The notes under the pieces: generated by a model
Database searches by the model: none
The model's input: the letters and a program-made list of their open reading frames with translations, nothing else
Told to the model about the DNA's origin: nothing
Assembly (NCBI GenBank): GCA_963736855.1
Contig: CAVTQK010000016.1
Coordinates: forward strand, 1 to 46,685
Reading direction: 5' to 3'
Source of the DNA: an uncultured delta proteobacterium
Lineage (GTDB): Bacteria; Desulfobacterota; Desulfobacteria; Desulfobacterales; UBA2156
Length of the DNA: 46,685 nucleotides
Part shown: positions 1 through 46,685 of the stretch, piece by piece
Layout of the letters: every line of letters starts with the position of its first letter
Position numbering within the stretch: position 1 is the stretch's first letter
Position numbers and translations under genes: made by a program

Positions 1-78
1 AAAAGGAATCACCACGCGCCGGTTCAACCGCAACCCGCGTAATAAAAATGTTTGCAGCGCCTGCGACTGGGAGAAGAT

Positions 79-869
79 TTGCCCGAAAAAATAGAAAAGC
101 CCTCGTACCTGGAACACCGCAAACGGCTGAAAAAACGTTTTGTCCGAACCGGTTTCAGCGGTTTTCATGATTACGAAGTTCTGGAATTCCTGCTGTATTT
201 TGCCGTACCGCGTAAAGACACGAAACCTCTTGCCAAAGCGCTGCTGGATCGCTTTGGCAGTTTCACTGCGGTTCTCAACACCGATATAAAGGAATTGCAG
301 ACAATTAAAGGCATCGGACCCCAGGCCGCCTTTTTTTAAAGGCTGTCGGCGCCACGGTCGGCTTTTATTTTGATGAAAAGGCAAGTCAGAAACATATACC
401 ATTTACCGATCTGAAACAGCTTGTGGAGTATTTCCGGGCAACCATCGGTGGGAACCCCAACGAGGTGATGCGTGTGGTTTATTTAAACAGCAGCAACCGC
501 CTGCTCTATGCTGAAAACTTAAGCGAGGGAACCGTGTCGGAAGCGGTCGTCTTTCCCCGTAAAATCGTGGAAGGAGCATTGAAATACCGGGCCACGGCGG
601 TTATCATCGCCCACAATCACCCGGGCGGACTGCCGGAACCGTCAGAAAACGATCATATCATGACCCGGAAAATCCGGGAAGCCTTGCAGACGATAAACAT
701 CAACTTGCAGGAGCATGTCATCGTAGCCCCGGAAGGCTTTTACAGTTTCCGGCAAAATGGGGAATTGGATGATGCTTGCGGAAGAGACAATACAGTGATA
801 AAATACAAAAACACGAGGTGGGTAAGGAACATAGCCGGTGCCGCGAAATTCCATTTTTCCCTCCTTTAA
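79..869 (+). pseudogene. radC: RadC / JAB-domain protein, split by a frameshift at a T7 run (~331-337)
   Basis: N-part HRKRLKKRF...YEVLEFLL...PRKDTKPLAKALLDRFGS and HhH motif IKGIG; C-part GTVSEAVVFPR, AHNHPGG, EHVIV. One extra T joins ORFs 52..339 and 423..869. Confidence 0.9.
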
Positions 870-906
870 AAGTAAGAGGAAGTAAACCCCTTTTTTTGGA
901 GATCAT

Positions 907-1121
907 ATGAAAGCAACAAAAGGAAGGTATCCGATCTGACGGTTGAAGAGCTTAAATCCGTCATTCATGAAGTCATTGCCGAAGATATGGAAACTTGGCG
1001 GGAAACTCTCGAAATCATGGCTGACCGGAAATTGATGAACCAGATCAGAGAGGCGGATGAAGACTGGAAAACAGGCAAGAAGAAGGCATACGTATTATGG
1101 AATGATCTGAAAAATGTTTGA
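907..1121 (+). CDS. Putative antitoxin (not in ORF track; apparent 1-nt deletion in A-run near 918-921)
   Basis: ATG at 907 after GGAG. Shifted frame reads KVSDLTVEELKSVIHEVIAEDMETWRETLEIMADRKLMNQIREADEDWKTGKK...WNDLKNV*, and overlaps the toxin start. Confidence 0.7.
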
Positions 1122-1386
1122 AATCATTGTCCACAGGAAAGCAGCCAGGTTCTTTAAGAATGCTGATGCCGCCACCAGGCACCGTGTTTCCGAAGCCTTC
1201 GATATCATTTCAAAAGATCCCCGATACCACACTCATATACAAAAGCTGAAAGGCGAACTGAAGCACATGTATCGTTTCCGTCTCGGCAATTTGAGAATCC
1301 TCTATGAAATTGAAGAAGATATTCAAACCGTCAGGATCAAAGCGATTGAAACGCGAGGCTCTGCTTATAAGGGCATCCCGGAATAA
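1114..1386 (+). CDS. Type II TA toxin, RelE/ParE family
   Basis: KLKGELKHMYRFRLGNLRILYEI...IETRGSAY RelE-type motif; 90 aa. Confidence 0.9.
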   Translation: MFEIIVHRKAARFFKNADAATRHRVSEAFDIISKDPRYHTHIQKLKGELKHMYRFRLGNLRILYEIEEDIQTVRIKAIETRGSAYKGIPE

Positions 1387-1402
1387 GGAGTAAACGAAAA
1401 AA

Positions 1403-1891
1403 ATGGCGTTAGATCAGAATATGCCCACTGGATTGTACTGGCAGGGAAAAAAGACCGAGGTGGAGCGGATTGTTCTGCCTTTTCAGACTATCGAGACAGT
1501 CAACGAAAGCCGGGCGACGCGGGAAAAGGAGAAAAAGACCGGCTTTGACATGTTCAGGTCCGGGGTGGGCGATTCCTGGTACAACCGCCTGATCTGGGGA
1601 GACAACAAGTACATCATGGCCTCCCTGCTGGAGGAATTTGCCGGCAAAATCGACCTCATCTACATCGACCCGCCCTTTGCCACCGGCGCCGATTTTTCCG
1701 TCAAGATGGAAATCGGGGATGTGGAATGGACCACGGAGCCTTCGGCCATCGAGGACAAGGCCTACCGGGACACCTGGGGCTGCGGTCTGGATTTATACCT
1801 GCAGATGATGTACGAACGGCCGGTGTTAATCTGGGAATTCTTGTCCGAGCGTGGTGTGCTCTACCTCCATTATCAGAACAAATTGACCTGA
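1403..1891 (+). pseudogene. Site-specific DNA methyltransferase (N6/N4, Mod-like), 3'-truncated
   Basis: NRLIWGDN, KIDLIYIDPPF motif, AYRDTW. Homology stops at GVLYLH (~1870) where the repeated module begins; the SAM-binding part is absent. Confidence 0.85.
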
Positions 1892-2021
1892 TCATTGAAT
1901 TATCGGGAAAAATTTCCTGATAACTTTCCAAAAAAAGAGTATGAATTGCAGGAAAATTAAATCATTATCAGCATAAAATGAGCAACCATGTCAAGGATTA
2001 TCGGGTTTAGGAATGGCGGGG
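1869..2021 (-). repeat. Copy 1 of ~153 bp attI-bearing module (direct repeat of 7114-7267)
   Basis: ATTATCAGAACAAATTGACCTGAT...GGGTTTAGGAATGGCGGGG aligns by eye with 7114-7267, with about ten differences. Confidence 0.95.
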
Positions 2022-2084
2022 GCGTGGATTAAAACATTCCAGCGCCGATGAAAAAGCGGACGGTTGCGGAGTCGCCCCCCTCAC
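2016..2084 (+). CRISPR. Degenerate type I-C-like mini-array: 3' half repeat, 35-nt spacer, 5' half repeat
   Basis: GCGGGGGCGTGGATTAAAAC (2016-2035), spacer ATTCCAGCGCCGATGAAAAAGCGGACGGTTGCGGA (2036-2070), GTCGCCCCCCTCAC (2071-2084). Confidence 0.75.
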
Positions 2085-2199
2085 CAACCGGAATTTTAAG
2101 GGAAGCGCGGCTTTTGGTTCGCGCTTGCGTGGACCCTAAAACCGGGGTGGAGCCATCAACCGAAATTTGTCGAAAATGGAGAAGGCCTGCGGGATTGAG

Positions 2200-3716
2200 T
2201 TCAATCCGGCCGAGTGTTGCGGCATTTTCAACTTTCGCAATCCGCGATTCCATGAGGGACAGCTTCTTTTGCAGGTCCGTCAACCGAATTTCAAGATTTT
2301 GAAGTTTTTCCTGCTGGGTTATAATAAAGCCTCCTTTTCCTGCAAAGTCTGGTAAAGCCCTTGAATAGCCGACAGGGCAACGCACGTCCAAATCAACTGA
2401 AGCCAGATGGGTGTCGCTGCCGCCGACGCCGAAGCGGGAGCGAAAATCGCCGCCATTGGGCCGTATGGCGGATTCCGGCTGCTTGAGTTTGTAATTCCAA
2501 GAAGCGATCGGCAAGTTGACCAAACGCTTTAAGGTGTCGCGGCCGTCGATGGGAGTGATATTTTCTTTTTGGAGTTTTGATCACAGTTCGATTCCAAGAG
2601 CCGCTACCTGGGGCAAGGCGCGCGCCGACGAGAGCGATACCCGCCTGGTTTACACCGGTGACGAACCGGACTCCGCCCGAAGCACGGACGGCGGGAACCC
2701 GTGCTCCGCAACGGAGGCAAATTCCGCATTGCTTGAATCCGCGAATAGAAAACAACCGGTATGGTCGGGGCGTACAGCCGGCGTCGGCCTGCCGCCAACT
2801 GAAAGCACCGGCGGCGATATTGGAGTCTCCGCCCGGGACAGTGGCATAGGCACCGGTGGCCTGATTGGCGTTACCGCCGCCGATAGTCGGCATAGGCTGC
2901 ATCCAGTTCATCCTCATCGGCATCGCCGGCCTGATGTTGGCCCGCCCGCCGCCGATGGTGTTGCTTTAACTATCCGTAATTTTGTTGTTCAGGCCTCCGG
3001 CAATTGTTGAATCATGCTCTCGCCTGATTCCCGCCACCACCGGGGATCGATACCTCTCTGCCCCGCGCCTTGTTGGCAATCCCTCCGCCGATAGTCGCAT
3101 AGGCTTCGTCAGCGATATTGTAGAATCCTCCATGGATCGTGGAAGCAAAAGCACTTGCGGTATTATTCCCGCCGCCGCCGACAATGGAATGCCTGCCCAG
3201 GGCCTTATTACCGGAGCCGCCGCCGACAAAGGCGTACCCTTCCATGGCGCTGTTGGTAATGCCCCCGCCCACGACGGCATATCTCCCGCCGGCTGTGTTG
3301 CCATATCCTCCGGCAACCGTGCTGCTGTCGATCAGGGCGGTATTATAACCGCCGCCGCCGATGACACAACGCAGTCCAGGCGCCTGGTTTAAAAGGCCCC
3401 CGCTCACGGCCGCCAGATTCCCCGCTTCGTTGCCTATCCCTCCGGCAATAACGCCCGAATCGGCTCTGACGATATTCGGAAAAGACGACTGCCCTCCGCC
3501 GGAGATGACTGTTTCCTTGGCTCCGGCATCAATTTGATTCCCCGGAAAGCCCTGATTGATATTGAAGGAATCAGGAGACTGGTCTTTCTTTCCTGTCGAG
3601 TCAGAAACAACCTGAGCAGCCGGGATGGGCAACAGGACCGTGGCCAGAAAACAGACCGCGAAAAATGATTTCCGTTTTGTGTTTTGATGGGGCATGGATA
3701 GCCTCCTTATCTTCAA
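2200..3716 (-). pseudogene. Secreted Gly-rich repeat (GGGxxN-A) fibre/adhesin-like protein with C-terminal S74-type chaperone domain and coiled coil; multiply frameshifted, 3' end approximate
   Basis: Signal peptide, many (V/I)GGGxxNxA repeats, SFLFADS, VRASGGVRF, LAPGSGSW, LPIASWNYK...FGVGGSDTHLASVDLD, spread over at least four frames. Confidence 0.75.
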
Positions 3717-3779
3717 AAGCTGGCGTATTCGTGTTCGAACGTTTCCCCTGGTGTGTAAGGCTCCGTAGTTTCATGTGCC

Positions 3780-3877
3780 GGCTCACGGAAAGTTCAGTGG
3801 TCAAAGCATCCACTGGAGCGATTTGTCAGCGGTTACACTCAGTGGTGCGAAGCATCAACTGGAGCGATTTGTCAGCG
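3780..3877 (-). other. Degenerate attC site (3780-3831) with partial tandem duplication (3832-3877)
   Basis: Minus strand: CGCTGAC-AAATC-GCTCCAGT...ACTGAAC-TTTCC-GTGAGCC. R'' CGCTGAC is one mismatch from the complement of the cassette start GTTAGCG. Confidence 0.65.
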
Positions 3878-3934
3878 GCCATACGTCAGAAACATGCCAA
3901 ACTCGACCCGACCCAGACATCTGCTTCACTGCTC

Positions 3935-4630
3935 CTACTGGAAGCGTTCTTCCTTCCATGGATCGGCGGAGTTACTATAACCTTGGCTTTCCCAGAATCC
4001 GGGCTCATCGCGAGAGGTGACTTTGACAGCCTCCAGCCACTTGGCACTCTTGTAGAAGTAGCGATCAGGGATCACAACACGCACAGGAGCGCCGTGCGCC
4101 TGCGGCAGTTTTTCACCAAAGAAACTGTGCGCAAGGATCACGTTCTCCTTTCGGATCTCACTTATGGGAACGTTGCTGGTGTAACCTCCGGCGGCCTCAA
4201 AAATGACAAAACCTCCACTTCTGCGAGGCTTGACTCTATCCATGATTGTTGTCAGGCGAACGCCACTCCAGCTCGAATCCAGAAGAGTCCAGCCGGTGAC
4301 ACAGTGAATATCACAGATGATATGCACCTGGTCCAGGTTGAGCAGCTCTTGGTAGGAAAGGACGACCGGTCTTTCCACCTCACCATGGACGCGAAGGCTC
4401 CAGTTCGCAACAGTAGCGGTTCCAGGCGTGCCGCCCATATCCCGAATCTTTTCGATCGCCTGCTGCCCAGGAGGGAGACGGGGCCTGCCGTCCGGTCTGG
4501 TGTTGGCTGCCAGAGCGCGTTGCGCCGCGTCCGAGAGTTTAATGAAAGCTCCGGGCAACCCTATGCTCACTATAGTGCCGCCTGCTGCGGCCAGGAAGGT
4601 GCGCCTGGAGATCTTCTGGTCTTTTTGCAT
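3935..4630 (-). CDS. Tat-exported molybdopterin-dependent oxidoreductase (sulfite oxidase/MsrP-like)
   Basis: SRRTFL twin-arginine signal; RLPPGQ, DIHCVTGW, HGAPVRVVIP, YKSAKWL, GFWESQGY. Confidence 0.9.
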   Translation of the reverse strand: MQKDQKISRRTFLAAAGGTIVSIGLPGAFIKLSDAAQRALAANTRPDGRPRLPPGQQAIEKIRDMGGTPGTATVANWSLRVHGEVERPVVLSYQELLNLDQVHIICDIHCVTGWTLLDSSWSGVRLTTIMDRVKPRRSGGFVIFEAAGGYTSNVPISEIRKENVILAHSFFGEKLPQAHGAPVRVVIPDRYFYKSAKWLEAVKVTSRDEPGFWESQGYSNSADPWKEERFQ

Positions 4631-4740
4631 TGCCCCTCCTTTGTCAGTTGAGTCGGTTCCCGCCCCCTCGGGTCAGCCACAGTATCCAGGGTGATAGTGA
4701 GAGACAACGAGATGAGGGGCACCGCATTCTTCAGAACCTG

Positions 4741-4801
4741 CGCTAACGCTGAACTCAGCCGACGCAGCCTTTATGCGTTTAGCTGGAGTGACAGGTTATG
4801 T
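4741..4801 (-). other. attC site (61 bp)
   Basis: Minus: ACATAAC-CTGTC-ACTCCAGC...GCTGAGT-TCAGC-GTTAGCG; the TAA in R'' is the stop of the upstream ORF. Confidence 0.9.
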
Positions 4802-5092
4802 TTTTCTCGTTTCTTTTGGTTCAACAAATCTCCTGCTGAATTTCCTGATAAGCATGATGAAGAATGACACGATAATCATGGCAACAAAGGCTAACATCCC
4901 AACCAGTATGCCATTGGCAAAGAGCGCAATAACCATCTTGTAGCCGCAGTTTTCGGCACAGTTAATTAAAAAGGGCCACGAGGGAAATGTCAGCGCAAGA
5001 AAATCGTCGCGGATCGCAAAACCAAGAAACCCAACCACAATAATGTAAGCTATACAGAATATGAAAGCATATATAATGAATTTTCTAAACAT
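4796..5092 (-). CDS. Hypothetical membrane protein (gene cassette)
   Basis: Two hydrophobic segments, low GC; ATG lies within one attC R' (GTTATGT) and the stop within the next R''. Confidence 0.75.
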   Translation of the reverse strand: MFRKFIIYAFIFCIAYIIVVGFLGFAIRDDFLALTFPSWPFLINCAENCGYKMVIALFANGILVGMLAFVAMIIVSFFIMLIRKFSRRFVEPKETRKT

Positions 5093-5199
5093 AACGATGT
5101 TAATCAGCCGCGCCGGGTAAGCACCTCAGTCTTGATAAAGTCACCAACGTACTTGATGCTGCCACGTGGTCCGGTGTCGGGTTGAGCCGCACGTTATGG
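5089..5199 (-). other. attC site (111 bp)
   Basis: Minus: CCATAAC-GTGCG-GCTCAACC...GGCTGATT-AACATC-GTTATGT, directly after the toxin stop. Confidence 0.85.
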
Positions 5200-5200
5200 T

Positions 5201-5494
5201 CTAAATTTTTCGCTTTCGCCAATAATCTGGCTTTCTGTTGAGTTGCATGATGGCTATTATGAGTATTTCGCCAGCCTTTAGCTGATACACTACGCCGTAA
5301 GGAAAACGTCTGAGGAGGTATCTCCGGGTGTTTTGCGAGAGAGGAGTCCAGGCGAGAGGAAAGTCACATATGTTCTCTATGGCGAAGTGGACCTCTCGTG
5401 CGAATTCAAGCCCAAGACCCTCCTGACACGCGTCATAATACTCAACGGCGTCGAGGAGTTCAGCCTCTGCTTCCGGATGAAAACGGTATTTCAT
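5201..5494 (-). CDS. RelE/ParE family toxin
   Basis: FHPEAEAELLDAVEYY...TRRYLLRRFPYGVVY...IAIMQLNRKPDYW. Confidence 0.92.
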   Translation of the reverse strand: MKYRFHPEAEAELLDAVEYYDACQEGLGLEFAREVHFAIENICDFPLAWTPLSQNTRRYLLRRFPYGVVYQLKAGEILIIAIMQLNRKPDYWRKRKI

Positions 5495-5718
5495 TTCTTA
5501 AGCCTATCCTGCAGCTTGCGGAACACCTCTTCTCCGGGCACGGTTTCAACTTCCCCACTTTCTATCTCAGCTACTCTCCTTTCTGCCTCGATAGCCCACA
5601 GCTCATCTATGTCCTTGTGAGAAGGGTTGAGGCTTTCAAGGATCTTCACAACCAATTGAAGCCGAATCTCGATAGGGAGCGAGATCGCCTCGGATATAAG
5701 CTTATCTTTAGAAATCAT
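5491..5718 (-). CDS. Addiction-module antitoxin (TIGR02574-like)
   Basis: EAISLP...ILESLN...WAIEAERRVAEIESGEVETVPGEEVF; ATGA overlap with toxin. Confidence 0.9.
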   Translation of the reverse strand: MISKDKLISEAISLPIEIRLQLVVKILESLNPSHKDIDELWAIEAERRVAEIESGEVETVPGEEVFRKLQDRLKK

Positions 5719-5887
5719 GGGACTACCTCCAAAATGGGATGTTCATGGGCGATTATACATTCAAAATGAGCAGCCTGAAAACCTTTGAGCGGGAGGAGCA
5801 TTAAGAAAGACAACACCCGAGCTCTTTGACCACCCTACAGGGCCTGAAATACGGAGTGATCGCTCGGTGCACCGCATACCTCCTCAC

Positions 5888-5964
5888 CCATAACGCAGAA
5901 TTCAGCGGTTTGTGGGGCGTAGCGCAGCGAAGCCCCACAGATCCGTTGAAATGACAGGTTATAT
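5888..5964 (-). other. attC site (77 bp)
   Basis: Minus: ATATAAC-CTGTC-ATTTCAACGG...TGTGGGGC/GCCCCACA...CCGCTGAAT-TCTGC-GTTATGG. Confidence 0.92.
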
Positions 5965-6113
5965 GGCATTTTCTTCTTTCGCTTCCCTCCACTTCATTCT
6001 TTTTAAATTCCTCTATATATCAGGTATTGTTGATAACAATTTGTGTCCTCAAAACTCAAGGATAGGATAATAATCCATGAGTTCCAAATTATCGAAATAT
6101 TCATCTAAAGTCT

Positions 6114-6821
6114 TTACTTGGCATCTTCATACAGGTCCATATCGGGAAAATATTTTTTGGCGCATTCAGGACAAATACCATGACTAAATTCAGCATCAGA
6201 ATGTTTATGGATATATGATTCGATCTGACTCCAATACCCCTTGTCATCACGAATTTTCTTACAATATGAGCAAATGGGTAGAAAACCCCTCAATGTTTTA
6301 ACTTCTGATAGTGCCTTTTGAAGGGCCTCTATTAACTCCTCCCGTTGTTCCTCTACCTGTTTGCGTGCGGTGATGTCCAGCATGCTCCCGGCCACGGCGG
6401 GCTTTCCGGACAATTGGATTGTAGACCCTAAAATTTCAACATGGATTATTTTTCCGTTTTTCTTTATCCCCCGGAAGGTATAATTAACGGAGTTGACTTT
6501 CCCAGATATGCGCTTGCTGATCTGCTCTCGAACGACGTCTAAGTCTTCCGGGTGTACCGTTTGTCGAAAATGCATGTTATTGAGGCATTCCTCGACAGAG
6601 TAGCCTAAAATCTCCGCGAATTTCTTATTGACGTATGCGAAAATGCCGTCCTGGATGATATAAACGCCGGCCAGTGAAATTTCTGCAATGTCGCGAAATT
6701 TTTCTTCACTCTCCCGCAATTCTTTCTCCGCCCTCTTGCGCGCAGATTCAGTTTCCTCTAATTCCTGAACTCTTTGTTCAAGTTCTTCATAGGTATATTT
6801 TTTAGACACGATTATTACCAA
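6114..6821 (-). CDS. PAS domain S-box protein with C-terminal Cys-rich domain
   Basis: TYEELEQRVQELE, ESEEKFR, VHPED, DIT; C-terminal LPICSYCKKIRDDKGYW...FSHGICPEC. Confidence 0.9.
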   Translation of the reverse strand: MVIIVSKKYTYEELEQRVQELEETESARKRAEKELRESEEKFRDIAEISLAGVYIIQDGIFAYVNKKFAEILGYSVEECLNNMHFRQTVHPEDLDVVREQISKRISGKVNSVNYTFRGIKKNGKIIHVEILGSTIQLSGKPAVAGSMLDITARKQVEEQREELIEALQKALSEVKTLRGFLPICSYCKKIRDDKGYWSQIESYIHKHSDAEFSHGICPECAKKYFPDMDLYEDAK

Positions 6822-6936
6822 CTCTTCCTTTAATTTTCCGAGTTACGCTTACTTGCTTTCTTGATATTGATCAAACTTGGCAATACTGATAATATTTTCA
6901 ACTTTTATCCAGCTACATCCTTTGTTCGTTCGAGCC

Positions 6937-7030
6937 ATATAATGGCGAGCTGAGCGGCCGGCCGGTGAGCCGAGTTGCGCCGCAGGCGCGATGAAGGCGA
7001 AATCCGGTCCGCTCGAGCGTTTGGTTCCCG
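6937..7030 (-). other. Non-canonical attC site (94 bp; R'' CGGGAAC, R' ATTATAT)
   Basis: Minus: CGGGAAC-CAAAC-GCTCGAGCGG...CCGCTCAGC-TCGCC-ATTATAT; R'' is the exact complement of the cassette start GTTCCCG. Confidence 0.8.
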
Positions 7031-7101
7031 AGGCGCGCAGCGCCGAAGGCCAAACGCTCAGAGCGCAGCGCAGCTCGCCATTCCCGCGGCGCTGTGCGCC
7101 G

Positions 7102-7120
7102 CGGGAACCATTGATTATCA
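7102..7120 (-). other. Putative attI core site
   Basis: Minus: TGATAAT-CAATG-GTTCCCG, 7-5-7 geometry as in attI1 (CCCTAAA-ACAAA-GTTRRRY); lies at the head of the attC array. Confidence 0.7.
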
Positions 7121-7267
7121 GAACAAATTGACCTGATAATTGAATTATCGGGAAAAATTCCCTGATAATTTGCCAAAATAAAAAGTATGAATTGCAGGAA
7201 AGTGAAATCATTATCAGCATAAAATGAGCAACCATGTCAAGGATTATCGGGTTTAGGGATGGCGGGG
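7114..7267 (-). repeat. Copy 2 of attI-bearing module with multiple ATTATCRG boxes and candidate Pc promoter
   Basis: Six ATTATC(A/G)G/CTGATAAT boxes in both orientations; minus-strand TTGACA...GATAAT (19-nt spacer) facing the cassettes. Confidence 0.9.
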
Positions 7268-7288
7268 ACGAAGGGGCTCGAGCCTCTG
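7260..7288 (-). other. Degenerate tRNA 3'-end fragment (tentatively Asp-like)
   Basis: Minus: AGAGG-CTCGAGC-CCCTT-CGTCCCC-G-CCA has the spacing of T-stem/loop, acceptor strand, discriminator and CCA. Confidence 0.55.
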
Positions 7289-7300
7289 CTGGACTCAAGA

Positions 7301-7332
7301 GTCGCCCCCTGCGCGGGGGCGCGGATTGAAAC
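7301..7332 (+). CRISPR. Single full-length type I-C-like CRISPR repeat (32 bp)
   Basis: GTCGCCCCCTGCGCGGGGGCGCGGATTGAAAC: GTCG start, GCCCCC/GGGGGC hairpin, ATTGAAAC end. Confidence 0.85.
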
Positions 7333-7344
7333 CGAGGGGGCTAT

Positions 7345-7731
7345 TTAAATGACATCCGCGCCACGCTGAACGAGGAGTTCGCGCAAGATGGATCGGTGGC
7401 AGCGGGACTCCTCCCTGCAGTAGCAGCCGATGGAAAGATTCGTGTGATGAGAGAGCGCGGCGAGCAGATCCAGGTCTTTGCTCGCTTCAGGGGATTTCAT
7501 TTCCGCTAAAAACTTTTTCCTGAAGGCCATCCAGGAGTTTTCGTCCTCTGCGCCCAAGCCTTCCTTTAAAAGCACTTCCGAGGGGGACAAATTGGGGAAC
7601 CAAACATCGTAAAAGTTTTTTGAGGCAAACTCTTCTTTACGAACACCTCGCGGAGGGCGTCTGACGGTCCCGATTCGAAGTCCTTCCCCGTCTTCCCTGG
7701 GGCTTCCCAATCTGACGATTCTGATAGGCAT
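7345..7731 (-). CDS. DUF488 family protein
   Basis: EGLRIGTVRRPPRGVRKE...YDVWFPNLSPS...GCYCREESRCHRSIL; GAGGAG RBS before ATG 7731. Confidence 0.88.
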   Translation of the reverse strand: MPIRIVRLGSPREDGEGLRIGTVRRPPRGVRKEEFASKNFYDVWFPNLSPSEVLLKEGLGAEDENSWMAFRKKFLAEMKSPEASKDLDLLAALSHHTNLSIGCYCREESRCHRSILRELLVQRGADVI

Positions 7732-7976
7732 TTTCTCCTCAATCCACAAATGGAACAGACAGAACCCGGAAGGGATGTTTTGTCAGATCCAGGAAGCGGA
7801 TCAGATATTCCACCAGAAATGCGATTAGCCGTTTGGCATCGGACACTTTTTTTCCTCCCCTTAAAACAAAAAATCACGTAGGGGGCGTCGTGTCAAGGAA
7901 GATATCGGCAACTCCGCATTGACATCTATGCCCGCCGGTCGATATATGCCATGAAAATTTGCATCAAGGAGGGTTC

Positions 7977-9149
7977 ATGAGCGGATCCACCTACGACGTG
8001 GTGATCATCGGCGGCGGAGTCATCGGAAGCGCCGTGGCATACAACCTGATGCTCCTCGAACCCGGACTCAAGCCGGCCGTCTTCGAACGGGATCCTACTT
8101 ATACCCGGGCTTCCAGCACTTTGGGTCTGGCCAATATACGGGTTCAGTTTTCCTTAGCCCAGAACATCCGGATCTCCCAATACGCCATGGAGTTTTTAGG
8201 CCGGTTCGCCGAAGAGATGACGGTTCGCGACATCCGGCCGAACGTCTATTTCCGGAAAGAGGGGAACCTTTTCCTGGTGGATGAGAGCGGTCGGAAAACC
8301 GCATCTCAGGCCCTGGCCCTGCAGCAGGAGTTGGGATGCCGTGTTGACTGGTGGACTCCGGATAGGATCCGGGAGCGCTACCCCCTGTATGATCCGGCCG
8401 GGCTCGAGGGAGGAACTTTCGGCGCCGACGACGGCCACATCGACCCCTATGCCATGCTCATGGGGTATCGGGCCAAGGCCCGATCCATGGGGGCCGATTA
8501 CATTAAAGGGGAAGTCAAGCAAATCCTCGTTGACGGAAAACGGGTGACCGGTATCGAAACGGACAGCGGCAGCCGCGTGGCTGCCGGGGTTGTGGTTAAT
8601 TGCGCCGGCGCATGGGCTTCCGAAATTACCGCAACCGTTGGAATCCGGCTGCCGGTCGTTCCGGTCAAACGGCAGGTGTTCGTTTTGGATACGGCGGTCA
8701 AACCGGAATCCCCTTTGCCCCTGACCGTACTGCCGTCCGGGCTGTATTTCCGCTCCGAGGGAAAAGGCGCCATCGTTTTGGGTAAGTCCATGCCTGAGGA
8801 TCCGGTGGGGTATGACTTTACCTGGGATGACAAACGGTTCATGGATATCCTGTGGCCGGAACTGGCTGCTTTTGTTCCAAAATTTGATCGCCTCAAACTG
8901 ATGAGGGGTTGGGCCGGGTTGTATGCCGTCAACACGCTGGACGGCAATGCGATACTGGGGGAATGGCCCGAATTGAAAGGCTTCTTCCTGGCCAACGGAT
9001 TTTCAGGTCATGGCCTGCAGCAGGCCCCCGGGGTGGGCCGCTACCTTGCTGAAAAAATTCTGGGAAAAACCCCGGCGTTGGATCTTTCCATCTTCGATCC
9101 TGTCCGGATCCTGGAAAATCGCCCCGTCGATGAGAAAGGGCTTGTTTGA
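7977..9149 (+). CDS. FAD-dependent oxidoreductase (sarcosine oxidase beta/DAO family)
   Basis: DVVIIGGGVIG, VVNCAGAW, GWAGLY, NGFSGHGLQQAP. Confidence 0.92.
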   Translation: MSGSTYDVVIIGGGVIGSAVAYNLMLLEPGLKPAVFERDPTYTRASSTLGLANIRVQFSLAQNIRISQYAMEFLGRFAEEMTVRDIRPNVYFRKEGNLFLVDESGRKTASQALALQQELGCRVDWWTPDRIRERYPLYDPAGLEGGTFGADDGHIDPYAMLMGYRAKARSMGADYIKGEVKQILVDGKRVTGIETDSGSRVAAGVVVNCAGAWASEITATVGIRLPVVPVKRQVFVLDTAVKPESPLPLTVLPSGLYFRSEGKGAIVLGKSMPEDPVGYDFTWDDKRFMDILWPELAAFVPKFDRLKLMRGWAGLYAVNTLDGNAILGEWPELKGFFLANGFSGHGLQQAPGVGRYLAEKILGKTPALDLSIFDPVRILENRPVDEKGLV

Positions 9150-9326
9150 TTCGGTTTTCAAGGGCATCGATTTCATTTCATATCTTGACAATGCAAGTTC
9201 GATTTATTAAAGATAATAAATTGTTAACCGTCTTTTGAGGGAAGGAGGTGATGTTGCAAGGCGTTGCGCCATTTTTTGTTTCATCACCTGAGGTGCTTAT
9301 CATCAACCGACAAAAAGGAGAACAAC

Positions 9327-10553
9327 ATGAAGCGTACATTTGCACTGGTCCTTGCTCTGACATTCGTTATCGGGATCGCCGCTTTTGCGTCCAATGCCCA
9401 GGCGGCGGACCCAATCGGAGAAATCAAAATTAAAAAAGACGAACCCATCCATATTTCTTACTGGTTTGTCGTTGCCGGTGAGAATGCCTCTTTGGGGGAA
9501 GATACCAAGCGGGGTGTCGAAATCGCCGTCGATGACAAGGGCGGCAAGCTTCTAGGCCATCCCATCAAACTGACCGGCCAAGATACCGGCTGTAACGCAG
9601 AAGGCGGCCAGGCTGCCGCGACGAAGCTGGCCTCCGATCCGACCATTGTGGCTGCCATCGGGTCCAACTGCTCCAGCGAAGCCAAGCCCGGTGTGCCGAT
9701 CCTGTGGAAGGCCGGCATCGCAACCGTTTCTCCTTCCAACACCGCGCCATATCTGACGGATCCCAAACGTGGTCCGGAATATGACGGCTATCTGCGCACC
9801 GCCCACAACGACAAGGTGCAAGGTGCCGTCGCGGCCCAGTTTGCCTTTAAAAAGCTGGGTGTAAAGAAAGCCGCCACCATCCACGACGGCAGTGTCTATG
9901 CGGAACAACTGCAGGCCGTCTTTGCTGAAGAATTCAAGAAACTGGGCGGAACCATCACCTCCCAGGAAGCCGTGGCCCCCACCGATACCGACATGCGGCC
10001 GGTTCTGACCAAAATCGCCACTGCTAAACCCGAGTTTATCTATTACCCGATCTTCATCGCCGCTGCCGGACATATCACCCGCCAGGTCAAGGAAGTCACC
10101 GGTCTTGAGAAGACCAACTTGATGAGCGCGGACGGCGCCTTCTCACCCGACTTCTACAAAGCAGCCGGTGAAACCGCCGTCGGGATGTTCCATTCCAGCC
10201 CGGATTTCTCGGCATTCGCCGGAGGCTACAAAGACTTTCTGGCCAAACACCAGAAAAAATACGGCGAAAAACCGATCGCCCCGTTCCATGCCCACTCCTA
10301 TGACGCCGCCATGATGGTCTTTGCCGCCATCGAAAAAGTGGCTGTTAAAGGAAAGGACGGAAGCCTCACCATCGGCCGGAAAGCCCTTCGCGACGCCCTG
10401 TATGCCACCAAGGGCCTCAAGGGGTTGACGGGAACGGTTACCTGCGACAAGTTCGGCGACTGCGCGGATCCGCGTATCGCCGTTTATCAACAGACCGCAG
10501 AAAACATCAAAAAACTGGAAAATCCGCAAGTCCCATTCTGGAAACCTTATTAA
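9327..10553 (+). CDS. livK: Branched-chain amino acid ABC transporter substrate-binding protein
   Basis: Signal peptide, QDTGC, IGSNCSS, SPSNT, YLRTAHND. Confidence 0.9.
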   Translation: MKRTFALVLALTFVIGIAAFASNAQAADPIGEIKIKKDEPIHISYWFVVAGENASLGEDTKRGVEIAVDDKGGKLLGHPIKLTGQDTGCNAEGGQAAATKLASDPTIVAAIGSNCSSEAKPGVPILWKAGIATVSPSNTAPYLTDPKRGPEYDGYLRTAHNDKVQGAVAAQFAFKKLGVKKAATIHDGSVYAEQLQAVFAEEFKKLGGTITSQEAVAPTDTDMRPVLTKIATAKPEFIYYPIFIAAAGHITRQVKEVTGLEKTNLMSADGAFSPDFYKAAGETAVGMFHSSPDFSAFAGGYKDFLAKHQKKYGEKPIAPFHAHSYDAAMMVFAAIEKVAVKGKDGSLTIGRKALRDALYATKGLKGLTGTVTCDKFGDCADPRIAVYQQTAENIKKLENPQVPFWKPY

Positions 10554-10600
10554 TGCCGATAAGGTGAAATAGATATCCAGCCGGCTTTTCCAAACCAAGC

Positions 10601-10641
10601 AAGGAGGGCCCGGCGCCCAGAAAGCACCGGGCTCTCCTTTT
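10601..10641 (+). terminator. Hairpin/terminator after livK
   Basis: AAGGAGGGCCCGG...CCGGGCTCTCCTTTT. Confidence 0.65.
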
Positions 10642-10723
10642 GACATCCTTCAATAATAATAACGTCACATTTAGGATGAGTTCAAAAGACTAAAATACAA
10701 TTTCAAAAGGACGGGTAACGCTC

Positions 10724-11785
10724 ATGGGACAACGATTTCATGAGAGGTTTTCTCCTACCGATATCGTCATGTGGCTGATCGGCGGGGGATTGATATCGCT
10801 GGCGATTTGGGGCGCCATCGCCACCCTGTCCGCCGGAGTTTACTCGGCCAGACACTGGATCGACTTCGTCATTTTCGGTCTGGCGCAGGGAAGTATTTAC
10901 GCCCTTATCGCCACCGGATACACCATGGTTTACGGCGTCCTGCGGATGATCAACTTCGCCCATAGCGAAGTATTCATGAGCGGTCCCTACACGGCTTACT
11001 TCGTTGCGGCGGCCTTTTACCGGAGCGGGTTCCTGGACGCTCATCCGATCGTGAGTCTTCTGGTCATTTTCATCGTGTCCATGGCCATTTCCACCGGCAT
11101 CGCCTTTGCCCTGGAACGTATCGCCTATCGCCCGCTGCGAAACGCCCCGCGTCTGGTCCCTTTGATCACAGCCATCGGCGCCTCCTTTTTTCTGCAATAT
11201 ACATTTCGGGGGCTCTACGGCTCCGGTTTCCAGGCGTATCCCGTATTCAAAATGCTCGAAGGCCACTGGACGATCCTCGGTATCCGAATCTTGCGATTCC
11301 AGTTGGTGGTCATTCTCGCAGCCGTCCTGCTGATGCTGGCGCTCTATTTTTTCGTCATGCGCACCCGCATCGGAAAAGCCATCCGGGCCGTATCCGAAGA
11401 CAAGGAAGCATCGGCCCTCATGGGAATCGATGTGGACAAGATGATCTCCATGACCTTTGTCATCGGCGGTGCGGCGGCCGGAGCCGCCGGCGTGCTTTAT
11501 GCCGTCATGTTCAAACAGGTGCACTTCTTCATGGGATTCATCCCAGGCATCAAAGCATTCACCGCCGCCGTCCTCGGCGGTATCGGAAACATTCCGGGCG
11601 CCATGCTGGGCGGGATATTTCTCGGGCTGGTGGAATCCATGGGGCCAAGCCTTTTCCTGGACGGACTGGGCATCGTCGCCCCCTATCAGCTTAAGGACGC
11701 GATTGCATTCACCATGCTCGTACTGGTTTTAATCTTCAGGCCCACCGGCATTTTGGGAGAGCGGTTGGCCGTGAAAAAGGCTTAA
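10724..11785 (+). CDS. livH: BCAA ABC permease
   Basis: GSIYALIATGYTMVYGVLRMINFAH; KAFTAAVLGGIG. Confidence 0.93.
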   Translation: MGQRFHERFSPTDIVMWLIGGGLISLAIWGAIATLSAGVYSARHWIDFVIFGLAQGSIYALIATGYTMVYGVLRMINFAHSEVFMSGPYTAYFVAAAFYRSGFLDAHPIVSLLVIFIVSMAISTGIAFALERIAYRPLRNAPRLVPLITAIGASFFLQYTFRGLYGSGFQAYPVFKMLEGHWTILGIRILRFQLVVILAAVLLMLALYFFVMRTRIGKAIRAVSEDKEASALMGIDVDKMISMTFVIGGAAAGAAGVLYAVMFKQVHFFMGFIPGIKAFTAAVLGGIGNIPGAMLGGIFLGLVESMGPSLFLDGLGIVAPYQLKDAIAFTMLVLVLIFRPTGILGERLAVKKA

Positions 11786-11820
11786 CTCAACTCTAACGTA
11801 TTCAGAGGAACCGATCCGAA

Positions 11821-13509
11821 ATGAATGGCGGTCGATCCATCTGGAAAAGCGCCGTGAACATCGGCGCAATCGGTGCGGTGACTACCGTGCTTCTTTCCCT
11901 CATCGGCATGGTGGGAACCTTCAGCAAGCGGGATATTATCTTCGAAATTTTCACCATGGGCCACACGCTGTTGCTGACCGTGGGAGTATTCCTGTCTTTC
12001 CTTTCCGCTAAACGTGCCTGCCAAAAGGGGCTCGGCCAAGTCTTAGGGGCGACTCTCATAACCGGAACCCTTACGTCAGGCGGCCTAGCTCTTCTGGTCA
12101 TCGTCGGAAAAACAATCAATCTGAGAATGGTCTTTGTCAACGCCTCGCCCGCTCTTTATCAGCTGCTGACCTTTGGTTTCGATGCTTACACCGGCGTCCC
12201 GTTGCTTCTTTTTTCCGGGCTTTTATGCGGATTGTTCGCCTTTCTTCTCTTCATCGCCCCGCCGATCTTAAGAAGAATCCTCATCACGGGCATGAGCAGC
12301 GTAGCTATCGCCGGGGTGCTCCAGGACCTGTTGCGGCCCATCATTTCCATCTGGGGTCCGCTGGCCGGCATCAACGATGTCCTGTTTGCGGCAAACGGCC
12401 TGACCCTGGGGGGCGGACTGGGAATGTTTTTTATCATCTCCATGGTCATGTTTTTCTGGGCCGGCAAGGGAAACAAGATCAAAACAAAAATATCGACGCT
12501 CCCTCCGGGTCGGCAGCGCATGTTGAAAACAGGAACCTGGCTGATCATCGCCGTCATCCTCATCGCCCTCCCCAAGATCCTGGGCCTTTTCTTAAGCGAG
12601 GTCATGACCATCGTCGGGTTATATGTTCTTCTCGGGCTGGGATTGAACATCGTCGTCGGTTTCGCCGGTCTGCTGGATCTGGGGTACGTGGCCTTTTTCG
12701 CCGTCGGCTCTTACATCGTGGCCATTCTGACCTCTCCCGAGTTGGGATTTTTCAACATGGGTTTCTGGTCGGCGCTTCCTTTTGCCATCATTGCCGGCAT
12801 CCTTGCAGGAGTTATTTTAGGCATCCCGGTCCTCAAGATGCGTGGGGATTATCTGGCCATCGCCACCCTGGGGTTCGGCGAGATCATCCGCATCCTGGTC
12901 TTGTCCGATTGGCTGCGGCCCTGGATCGGCGGCGCCCAGGGAATCGGGAAAATTCCAAACGTCACAATATACGGATATGTTTTTTCAACTCCCCAACAGA
13001 TCTACTATTTGATTCTGGCCGGATGCCTCCTGGTCGGCTTCATCTCATGGCGGCTCAGAGACTCGAGGCTCGGCAGAGCATGGATGGCGGTCCGGGAAGA
13101 CGAAGACGTGGCCCAGGCTATGGGGATCAACCTGGTGGCTACCAAGCTGATGGCGTTTGCCACGGGAGCCGGTTTTTCGGCTCTGAGCGGCGCCATCTTT
13201 GCCACTAAAATCGGGTCGGTCTATCCTCACAGCTTCAACGTGATGATTTCCATCAACATCCTTTGTCTCATCATCGTGGGCGGTATGGGGAGCATTCCGG
13301 GCGTGATCGTGGGCGCAGCAGCCCTGGTTGGGCTCCCCGAACTCCTCAGGGAGTTTGCCGAATATCGCCTCCTGGTTTACGGTGCAGCCCTGGTTGCCAT
13401 GATGCTTCTCAGGCCCGAAGGGCTTTGGCCGGAGGAAAAACGGCGCCGGGAACTCCATAAGGAAGAAGAGCCCGAGGCGGTTTGTGCTGACGCCCAGGGA
13501 AGCGCTTAG
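11821..13509 (+). CDS. livM: BCAA ABC permease with N-terminal membrane extension
   Basis: GLNIVVGFAGLLDLGY, RGDYLAIATLGFGEI; 562 aa. Confidence 0.92.
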   Translation: MNGGRSIWKSAVNIGAIGAVTTVLLSLIGMVGTFSKRDIIFEIFTMGHTLLLTVGVFLSFLSAKRACQKGLGQVLGATLITGTLTSGGLALLVIVGKTINLRMVFVNASPALYQLLTFGFDAYTGVPLLLFSGLLCGLFAFLLFIAPPILRRILITGMSSVAIAGVLQDLLRPIISIWGPLAGINDVLFAANGLTLGGGLGMFFIISMVMFFWAGKGNKIKTKISTLPPGRQRMLKTGTWLIIAVILIALPKILGLFLSEVMTIVGLYVLLGLGLNIVVGFAGLLDLGYVAFFAVGSYIVAILTSPELGFFNMGFWSALPFAIIAGILAGVILGIPVLKMRGDYLAIATLGFGEIIRILVLSDWLRPWIGGAQGIGKIPNVTIYGYVFSTPQQIYYLILAGCLLVGFISWRLRDSRLGRAWMAVREDEDVAQAMGINLVATKLMAFATGAGFSALSGAIFATKIGSVYPHSFNVMISINILCLIIVGGMGSIPGVIVGAAALVGLPELLREFAEYRLLVYGAALVAMMLLRPEGLWPEEKRRRELHKEEEPEAVCADAQGSA

Positions 13510-13520
13510 GAGAAGAGGAT

Positions 13521-14312
13521 ATGATTATTCTCACGACCCGGGGACTCACCAAGCAATTCGGCGGTCTGGTCGCCATCGCCGACCTTGATCTGTCGATTGA
13601 GGAAAACCGCATCCACAGCGTTATCGGGCCCAACGGCGCCGGCAAGACCACCCTGTTCAACTGCATTACGGGGTTTTATAAGCCCGAACAGGGCGAAATC
13701 CTTCTATCCGACCGTTCCCTGGTTGGGCTTTCGCCTGATCAGATCGTCCGACTGGGCATCGCCCGGACCTATCAGAATATTCGGTTGTTTCCGAACCTGA
13801 CGGCCATCGAAAATATTTTAGTCGGATTCCACACGCATCTTAAATCCGGGTTTTTCGGGATCGTCCTGGGTACGAGACGGATGAAAAAAGAGGAGGAAAA
13901 GGCGACCGACGAAGCTCTGCAATTGTTGAAATTCGTAAACCTGGGAGGAAAGGGAGATTTGTTGGCCAAAAATCTTCCTTATGGGAATCAGCGACGGCTC
14001 GAAATCGCCCGAGCCTTGGCTACCCGGCCCAAATTGCTGCTTTTAGACGAACCCGCGGCCGGGATGAACCCAAAGGAAAGCCAGGAACTCATGGAATTCA
14101 TCCAAAATTTGCGGGATAAACTGGGGATCACCATTCTGCTCATCGAGCATCAAATGCGGGTCGTCATGGGGATCTCGGAAACCGTATCGGTCCTCGACTA
14201 TGGCAGGAAGATCGCGGAGGGAACTCCCGCCCAGATCCAAAAAGACCCGCACGTCATCGAGGCCTACCTGGGCCGGGGAAGCAGCCGGGCAGCCACCGGA
14301 ACCAATGGATAA
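13521..14312 (+). CDS. livG: BCAA ABC ATPase
   Basis: GPNGAGKTT, LPYGNQRRLEIARAL, LLLLDEPAAG. Confidence 0.95.
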   Translation: MIILTTRGLTKQFGGLVAIADLDLSIEENRIHSVIGPNGAGKTTLFNCITGFYKPEQGEILLSDRSLVGLSPDQIVRLGIARTYQNIRLFPNLTAIENILVGFHTHLKSGFFGIVLGTRRMKKEEEKATDEALQLLKFVNLGGKGDLLAKNLPYGNQRRLEIARALATRPKLLLLDEPAAGMNPKESQELMEFIQNLRDKLGITILLIEHQMRVVMGISETVSVLDYGRKIAEGTPAQIQKDPHVIEAYLGRGSSRAATGTNG

Positions 14313-14326
14313 GGAATCAACGCAAT

Positions 14327-15037
14327 ATGGCGATGCTGGAAATCGATAAGATCGACGCCTATTATGGAAACATCCATGCCCTCAAGGGCGTATCTCTGAA
14401 TGTCGAAAAGGGAGAGATCGTCACGATGATCGGCGCCAACGGCGCCGGCAAGACCACCACCCTGAAAGTCACCAGCGGGCTTCTCCGCCCTCGAAGAGGA
14501 GCTGTCCGGCTGAACGGGGAAGACCTGACCCGCCTGCCGGCCCATCAGATCGTCAGCAAAGGCGTGGTCCAGGTCCCCGAGGGACGTCGTATTTTCGGGC
14601 AGCTCACTGTATTGGAAAACCTGGATATGGGGGCATTTTCCTGCCGGAATCCGAGTCAGATCAAAACAAATATGGAACGTGTTTTCACGTTATTTCCCCG
14701 CCTCAAGGAGCGCTCCCGTCAGGTGGCCGGAACCCTCAGCGGCGGGGAACAACAGATGCTCGCCATCGGGCGGGCATTGATGACCAATCCGAGCCTCCTC
14801 CTATTGGATGAACCTTCGATGGGCTTGGCTCCGGTTTTGGTGGACAGCATCTTCGATACGATCCGCCGGCTGCATGCCGAAGGCACCACGATTCTGGTGG
14901 TGGAACAAAACGCCCGAATCGCCCTTCAGGTGGCCGGCCGTGGGTATGTCTTGCAGACCGGCGTGGTGGTCTTGAGCGACACGGCCAAGAACCTGGCCGA
15001 AAACGAAATGGTGCGTAAAGCCTACCTGGGGGAATAG
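14327..15037 (+). CDS. livF: BCAA ABC ATPase
   Basis: GANGAGKTT, LSGGEQQMLAIGRAL. Confidence 0.95.
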   Translation: MAMLEIDKIDAYYGNIHALKGVSLNVEKGEIVTMIGANGAGKTTTLKVTSGLLRPRRGAVRLNGEDLTRLPAHQIVSKGVVQVPEGRRIFGQLTVLENLDMGAFSCRNPSQIKTNMERVFTLFPRLKERSRQVAGTLSGGEQQMLAIGRALMTNPSLLLLDEPSMGLAPVLVDSIFDTIRRLHAEGTTILVVEQNARIALQVAGRGYVLQTGVVVLSDTAKNLAENEMVRKAYLGE

Positions 15038-15108
15038 GCGAAAATCCCCGTATTTCTCCTTCTTCAATACCCCTGCGTTTTCCCGAAACGGATCCCCAAA
15101 GTGACGAT

Positions 15109-15332
15109 TTTGACGAAATCGTAAAAAGCGATTTTTGCTCGCTTCGTGATGCATTTTCGGGAGATGCTCACGACTTCGTACGTCGAACTTTCGAACGAAC
15201 TGCGGCGCAATCGGACCTCAAAGGGTCAGCTTGGCAAATTATTAACGCTGCAGCCGTTCGGACATCGTCTTGGTTTCCGAAAATGCTCCAAATCTCGGCT
15301 TGCAACAAATCTTTTTACGAAGACCGATCAAT
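15109..15332. repeat. Intergenic palindromic/MITE-like element
   Basis: Ends TTGACGAAATCGTAAAAAG / CTTTTTACGAAGACCGATCAA; inner IR GCATTTTCGG / CCGAAAATGC; lies between convergent genes. Confidence 0.65.
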
Positions 15333-15340
15333 TTTGAAAC

Positions 15341-15958
15341 TTAGCCGATCACACCGACAAGAGCGAGCACTCCGAAACTTACGATGATAATACCGGCCAA
15401 CCGGTTCACCCATAACAGCCGCTCCGGATCAAACCGCAAACGAAACAGCCCCACTCCCCCGGAAAGAAGGAACCACCAGAGGGTCGACCCGGAAAAGACT
15501 CCGGCCACCAGAAGCCCCGCGGACAGAAAATCCCCTTTTGCCGAAGCGATCCCCAGGCCGGAAAATATGGCCACAAAGGAAAGTATCGTCATGGGATTGG
15601 TCATGGTGAGGATAAAAGTGGAAACATAGGCAGATAAAAGTCCGTTGCCGCCGGCCATGGCAGCCTGGGAAGCGGGCCGCGCCAAGAGGGTTCGAATTCC
15701 GAGGCAGCATAAAAAAAGGCCGCCGCCAACCCGGAGCCACATTTGAAGGCCGATTAAAACATCGGAGATGACCGTCAGGCCGAACCCGGCGATGCAGCCG
15801 TAGACGGCGTCGGCGGTGGCGGCCCCCAGTCCCGAAATCAGGCCGGCCGCTTTTCCGTCGGCCAGTGTCCGCCGGATGCACAGTACTCCGATGGGTCCCA
15901 CCGGCGCGGCAATGGAGAATCCGATGATAACTCCTTTGATAAAAAATCCGTATCCCAT
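15341..15958 (-). CDS. LysE family translocator
   Basis: IAAPVGPIGVLCIRRTL, GLGAATADA, LTMTNPMTILSF. Confidence 0.92.
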   Translation of the reverse strand: MGYGFFIKGVIIGFSIAAPVGPIGVLCIRRTLADGKAAGLISGLGAATADAVYGCIAGFGLTVISDVLIGLQMWLRVGGGLFLCCLGIRTLLARPASQAAMAGGNGLLSAYVSTFILTMTNPMTILSFVAIFSGLGIASAKGDFLSAGLLVAGVFSGSTLWWFLLSGGVGLFRLRFDPERLLWVNRLAGIIIVSFGVLALVGVIG

Positions 15959-15959
15959 T

Positions 15960-16889
15960 TTATCTCTTTGCCTCTGTGAACCGGCAGTGCTTCCCCTGCC
16001 ATGAATCCCGCTTCTCCAGAGTTTCCCGAATCCCGGCAAGGGTTCCGGCCTTGTCCCGGCACCAATCGGGCGCCACCAGTTCTTCGGGATGGGGATCCCC
16101 TGTCAGGCGCTGGATCACTACCTCGGCAGGGATGCGCTCCAAGAAATCGCACGCCAAGTCCACGTAGGTTTCTTGGCTCAAGGGGATATATTCCTTTCTT
16201 TTGAAAAGCGTCTCCAGTCTTGTCCCTCTCACCACATAAAGAAGATGAATTTTCACGCCGTTTACTCCACATTCGGAAACGGCATCGGCGGTGCGCATCA
16301 TGTGAGATCGGTCCTCTCCAGGAAGCCCCAGGATGACATGGGCGCAGGTCGCAATTCCCCTTTTCCGGGTCATTTGGACGGCATCCTTGAAACAGGCAAA
16401 ATCATGTCCCCGGTTGATGCGGGAAAGGGTCGCATCGTCGGCCGATTGAAGTCCGTACTCAATCCAGACGAGATGGGTTTTCAGATACCGCTCCAAAAGA
16501 TCGAGCACTTCATCTCCAACGCAGTCGGGCCGGGTCCCTATGGATATTCCAACGACGTCGTCCGATAAAAGGGCTTCGTCGTAGGCGGCTTTCAGCCGAT
16601 TAATCGGCCCATAGGTATTAGTAAACGCCTGAAAATAGGCGATGAATTTTTTTGCACCGTAGCGGTGGGAAAGGCGTTTCTTCCCTTCCTTCATCTGTTC
16701 CGTGATGCTCATGCCCCGCTCATGAGCGCCGGTTCCGGATCCTTTGCAGTTGCAAAAGACACACCCTTCCCTCGACAGGGTACCGTCCCGGTTGGGGCAG
16801 GAAAAGCCCGCATCCAGGGTGATCTTCTGGACCCGGCACCCGAACCGGTTCTTCAGATAGGTGTTGAGATCATGGTATCGTTTTTCCAT
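15960..16889 (-). CDS. TIGR01212 (YhcC-like) radical SAM protein
   Basis: DAGFSCPNRDG...GCVFC, YFQAFTNTY, IGTRPDC. Confidence 0.93.
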   Translation of the reverse strand: MEKRYHDLNTYLKNRFGCRVQKITLDAGFSCPNRDGTLSREGCVFCNCKGSGTGAHERGMSITEQMKEGKKRLSHRYGAKKFIAYFQAFTNTYGPINRLKAAYDEALLSDDVVGISIGTRPDCVGDEVLDLLERYLKTHLVWIEYGLQSADDATLSRINRGHDFACFKDAVQMTRKRGIATCAHVILGLPGEDRSHMMRTADAVSECGVNGVKIHLLYVVRGTRLETLFKRKEYIPLSQETYVDLACDFLERIPAEVVIQRLTGDPHPEELVAPDWCRDKAGTLAGIRETLEKRDSWQGKHCRFTEAKR

Positions 16890-17029
16890 ATGTTATGCCT
16901 TAAAGACATATGAGTTTCCGGTTTTCATGTCACGGGAAAATATGGAAGCTGCCCAGACTTGATTTGCCGGACCACCGATTATATACATGAAGCAAAGATG
17001 ATGGGAAACCGGAAAACACGGATGATCCG

Positions 17030-18919
17030 ATGAACGACTATGATGTTATCGTCGTGGGGGCCGGGCATGCCGGATGCGAGGCCGCCCTGGCCGCTGCCCG
17101 GATGGGGTGTCGCACCCTGTTGATGGCCATCGACCTGGACAAGGTGGCTGCCATGCCCTGCAGTCCTTCCATCGGCGGAACGGCCAAAGGGCAGCTGGTG
17201 AAAGAGATCGACGCCCTGGGCGGGGAAATGGCCCGGATCACGGACCGGACCGCCATCCAGTACCGCACCCTGAACACCAAAAAGGGGCCGGCCGTCCATT
17301 CCACCCGCACCCAGAATGACAAGAACCTTTATCACGTGGCCATGAAGGCCGTCGTGGAGGCCCAGCCCGGCCTGCAAATCCGGCAGGCCATGGTCGAAGC
17401 GCTCATTGTTGAGAAGAACCGAATATGCGGAGTCCGGGATAATACGGGGTTTGAATACCCGGCCAAAGCCTTAGTTCTGGCAACCGGGACTTTCTTGAGC
17501 GGCCTTATCCACATCGGATTTACCGCGATTCAGGCCGGCCGCGCCGGTGAATTTGCTTCCTACGCCCTTCCGGAGCATCTCAGGTCCCTGGGTTTTTCCA
17601 CAGGAAGGATGAAGACCGGAACACCGCCCCGGCTGAAAAGATCGAGCATCGACTTTTCCCGATTCACCCGCCACGACTCGGACCCGTCACCCGTTCCTTT
17701 CTCCTTTTTCAGCGATGAGGTCCGCCTCCCCCAGTTGCCTAGTTTCATCGGTCACACCAATCCCATAAGTCACCGGATCGTGCGTGACAACCTGAAGCGC
17801 AGCGCCCTGTACGGCGGCAGGATCCACGGCGTTTCGGCAAGATACTGCCCTTCCCTGGAAGACAAGGTGGTCCGTTTTTCAGAGAGGGATCAGCATCAGG
17901 TCATCCTGGAACCCGAGGGGCTTGACACTGACGAAGTCTACGCCAGCGGCCTGGGAAACAGCCTCCCCATAGAAGTCCAGGTCGAGCTTGTCCGATCCGT
18001 ACACGGCCTGGAAGAGGCGCAGATCGTCCGACCGGCCTATGCCATCGAGTATGACTACGTGAATCCCAATCAGCTCAAGCCGACCCTGGAGACCAAGCAG
18101 GTGGAGGGTCTATTCCTGGCCGGTCAGATCAACGGCACTTCGGGTTACGAGGAGGCGGCCGCCCAGGGGCTTTGGGCCGGCATCAATGCCGCCTTGAAAG
18201 TCCAAAAACAACCGCCCTTTGTACTGGACCGCTCCCAGGCTTACATGGGGGTCCTCGTGGACGACCTGGTTACCCGGGGGACCCTGGAACCTTACCGCAT
18301 GTTCACCTCACGGGCCGAGTATCGTCTGTTGCTCCGGGAAGACAACGCGGATCTGCGCCTGGTGGAAATCGGATGCGGCCTCGGCCTTCTGCCGGCCGAA
18401 GCGGCAAAAACGATCCGGGAAAGAAAGCAACAGATTGCCGAAGAAATCCGACGGATCAAGGCCGAGGTGATCAAGCCGTCGGCCGATGTGAACGCCTATC
18501 TGAAACGCCGGGGTTCTCTTCCGCTGACGGACGGGACCCGGCTGGACCAATTGCTGAAAAGACCCGGGCTGGATTATGATGTGGTATTGAACCTCTCCAG
18601 ACCGCCGACCCCAATACCCGAAAGGGTTTCCAAACAAGCAGAGATTGAAATCAAGTACGAAGGGTATATCCGCCGTCAGCTCAATGAAATCGAAAAATTC
18701 AAGAATCTGGAAGCCCAAAAAATCCCCGGCGATTTCGACTTTAAAAACGTCCATGGACTTTCAAACGAACTCAAGCAAAAACTTGCCGCCGTCATGCCGG
18801 TATCCCTTGGACAAGCCTCCCGGGTGGATGGAATGACCCCTTCTGCGCTGTCGGTATTGATGATCGCCATACGTGCCAGGAAGAGCGGCGATCCCTCCCG
18901 AGGGGCGCATTCGCCTTGA
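17030..18919 (+). CDS. mnmG: tRNA uridine-5-carboxymethylaminomethyl modification enzyme
   Basis: [48 protein letters not shown]. Confidence 0.98.
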
Positions 18920-19030
18920 CAGATTATTCATTTTTCTTTAAGTTATAAATATATAAGCGATTTGAAAAACGCTCGGGAATCCCCTCGGATGCAATCCGTA
19001 AATAGGGAGAAGCACAAGAAACAATCCATC

Positions 19031-19948
19031 ATGCCGGATAAAGACTACTACCAGACTCTCGGTGTTTCCAAAGGGGCCTCTAAGGAAGAAGTCAAGAAAG
19101 CCTACCGGAAACTGGCCATGAAATACCATCCCGACCATGCCAAGGGTGACAAGTCCGCCGAGGAAAAATTCAAACACATCAGCGTAGCCTACGCCGTGCT
19201 CAGCGATGATGAAAAGCGTAAGCAGTATGATACATACGGATCCGCCGGATTCCAGCAGCGTTTTTCCCAGGAAGATATCTTCAGGGGGTTCGATTTCAGC
19301 GAAATTTTACGGGAATTCGGGCTGGGAGGGTCGTCGTTTTCCCGTGGCAGGGGCAGCGGGACGCGGTTTTCGTTCGGATCGGGATCCCCCTTCGACTTTC
19401 ATGGACACGCCCAAGAAAATCAGGCCAAGGGGCAGGATTTGATTTATGAGCTTCCCCTGACACCCCAGGAAGTGGCTACCGGTACCACCAAACGTATTTC
19501 CTTTCATCATGGCGGGGAAACCCGAAACCTGACGGTCAAGATCCCCAAAGGCATGATCAGCGGGAAGAAGCTTCGGCTCACCGGAAAAGGGGAGCCAGGC
19601 CCCTTCGGAGGCCCACCCGGGGATCTGTTCGTTCAATCCAAGGTGATGGAAGACCCGATGTTTTCCGTGGATGGATATGATCTCAGCATGAACTGGGAAA
19701 TTCGACTCAGCGAAGCCATGTTGGGGACCACCCTATCCATCCCCACCCTGGAAAAAAAGTCTCTTACCCTGACCGTCCCGCCGGGAACGCGACACAAGAC
19801 CCGGATGCGCCTGGCCGGTCATGGCCTGCCGCATATGAAAGGAAGCGGGAAAGGGGACTTGTATGTGAACCTCCTGGTAAACACCCCAAAAAAACTCACC
19901 GCCCAGCAGAAAAAACTGATTGAGGAATTGGCCAAATCCGGGTTGTAA
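19031..19948 (+). CDS. DnaJ-family chaperone lacking Zn finger (CbpA-like)
   Basis: J domain with HPD, G/F-rich linker, DnaJ C-terminal domain. Confidence 0.92.
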
Positions 19949-19986
19949 TCCTAAAAAAAGGAACAAGGCCCATAAAGACCTGATAC

Positions 19987-20505
19987 ATGCCGGAATTGAT
20001 ACCCATTCTATCAAGAGACCGAATCCAGGACCTCGTTTCCGGTATGGCGACTCGAATTTCCCATGACTATCGAAATGGGGACCTCATTCTCATCGCGGTG
20101 CTCAAGGGGGCTTTTGTCTTCCTGGCGGACCTCATGCGGGCGCTGACCATTCCTGTCTGCATCGACTTTGTCCAAATCTCAAGCTACGGCGCCGGTATCG
20201 ATTCCTGTGAAAAGCCGTTTCTGAAAAAAAGAGTGGATGCGGATATACGGTTTAAGGATGTGCTGATCATCGAGGACATAGTGGATACGGGCTTGACAAT
20301 GGCCTTTCTCATAGATTATATAGGCACATTAGGGCCTAGAACAATCAAGACCTGTGCTTTTCTCGACAAATGGGAACGGCGTAAGGTTGAAATTCGTCTG
20401 GATTATGCCTGTCAAAAGGTTGAAAGCGGATTCCTTGTGGGATACGGGCTGGATTACGACGAAAACTACCGCGCTCTGCCGGAAATCTACCGTTTAACCG
20501 TATAG
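19987..20505 (+). CDS. hpt: Hypoxanthine phosphoribosyltransferase
   Basis: VLKGAFVFLADL, VLIIEDIVDTGLT, FLVGYGLDY. Confidence 0.96.
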   Translation: MPELIPILSRDRIQDLVSGMATRISHDYRNGDLILIAVLKGAFVFLADLMRALTIPVCIDFVQISSYGAGIDSCEKPFLKKRVDADIRFKDVLIIEDIVDTGLTMAFLIDYIGTLGPRTIKTCAFLDKWERRKVEIRLDYACQKVESGFLVGYGLDYDENYRALPEIYRLTV

Positions 20506-20521
20506 AAGGGGGAGAGGCACC

Positions 20522-22012
20522 ATGATCGTCACCTGCCAAAAATGCTCCAGCCGGTTTACTCTGGATGAAACCATCCTGAAACAGGAAGGGTCAAAGGTCC
20601 AATGCTCCAAATGCAAACACACCTTTACGGTCTTTCCACCATCTGCAAAACCATCGGCGGAAAAAGACGAGACGGATGAATTTTTAAAAGATTTTATGCC
20701 GAAAGATTCTGAACCTGCAACCGTCTCGGCCGATACCGAGGCCCCTCTTAAAGAACCCCACTACGATTTCGAAACACCAAATCCGGAAAAAGAACCGCCC
20801 TTTGACTTTAGCACCCTTGATCTTTCCGAAAAGCCGGGAACTGATCTCACCAAGGGCGATTTCGAATTCGTTTTGGAGGAAGATTCAGAAATCGACGGAG
20901 GCCTTTCATCAGCCCAACAATCCGGCGGCTCAGGAAGGGCCGATCTGGATATCAGCGAACTCGAAGAGATCTTCAAGATCGACACGGAGGCCAAGCCGGA
21001 AAAAGAACCGGGAGAAGCGCCGGAATTTCTCTTGGAGGAAGAACCTAAAAAACCGATCACCGAATTTGACATCGAAACCCTGAAAGAAACCTTTTTAGAA
21101 AGCGAAGAAAAAGAGATTCCGGCCGAAGCTCCAACCGAGGAGCACGAAACATTTGAAGCTTCTGCCGAGGCCGACGTCATCGATGAACTGGACCTCTCAG
21201 AGTTCAAGGAAGAAACCCCGGCCGGAACAGCAGTGCCCACAGCAAAGGCCCCGAAGGAAAAAGCCCCCACAGATGAATTTCAGATTGAATCCGAAGAGCC
21301 CCTCGAATTGGAAACCCAAGAAGCCGTTCCCACCGAAATCGGGGCAAAAGCAGATCGATTCGCCGGTATTGCCAAAGACCGCTTTGAAGAGGCGCCTCAG
21401 TTCATAGATCAAGAGGTCGAACTTCTCCCTGAGCCGGGGGAGATACCTCCGGAAACCTATTCGCTTACAGGAAAACCGAAACGAATCGGTTCATTTTTAT
21501 GGGGACTGTTGATTCTCGTTCTTATCGCAGGGGCCGGTTACAGCGCTTTTGTTCTGACAAACCGAATGGGCATTTCCATTCCCTTTCTGAGCGATTTTTT
21601 AAAGACCAAGGTCACGGATCCGGGAAACCTTCGGATTCAGATTTTAGATGTGGATGGTCACTTTATCACCAGTTCGGACCACGGAAAACGCTTCGTCATA
21701 TCAGGCAAAATCAAAAACGACTACGCCCAGGCCAGAAGAGATATCCAGATTACCGGCAACCTGCTTAAAAAAGGGCAACAGATCATCACCAGCAAAACGG
21801 TTTACAGCGGCAACCTGATCCCGGAAACCGACCTTGTCAAAATGGATATGGACGCCATCGATGCTCGCCTTTCCGGCCGGCCGGCCGGAGGTGTGGCTCA
21901 AACGAGTCTCAACCCCGGGCAGACAGGATCCTTTATGATCGTTTTCGGGAAACTGACCAAGGACCTGGAAGAATACAGCGTAACCGTGAATGACTCCCAG
22001 GCGATGAAATGA
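20522..22012 (+). CDS. MJ0042-type zinc-ribbon protein with acidic linker, TM helix and DUF3426-like C-terminal domain
   Basis: CQKC...KVQCSKCKHTF; long E/D/P-rich region; single TM helix. Confidence 0.82.
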   Translation: MIVTCQKCSSRFTLDETILKQEGSKVQCSKCKHTFTVFPPSAKPSAEKDETDEFLKDFMPKDSEPATVSADTEAPLKEPHYDFETPNPEKEPPFDFSTLDLSEKPGTDLTKGDFEFVLEEDSEIDGGLSSAQQSGGSGRADLDISELEEIFKIDTEAKPEKEPGEAPEFLLEEEPKKPITEFDIETLKETFLESEEKEIPAEAPTEEHETFEASAEADVIDELDLSEFKEETPAGTAVPTAKAPKEKAPTDEFQIESEEPLELETQEAVPTEIGAKADRFAGIAKDRFEEAPQFIDQEVELLPEPGEIPPETYSLTGKPKRIGSFLWGLLILVLIAGAGYSAFVLTNRMGISIPFLSDFLKTKVTDPGNLRIQILDVDGHFITSSDHGKRFVISGKIKNDYAQARRDIQITGNLLKKGQQIITSKTVYSGNLIPETDLVKMDMDAIDARLSGRPAGGVAQTSLNPGQTGSFMIVFGKLTKDLEEYSVTVNDSQAMK

Positions 22013-22067
22013 CGGTTTCGACTTGACTCTTTCTGAAATCCTCTGGTAAAAGCCCGTTGCCTTCTCT

Positions 22068-22144
22068 GGCGATGTAGCTCAGATGGTCAGAGCATGCGGC
22101 TCATATCCGCAGTGTCCGGGGTTCAAATCCCTGCATCGCCACCA
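22068..22144 (+). tRNA. tRNA with CAT anticodon (probably elongator Met)
   Basis: GGCGATG...CATCGCC-A-CCA acceptor, TGCGG-CTCATAT-CCGCA anticodon arm, GTTCAAATC T-loop; 77 nt. Confidence 0.95.
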
Positions 22145-22155
22145 GATAGAATCTA

Positions 22156-22187
22156 AAGCCGAACCTTCAAAAAGGGGCGGCTTTTTT
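22156..22187 (+). terminator. Probable terminator after tRNA
   Basis: AAAGCCG...CGGCTTTTTT imperfect stem with T-run. Confidence 0.55.
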
Positions 22188-22257
22188 ATTATCCCAGTCC
22201 CCGAACGGAACCGTAAGGGTAAAATCATTAAAAAGCCTTGAGGCCGGAAAGAAGCCA

Positions 22258-22665
22258 ATGAAAAACCGCATCTGCTCCATGTGCCTTTTTCTCCTGGGCG
22301 CCTGCTTTTCCTGTGCTTTCATTTCCTGCCAGCTTGCCCGGCCCGTCGGCGCGCCCATCGAATCCGTCAGAATCAATGACGGAGTCTATATGGGGAAAAG
22401 CCGCTCCGGTCCCAACAGTGCCACCGTTCGCGTGACTCTCAAGGACGGGAAAATTCAAGGCGTTGAGGTCCTCCAGCATTTTGCATCCTGGAAGGGCAAG
22501 ATCGTCGAAGAAACCATCCCCCGGCGAATTGTGTCGGAACAATCCACTCGTGTCGATGCAGTCTCCGGCGCCACCAACAGCAGCGTGGTCCTGATGAACG
22601 CCGTCCAGGATGCCATTCAAAAGGCTTCTCAACATTCTGAAAGTAAGGGGATGGATGAGAAATAG
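22258..22665 (+). CDS. FMN-binding domain lipoprotein
   Basis: DGVYMG, VDAVSGATNSS flavinylation motif. Confidence 0.88.
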   Translation: MKNRICSMCLFLLGACFSCAFISCQLARPVGAPIESVRINDGVYMGKSRSGPNSATVRVTLKDGKIQGVEVLQHFASWKGKIVEETIPRRIVSEQSTRVDAVSGATNSSVVLMNAVQDAIQKASQHSESKGMDEK

Positions 22666-22750
22666 AGTTGTTTTTGGAAGAAGATGGCGCTACACTTTTT
22701 TTGTTTTTTTATACTTACTGACGTTTGGACATGAGTGAAATAATTCATAC

Positions 22751-23731
22751 ATGGCCCTTTCATCCAAAGAAAAACTGAACCGCTTCTATCAGCAATTCCT
22801 GCCCAATGATCAGGCCCTGATCATTATTTTTGCGGATCCGGATGCCATTGCGTGTGCCATGGCCGTTAAAAGATTGTTGTGGCGGCGTGTAGCCGGCGTG
22901 ACGATATCTCATATCAACGTCATCGAAAGGCCGGATAACCTCGCCATGATCCGCCTGCTGAAAATTCCCATGGTCCATATCGATCGCATCAAGCTGGAAG
23001 TCTATTCCCGATTTGTCCTGGTGGACTCCCAGCCGGGGCACAACGCGCTCTTTCCCAAGATCCAGCCCCACGTCATCATCGACCATCATCCGGAAACAGA
23101 GACCAAGGCGCCTTTCATGGATATCCGCCCCCAGTACGGAGCCAGTGCGAGCATTCTCACCGAATACCTGCAGGCCGCGAAAATCAAACCCAGCACCAGG
23201 CTGGCCACCGCCCTGATTTATGCCGTCAAGATCGATACCGGCAATTTTGAGAGGAAAACCCTTCCGGAAGATCTCCGTGCCTTTCAATATCTTTTTAAGT
23301 ACGCCAATACCTCCCTGGCCCGCAAGATCGAACGGGCCTTTCTGAAGCTGGATTACCTGAAGTATTTTCGGGTGGCCCTGGAAAACAAACGCCTGAAAAA
23401 AGGCAAAATTTATACCCATCTTGGGCTAGTGACGAATGCGGATGTCTGTGTGCTCATCGCCGATTTTTTCATGGCAATCGACAAGGTGACCTGGAGTATC
23501 GTGTCCGGGCTATGGCAGGATAAACTGATCGTCATTTTCAGAAACGACGGGCTTCGGAAGGACGCGGGAAAAATCGCAAAGCGCAGCTTCGGCCAGATGG
23601 GGACCGCAGGCGGACACAAAAGCATGGCGCGGGCGGAAATACCGGTTGCCGCCCTGCAAGGGGGGCCCGACATGAAAATCGACACCAGGGTCCTTTCCTG
23701 GATTATTAAAAAGACCCAGGAGAGAAACTGA
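22751..23731 (+). CDS. DHH family phosphoesterase
   Basis: DPDA, LVD, IIDHH, GGH motifs. Confidence 0.9.
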   Translation: MALSSKEKLNRFYQQFLPNDQALIIIFADPDAIACAMAVKRLLWRRVAGVTISHINVIERPDNLAMIRLLKIPMVHIDRIKLEVYSRFVLVDSQPGHNALFPKIQPHVIIDHHPETETKAPFMDIRPQYGASASILTEYLQAAKIKPSTRLATALIYAVKIDTGNFERKTLPEDLRAFQYLFKYANTSLARKIERAFLKLDYLKYFRVALENKRLKKGKIYTHLGLVTNADVCVLIADFFMAIDKVTWSIVSGLWQDKLIVIFRNDGLRKDAGKIAKRSFGQMGTAGGHKSMARAEIPVAALQGGPDMKIDTRVLSWIIKKTQERN

Positions 23732-23734
23732 GCC

Positions 23735-24535
23735 TTGGCCCATCCAAAGCCGCATATTTCCATAACCATTTTGGGCTCCGGGACATGCGTCCCCTCGCTG
23801 AATCGAAGCGCATGCTCGGTTCTGGTGCGCATCGGAAACGATCGGATTCTTATGGATGCAGGACCCGGCACGATGCGCAGGCTTCTCGAAGCCGGCATGA
23901 CCATCTTTGAAATTACCCATCTCTTTTTAAGCCATTTCCATCCGGATCATTCCGGCGAACTCGTTCCGTTCCTTTTCGCCACCAAGTATCCGAATGTCAC
24001 TCAGCGAAAATTTCCATTGAAGATTTTAGCCGGGAAAGGTTTTTTAGATTTTTATACCGGTCTTAAGAAAGTATATGGAGACTGGGTGGCGCTTCCATCG
24101 GGCCTCTTAGAATTCATCGAACTGGACAATCAGGTTTTGGATACCCGGAAATTCGATGGCTTTACCGTGTCTTCGATGCCCATGGCCCACAACCCGGAAA
24201 GTATCGCGCTCAGGGTCGAAAGCCTGTCGGGTGTTTCAGTGGTGTATTCGGGAGACACGGACTACACGGAAAACCTGGTGTTGCTGGCCCAAGGCGCCGA
24301 TCTATTGATCTGCGAGTCGGCTCTCCCGGACGATCTGAAGGTAAAAGGGCATATGACCCCCTCCCTGGCCGGGGAGATCGCCCGAAAGGCCGGAGTTTCG
24401 ATGCTGGTTTTGACCCATCTCTATCCCGAATGCGACATGACCGATATCGAAAGGGAATGCCGGAAGACCTATTCCGGACCGTTGAAGACGGCCTACGACC
24501 TTATGATGATCAATCTGGATCCAAAATCGGCCTGA
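23735..24535 (+). CDS. MBL-fold hydrolase (RNase Z-like)
   Basis: ILGSG, SHFHPDH, YSGDT, GHMTP, LTHLY. Confidence 0.9.
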   Translation: MAHPKPHISITILGSGTCVPSLNRSACSVLVRIGNDRILMDAGPGTMRRLLEAGMTIFEITHLFLSHFHPDHSGELVPFLFATKYPNVTQRKFPLKILAGKGFLDFYTGLKKVYGDWVALPSGLLEFIELDNQVLDTRKFDGFTVSSMPMAHNPESIALRVESLSGVSVVYSGDTDYTENLVLLAQGADLLICESALPDDLKVKGHMTPSLAGEIARKAGVSMLVLTHLYPECDMTDIERECRKTYSGPLKTAYDLMMINLDPKSA

Positions 24536-24572
24536 ACATAGGCTGAAAGAGGCGTTTTTTTCAGGATCAACG

Positions 24573-25247
24573 ATGAAATACTATCCGGTCTATCTGGACA
24601 TCAAAAATAAGGCCTGCCTGGTGGTGGGGGGCGGCGATGTGGGGACCCGAAAGGTCAAAACCCTCCTGGAGTGCGGGGCGACGGCAACCGTGGTAAGCCC
24701 TGAGGCCACAACCGAGCTTCTCAAGCAGGCCGAATCCGGAGCCATATCCCTTAAGAGGCGCTTTTTCCGGACCGAAGACCTGGAGGGGATGTTTCTGGTT
24801 ATCGGCGCAACCGATGATGCCGACCTGAATCATCTTTTAAGCCGGGAAGCCTTCGCCCGCAACATGCTTTGCAACATCGCGGATCGGCCGGAGGCATGCA
24901 ATTTCATCCTCCCCTCCATCGTCAACCGGGGGGACCTGATCATCGCCATTTCCACCTCGGGTACAAGCCCGGCTTTTGCCAAAATACTCCGCAAGGAGCT
25001 TGAAAAGCGATTCGGACCGGAGTATGCGGATTTCCTGAGGATCATGGGGTACTTGCGAGCCAAGTTGCTCAAAACAGCCCATGCGCCGGAAGCCCATAAA
25101 AACCTGTTTGAAGCACTGATTCGAAGCGATCTTCTCCGCCGCGTTAAAAATAAGGACATCCCCCGGATCAATGAGGTTTTAAGACACCTGTTTGGAAAAG
25201 AATATGAAATCGATGCGCTGCCCGAGGAAAAGGATGGATCCGATTAG
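24573..25247 (+). CDS. Precorrin-2 dehydrogenase/sirohydrochlorin ferrochelatase (SirC/Met8-like)
   Basis: LVVGGGDVGTRK, CNIADRP, IAISTSGTSPA. Confidence 0.93.
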   Translation: MKYYPVYLDIKNKACLVVGGGDVGTRKVKTLLECGATATVVSPEATTELLKQAESGAISLKRRFFRTEDLEGMFLVIGATDDADLNHLLSREAFARNMLCNIADRPEACNFILPSIVNRGDLIIAISTSGTSPAFAKILRKELEKRFGPEYADFLRIMGYLRAKLLKTAHAPEAHKNLFEALIRSDLLRRVKNKDIPRINEVLRHLFGKEYEIDALPEEKDGSD

Positions 25248-25306
25248 CAGTTTTAATAAAGGTTCCATCCAACCGACGACCTCAACCGATTGGCCCAGGT
25301 GATCGC

Positions 25307-26128
25307 ATGGAAAACCTCTTCGCCGCCGTCATCTTTCTTTACCTGTTTAGTACGGCCTGTTACCTGGCGTACCTTTTTTTCCAAAAGGAATCTCTTCATC
25401 ATTTCGGCTATTATATTCTTTTGGCCGGGCTATTGTGCCACTCCGCCGGCATTATCACCATCTATATCCGGACAGGATTAATGCCTGTGCGCAATCTCTC
25501 CGAAACCTTGTCTTTATCGGCATGGGCGGTAGCCATCGTTTTTATCGCCGTCCGGCAGCGATTCAAATTAAAAATCCTGGGGATCTTTGCGGCTCCCGCC
25601 GCCCTGGCCCTCATGATCGCGGCATTCCAGTTTCCCCGGCACGCCGGTCCGACCAAGGAAATCTTTTCCAGTTTCTGGTTCGTCTTTCACGTGTTCAGCG
25701 TCTTCATCGGGAACGCGGCCTTTGCCCTGGCCTGCGGGGTCGGGATTTTATATCTGCTCCAGGAGCGCGCTATCAAGCAAAAGGCCCGGGGCTTTTTCTT
25801 CCGCCGCCTCCCGTCCTTGGAACGCCTCGACTCAGCGGGGTATGCCTGTATCGTGGTGGGGTTCACGTTTCTCACCGCAGGTCTCATCGCCGGCTTCATC
25901 TATGCCAAATCGGTCTGGGGACGGTTCTGGAGCTGGGATCCCAAGGAGGTCTGGTCCGCCATCACCTGGCTGGTATACGCAGCGCTTCTCCACGAGCGTC
26001 TTGCCGTGGGATGGCGGGGCCGACGCGCGGCCATCCTGTCCATCATCGGTTTTGCGGTGCTGCTCTTTACCTTTTTCGGTGTCAATTTTTTCTTGAAAGG
26101 CCACCATGGAGAGTTCACACGGTTTTAG
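25307..26128 (+). CDS. ccsA: Cytochrome c biogenesis protein (CcsA/CcsB family)
   Basis: WGRFWSWDPKEVW (WWD motif); upstream of hemA. Confidence 0.92.
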   Translation: MENLFAAVIFLYLFSTACYLAYLFFQKESLHHFGYYILLAGLLCHSAGIITIYIRTGLMPVRNLSETLSLSAWAVAIVFIAVRQRFKLKILGIFAAPAALALMIAAFQFPRHAGPTKEIFSSFWFVFHVFSVFIGNAAFALACGVGILYLLQERAIKQKARGFFFRRLPSLERLDSAGYACIVVGFTFLTAGLIAGFIYAKSVWGRFWSWDPKEVWSAITWLVYAALLHERLAVGWRGRRAAILSIIGFAVLLFTFFGVNFFLKGHHGEFTRF

Positions 26129-26176
26129 CTTCTTTTCTTTCATATCTAAAACACCGCGCGTTTTCAGCATCGATTA

Positions 26177-27481
26177 ATGATGGACGCGATAATCCCGAAA
26201 GGCCCCGCCCCCACCCCGGATATCCTTCTCGTCGGGCTCAATCACGAGACTGCCCCGGTGGAACTCCGCGAGTGTATCGCCTTATCCGAATCCGACGCGG
26301 AAGCCGGCCTTGAAAGCTTGAGCCAATCGCCGGATATCCGGGAAGTGATTCTATTATCTACCTGCAACCGGGTGGAGGTGCTGACGGTCACGGGAAATGC
26401 GGCCAAAGCCACAGAGCACATTAAAGATCTGCTTTTAAAAACCGGAGGAATCAAGCAGGCGACCTTGGAAAGCGTTTTATATACCCATTCGGGCGTTGCA
26501 GCGGTGCGCCATGTATTCCGGGTGGCCTCCAGTCTCGATTCCATGATGGTGGGAGAACCCCAGATCCTGGGGCAGATGAAGGCAGCCTATCGGACGGCAA
26601 CGATCAAGAATACCACCGGTGTGATTCTCAACCGTTTGCTGCACCGGGCGTTTTTTGTGGCCAAGCGGGTTCGGACAGAGACCGGAATCGGCGATCATGC
26701 GGTCTCCATCAGTTACGCCGCCATCGAACTGGCCAAGAAGATCTTCGATACTCTGGAGGGCAAAAAGGTCCTCCTGATCGGAGCCGGTGAAATGGCGGAG
26801 ATTGCGGTGGAGCATCTGGCGCGCAACCGGACCGGGACTATTTTTGTGGCGAACCGCACATTTGAAAGAGGGGTTGAACTCGCGCAAAGGTTCAAGGGAC
26901 AGGCGGTCCGGTTCGACGAGATCGAGGCCCTTCTCCTCGAGGTGGACATCATCATCAGCTCTACGGGTTCACCGGATATGGTGATCCGCCGCGAGCAGCT
27001 CAAAGGCGTCATCCGGGCACGGAGAAACCGACCCTTGTTTTTTATCGACATCGCCGTTCCCCGGGACATCGATCCTGCCATCAACCAGCTTCCCAATACC
27101 TACGTTTACGACATCGACGATTTAAAGGGGATCATCGAGGAAAACATGGACGACCGCCTTCGGGAAGCGGCCAAAGGGGAGCGGATCGTGGACGAGGCCG
27201 TCATAGGATTTCGACGTTGGTACGACAGCCTGGAAGTGATACCGACCGTGGTGGCGCTGAGAAACAAGATCGAAACCATCGTTAATGCGGAAATCGAAAA
27301 GACTCTGTCGGGGTTCGATGGCATCACCGAATCCCACCGTCAGGCCTTGCATCGGATGGCCTCGGCCATGGTAAACAAGATCCTCCATGATCCCACATTG
27401 TACTTAAAGGATCTGACCCGTTACGAGGCCAAGGCAATCACACTCGACATTACCCGAAAATTGTTTAAAATCGACGAATGA
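26177..27481 (+). CDS. hemA: Glutamyl-tRNA reductase
   Basis: LSTCNRVE, SLDSMMVGEPQILGQ, GAGEMA, DIAVPRD. Confidence 0.98.
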   Translation: MMDAIIPKGPAPTPDILLVGLNHETAPVELRECIALSESDAEAGLESLSQSPDIREVILLSTCNRVEVLTVTGNAAKATEHIKDLLLKTGGIKQATLESVLYTHSGVAAVRHVFRVASSLDSMMVGEPQILGQMKAAYRTATIKNTTGVILNRLLHRAFFVAKRVRTETGIGDHAVSISYAAIELAKKIFDTLEGKKVLLIGAGEMAEIAVEHLARNRTGTIFVANRTFERGVELAQRFKGQAVRFDEIEALLLEVDIIISSTGSPDMVIRREQLKGVIRARRNRPLFFIDIAVPRDIDPAINQLPNTYVYDIDDLKGIIEENMDDRLREAAKGERIVDEAVIGFRRWYDSLEVIPTVVALRNKIETIVNAEIEKTLSGFDGITESHRQALHRMASAMVNKILHDPTLYLKDLTRYEAKAITLDITRKLFKIDE

Positions 27482-27497
27482 TAGGAGGCTTTTTGTG

Positions 27498-28445
27498 ATG
27501 AAAACCGCGTTTTTATTTCCCGGTCAGGGCTCCCAGTACGTCGGCATGGGGCTCGACCTTTACCAGGAATTCGACTTTGTCAAAGAGATCTTCGATATGG
27601 CGGAAGAGACGGTTAAGATGAACCTGAAGGGATTATGCTTTAAAGGGCCCATGGAGGATTTGACCGAGACCGTCAATCTCCAGCCCGCCGTCACCGTCGT
27701 CAATCTGATTTGTCTGGCGGCCCTCGAACGGGAAGGAATCCAACCGGACGTTGCAGCCGGGCACAGTCTGGGAGAGTATAGCGCCCTTGCCGCATCCGGA
27801 ATTCTGTCCTGGCCGGACACCCTCCGGGCGGTTTTGAAACGGGGACACCTCATGCACCGGGAAGCCCGGAAACATCCGGGCGTCATGTGCGCCATTGTCG
27901 GCCTGCCAATTGATGTCGTTGCAAAAATCGTCGAAAAGGCAAAAAACGACGGGGTCGTTTCCGTTGCCAATCACAATACAGCCACCCAGATCGTCATCAG
28001 CGGCTCCCCAGCTCCAGTGCAACATGCCGCAGACGCAGCGGGCGCCCAGGGAGCTAGGGCCATTCCCCTCAAGGTCAGCGGCGCCTGGCACAGCGCGCTG
28101 ATCCGGGGAGCGGAGACGGAATTCGCCTCTTTCCTTCAAAGCCTTTCTTTCAGCGCACCGGAAAGACCGGTCATTTTCAATGTTACCGCGGATTTTTCCA
28201 GCAATCCCGAGGAAATCCGGTCCGTTTTAGCCCGGCAACTTTGCAGCCCGGTCCGATGGTATGACGCCATGGTCCGGCTGATCGAGGAAGGGGTGGAAGC
28301 ATTTGTGGAGGTGGGTCCAGGGAAGGTCCTTTCCGGAATCCAGAAAAAAATCGTTTCTAAAGATCATCCCGCCGCCGTTTTCAATGTATACGACTTAAAA
28401 AGCCTGGAGGGCTTTTTAGCAGCAGCTGCTAAGAGGATACATTAG
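27498..28445 (+). CDS. fabD: ACP S-malonyltransferase
   Basis: LFPGQGSQ, GHSLGE, VSGAWHS, EVGPG. Confidence 0.96.
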   Translation: MKTAFLFPGQGSQYVGMGLDLYQEFDFVKEIFDMAEETVKMNLKGLCFKGPMEDLTETVNLQPAVTVVNLICLAALEREGIQPDVAAGHSLGEYSALAASGILSWPDTLRAVLKRGHLMHREARKHPGVMCAIVGLPIDVVAKIVEKAKNDGVVSVANHNTATQIVISGSPAPVQHAADAAGAQGARAIPLKVSGAWHSALIRGAETEFASFLQSLSFSAPERPVIFNVTADFSSNPEEIRSVLARQLCSPVRWYDAMVRLIEEGVEAFVEVGPGKVLSGIQKKIVSKDHPAAVFNVYDLKSLEGFLAAAAKRIH

Positions 28446-28669
28446 TCGAGGGGTTCGACCCAGACGATAAATTGCTTATTGAGAATGAGTGTTTCGAGGT
28501 GGTTTTCCCGAAAATAAACGTCCTTCATAACGATGAAGGGATTGTCCTGTTTCGTGAAAATGTCGGACACCCGTTCCTTCATGGCGATATTGATCATTCC
28601 CTGGATGATCTCCCCGTCAGAGGTTCGGATCATCACTTTCCGATAATCGGGTTTATATCCTTTTTCCAT
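28442..28669 (-). CDS. Small conserved hypothetical protein (DUF6812-like)
   Basis: RVSDIFT...PFIVM...LILNKQFIVWVEP; GGAAG RBS. Confidence 0.7.
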   Translation of the reverse strand: MEKGYKPDYRKVMIRTSDGEIIQGMINIAMKERVSDIFTKQDNPFIVMKDVYFRENHLETLILNKQFIVWVEPLD

Positions 28670-29017
28670 TCTTCCTTGTCTCCTGCCCTCTGTAGGCGAT
28701 CGGCTTCAAAAAGGGTTCCGGCCGTCACCGGATGTCATGTTTCGATTCATCCTCTGTTCAGGTTCCTATTTTAAATAAAACACCTGCCACCAATAAGCAA
28801 GACCGGATTAGCCACGTGGAAGGTTTGTTAAGCCCTTCCTCAATGTTATTGACTTAAGCCCTAATTATATAGAAAACTCCGAGGAATCATAAAATTCAAG
28901 AGAGGGGTTTTACCCTTCTTACAAACCAGTTCGTTAAGTCTATAACATTGAGCCCTTGGTGGCGGCAACAACACGCTATTCCATTAGAAACCCGCTGATT
29001 CAAATGTGACCCATTAG

Positions 29018-30283
29018 TCAGGAAATCACCGATGTCTCCATGCTCAACAGTTTTGGCCCCTGTTTGATCCGGAATCTTTCTTCCACGGTTTCCCATATCC
29101 ATCCTGAATAACCATAGCCACCCACAGCTTTTACAATGAAAGCGCCCTTCCACGACGTACTTCTCGTTTCGTTGAGAACGACGGTCCCGAACTTGCCGAA
29201 TGTGTAGTCGTCCACAGGATGGCAGTAATCTTCTCCTCTTAGAGCGTTGGCCACTTGCAGAGCTGTATTCCCCCCATAAACAGCAGCCCTCAGTCCGTAT
29301 CGGTTGTTCCCTGCCCGCCTTATGATCTCCTCCGGAGAAGAAAAAGATGAAGTAAAGGCCACGGGCCCGAAAACCTCTTCCTGCATCCCGAGCATGTCGT
29401 CAGTTGCCCTCTTAACGACCGTGGGATGGATTAGATTTCCATCAATTTCGCCCCCGGTTGAAATCTCAGCTCCCTTCCGCATGGCATCTTTCAGTTGAGT
29501 TGCGATTCTCTTGACGGCAATGTCGCTCGCGACCGGGGAGACGTCCGTTCTTTCATCGGCCGGATCTCCCACGACCAGATGCTTCACTCTATCGACAAAG
29601 GCATCCAGGAACTGCTCGTATACGTCACGGTGTATGAAGATCCTCTTGGGAGCCGTGCAAGTCTGTCCGGAATATATGAATTTGGAAGTCACAAGATCAT
29701 CGAGTGCAAGATCCATGTTTGCATCGGGAAACACGATGAAAGGGTCCTGCCCCGGTCCCTCGAAAACCAGCTTTTTGCCGCTCATTCGAGCGGCTTTTTC
29801 ATATGGCATGATGTTTTCATCAAAACCGAAGATCACTATCGTGGACACATCCGGATCTTTAAACGATTCCTCCACGAAAGTTCTCCCACTTCCCCTGAAG
29901 AATGTGATATCGTCACCGAAAATGGGACGATACATCTCCTCTGTAAGGTCCATTACGCTTCGGCCTCTGGAAGCAAACTTAACGCTGACCTTATTTCCGA
30001 CCATGTAGATCGAAGTGATTGCGGTATTGAGCCAGGCGCTTCCGTTGTAGGAAAGCATGAGGGAAACACGAGACCCGGGACCGCCAAGAGGGACTCTGTC
30101 TTTTAGGAAAGAAGCGGCTTCCTCATACATACTCAGTCTTTCCGTTGTCAAATCCACTTCCCTGGCACTGTCCTTGACGGTAAAGAGAAGATCCTTAACC
30201 GCCAAATCTATCATTTTCGAGCGATGCTTTTTCAGCTCCTCAGAAAGATCGAGAACCTTTGTAAATCTTTCTTCAAAAGACAT
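29018..30283 (-). CDS. Aldehyde dehydrogenase family protein
   Basis: FEGPGQDP, SGQTCTAPKR, EEVFGPV, YGLRAAV. Confidence 0.9.
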   Translation of the reverse strand: MSFEERFTKVLDLSEELKKHRSKMIDLAVKDLLFTVKDSAREVDLTTERLSMYEEAASFLKDRVPLGGPGSRVSLMLSYNGSAWLNTAITSIYMVGNKVSVKFASRGRSVMDLTEEMYRPIFGDDITFFRGSGRTFVEESFKDPDVSTIVIFGFDENIMPYEKAARMSGKKLVFEGPGQDPFIVFPDANMDLALDDLVTSKFIYSGQTCTAPKRIFIHRDVYEQFLDAFVDRVKHLVVGDPADERTDVSPVASDIAVKRIATQLKDAMRKGAEISTGGEIDGNLIHPTVVKRATDDMLGMQEEVFGPVAFTSSFSSPEEIIRRAGNNRYGLRAAVYGGNTALQVANALRGEDYCHPVDDYTFGKFGTVVLNETRSTSWKGAFIVKAVGGYGYSGWIWETVEERFRIKQGPKLLSMETSVIS

Positions 30284-30609
30284 TTTTTATTTCTCCAGAT
30301 TGCTGAGGTTCAAGAAATACGGAAATTGAATCACGAGGTGGAAAAACCGAAGAGCGCCGCAACGGCTTCATGACAACATTACGTATCTTTACGCGTATCA
30401 AAGATGTGGGTGAGTAATGACGACGCCATGGGTTTCAACCGCATACCCTGCGGAGCGGCCCTTCCTGGTAAAAAAACCGGCTCTCACTCCGCAGGGTTGG
30501 GATGATCGGTTGATTATTCGGATGATGGAAATCTCACAAATGTGATGAAAAGGGAGCTTCAGAATCCTTCTTTTTTCTCCGGAGCGACTGTGGGAACAGA
30601 TGACAAATC

Positions 30610-30900
30610 CTAAGCTTCTTCCACCAGCTTGAAGAATTCCTCCACAGGCATGACCTTGTAGACTTCGTAGTTGACCGTTCCACGCCGCACTGTGTTCACC
30701 ATTGATTTCACTCGGCCCTTTTCATCGGGAAACTCGCAGATAATCAAGTACTCGCCACGCGCCACAATGTAGTATTCCGCAAGAATCTTTCCTCCTACAG
30801 CCTCAACGCTCTTTCTTCCCATTGCAAAACGTTCCCGCGAATTCTTGATGTCCTTGTTGCCTTCAGGTGTTTTCTTCAGAAACGAAACGTAGACTGCCAT
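30610..30900 (-). CDS. GYD domain protein
   Basis: TPEGNKDIKNS..R...VEAVGGK...GEYLIICEFPD. Confidence 0.8.
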   Translation of the reverse strand: MAVYVSFLKKTPEGNKDIKNSRERFAMGRKSVEAVGGKILAEYYIVARGEYLIICEFPDEKGRVKSMVNTVRRGTVNYEVYKVMPVEEFFKLVEEA

Positions 30901-31035
30901 AGTGTCCTCCTTTTTATGTTGGAATATCCCTCGATAATATACCTACACCCTGTCTACCACTTGGGACCTAAAAAACAGAAATTTATTCTTAATTTTATAC
31001 GCATACAAAGAAATTGTCAAACATCTCATTGGAGG

Positions 31036-31193
31036 TGTAGAGAACAAATAAACTGTCCGGGTTTGTAACACATAAACTGTCCGGTTTATGAAGTCACCGA
31101 GGAGGTGGACTGATGAAGCGGACACAGTGGTTACAGGAGGCTCGGATGATGCGGTTTGAGGAGGCGTATTTTGGATGGAGTGAGGATCGGTAA
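31036..31193 (+). mobile_element. IS left-end relic with transposase N-terminus (ISNCY/IS1202-IS481-like)
   Basis: TGT terminus, tandem ATAAACTGTCCGG boxes, GGAGG RBS, then MKRTQWLQEARMMRFEEAYFGWSEDR* (31113-31193). Confidence 0.7.
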
Positions 31194-31216
31194 TTGGAAA
31201 TCACGCCTCCCTGCCA

Positions 31217-32204
31217 TCAACCGACGGAAGGGATTCTACCCCGGCTGTTCATGGCTTTAGAATCCCCTTGTACACCGATTTTCTTTGATGCCAGAACGAC
31301 CCGATTGCCTCCGGCACTCTTGGCTTCATACATGGCCAGATCGGCCCTGAGCTGAAACTTGTCGGCCTTTTCCCCGACCGCCAGTTGGGCCACGCCGATA
31401 CTCAGGGTCACAGGCCGAAGCTTCCGACCCAGATATTCCATCTTATGGGACCATTCTTGGGTAAAATGGAGATTGAACCGCTCCATGACCTGGCCGGCCT
31501 TGGCAAGCTCCGTTTCCACCAGCAGCACCGCGAATTCATCTCCACCCAGCCGGAATGCAAGGTCCGTTTGGCGAAACACAGATCCGATGCATCCAGTCAC
31601 CAGGCGAAGGATATTATCGCCCTCCTGATGCCCGTAGGTATCATTAAACGGTTTGAAGTTGTCCAAATCGAACATGGCCAGGCTCAATGGGCTTCCGTAT
31701 CGGGCGAATCTCGCCATTGCTTCCGTGAGGGCGGTATGAAAGTGTCTCCGGTTATAGAGATTCGTCAGACTGTCGGTAATGGATCGCCTGCGCAGTTCCT
31801 CCTCCAGCCCCTTCCGATCGGTCAGATCATGAAAAAACCCCACGCTCCCGACTTCGACCTCGTTTTCAAAGATCAATGCAGCGGACAGTCGGATGGGAAT
31901 CGTTCTGCCTTCAGGGCCTTTCACGGGCACCTCACAGCCCTTCTACACTTCCGGGGGCCCCATACTCTTCGCTGTATATCTGTTTCTTGATTTTCCGAGC
32001 CATCTCCGGGTCAGAATAAACCTCCTGAACAGACAACTTCCCGATCACATCCTTACCAGCCAGACCTGTCAATCTTTCAGCGGCCGCGTTAAAGATGATC
32101 ACGGTCCCCTTTCGATCGATGCCGATTATCCCATCGGGACACGTCTGAACCAATTTATCCAGGAAATCCTTGCTGGTCATCATATCCATCCTCTGTTGTT
32201 CCAA
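31217..32204 (-). pseudogene. PAS-GGDEF diguanylate cyclase split by a frameshift at ~31932
   Basis: PAS fragment 31932-32204 continues in another frame into DSLTNLYNRR, DLDNFK, RLGGDEF. Confidence 0.88.
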
Positions 32205-32979
32205 TACCGTAGGTGATCATCCTCTTCGACTCCAACGCTGAACCTGGTTATTCCTGGGAGAATAACAAAACCGGTGCTTTTTCGGTTACAAAAAAACCCC
32301 TTGTCGTATGGTTTCACAGGGCAGTACCTGTAAGACTGACGGACAAAAGGAACGCTAAAATTAGTAATTTTATACCATATGGTATGCAATTGCAAATGTT
32401 ACCTCTTTTAGGTCTTAAAGAATCCGCGCACAATCATATGTGTACGTGGAGAATTTCGGTAAACGCTCATTGCCGATCCTGAGGTGGTTTTGTGCGTAAA
32501 AAGGGGTGAAGTCTGTTGAACGGTCCTATGCGGTCGGACATGCCGCCTGCTCTCCACCCTGTGTCCTTACCGGACCGGATTCGACTTCAAGCTGCTGTTC
32601 ACGATAAGCGAATATTGCAACATAACTTACGATAGCCCCTTTGGTTAAAGCAGTTGGGAAAGCGAGATTAACGCCGATTCCGGTCTGCCGATAGCGATAT
32701 GCTCTTTGATAACTCGTTGAATGACGACGGTTTTCGGTCAAAGGCCGGAGAAATAGAATGTTTATGAAGAGGGTTGCACTCGGGGAACCAGATGGGCCAA
32801 AAGGGGCATCAGCGCGCTGATCGCCGGAAAGTGGGAACTCGCAGACGAAGTCCTGTCCGGAAGCGCCGAGGTTATCTTCACGGAGATGAGCAACCAGGAT
32901 TTTGTCTCTATGGTGTCACTCGATTTAAACAGCGCCGTGAAAAGATAGTTAGACGCGGCATATCAAGACGTGTTATAAA

Positions 32980-33126
32980 CCCTGCAGTCGTATAAAAACA
33001 TGACATGGTATAGAAAAAAGAATGATAACGGGGCATTTGAATACGTTTAGGTATGGTTCTTGAATAAACTTATATAGACTTTTAAAACAAAGAAAAAATT
33101 GTCATGTTTTATATACAACTGCAGGG
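32980..33126. mobile_element. MITE, complete copy (~147 bp)
   Basis: ~26 bp TIRs CCCTGCAGTCGTATAAAAACATGACA / TGTCATGTTTTATATACAACTGCAGGG; non-coding AT-rich core. Confidence 0.85.
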
Positions 33127-33154
33127 TTTACTTAACCAGAAAAGGGGATAACCC

Positions 33155-33520
33155 ATGAAATGTAATCGCTGCGGGTTCGAAATTGGGCCGGGAGAACAAA
33201 GGGAACATATGGGGCAACCTCTATGTGAAGACTGTCACATGGATGTCCTTTCACCGGTTCGCGCATGCGATCCCTGGGCGGTGCATAGCGCAAAATCTTT
33301 CGAAAAACATGGGGGCGGAAGCGGCAGACTGACACCGATCCAATCGAAAATCCTTGGCATCTTATCCGAAACCGGCGGTATCGAACCTCAGGTATTGCTC
33401 CAGAAAATCGACGCCGACCTCACTTTGAAGGAGCTTGAACGGGAGTTCGCCACGTTACGACACATGGAAAAGGCTCGAGGAGAAAAACAAGGCCATCGAA
33501 TCCTCTGGCGGTTGTGGTAA
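33155..33520 (+). CDS. Conserved hypothetical: N-terminal Cys cluster plus wHTH-like C-terminus
   Basis: CNRC...LCEDC...ACDPWAV; LTPIQSKILGIL...LEREFATLRHME. Confidence 0.8.
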   Translation: MKCNRCGFEIGPGEQREHMGQPLCEDCHMDVLSPVRACDPWAVHSAKSFEKHGGGSGRLTPIQSKILGILSETGGIEPQVLLQKIDADLTLKELEREFATLRHMEKARGEKQGHRILWRLW

Positions 33521-33789
33521 GCAGAATGATGCCACCGAAATCGGGGATTTGAACAACTGCCTTTTGGGATGAAGTCATCGAGGTTCACTCCAAAGATCGA
33601 TCAAACTCTGTGATGAGTCTCCGGACATTCCTTCCAGAAAAAACTAGAACTCCAGAGATGCCGTTAACAAGGTTTTGAACAGGGATGCGACGTGATGGTA
33701 GATTAGGAGGCAGGCTTCGTTCTTAGACTTAACTTTTTTTAAAGTTGAACCCTAAAAAAGTCAAATTCATGTCCCGATTTGGCATTTTC

Positions 33790-35228
33790 TTACCCATGAA
33801 GGGATCGATCCAGCGCCTTTAAAGCGGCTTCCGGCATGATCTCCGCCAGTGTAGGATGGGCATGAATGGTATGTGCGAGGTCTTGAACCGTGATTCCCAT
33901 TCGAATCGCCAGTGTTGCTTCGGCAATCAGGTCGGTGGCATGCGGGCCGATGATGTGGACCCCTAAAACCTTACCGCTGCCGATTTCGGAAATGATCTTA
34001 GCCTGACCGGCAATATTCCCGACGACATGAGCCTTTCCCAGTGCTCTGAATAACACGCTGTCCGAACGAACCGGAAAACCCTGCCCCCTGGCCTGGGTTT
34101 CGGTCAGGCCGACATCGGCAACCTCCGGCGATGTGAAGATGGCACCCGGCACGCAGTTCGGTAGTCCATGTCCCGCCGTCCTCCCATGGTATTTTCAGCC
34201 GCCACCAATCCTTCCGCGGAGGCCACATGAGCCAGCATGATTTTAGAAGGCCCCAAAACATCGCCGACAGCATAAATACCGGCAGCACTCGTTTCCATCC
34301 GCAGATTGGCCTCTATCCATCCTTTCTCATCCACTTTTACACCCAGGGTATCGAAACCGTCGATAGGGGTCGTGTTGGGTTTTCGCCCCACACAGACCAA
34401 GACCTTATCCGCATTTTCGAAAAAATGATTCTTGTCCTTTTCCTCAGGATTTTCCAAAAAAGGTGACGGGCCTATGGTCAATCGCAACCGGCCTTCCGCC
34501 TCATCCACCCCTTCGATGACTCGGTTGACGATAAAACGGATTTTGCGTTTCTTCATCTCCCGCTCGAGGACCTTCGAGCAGTCTTCATCCACCGACGGCA
34601 GCGGCAGCATGCGGGACAGGGCTTCCACGACCGTCACCCGCGATCCCAGCGATGAAAACAAAAACGCAAATTCACATCCGATGACGCCGCCGCCAATGAT
34701 CAATAGGGATTCGGGGATCTTCTCAAGACAAAGCGCATGGTTGCTGGAGAGAATGCGGTGGCCGTCGAAGGGAAGATTCGGCAATTCAAGCGGACGGCTG
34801 CCTGTGGCGAGAATAAGGCGCTCCCAGGGGACTTCCTTCTCCTCCCCCCCGGGTATCCGTACTGCAACCGAACTTCTCTTTTTCAGACAGCCCGTCCCTT
34901 TTAAATACCGAACCCGGTGATGTTGCAGCAAATCGAGGATCCCTCTTCTCTGGGTTTCGACGACTCTGTTTTTTCTTTCCATCAGGCGCGGCATGTTCGG
35001 GCGGACGCCGCCTTCAAGGGTAATGCCGAATGTATCGGCTTTTCTGATCTTTTCCAAAAGCTCCGCGGCAGCGATCAGGATCTTGGAGGGGATACATCCC
35101 CAGTTCAGGCAAGTGCCTCCCACGTTTTCCTCTTCGATGAGGGTCACATCGGCGCCAAGCTGCGCGGCTCTGACCGCGGCGACATATCCTCCGGGTCCGG
35201 CACCCAGAATCACCATTTTTATGGTCAT
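33790..35228 (-). pseudogene. lpdA: Dihydrolipoyl dehydrogenase split by a frameshift near 34153
   Basis: GAGPGGYVAA, GGTCLNWGCIPSK, IYAVGD; C-part PGAIFTSPEVA...HAHPTLAE is in another frame. Confidence 0.93.
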
Positions 35229-35597
35229 GGGTCATTTCTCCTTTTGCCGTTACGGTATTTCTTTTTAAGAGCTGTTCGACCCCTTAAATCCTTTCAGAAA
35301 ATCCCCATAATCCGGTCGCAAGCTTGTAGCCATGCATTCCTTCCATCCAAATGAACCCCATGGCCGGCAAGCCGATGATGTTTCATGTAAGGCCCGGAAA
35401 GCCTGAGACTCCGGAATCATAGTGGATGGTCGTTTCACGATCTATGAATGCGTGCATCGCTTTATTTGATGAGTCGCAAAACACTTCCGTTTGTGGGTAT
35501 TAACATAAACCGTCTTTGAAAAAAATATGCTTCAGCGGATATGGAACAAATCTGGTAATATCGTATTGTCGGCCAAGGTTTCTTTGTGGTATCTTTA

Positions 35598-35733
35598 CCC
35601 TGCAGTTGCATAAAAAACATGACAAGGTATAGAAAAAAAGAATGATAACAGGGCATTTGAATACGTTTAGGCATGGTTCGCGAATAAACTTTTGGTGACT
35701 TCTAAAACAAAGAAAAAATTTGTCATATTTTTT
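35598..35733. mobile_element. Second MITE copy, same orientation, right TIR truncated
   Basis: Aligns with 32980-33113 (CCCTGCAGT...GGGCATTTGAATACGTTTAGG...AAAACAAAGAAAAAATT..GTCAT). Confidence 0.85.
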
Positions 35734-35942
35734 ACCCGGAGGGAAAGCGAGGATACCCCATCTCCTTCGTTGCCAAGGGCTCGCAGTAAAATACTACAGC
35801 TTCGCCCTTGGACGCCTTGGATCTGAGGCATCCTCGGCTTTTGCAATAGCAGGGTTTAAACCAGTAGATCATCAATTTTTCCCGTTTAAAAGACCGAGGA
35901 TCATCTGAAGTTGAACTTCTTGAATGAAAAGGAGAAGCCCGC

Positions 35943-36395
35943 ATGAAAAGAACTGCTTCATTGACCGCTATCTTTCTGGCGATCGTCTTGACCTCGGTTG
36001 CCGCTTTGGCACAGTTTGCCCGAACGGATGACGCCGTCAGGTACCGTCAATCCGTCATGTTCCTGATCGGACAGCACTTCACCCGCCTGGGTGGGATGCT
36101 GAAAGGGAGTCCTGCCTACGATAAGGAGATCTTTCTCAAAGGTGCGACACTGGTTAAGACCCTGGCAGCGCTGCCCTGGGATGCGTTTTTGGTTCCCGGA
36201 AGCGACAAGGAATCGAATATGAAAGGCGATGCCCTCAAAGATCCGGCCCGATTCAAGGAAGCGGCTAAAGCGGCGGAATCCGCCATCGCCGGCCTCGTTG
36301 CTGCATCCGGAATCGGAGATGTATCCGCGATCCAGGAACCGTTCGGGGCGGCAGGAAAAAGCTGCAAGAATTGCCATACCGCATTTCGGAAATAA
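35943..36395 (+). CDS. Cytochrome c' (class II)
   Basis: Signal peptide, AVRYRQSVM, C-terminal CKNCH. Confidence 0.93.
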   Translation: MKRTASLTAIFLAIVLTSVAALAQFARTDDAVRYRQSVMFLIGQHFTRLGGMLKGSPAYDKEIFLKGATLVKTLAALPWDAFLVPGSDKESNMKGDALKDPARFKEAAKAAESAIAGLVAASGIGDVSAIQEPFGAAGKSCKNCHTAFRK

Positions 36396-36410
36396 GGATA
36401 CCCCGGGACT

Positions 36411-37121
36411 TCAGCGCACTACAAAATAGACCGCCAGGGCGGAAACTGCGGCAACGACGGCGGCCAGCCAAAGGGGCCTCCGGGCAACATTCTGTGCCAT
36501 ACCTATAAAGGTTTTCCGGCCGGTCAGCATGGACGCGATAAGATTTTCCTTCTTATAGAGGAGGTAAAACAATACCGCGGCGATATGGAGAGTAACCAGA
36601 ACGACGAGAAGGTATGGATTTGTGGTGTGAATGGCGGTGAGACGTCGGCTAGCCGTATCGCTGACATAAGGATAAAGCGGGCCCTGGGTGAATATGTCGT
36701 CGGTAGCAAAAAGTCCTGTGACAGCCTGAATCAACAGCACAACGAGCATCGCCATAACGGACCATCCGCCCATGGGGTTGTGACCCGGATGCCTCGGTGC
36801 ATCCTTTCGAAAAAGGGTGCCCGCATAGCGCATCACCGTCTTCGGAGAGGAGAGAAAACCGGAAAAACGGGAGGTCTGGCTCCCGATGAACCCCCAGAAA
36901 ACCCGAAATACAAGCAGACCCAGGAGGATAAAACCGGAAAGTTCATGGTATTTCATGGCGTTGCCGCCGGTTTTTCCGGATATGAAAGATACGATCACGA
37001 AAAAGAACAGGGCCCAGTGAAAGATCCGCGTGGGAAGATCCCACACTTCAACGGTTGTTTGGTAAGATTGGGATCCGTTCATGATTTCGGGGCGTTCCGA
37101 CCTGTGAGAGGTTTTCGACAT
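36411..37121 (-). CDS. Cytochrome b/b6 domain protein (hydrogenase cyt b-like)
   Basis: VWDLPTRIFHW, GHNPMGG, HIAAV, ENLIASMLTG. Confidence 0.92.
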   Translation of the reverse strand: MSKTSHRSERPEIMNGSQSYQTTVEVWDLPTRIFHWALFFFVIVSFISGKTGGNAMKYHELSGFILLGLLVFRVFWGFIGSQTSRFSGFLSSPKTVMRYAGTLFRKDAPRHPGHNPMGGWSVMAMLVVLLIQAVTGLFATDDIFTQGPLYPYVSDTASRRLTAIHTTNPYLLVVLVTLHIAAVLFYLLYKKENLIASMLTGRKTFIGMAQNVARRPLWLAAVVAAVSALAVYFVVR

Positions 37122-37239
37122 TAATCCAATTTAAAAAAAATGCCTTCTATATTCAAGATGGAAATGAAACTTTTCCTTATGGCAAAACTTTTTCAATCTA
37201 TTTCGTAACGGATTACCCTTGACAAGGAGGAATACACGA

Positions 37240-37704
37240 ATGACCCCAAAAGTGAAGATGCGAATATCGGCGGCCATCATCTCCATGGGTTTTCTTATCC
37301 TTTCCGGGTTGGCCTTTGCCGGAACGGCAGAACCTAAAGAAGCGTCCGGAGATCAGACGCGGAAAGAGTTTTCAGAAACGCTGCAGGCGATCAAGGACTT
37401 TGCGGTGGAGCAGCGGGAAGAAGCCGTCAAACAGGCCAAAATCGCCCTTGAGGAAATCGACGCCGCCATCGTAAACCTGGAAGAGCGCATCGATCGGAGT
37501 TGGGATCAAATGGATCAGGCCGCCCGAAAAAAATCCCGCGACACCTTGAAATCGCTCAAAAAACAGCGAAATGAGCTTAGCGAATGGTACGGCGGGCTCA
37601 AGCATTCCTCGGCAAAAGCCTGGGGGCATGTCAAGGGTGGACTATTGAAAAGCTACCAATCTCTCAAGGAGGCTTTCCGGGAAGCGGAAAAAGAATTCAA
37701 ATAA
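37240..37704 (+). CDS. Secreted helical hypothetical protein
   Basis: Signal peptide, coiled coil, EWYGGLKHSSAKAW; AGGAGG RBS. Confidence 0.75.
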   Translation: MTPKVKMRISAAIISMGFLILSGLAFAGTAEPKEASGDQTRKEFSETLQAIKDFAVEQREEAVKQAKIALEEIDAAIVNLEERIDRSWDQMDQAARKKSRDTLKSLKKQRNELSEWYGGLKHSSAKAWGHVKGGLLKSYQSLKEAFREAEKEFK

Positions 37705-37793
37705 CGCCGCTGCTTTCAATCCCGCCATCATCCCGGCGAATCGGTCGGCGAATCGGTTTCGGACGATTTCAAACGCGTGAAGCCGCCGGCTTG

Positions 37794-39197
37794 TTAAAAG
37801 CTGCCGGATCCGTCCCAGCAGTGGGTGCAAATCTTTTCCTTGGCAATACCGATCGCCCCTATCAGATCCTCCAAACGTTGGTATTTCAAGGTCGTCAGGT
37901 GGAGCTTTTCCCGTATTTTTTCGATCATGGCCAGATTCTTCTCCGTGCCTGCCCGAGCGTATTCCCCCATATCCATCTCCTTTCCACCCTCCAGTTCATG
38001 AATGGCCTGTCTTCCGGCAAGGTCCATGGAAGACTGGGATCTGGAAAAATTCAAGAAATCGCAGGGGAAAATCAATGTCGGGCATGCGGGGCGCATATGG
38101 ACTTCCTTTGCTCCGTATTCGAATAGAACCTCAATGTTATCCTTGAGTTGGGTCCCCCGCACGATGGAATCCTCACAAAAAAGGAGGCGCTTGCCCTCGA
38201 TGAGTTTTTTTATGGGAATAAGCTTCATTCGAGCGACCAGGTCCCGAAGTTCCTGGTTCTGGGGCATGAAGCTCCTGGGCCACGTGGGCGTGTATTTTAC
38301 GAAAGGACGCTGATAGGAGATTTTTCTTTCCATGGCATAGCCCACGGCGTGCCCGACGCCCGAATCCGGGATTCCGGCCACGTAATCGATCTCCACGAGG
38401 TCTCTTTTAGCTAAAGCCGCGCCACATCTGTACCGGACACTCTCCACGTTGACCCCTTCGTACTCGGATGCCGGGTATCCGTAATACACCCATAAAAAGG
38501 CGCAGATCTGCATCCTGGGGCCCGGCGGCACCTTCGTTTCCCAGCCGTCCGGGGTCAGGAGCACCACCTCTTGGGGTCCCAGAAATTTTTCGGTCTCATA
38601 CCCCAGGTTGGGAAAGGCGCAGGTTTCCGAACTGACCGCGACACTTCCTGTCTTGCGCCCGAGGGCCAGCGGGGTCCGTCCCAACCGATCCCGGGCGGCA
38701 TAGATTCCTTTCTCCGTCAAAAGGAGCATGGAGCACGACCCTTTTATGACGGATTGGGCGCGGATGATCCCGTTCTCGAAGGAATCTTCCTCGCAGATGA
38801 GCATGGCTACGGCCTCGGTGGGGCTGGCCTCGGTCCCTGTGTTTTCGGAAAAATACCGGCGTTTCCCGAAAGCCTGGCTCACCAGGTCCTCAATATTAAT
38901 AATCCTGCCGACGGTGACAATCCCAAAGGTTCCCAGGTGAGACCTGAAGATCAAGGGCTGAGGATCGGTGTCGCTGATCACCCCGATCCCTCGGTCTCCC
39001 TTGAAGTCGGGCAGCTCGGATTCGAACTTGGTGCGGAAGTAGTTGTTTTCGATATTGTGGATGGAGCGCTGGATGCCGTACCCGTTCCTGACCGCCATCC
39101 CACCCCGCCGCGTCCCCAAGTGGGAATGGTAGTCGGTCCCGTAAAACAAGTCGTTGACGCAATCCGTTTTTGAGATCACTCCAAACATGCCGCCCAT
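37794..39197 (-). CDS. purF: Amidophosphoribosyltransferase (N-terminal Cys absent)
   Basis: AARDRLGRTPL, CAFLWVYYGYP, GIPDSG, EDSIVRGTQ, CTHCWDG; starts MGGMFG. Confidence 0.9.
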   Translation of the reverse strand: MGGMFGVISKTDCVNDLFYGTDYHSHLGTRRGGMAVRNGYGIQRSIHNIENNYFRTKFESELPDFKGDRGIGVISDTDPQPLIFRSHLGTFGIVTVGRIINIEDLVSQAFGKRRYFSENTGTEASPTEAVAMLICEEDSFENGIIRAQSVIKGSCSMLLLTEKGIYAARDRLGRTPLALGRKTGSVAVSSETCAFPNLGYETEKFLGPQEVVLLTPDGWETKVPPGPRMQICAFLWVYYGYPASEYEGVNVESVRYRCGAALAKRDLVEIDYVAGIPDSGVGHAVGYAMERKISYQRPFVKYTPTWPRSFMPQNQELRDLVARMKLIPIKKLIEGKRLLFCEDSIVRGTQLKDNIEVLFEYGAKEVHMRPACPTLIFPCDFLNFSRSQSSMDLAGRQAIHELEGGKEMDMGEYARAGTEKNLAMIEKIREKLHLTTLKYQRLEDLIGAIGIAKEKICTHCWDGSGSF

Positions 39198-39335
39198 TTT
39201 TTCCTGCTCCTTAATGATATAATTAAACCATCCCGTCCCTCTCTCTTGTTGCCGATCCCAAGAAGGCTGTGTGGCTTACCATCGACAGTCCTTCGCTTTC
39301 CATGTGTAGGGGCCGATATAAGAAAGTGTTTCGGA

Positions 39336-42300
39336 TCACCGGATAGCCGAGTGGTATTTTTGCAAGGACCTGACCGTCGGTTTTTCCTCTCGCATGGCCG
39401 CGATCCCCTTAGCTGCTGCGATGGCCGCCGCCGTGGTGGTGATATATGGAATCTTATACTTGATGGCCGCCCTCCGGATGTCGGAGCTGTCATCAGCACT
39501 TTTCTTTCCGGAAGGCGTGTTGACCAGCAACTGGATCTTCCCGCTCTTGATGGCATCCACCAGGTTCGGCCTGCTAAGACCGAGTTTGGAAATCGGTATG
39601 GTTTCGATACCCCGCTCCCTCAGGAATCGATGGGTCCCTTCAGTGGTCAGGAGGGTAAACCCGAGTTCCCTAAATCGGCGAACCGGCTCAAGGGCCGCAG
39701 GTTTATCCCGGTCGGCGATAGTAAACAAAACGGCTCCTTCCAGGGGAAGCGAAATCTGGGTGGCCTCCTGGGCCTTGAAGTAGGCCCGCCCAAACGAATG
39801 GGACAAGCCCAGTACCTCCCCCGTGGAACGCATTTCAGGGCCTAAGACCGGGTCCACTTCCGGAAACATGTTGAACGGAAAGACCGCTTCTTTAACTCCA
39901 AAATGGGGAATCTGCTGCTCCTTCAAGCCGAGTTCGGCGATACTCTTCCCCAGAATCACCTGGGTAGCCATGTTTGCCATGGATATGCCGCAGACTTTAG
40001 AGACGAGGGGAACAGTGCGCGAGGCCCGGGGATTGGCCTCCAGCACGTAAACCGTGTTTTCGAAGATAGCATACTGGATGTTCATTAAACCCACCACCCC
40101 GAGTTCCACGGCGATGCGGCGTGTGTATTCACGGATCGTGTCGATGTGCTTGGGAGCGAGGCTGATGGGCGGAATGACGCAGGCGCTGTCCCCCGAGTGG
40201 ATGCCGGCCAGCTCGATGTGCTCCATTACGGCAGGAACAAAGGCATCTTTTCCATCGGCGATGGCGTCCGCTTCCGTTTCGATTGCATTGTCCAGGAACC
40301 GATCGATGAGGACAGGTCGCTCGGGAGAGACATCCTCAACGGCAACCTTCAAGTATCGCCGCATTGATGGCTCGTCATGGACCACCTCCATACCCCGTCC
40401 ACCTAAAACATAAGAGGGCCGAACCATGAGGGGATAACCGATGGCAGAAGCGATTTGAAGGGCTTCCTCGATGCTTGAAGCCATGCCGCTTTCCGGCTGG
40501 GGAATCCCCAAATCCCGCATGATCCGGCGAAACCGGTCCCTATCTTCGGCCAGATCAATGGTCTCCGGTGATGTTCCCAGGATTTTCACTCCCGCATCTT
40601 CCAGTTCCCTGGCGATGTTGAGGGGGGTCTGGCCGCCGAACTGGACGATCACCCCGACCGGTTTTTCTTTTTCATAGATACTCAACACGTCCTCGACGGT
40701 CAGGGGCTCGAAATAGAGCTTGTCCGAAGTATCATAGTCCGTGGAGACCGTTTCCGGATTGCAGTTGACCATGATGGATTCGAATCCGGCCTCCCGTATG
40801 GCAAAGGCCGCATGAACGCAGCAGTAATCGAATTCGATCCCCTGACCGATACGGTTCGGCCCGCCCCCCAGAACCATGATTTTTTTCCGGTCGCTCACCT
40901 TCACCCGGTCCGGAGCGTTGTAGGTAGAGTAGTAATAGGCGGCATTTTCCACCCCGCTAACCGGAACCGCATCCCAGGTTTCCACCACCCCCAGCCCCTT
41001 TCGATGCTCCCGGATGACGCTTTCCGATACTCCTAAAATCTTGGCCAGATACCGATCGGCAAACCCGTCTTTTTTGGCCTGAATCAAAAGGTCGTCCGGA
41101 AGGGTCTTGCCTTGGTATTGGAGGATTTTTTCTTCGAGAATGACCAGTTCCCTGGCCTGATCGATGAAATAGGGTTTGATGTGGGTGAGCTTATAAAGGG
41201 TTTCGACATCCGCGCCTTTTCGGAGGGCTTCGTACATGATGAACTGCCGTTCGCTGGTGGGCACTGTCAGCATCTGAAGAAGCTTTTCCAAGGGCAATTC
41301 ATGAAAATTCTTTGCAAAGCCGAGTCCATAGCGATTGGTTTCAAGGCTCCGGATGGCCTTTTGGAGCGCTTCTTTGTAAGTCTTGCCGATGCTCATCACC
41401 TCGCCCACGGCCCGCATCTGAGTCCCCAGCTGGTCCACGATCCCTTGAAATTTTTCAAAGGCCCAGCGTGCGAACTTCACAACGACATAGTCTCCGGAAG
41501 GCGTATACTTTTCCAGGGTGCCGTCCCGCCAATATGGGATCTCATCCATGTTCAATCCGCCGGCCAGTAGAGAAGACACTCGGGCGATGGGAAAGCCTGT
41601 TGCCTTGGAAGCCAGGGCCGAGGAACGGGAGGTCCGGGGATTGATCTCGATGACCACCACGCGTCCGGTCCTGGGATCGTGGGCGAACTGGATGTTGGTC
41701 CCCCCAATCACTTCAATGGCCTCCACGATGGCGTAAGAATACGCCTGAAGCTTTTCCTGGAGTGCCGGGTCGATGGTGAGCATGGGCGCCGTACAAAAGC
41801 TGTCTCCGGTGTGTACCCCCATGGCGTCCACGTTTTCAATAAAACAGACGGTGATCATCTGGTTTTTGGAATCCCGGACGACCTCCAGCTCCAGTTCCTC
41901 CCATCCCAGTACCGACTCTTCCACCAATACCTGGTGAATCAGGCTGGCCGCAAGCCCTCGGGCCGCCACAATGCGCAGCTCCTCCACGTTGTACACCAGC
42001 CCCCCGCCGGTCCCGCCCAAAGTATAGGCAGGGCGGATGACCACAGGGTACCCCAACTCAGCCGCGACGGCCTCGGCATCTTCCACCGTGTTCACGGCCT
42101 TGCTCTTCGGCATGTCGATGCCCAGACGCTTCATGGTCTCCTTGAAAGCGGTTCGGTCCTCTCCCCGTTCGATGGCATCCACATTGACACCGATGACCTG
42201 AACGCCGTACTTTTCGAGCACACCGCTCCGATGCAGTTCCGAGGTGAGATTCAAGCCCGACTGGCCCCCGAGATTCGGAAGGACGGCGTCAGGCTTTTCC

Positions 42301-42539
42301 ACGGCGATGATCTCGGTTAATGTTTTCAGGTTCAGCGGTTCGATATAGGTGACATCCGCCATTCCAGGGTCGGTCATGATGGTGGCCGGGTTGGAATTCA
42401 CCAGGACGATCTCGTAACCCAGGGATCTTATCGCTTTGCACGCCTGGGTCCCGGAATAATCGAACTCGCAGGCCTGGCCGATGACGATGGGGCCTGAGCC
42501 GATTATTAAAATCTTGTGGATATCCTTGCGGCTGGGCAT
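39336..42539 (-). CDS. carB: Carbamoyl-phosphate synthase large subunit
   Basis: IGSGPIVIGQACEFDYSG, two ATP-grasp domains, MGS domain; 1067 aa. Confidence 0.98.
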   Translation of the reverse strand: MPSRKDIHKILIIGSGPIVIGQACEFDYSGTQACKAIRSLGYEIVLVNSNPATIMTDPGMADVTYIEPLNLKTLTEIIAVEKPDAVLPNLGGQSGLNLTSELHRSGVLEKYGVQVIGVNVDAIERGEDRTAFKETMKRLGIDMPKSKAVNTVEDAEAVAAELGYPVVIRPAYTLGGTGGGLVYNVEELRIVAARGLAASLIHQVLVEESVLGWEELELEVVRDSKNQMITVCFIENVDAMGVHTGDSFCTAPMLTIDPALQEKLQAYSYAIVEAIEVIGGTNIQFAHDPRTGRVVVIEINPRTSRSSALASKATGFPIARVSSLLAGGLNMDEIPYWRDGTLEKYTPSGDYVVVKFARWAFEKFQGIVDQLGTQMRAVGEVMSIGKTYKEALQKAIRSLETNRYGLGFAKNFHELPLEKLLQMLTVPTSERQFIMYEALRKGADVETLYKLTHIKPYFIDQARELVILEEKILQYQGKTLPDDLLIQAKKDGFADRYLAKILGVSESVIREHRKGLGVVETWDAVPVSGVENAAYYYSTYNAPDRVKVSDRKKIMVLGGGPNRIGQGIEFDYCCVHAAFAIREAGFESIMVNCNPETVSTDYDTSDKLYFEPLTVEDVLSIYEKEKPVGVIVQFGGQTPLNIARELEDAGVKILGTSPETIDLAEDRDRFRRIMRDLGIPQPESGMASSIEEALQIASAIGYPLMVRPSYVLGGRGMEVVHDEPSMRRYLKVAVEDVSPERPVLIDRFLDNAIETEADAIADGKDAFVPAVMEHIELAGIHSGDSACVIPPISLAPKHIDTIREYTRRIAVELGVVGLMNIQYAIFENTVYVLEANPRASRTVPLVSKVCGISMANMATQVILGKSIAELGLKEQQIPHFGVKEAVFPFNMFPEVDPVLGPEMRSTGEVLGLSHSFGRAYFKAQEATQISLPLEGAVLFTIADRDKPAALEPVRRFRELGFTLLTTEGTHRFLRERGIETIPISKLGLSRPNLVDAIKSGKIQLLVNTPSGKKSADDSSDIRRAAIKYKIPYITTTAAAIAAAKGIAAMREEKPTVRSLQKYHSAIR

Positions 42540-42890
42540 CTTTTTCTCCTGTTCTGGCAGACAAAACCGTGCGGCTGGTTTTTTTTAAATTCGGTACAAA
42601 TCAACTTTTGCTTGCTAATTTAATCTAATCTTAAAATCAAGCATCAATATAAAGGGGCGGGGGTAAGTCTCACCTCTTACGGTTGTACACCCCAAGTGCT
42701 GAAATATCCTTGGCCTTCTGAACATGGGTTTTTCATTGACTTTTTCCCTGATGCCGATACATTATCTTCAGATCGATTCAAACATAAGCCAAAGTCAATA
42801 CAACCCAATGACATCATGGGTTATTTTCCTGATTAAGGGGCTTGACCCGCCTGGATAGCGGACATCCGGTGAAAAAGGAGAGCCTTTTCG

Positions 42891-43538
42891 ATGGAACAGC
42901 TCAACCAGATCAGTAATATCATCGCCTTGAGCATGGGGGCGGCATGGGCCAGCGGGATTAACCTTTACGCCGCTGTTTTGGTGCTGGGAATCTTAGGCCT
43001 CGCCGGAAACATCGTGCTCCCACCGGACCTGATGATCTTGACCCATCCTCTGGTGATGGGTGCTGCCGGGGTTATGTACTTGGTGGAATTTTTCGCCGAT
43101 AAGGTGCCCGGGGTGGATACGGCCTGGGATGCCATCCACACCTTCATCCGGATTCCGGCAGGTGCCCTCCTTGCCGCCGGTGCTGTGGGCCAAGTCAACC
43201 CGGTCATGGCCCTGGTCGCGGCCATATTGGGCGGCGGCCTTGCAGCCGCATCACATGCCACCAAGGCCGGATCTCGGGTCATGATCAATACATCCCCTGA
43301 ACCGTTCACCAACTGGATCGCTTCCATCACCGAAGACATCGCCGTTGTTCTTGGCCTATGGACCGCCCTCAAGCATCCCTGGATCTTCATGGTTTTATTG
43401 GTCCTCTTTATTCTGCTTCTCATTTGGCTCTTGCCCAAGCTCTGGTGGGGTGTGACCAAAATATTTGGAGCCATAGGTCGTCTTTTTAAATCCAGGGAAG
43501 AAACCCCGGTAACCCCTCCAGGCCCTGGACCTCGTTAA
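42891..43538 (+). CDS. DUF4126 membrane protein
   Basis: WASGINLYA, EFFADKVPGVDTAWD, SPEPFTNWIASITED. Confidence 0.9.
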   Translation: MEQLNQISNIIALSMGAAWASGINLYAAVLVLGILGLAGNIVLPPDLMILTHPLVMGAAGVMYLVEFFADKVPGVDTAWDAIHTFIRIPAGALLAAGAVGQVNPVMALVAAILGGGLAAASHATKAGSRVMINTSPEPFTNWIASITEDIAVVLGLWTALKHPWIFMVLLVLFILLLIWLLPKLWWGVTKIFGAIGRLFKSREETPVTPPGPGPR

Positions 43539-43660
43539 TTTTTTTCCTTCGGCAAAACCGGAACGTCCTCGCCCGGATCGATCGCCGAAACCGGGGCCTT
43601 CGACCCTTATCCTCCTGCCGAGATTTTTCTTTCAACCGCCCTAATAACGCCTTGTCGTAA

Positions 43661-43714
43661 TTTTGAACATATGATCAATATTATTCTTGACAAAAACATT
43701 TTTTTACTTATTCT
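43661..43714 (+). promoter_or_regulatory. Palindromic operator plus sigma70-like promoter
   Basis: TTGAACATATGATCAA, then TTGACA (43687)-16 nt-TATTCT. Confidence 0.6.
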
Positions 43715-43745
43715 ATCACCATAGGTTTATCAATGGAGGATTGCC

Positions 43746-44105
43746 TTGCCGAGACCCCGGAAATGTCGCCGGGTCACCTTTTCGCCTGAAGTTCGTTTTT
43801 TCAAGCCACAAGGGGTGCCCCTATCCACCCTGAAGGGAATTACACTCCCGTTAGAGGGTCTTGAAGCTCTGCGGCTTGCCGATGCCGAATTGCTCGAGCA
43901 TGAAGCAGCCGCCGTTAAGATGGGTATTTCCAGGCCCACTTTTTCCAGAGTCCTATCGGAGGCAAGAAGCCTGGTGGCCAGGGCTCTGGTCAATGGTTGG
44001 GCCATCCGTATCGAGGGAGGAAATTATCGGATCGATACGGAATCAAGATTTGAGATAATATATTTTTTAGGGGTAAAGTTTGTTTATTTTTATTATGGAT
44101 TTTAA
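43746..44105 (+). CDS. DUF134 DNA-binding protein
   Basis: MPRPRKCRRV, FKPQGVP, EALRLAD, MGISRPTFSRVL, IRIEGG. Confidence 0.9.
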   Translation: MPRPRKCRRVTFSPEVRFFKPQGVPLSTLKGITLPLEGLEALRLADAELLEHEAAAVKMGISRPTFSRVLSEARSLVARALVNGWAIRIEGGNYRIDTESRFEIIYFLGVKFVYFYYGF

Positions 44106-44148
44106 TGGGTTATAAGAAGCATGACATAAAATAAAGGAGGTGACTTCG

Positions 44149-44337
44149 ATGCCACGAGGTGACGGGAAAGGACCCGAGGGAAAAGGACGGCCAGGAAAAG
44201 GGAGAGGCCCCTGCGGACAAAAAGGATCCGGTTCTGGCAATCGACAAGGACAATGTCAAAGATTGGGGATAAAACGACAGAACGGACAAAAAGGTGGAAA
44301 ACCATCAAACAGCCGTTCGAGTGAAGACCAGTCATAA
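44149..44337 (+). CDS. Small Gly/Arg-rich protein (DUF5320-like)
   Basis: MPRGDGKGPEG...GRGPC; AAGGAGG RBS. Confidence 0.65.
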   Translation: MPRGDGKGPEGKGRPGKGRGPCGQKGSGSGNRQGQCQRLGIKRQNGQKGGKPSNSRSSEDQS

Positions 44338-44545
44338 AAGCACAGCCGGGGTGTCTGAACAGATTGCGTCGGTTTACGACCCACTTCGATGTGAACGCGG
44401 CATCCCCCGGATAAAAACGCCGCAAATCGTCAGGCACCCGGATGCCCTTATTAATTTTTTAATCAAATGCTCATAAAATGGGTTGACAAAAACGCTTTGA
44501 AGACTCAATTTAACGTTTAAGTTCAAACCTTAAAAGGGATATCTC

Positions 44546-45304
44546 ATGTCCAGACCCAAAAAATGCCGTATGGTGTTTGGCTGCCCGGAGGTTCGATACT
44601 TCAAACCCCGAGGCATTCCGATGAAGGATCTCACCGAGGTATACCTCACCCTCGAAGGGTACGAAGCGCTTCGGCTGGTGGACCTGGAAGGACTCGGACA
44701 GGAAGAGGCCGCCCAAAAGATGGCGGTTTCCAGGCAGACCTTTGGCAGGATTCTGGCCGATGCCCGTAGGTCCGTGTCCGAGGCCATCGTCAAAGGATTG
44801 GCCCTTCGGATTGAAGGGGGTGATTATGCCTTTGCAGGAAAGGCGGATGCCGCCCAACCCAATGAGTCCGGTAAAAATTCCTCGGCAACTTCTAAAGTTG
44901 AATTATCCACAATCGCTCAAAAAGGAGCTAACCTCATGAAAACGATTGCCGTCTCTGCAGAAGGACCGTCTCTGGACGACCCGATCGATCCGCGTTTTGG
45001 GCGTGCGGCGGGCTTTTTGCTCATCGATCCGAATACATTCGCCACGGAATATATTGACAATGGCGCCTCACAAGCCAGGGGTCAAGGCGCCGGAATCCAG
45101 GCCGTCGAAACGATAGCCCGTGCCGGGGCAAAAGTGGTTCTCACCGGGTTTGTGGGACCTAATGCTTTTGGCGCCCTCAAGGCGGCCGGCATTCAGGTGG
45201 GCCAAAATCTGGACGGCCTCACCGTTCGCCAGGCCGTTGAAAAGTATAAGAACAACGAGGTGACCATGTCCTCTGCGCCCAACTCTCCGGGAGGCCGAAG
45301 ATGA
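44546..45304 (+). CDS. DUF134 fused to NifB/NifX-type Fe-Mo cofactor-binding domain
   Basis: N-terminal DUF134; C-terminal IDPRFGRAAGF, GAGIQA, TGFVGPNA. Confidence 0.88.
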   Translation: MSRPKKCRMVFGCPEVRYFKPRGIPMKDLTEVYLTLEGYEALRLVDLEGLGQEEAAQKMAVSRQTFGRILADARRSVSEAIVKGLALRIEGGDYAFAGKADAAQPNESGKNSSATSKVELSTIAQKGANLMKTIAVSAEGPSLDDPIDPRFGRAAGFLLIDPNTFATEYIDNGASQARGQGAGIQAVETIARAGAKVVLTGFVGPNAFGALKAAGIQVGQNLDGLTVRQAVEKYKNNEVTMSSAPNSPGGRR

Positions 45305-46188
45305 TTGTGTCGGTGGCCAGTGGAAAGGGAGGAACCGGAAAGACAACGGTTACCGCCGCCCTCGCATCGGTTTGGAATGCACCCCTGGACACCATGGATC
45401 TGGATGTTGAAGCGCCTAATCTGCACCTGTTTTTAAACCCTAAAATCGAGGACTGCAGGATCGCCAATATCGAGATCCCTGTCGTCGATGAGGCCCGGTG
45501 CACCCATTGCCGGATGTGCTCGGAGCTGTGCCAATTCAAGGCCATCAGCGACCTGGGTCGCATCCTTTTGATCTTTCCGGACATGTGCCACGGATGTGGC
45601 GGATGTATTGCCGTATGCCCGGAAAAGGCATTGAAACCCGGAACCCGTGAACTGGGGGAAATCTGCTGGGGACATGCCGGAGAGCAGGACTTTTTCATGG
45701 GACGATTACGGATCGGGGAGGCCATGAGTCCCCCTCTCATGCGGGAGGTCAAAGGCTATCGTAAAAAATTGCGGGGAGAAGAAGATCGGGATCTGATCAT
45801 CGACGCCCCGCCGGGAACCAGTTGTCCGGCCATCAATGCCGTCATGGACAGTGATGTCATTTGCCTGGTCACCGAACCTACGCCGTTCGGGTTGTACGAT
45901 CTGAAACTGGCCGTTGAAGCCTTCAGACCCCTGGGACCACCGATGGGGGTTGTAATCAACCGGTACGGTATTGGAAACGACGCGGTCCTTGATTTTTGCA
46001 GTCAAGAAGACCTTCCGGTTTTGACCAAAATACCCTTTTCGCGCCGTTTGGCCGAAGCCTATTCCGAAGGTCGGGTGATCACCCAGGCCGCACCGGAACT
46101 GACGCCCCTTTTCATGGATCTCGCCGAAAAGCTGCGGCAATTGAGCCGGGCGGGTTCACCGGCAAAGGAGGCGACTTCCCATGCATGA
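45301..46188 (+). CDS. MinD/Mrp-type P-loop ATPase with inserted 4Fe-4S ferredoxin domain
   Basis: SGKGGTGKTT, DLDVEAPN, CTHCRMCSELC, CHGCGGCIAVCP, DAPPGTSCP. Confidence 0.93.
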   Translation: MIVSVASGKGGTGKTTVTAALASVWNAPLDTMDLDVEAPNLHLFLNPKIEDCRIANIEIPVVDEARCTHCRMCSELCQFKAISDLGRILLIFPDMCHGCGGCIAVCPEKALKPGTRELGEICWGHAGEQDFFMGRLRIGEAMSPPLMREVKGYRKKLRGEEDRDLIIDAPPGTSCPAINAVMDSDVICLVTEPTPFGLYDLKLAVEAFRPLGPPMGVVINRYGIGNDAVLDFCSQEDLPVLTKIPFSRRLAEAYSEGRVITQAAPELTPLFMDLAEKLRQLSRAGSPAKEATSHA

Positions 46189-46685
46189 GATCGTCATCAT
46201 CAGCGGAAAAGGGGGAACCGGAAAAACCTCTTTGATGGGAGCATTCGCCCATTTAGCTTTAAATCCCATCGTATGCGACCTGGATGTCGATGCCCCGGAC
46301 CTGCATATGCTTTTGCACCCTAAAAATGAAACGTCCGAAGATTTCTTTTCAGGACACGAGGCGATAATCGACGAGGAAAAGTGTACGGGCTGCGGTCTGA
46401 GCGCCGATCTTTGTCGGTTTGACGCCATTCGTTCGAAAGACACGGTCTATTCGGTGAACCCGTTAAAGTGCGAAGGGCTGCAAGGTATGTGTCACCTTTT
46501 GCCCGGAAAAAGCCATCACCTTTCCGGAAAGGCATTGCGGAAAATGGTATATCGCCTCCACCCGTTTTGGACCCATGGTACACGCCAAGCTTTTCCCAGG
46601 AGCGGAGAATTCCGGCAAACTGGTGGCCCTGCTCAGGCAGAACGCCCGAGAACTGGCACAGTCCCGGGGAATGAATTTGATTCTG
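46181..46685 (+). CDS. Second P-loop ATPase/ferredoxin paralogue (partial at window end; frameshift near 46476; not in ORF track)
   Basis: MHEIVIISGKGGTGKTS...CDLDVDAPDLH...CTGCGL; after the shift CKVCVTFCPEKAI...FGPMVHAKL...ENSGKLV. Confidence 0.85.
   Translation, partial: MHEIVIISGKGGTGKTSLMGAFAHLALNPIVCDLDVDAPDLHMLLHPKNETSEDFFSGHEAIIDEEKCTGCGLSADLCRFDAIRSKDTVYSVNPLKCEGLQGMCHLLPGKSHHLSGKALRKMVYRLHPFWTHGTRQAFPRSGEFRQTGGPAQAERPRTGTVPGNEFDS

What the first reader, a model, noticed from the sequence alone, without database searches (positions are those of the whole stretch)
1869..7332. Integrase-less cassette array bracketed by two attI modules, each joined back-to-back to type I-C CRISPR repeats
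Seen: two diverged direct copies of a ~153 bp module (1869-2021, 7114-7267). The left end of copy 2 forms an attI-like core heading a minus-strand cassette array. Each copy's right end leads into I-C-like repeat sequence on the plus strand: half repeat/spacer/half repeat at 2016-2084 and a full repeat at 7301-7332. Known: intI normally sits divergently where the CRISPR repeats are here, and no intI or cas gene is in the window. Inference: the same attI-to-CRISPR junction occurring twice suggests a unit rather than chance. It could be a bidirectional attI/Pc plus CRISPR-leader platform served in trans, or a small mobile attI element targeting GCGGGG(A/G)CG sequences shared by tRNA 3' ends and I-C repeats.
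Basis: partly seen in the sequence, partly recalled or inferred. Interest (0 to 1): 0.9.

Follow-up and report, generated by a model that had tools for sequence, protein, structure and literature searches.

The report
Satellite integron inside dead CRISPR array
A gene-cassette docking site without its own integrase sits, in two copies, among the remains of a dead CRISPR array and has held different cassettes in related strains; such stand-alone docking sites prove common in related bacteria, but the CRISPR link looks like a local accident.

Summary
The sequence is as described. The 157-bp module (93.6% identical copies) is a real attI plus the DNA up to a TTGACA/ATGTCA overlap, where intI would start. 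The same attI family sits beside an intact intI on another contig; the genome has four intI-type matches and no cas genes. The I-C repeats are real relics: in a congener a cas1-cas2-leader-array ends at the same DUF488 gene. Contigs from other studies carry the module2-repeat-DUF488 junction, a module-half-repeat junction with another spacer, and different first cassettes breaking exactly at the attI crossover. So this is no misassembly, and the site has been used. The CRISPR link is lineage-local: 0 of 119 other attI-family loci and none of four other distinct module homologues lie near I-C repeats, and the junction pattern found nothing in GTDB. Copy 2 joins a tRNA-Asp 3' fragment, not a repeat. 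The broader result: 48 of 72 classifiable attI-family loci lack intI. Verdict: an attI-retaining CALIN (satellite integron) lodged in a decayed I-C array and duplicated locally; no joint integron-CRISPR platform.

The parts
1403..1868 (+). Truncated ORF, probably a DNA methyltransferase N-terminus (DPPF motif label recalled; no Pfam or NCBIfam hit), fused to the attI L box of copy 1
1869..2024 (.). Module copy 1: attI L box and accessory boxes (R box lost), AT-rich stretch, TGTCAA at 1989-1994 (TTGACA on the minus strand, overlapping ATG-TCA on the plus strand)
2016..2035 (+). 3' part of a type I-C repeat, overlapping the module end by 9 bp
   Evidence: contig in run X3 diverges exactly after 2035
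2036..2070 (+). 35-nt relic spacer, no credible protospacer found
2071..2084 (+). 5' part of a type I-C repeat (first 10 bases exact)
2029..3716 (-). Gene in pieces with Gly-rich repeats (ORFs 3012-3716, 2393-2923, 2029-2523); no family hit; not clearly a cassette
3804..3878 (-). Two 29-bp direct repeats that look like attC left arms (decayed attC; read by eye)
3935..4630 (-). Cassette gene: molybdopterin oxidoreductase domain (PF00174)
4741..4798 (-). attC
4796..5092 (-). Cassette gene: 98-aa hydrophobic ORF, no Pfam hit
5090..5196 (-). attC (read by eye; missed by the heuristic detector)
5201..5718 (-). Cassette: toxin-antitoxin pair (PF09720 antitoxin 5491-5718, PF05016 ParE 5201-5494)
5888..5961 (-). 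attC
6114..6821 (-). Cassette gene: PAS-domain protein
6939..7105 (-). ORF-less, strongly structured first cassette with nested inverted repeats; 88% identical elements in relatives' arrays
7106..7120 (-). attI simple site of copy 2 (R-box triplet at 7106-7108, 5-bp spacer, L box 7114-7120)
   Evidence: contigs of other runs diverge exactly left of 7106
7114..7270 (.). Module copy 2; TGTCAA at 7235-7240 (putative Pc -35 on the minus strand, former intI start on the plus strand; both inferred)
7260..7284 (-). 3' end of tRNA-Asp (att-core-like fragment; 19 of 20 and 23 of 25 to the gene on contig C17)
7301..7332 (+). Full type I-C repeat, the trailer-end repeat of the ancestral array
7345..7749 (-). 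DUF488-N3a gene, the fixed neighbour of the ancestral array

Best explanation
An integrase-less satellite integron (attI platform plus cassette array, a CALIN that kept its attI) lies inside the remains of a type I-C CRISPR array whose cas genes and leader are gone. Shown: the attI identity, intI genes elsewhere in the genome, the repeats as relics of an array next to DUF488, and different cassettes at this attI in related strains. Inferred: the module is an integron platform cut a few codons into intI, which keeps the TTGACA that could drive the cassettes; it reached the array attached to a tRNA-Asp 3' fragment, as on a tRNA-targeted island; one recombination across the 9-bp likeness between that fragment and a repeat (8 of 9) duplicated the module and made the module/half-repeat junction; a later deletion ending at the L box fused copy 1 to the truncated ORF. 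IntI made elsewhere (most likely the C24 enzyme, whose own attI is of the same family) adds and removes cassettes at copy 2. The repeats are passive.
For: Module bases 1-57 match the attI directly upstream of the intact C24 intI (80%; catalytic motifs seen). No Cas1 or Cas7 and no tblastn hit to any of G001's seven I-C proteins. G004 has cas1-cas2-like genes, leader, repeat-spacer-repeat, then DUF488, and G005's contig starts just where the repeat would end. X2 spans 7106-7983 and continues left of 7106 with other sequence; X5 likewise; X1 joins 5891 to 7106 (one contig, 27 letters on the short side); X2 has a full repeat within 275 nt left of 3838. Homologous modules without intI or CRISPR in G005, G002 (two) and a sediment contig. 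Of 80 attI-family loci with long flanks 48 are solo, 24 have intI or part of it, 8 are too short; 0 of 119 have an I-C half repeat. attC-like hairpins upstream in 9 of 43 solo, 3 of 15 intI-linked and 2 of 45 control stretches. Solo and intI-linked sites can be 88-100% alike for 84-185 bp and then break off, twice just past the intI start.
Against: The module/half-repeat junction recurs in run X3 with another spacer and another left flank, and the X5 contig ends exactly at 7267 where the two window copies fork: repeated insertion into repeats would give the same picture. The copies differ at 10 of 157 positions, which fits an old duplication or two separate arrivals. The left-hand product expected of a recombination at the repeat is not preserved, so the order of events is unproven. 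Cassette turnover could predate the loss of a local intI. No canonical -10 box sits at the right distance from TTGACA, and the promoter scan did not flag it. An alignment test of leader likeness was not discriminating: window segments scored 25 against the G001 leader, the two real leaders 23 against each other.
Confidence: 0.68

Rival explanations
1. A mobile attI-bearing unit carries a tRNA-Asp att core and is inserted by a tRNA-targeting recombinase that also accepts type I-C repeats as secondary sites through the shared GCGGGG core, so the two copies are separate insertions into one array.
For: Copy 2 abuts a tRNA-Asp 3' end exactly at CCA (19 of 20); copy 1 abuts a repeat through the same 9 bp; tRNA-Asp of G000 carries two further 3'-end duplicates; junction with a different spacer in X3. 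Precedent for a shift from tRNA to CRISPR-repeat targeting exists for Tn7-like elements (PMC11837452, passages seen).
Against: Only 1 of 77 other non-intI attI loci has a tRNA-end match of 17 of 20 or better, and it lies about 300 bp from the attI core; no module follows tRNA-Asp in the three relatives with a match; GTDB and viral junction scans empty; no reciprocal junction; solo modules have no fixed right end. The TniQ search was uninformative.
Confidence: 0.17
2. A bidirectional platform: the module is attI/Pc to the left and a CRISPR leader or promoter to the right, served in trans by IntI and Cas proteins.
For: Both copies point into repeats in the array's transcribed orientation; a TAAAAT/TAGAAT hexamer is conserved on the plus strand in module homologues; a different spacer follows the junction in X3.
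Against: No cas gene in a genome rated 100% complete; the adjacent repeat is a half repeat in copy 1 and the trailer-end repeat in copy 2; motifs shared by G001 and G004 leaders are absent; the hexamer is equally conserved in modules with no CRISPR; 0 of 119 attI loci near repeats.
Confidence: 0.05
3. A fully dead mosaic: an ordinary integron lost intI here, the attI is no longer used, and strain differences are old.
For: Nearby genes are decayed (split RadC, truncated ORF, gene in pieces, decayed attC); CALINs are thought to arise by intI loss (PMC4889954, passages).
Against: Strains about 94% or more alike over this locus differ precisely at the crossover point while the right flank is shared; copy 2 keeps all boxes; a cognate intI is intact in trans.
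Confidence: 0.1

Closest known systems
[quoted passage not shown] 2016, PMC4889954; passages seen)
   Same: At least two attC sites, no intI nearby, intI elsewhere in the genome; that paper lists intI loss, rearrangement and secondary-site insertion as origins.
   Different: This one keeps a full attI with accessory boxes, twice, and shows cassette exchange at it. The paper says attI is unknown for most integrons and was searched only for classes 1-3, so attI-bearing CALINs were not counted there.
Complete sedentary integron with attI simple site and direct repeats (G000 C24; description in PMC3146285, passages seen)
   Same: Same attI family, same 7-5-7 simple site, cassettes read away from the intI side.
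   Different: No intI: the platform stops about 25 bp after ATG-TCA, and beyond base 57 the spacer differs from C24's.
Orphan or relic type I-C CRISPR array (repeat as in G001 and G004)
   Same: 32-bp repeat, 35-nt spacer, same trailer neighbour DUF488 as in G004.
   Different: No leader, no cas genes, two repeats cut, and 5.2 kb of integron-type DNA inside.
CRISPR-array-targeting Tn7-like transposons of cyanobacteria (PMC11837452; passages seen)
   Same: A motif shared by tRNA 3' ends and CRISPR repeats links tRNA-targeting to array-targeting.
   Different: Those insert in spacers at a fixed distance, leave the repeat whole and encode TnsD; here the junction is inside the repeat and no transposase lies in the interval.
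IntI secondary-site (attG, off-target) recombination (bioRxiv 10.1101/2022.09.11.507474; PMC10127599; passages seen)
   Same: Offers a route to arrays away from intI and possibly to the junction at the L box of copy 1.
   Different: Those products carry attC cassettes without an attI platform; L-box crossover with a coding sequence was not described in the passages seen.

Membership tests
CALIN | At least two attC sites | tested here: met
   Two found by the heuristic (4741-4798, 5888-5961), a third read by eye; IntegronFinder's model not available
CALIN | No intI nearby | tested here: met
   No TIGR02249 match on contig C16; the contig begins 1.9 kb left of copy 1, so DNA beyond is unseen
Complete integron | attI simple site at the head of the array | tested here: met
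   7106-7120; same family as the attI beside C24 intI; divergence at the crossover in other runs
Complete integron | Adjacent intI gene | tested here: not met
Complete integron | Pc promoter driving the cassettes | tested here: inconclusive
   TTGACA conserved in 6 of 6 aligned module-family members but no canonical -10 at 16-18 bp; no RNA holder listed
Complete integron | IntI recombines this attI | not testable with these tools
   Only indirect: strain differences at the crossover
Type I-C CRISPR array | I-C repeat sequence | tested here: met
   Matches the repeats beside NCBIfam-confirmed I-C genes in G001; Rfam DR9 below gathering
Type I-C CRISPR array | Regular repeat-spacer array with leader | tested here: not met
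   One full repeat and two parts; shared leader motifs absent, alignment test not discriminating
Type I-C CRISPR-Cas system | cas genes in the genome | tested here: not met
tRNA-targeted integrative element | tRNA 3'-end duplicate at an element end | tested here: met
   7260-7284
tRNA-targeted integrative element | Own integrase and paired attL/attR | tested here: not met
   No integrase in 1869-7332 and no reciprocal junction
Array-targeting Tn7-like transposon | TnsD/TniQ in the genome | tested here: inconclusive
   PF06527 found nothing in G000 but nothing in the control genomes either

The most novel reading that the evidence does not exclude
Solo attI platforms are an actively spreading class of satellite integrons, and in this lineage the platform rides on a tRNA-Asp att core that a site-specific recombinase also joins to type I-C repeats, so a CRISPR array is repeatedly invaded and turned into a row of docking sites for integron cassettes served by IntI in trans.
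Probability: 0.15. Interest if true: 0.78.

Novelty: new variant of a known kind. Interest (0 to 1): 0.42.

Why it matters
The CRISPR link itself probably matters little. The by-product does: in one attI family, found mostly in records named as Desulfobacterota or Deltaproteobacteria, about two thirds of classifiable sites have no intI beside them, complete genomes hold three or four such sites, and here one shows different cassettes at its crossover point in related strains. If these sites are active, many CALINs are working satellite integrons rather than stranded remnants, which bears on the open question of how CALINs arise and is directly testable with the cognate IntI. I did not find this described in the searches (listings and abstract starts only for most papers; subscription journals and supplements not searched).

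Tried and rejected
Misassembly: rejected, since contigs from other studies cross the 7260-7332 and 2016-2035 junctions; no listed piece spans the whole stretch and the source reads were not examined. Expression: no RNA holder listed, so untested. Protospacer search: no exact 21-mer in viral contigs; best phage matches 81% at E 4, chance level; nothing credible in G000 or fetched loci. Copy 1's half repeat as a decayed tRNA end: rejected (best 14 of 20; spacer-length gap and 5' repeat part follow). Module in viral contigs or plasmids: no match. Order-wide loose pattern: 24 of 401 genomes, 27 matches; I read 10 of the non-window loci closely: one had an intI start after the TGTCAA, three had what look like intI remnants, three were solo attI-like, three looked like chance. 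G002:C136 match to the spacer region lies in a coding gene and is chance. Leader alignment test not discriminating. TniQ search uninformative. Literature search returned irrelevant papers (word-start matching) and was redone. The attC detector is a home-made heuristic that finds 1-2 of the 3 window sites, so its rates are lower bounds.
Full report
Observation. The window is contig C16 of genome G000. BLAST finds two copies of the module, 1869-2024 and 7114-7270, 93.6% identical over 157 columns, and no other full copy; only its first 50-57 bases recur, at C14:67248 and C24:202096. Copy 2 carries a full simple site on the minus strand (TGATAAT, five bases, GTT; 7106-7120). Copy 1 begins at the L box and is fused to a truncated ORF. 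One correction: copy 2 runs into the reverse complement of a tRNA-Asp 3' end (19 of 20, ending at CCA), and the repeat starts about 30 bp after the shared sequence ends.

What the module is. The C24 match lies directly upstream of an intact intI, so the left end is a true attI of a family used in this genome. Four TIGR02249 matches exceed the cut-off, none on C16. The right end holds ATGTCAAG: TTGACA on the cassette strand, ATG-TCA on the other. IntI genes of this family often start with ATGTCA (C24, L014, L067). In two locus pairs (L112/L129, one genome; L095/L177, two genomes of one named genus) a solo attI matches an intI-linked one until just past that start and then breaks off. I infer that the module is an integron platform cut a few codons into intI. 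Pc activity is unproven: no canonical -10 follows, and the scan did not flag it.

The array. Reading from copy 2: an ORF-less structured element, a PAS gene, a toxin-antitoxin pair, a 98-aa ORF and a molybdopterin oxidoreductase gene, separated by three attC sites and ending in two decayed attC arms. A gene in pieces fills 2029-3716.

The CRISPR part. G000 (rated 100% complete, 25 contigs) has no Cas1 or Cas7 match and no tblastn hit at E 1e-4 to any of the seven I-C proteins of congener G001 (Cas7). Of 12 family genomes only G000, G001 and G004 have the repeat. In G004, cas1- and cas2-like genes (read by eye), a leader and repeat-spacer-repeat are followed by the same DUF488 gene that follows 7332 here; G005's contig starts at the same point. 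So 7301-7332 is the trailer-end repeat of an inherited array whose front part is lost. The G001 and G004 leaders share GCGAAC and a TTCGC at -53, which the DNA before the window's repeats lacks; a local-alignment test did not discriminate.

Other populations. I laid 4 of the 22 listed runs, from four studies, all as contigs. X2 has a contig over 7106-7983 (49 differences) that crosses module, tRNA fragment, repeat and DUF488 and continues left of 7106 with other sequence; another X2 contig has a full repeat within 275 nt left of 3838. X5 has the module over 7106-7267 with other sequence beyond it, and ends at the base where the window's two copies fork (my reading of the strand). X1 has one contig joining 5891 to 7106, without the first two cassettes (depth 5, 27 letters on the short side). 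X3 has the module and half repeat (1871-2035) followed by a different spacer and preceded by a different flank. Position 7106 is the conserved R-box triplet. These results exclude misassembly, show cassette exchange at this attI, and show that the junctions are shared by near relatives.

Beyond the lineage. Homologous modules (about 70% identical) occur in G005 (once) and G002 (twice, 2.3 kb apart, with a further attI-like site between) and on a sediment contig; none has intI or a CRISPR repeat beside it (two of the three metagenome hits repeat the G005 sequence). None of the 119 has an I-C half repeat in its flanks (80 with up to 1.5 kb, 39 with 300 bp). Of the 80, 48 have no intI downstream, 24 have intI or part of it and 8 are too short. 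attC-like hairpins lie upstream of 9 of 43 solo and 3 of 15 intI-linked sites, against 2 of 45 control stretches (insensitive heuristic). In five genomes chosen for this check, the complete genome G401 has four attI sites, none beside its single intI-like gene, two of them in direct orientation 5,244 bp apart; G402 has three sites and one intI; G405 five and two; G403 one site far from its intI; G404 one site beside one of several. Only 1 of 77 non-intI loci has a tRNA-end match of 17 of 20 or better within 330 bp. Solo attI sites, and even paired ones, are therefore common, while CRISPR and tRNA junctions are not.

Mechanism. Most likely (0.68): a solo attI platform with its cassettes came to lie in an I-C array, attached to a tRNA-Asp 3' fragment; one crossover between that fragment and a repeat (8 of 9 bases alike) duplicated the module and made the half-repeat junction; a deletion ending at the L box removed the left array, the leader and the cas genes or followed their loss; IntI from elsewhere still serves copy 2. 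The order of these steps is inference. Rivals: repeated targeted insertion through the shared tRNA/repeat core (0.17; precedent in another element class, PMC11837452), a dead mosaic (0.10), a joint Pc/leader platform (0.05).

Literature. I saw matched passages of PMC4889954, PMC10127599, PMC9892861, PMC3146285, PMC11837452 and bioRxiv 10.1101/2022.09.11.507474 and 10.1101/2025.06.18.660453, not their whole texts or supplements. CALINs, their mobilisation in trans and their origin by intI loss are described there; attI was searchable only for classes 1-3. Searches listed no paper on an integron platform inside a CRISPR array or on multi-copy solo attI sites, judged from titles and abstract starts.

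Verdict. Real, lineage-stable and unusual in arrangement, but best read as an attI-retaining CALIN in a dead CRISPR array. New variant of a known kind; interest 0.42, most of it from the solo-attI pattern rather than the CRISPR link.

Noticed in passing
window 6939-7105; L014:1136-1312; L079:1060-1233: An ORF-less cassette with nested inverted repeats and ATT instead of GTT at its R' box is 88% conserved in relatives, first in the array at L014 and mid-array at L079/L081, so it moves as a unit; its left 69 bp are identical to an attC arm at G000 C9:672835.
   Followed up: partly
G000 C17:47620-49092; L218, L221: tRNA-Asp is followed by two duplicates of its 3' end with a small ORF between (GIY-YIG-like by recall); the same ORF follows the tRNA-Asp end in G004 and G002.
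   Followed up: no
G000 C14:67243 and C14:61028: A further solo attI of a second module type heads an array that runs towards a 20 of 20 tRNA-Leu 3'-end duplicate 6 kb away.
   Followed up: partly
G000 C21:744805-745752: An intI with an attC-like site upstream in the same direction and no attI of this family.
   Followed up: no
L082 (G002:C22:250-3330): Several attI-like sites in direct orientation within 3 kb, separated by toxin-antitoxin pairs and a repeated short A-rich element.
   Followed up: partly
L067, L065, L099, L104: Some attI sites of this family carry tandem expansions of the accessory boxes.
   Followed up: no
window 52-1386: RadC gene split by a frameshift and a ParE-type toxin with a small upstream ORF at the contig start, typical island cargo.
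   Followed up: no
window 4708-4713: Contigs of all four laid runs carry about 36-40 extra bases here, upstream of the molybdopterin oxidoreductase gene, so G000 has a small deletion.
   Followed up: no

Follow-up and report, generated by a model that had tools for sequence, protein, structure and literature searches.

A family of mobile gene-less integron cassettes carrying an inverted copy of their own attC site

The 46,685-nucleotide stretch of DNA analysed here (the window) contains an array of integron cassettes on its minus strand, the first of which is gene-less (7107–6943, minus strand; 165 bp, 72% G+C; Table 1). The attI site in front of it is genuine, since the same 13-nt core lies directly upstream of intI on contig C24 of the same genome and heads the array on C14; the region upstream of the simple site matches the attI regions on these two contigs at 82–86%. 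No integrase family was found among the 39 window ORFs scanned, and none of the 16 integrase-model matches in the genome is on the cassette's contig. Four of these, located elsewhere in the genome, pass the integron-integrase cut-off (one of them is split), and the array has both a verified attI and an integrase available in its own genome. The attC has R″, L″ with an extra-helical base, an unpaired central spacer, L′ and R′, and its R″ (7024–7030) is exactly complementary to the start of the cassette. The initial annotation of a cassette running from attI to attC holds for these two ends, with the qualifications that the attC crossover is A|TT rather than G|TT and that no intI is adjacent. 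We regard A|TT as a tolerated variant, since it is also present in 3 of 30 ordinary attC sites of the genome. The bases that follow the element's crossover match the R″ of the downstream gene cassette. The G|TT core is the only tested feature in which the 165-bp element departs, as judged from its sequence, from an integron cassette, and its excision as a circle is predicted. No joint matching the circle junction was found among the contigs listed, a search of contigs only that does not imply absence.

Table 1. Features of the gene-less cassette and its surroundings in the window
Feature	Position	Strand	Remarks
Gene-less 165-bp cassette	6943..7107	minus	Full homologue in G005
attI simple site	7102..7121	minus	L box 7121–7114; 5-nt spacer 7113–7109; crossover G|TT between 7108 and 7107
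attI upstream region with repeated TTATC/GATAA boxes	7122..7259	minus	intI absent beyond
Hairpin A, 12-bp perfect stem and 3-nt loop, pairs cassette start (R box)	7081..7107	minus	
Anti-right arm, complement of attC L′-spacer-crossover arm (6943–6952)	7071..7080	minus	10/10 match
Remnant L boxes and 3-nt loop of inverted attC copy	7060..7070	minus	GCGNAGC on bottom strand
Anti-left arm, complement of attC spacer″-L″ arm (7015–7024)	7050..7059	minus	
Hairpin B, GGCGC-N3-GCGCC	7032..7044	minus	GCGNAGC mini-hairpin on bottom strand
attC	6937..7030	minus	R″ 7030–7024; L″ 7018–7011 with extra-helical base; L′ 6955–6949; variable terminal structure ~7006–6960; 5-nt spacer; crossover A|TT at 6943
Downstream gene cassette	5894..6942	minus	PAS-domain ORF 6821–6114

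Upstream of attI, where intI is expected (7260–7332), there is a 25-nt copy of the 3′ end of a tRNA-Asp gene (92% identical to C17:47673–47697) together with one CRISPR-like repeat that has no second copy in the assembly and appears with spacers in reads of runs X2 and X4. At 1869–2024, inside a truncated ORF, the attI upstream region recurs as a coreless copy (94%), which is followed by the partial end of a CRISPR-like repeat. Further cassettes at 4747–5893 encode a ParE and addiction-module antitoxin pair (5718–5201) and a 98-aa ORF, with an attC each, and a RadC/UPF0758 gene (52–869) is in two frames, split at a T run near 333–338. Elsewhere in the genome, a transposase-like sequence directly follows the intI-adjacent attI (G000 C24:202100–205849; loci L002 and L005), and a second transposase and tyrosine recombinase unit is present at the C24 contig end.

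The cassette is authentic and non-coding. A 202-nt contig of run X1, which may be the source sample, covers 6907–7108 with no differences, and a genome of the same genus (G005) has a full copy, 82% identical, at attI beside intI; these two observations rule out the fold-back artefact in raw reads that had been raised as an objection. Summed contig depth in run X3 is 116–260 over the cassette and 23–61 in the flanks, which is not a copy number, and only 5–6% of the sequence words were found in the RNA runs. Protein coding is also ruled out, as the two TTG-started frames that overlap the cassette have no Pfam match, and the lengths of the homologues (129–173 bp) keep no frame. The length, the ends and the ORF-less character given in the initial annotation are thus confirmed.

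The body of the cassette is an inverted and shortened copy of its own attC arms, both in the window and in all full-length relatives. In the inverted copy the terminal structure is deleted and the L pairing is broken. The structural elements described in the initial annotation are all present: the 22-bp hairpin with a 3-nt loop across the circle junction is perfect in the computed circle, the second stem enclosing R″ is 10 bp (7015–7024/7050–7059), and the two GGCGC-N3-GCGCC palindromes are at 7032–7044 and 7088–7100. Its description of the circle as almost wholly self-complementary corresponds to 76–78% of bases paired in the circular MFE. Folding of both strands is better than for 200 of 200 shuffles on each (DNA z scores of −5.7 and −5.5; RNA z score of −6.4).

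These structures are predicted to mask the attC site. Using the pfold measure of folding probability (PMC5371416, in excerpt), the log10 pfold of the window attC is −2.0 alone, −12.0 with the cassette body and −5.0 with a shuffled body. Among 15 family members (see below) the corresponding ranges are −0.4 to −6.7, −5.8 to −15.4, and −0.9 to −9.0. The isolated sites are unexceptional, with a pfold of ~1e-2 to 1e-3 in the window and mostly 1e-1 to 1e-4 in the window and 41 distinct sequences in which attC boxes were located. In the window the drop is 9.9 logs, whereas 31 other attC sites of the genome fall by 0.7 logs in the median and by 5.1 at most, and only this one of 32 attC-like sites has both arms complemented upstream. 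The attC of the upstream neighbour is little affected in nine of 12 cases, falling only 1–2 logs, with the other three behaving differently. In the masked fold the spacer is paired and the extra-helical base is absent, and a Vibrio attC in this condition recombines 8.5e4-fold less (PMC2727003, in excerpt). All of these values are equilibrium results of an energy model, according to which the expected fold of the 165-bp element is a DNA rod with hairpin caps in which its own attC is hidden. The proposal of two competing folds, one attC-competent and one masking, is therefore borne out computationally, and far beyond what is seen in ordinary attC sites. The related suggestion of a recombination switch fares less well: the energy model does show masking, but we found no trigger for switching.

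Stepwise exposure of the bottom strand from its 5′ end gives a more dynamic picture. The log10 pfold is −3.7 to −4.7 until position 7050, −9 at 7060, and −12 to −13 at 7080–7085, such that a window with a pfold of ~1e-4 exists before the anti-arms emerge.

A search for homologues revealed a family. Scans with the hairpin-A pattern picked up 51 loci on contigs from genomes and 69 on metagenome contigs, of which 18 and 55, respectively, were kept as members by anchor motifs or a profile; the others (33 of 51 and 14 of 69) were discarded, being either chance hairpins or fragments of insufficient length for classification. The 79 matches represent 58 distinct insertion contexts and include 38 distinct full-length sequences of 129–173 bp in at least seven subfamilies, which we refer to as F1–F7. 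Titles of the member records include Desulfobacterales, Desulfobacteraceae, Desulfatiglandaceae, Polyangiaceae, Ca. Poriferihabitaceae and Actinomycetota MAGs. The family is nonetheless rare, since a hairpin-B/R″ pattern is present in only five of 400 other genomes of the class and a query with L150 matched none of 400 other genomes of the phylum. There were no matches to two patterns in viral contigs and no family match in a phage collection. Four short matches in a plasmid collection, none over 22% coverage, were rejected as chance. We found no published account of a self-masking cassette with an inverted attC in the open literature, to which this search was confined; sequence lists outside it may include members.

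All full-length members have the same plan, with hairpin A, the anti-right arm, a short loop, the anti-left arm, hairpin B and attC in order, and by sequence they are head-to-head dimers of a hairpin-plus-attC unit in which the inverted copy is disabled. The body arms track the attC arms of the same copy: on average 8.4 of 9 positions of a body arm pair with the attC arm of that copy, against 4.5 with arms of other types, in counts that are not phylogenetically independent, and the tracking includes a compensated one-base indel. Since the MAFFT alignment (A1) misregisters F3–F5, we counted pairs by anchored walking. The search pattern included hairpin A; in copies found outside the pattern (L055 and L150), the R box is changed together in all three places. 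Compensatory changes of this kind had been proposed as a check, and they are present among the family members. The crossover is A|TT in F1–F3, F6 and F7, and G|TT in F4 and F5; R″ has one or two mismatches to the cassette start in many F1 copies, and the AAC of R″ and the L″/L′ pairing are nearly invariant across the family.

There are also informative departures from the full-length plan. Seven of the 58 contexts contain body-less monomers that lack the anti-arms, at attI as well as behind attC sites (L131 has three monomers), showing that mobility does not depend on the inverted copy; the sample contains more dimers than monomers. Internal deletion derivatives (L066:757–812 and L148:312–370) retain hairpin A, the anti-right arm and the right arm, and have lost R″. 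In a divergent member (L175/L183; G806 C299) the arm pairs over 7 nt with the attC of the upstream neighbour rather than with its own, and in L115 5 nt of the arm are templated by the neighbour. Such neighbour-templated conversion could homogenise arms, and covariation need not mean selection.

A simple alternative is that the family is a neutral by-product: occasional inverted dimers of empty cassettes arising by insertion via the top strand, short and so often excised and re-inserted, with no function and with extra helices that simply extend hairpins A and B and owe their perfection to quasi-palindrome correction. The templated arms, the many deletion derivatives and the mobile monomers all agree with this, as does top-strand recombination, which takes place at a low rate (PMC5027507, in excerpt), and a template switch across hairpin A in the circle would copy the element's own attC arm and generate covariation without selection. 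Correction does not appear to be the whole story, since the L-box mismatches of the inverted copy persist in F1–F3 while the spacers track. Other observations are also difficult to accommodate, including the excess of dimers over monomers, the fact that dimers are most intact at attI in G805, the conserved bottom-strand mini-hairpins described below, and 31 of 46 copies that have no pairing with the upstream site. We consider this explanation unlikely, but it is the strongest of the alternatives.

The elements move as discrete units with exact crossover ends, as seen in the 58 contexts and in G807, where an identical element is in two arrays with different neighbours on both sides. Classed by eye, some 19 of the 58 contexts place the element at an attI-like site and most of the rest behind an attC, so that occupancy of the first position, as annotated for the window, is not a property of the family; a bias towards it is not established. 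An IntI tblastn match is within the fetched DNA at 11 of 25 attI-type loci. Four F4 loci in Actinomycetota records (L059, L062, L068 and L095) are behind AT-rich attI-like sites, with no IntI match in the fetched flanks. The attC loops of F2 members (L031, L083, L100, L145 and L028) contain GATAAC/GTTATC and TTTTCCCGA-like motifs that resemble the boxes upstream of attI, and these are possibly IntI binding sites or captured attI sequence. An apparent excess of A|TT at upstream partner sites was dropped, given that three of the 30 ordinary own-genome sites share it.

Downstream cassettes are nearly all different between contexts, and the element's own attC is therefore used often. Composite movement is indicated by two cases only (L068/L095 and L098/L109), in which an element-plus-gene unit is behind two different upstream sites. 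Elements also alternate with gene cassettes: 15 of 17 distinct element-to-element gaps (395–1256 bp) hold one gene cassette, counts that are approximate since attC finders are incomplete. In ~12 other cases an ordinary cassette comes after the gene cassette behind the element, and the window genome, with one full copy among 32 attC-like sites, has no alternation. An element is never directly behind another in 60 downstream starts (with a few duplicates among them), although this could reflect assembly collapse or slippage. The single-contig chromosome of G805 has nine matches, five of them in one 4.6-kb array, with the greatest intactness at attI and no tandem copies among the nine; G806 and G808 have seven matches each, fragments included. 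No reverse-orientation insertion through the inverted site was seen among the classed copies, although the anchors could miss such cases. G805 also has an unrelated short cassette of ~170 bp with no ORF of 80 aa, between two attC sites (L194:12400–12700 region).

One way of accounting for both the alternation and the lack of tandems (0 of 60), as well as for integration with a masked attC, is that the rod fold itself is a double-stranded attI- or attG-like substrate for a folded attC, with which the element inserts behind any attC and never behind itself. Double-stranded attG does recombine with folded attC (10.1101/2022.09.11.507474, in excerpt). Nevertheless, most subfamilies have A|TT where the attG consensus is GWT, and the reported right-hand motif is absent; a third of the copies are at attI, and the near-invariance of the R″ AAC and of the L″/L′ pairing is expected for an attC fold that is used. 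We regard this as very improbable.

The conserved sequence signatures of the family are on the bottom strand. In the 38 bodies we counted 77 GCGNAGC motifs on the bottom strand and two on the top strand (counts that are not phylogenetically independent), and every member, in each of the seven subfamilies, has a bottom-strand copy; 30 ordinary attC sites of the genome contain four and three occurrences, respectively, and only two of the 30 have one on the bottom strand. Similarly, 19 non-canonical pairs give G·T on the bottom strand and six on the top, to which mutation bias could contribute. Ordinary attC sites have the same kind of strand bias (PMC5027507, in excerpt). DNA hairpins of the GCGNAGC type are unusually stable, nuclease-resistant and poor binders of SSB, and they occur at phage single-strand priming sites (PMC13037366, in excerpt). 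Neither wobble pairs and loops favouring the transcribed top strand nor a U-tract terminator is in evidence: a T5 run and a sigma-70-like motif are each found in one of 38 members (predictors are unreliable for gene-less cassettes), there is no terminator-like or minus-strand promoter-like site in 6800–7400, and Rfam gave no relevant match in window positions 1–9300 or at seven member loci. The only Rfam hits were a weak match to a CRISPR repeat, lying outside the element, and one miRNA match attributable to chance. The strand signatures, together with the lack of an Rfam family, a terminator or a conserved promoter motif, favour a role as single-stranded DNA on the strand that IntI recombines over one as RNA, and argue against the structured RNA or attenuator suggested initially.

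For the same reasons we think it quite unlikely that the element is a leader cassette useful to the host, placed before genes as a promoter, as protection for the 5′ end of mRNA or for tuning of read-through. Its position upstream of a gene cassette is constant and often alternating, and its top strand has a strong RNA fold; moreover, gene-less Vibrio cassettes are often promoters that prediction tools miss (10.1101/2023.11.21.568050, in excerpt), and untranslated cassettes can lower downstream expression (PMC11511950, in excerpt). These considerations are set against the bottom-strand location of the signatures and the scarcity of promoter- and terminator-like sites noted above.

The mini-hairpins could alternatively indicate a helper for excised circles, acting as a priming or SSB-exclusion signal that stabilises circles of element plus gene, or causes them to become double-stranded, and improves their re-integration. 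Their presence in every body, the poor SSB binding of such hairpins and their occurrence at phage priming sites, and the movement of composite units all fit, but ordinary cassettes integrate without mini-hairpins and single-stranded cassettes can recombine without replication (PMC12614218, in excerpt). We assign this a low probability.

The best explanation is, in our view, that the element is a non-coding, non-autonomous cassette that persists as a selfish, IntI-dependent hitchhiker of single-stranded DNA, a reading for which the chances are about even. It corresponds to the selfish minimal cassette of the initial annotation, the best-supported of the options given there, the element being multi-copy, in many contexts, without an ORF and present as identical copies in the two G807 arrays. 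A minimal hairpin-plus-attC cassette may have been inserted in reverse, via top-strand recombination, in front of its twin to give the head-to-head dimer, and the terminal structure and internal box pairing of the inverted copy would then have been lost. IntI supplied in trans would recombine the bottom strand. When the whole strand is exposed the body would mask the element's attC in the array, and the masked site would often be skipped at excision such that the element exits and re-enters with the gene cassette behind it. If instead the attC is exposed first from the 5′ end, it may fold briefly before the anti-arms appear and allow the element to be excised alone and copied to attI. Once excised, the circle would relax to a hairpin-capped rod, in which the mini-hairpins may resist SSB and nucleases, and, as a masked attC is presumably a poor target, insertion of an element behind an element would be discouraged.

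Further points weigh against a selfish dimer. At equilibrium the dimer circle is predicted to be almost unable to take the recombinogenic fold (5e-6 to 2e-19, compared with 0.025–0.47 for the monomer), which leaves its route of integration unexplained, and there are the ~12 non-alternating cases and the single full copy in the window genome. A bolder version of the selfish reading, in which the element is a minimal replicon made of structure only, is tentative and on balance improbable. It would be a single-stranded DNA dumbbell of ~130–175 nt with an anti-site hiding its attC, immune to self-insertion and occupying every other slot, with SSB-resistant mini-hairpins that prolong or prime its circles, and an escort for the gene cassette behind it.

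The family consists of mobile gene-less integron cassettes, each with its own attC repeated in inverted form. The usual interpretation of gene-less cassettes is as promoters; this family gives the impression of having been selected, or at any rate shaped, as single-stranded DNA, and the folding model suggests that it controls access to its own recombination site by a built-in anti-site. It provides a small natural substrate for questions on the form, lifetime and re-entry of an excised cassette and on the selfishness of cassettes. Copies also donate attC halves to gene cassettes by deletion (in the window genome on C9, and at L069, L076 and L108), a possible route for genes to acquire or swap attC sites. 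In the C9 example (L025; G000 C9:672835–672903), 69 bp are identical to the 3′ part of the element's attC and are joined to the left half of the attC of another cassette; the fusions at L069, L076, L108, L149 and L045 are similar.

REPINs and MITEs are short, non-coding, multi-copy elements with two inverted recombinase or transposase target hairpins that are moved in trans. The cassette is likewise short, non-autonomous and multi-copy (e.g. the nine matches in G805), but its ends are IntI crossover points, it is found only in integron arrays and it has no dedicated transposase; transposase-type ends with a target-site duplication are lacking, no duplication being seen in the 58 contexts. Group IIC-attC introns and IS1111-attC elements are parasites of cassette arrays that encode their own enzyme and interrupt attC sites, whereas the element encodes nothing and is itself a cassette. 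With attG sites it shares a rod fold that would present a fully paired site, although its A|TT does not conform to the GWT crossover consensus (10.1101/2022.09.11.507474, in excerpt). Close parallels are also found among ORF-less cassettes, including those of Vibrionaceae and Treponema and the recurrent 'empty' cassette of Xanthomonas, which also lack an ORF, end in attC and have several copies per array (10.1101/2023.11.21.568050, PMC8876359 and 10.1101/2025.06.18.660453, in excerpt). They differ in being described as promoter or sRNA cassettes, and the available parts of those descriptions, by which rather than by sequence we set them apart, do not mention an inverted copy of the cassette's own attC, self-masking or alternation. 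Finally, the low-pfold attC sites of Vibrio (VCRs) are similar in that recombination is limited by competing folds, with isolated sites of the lowest class at 1e-5 to 1e-7 (PMC5371416, in excerpt), whereas here the isolated site is ordinary and the upstream anti-site takes it to ~1e-12.
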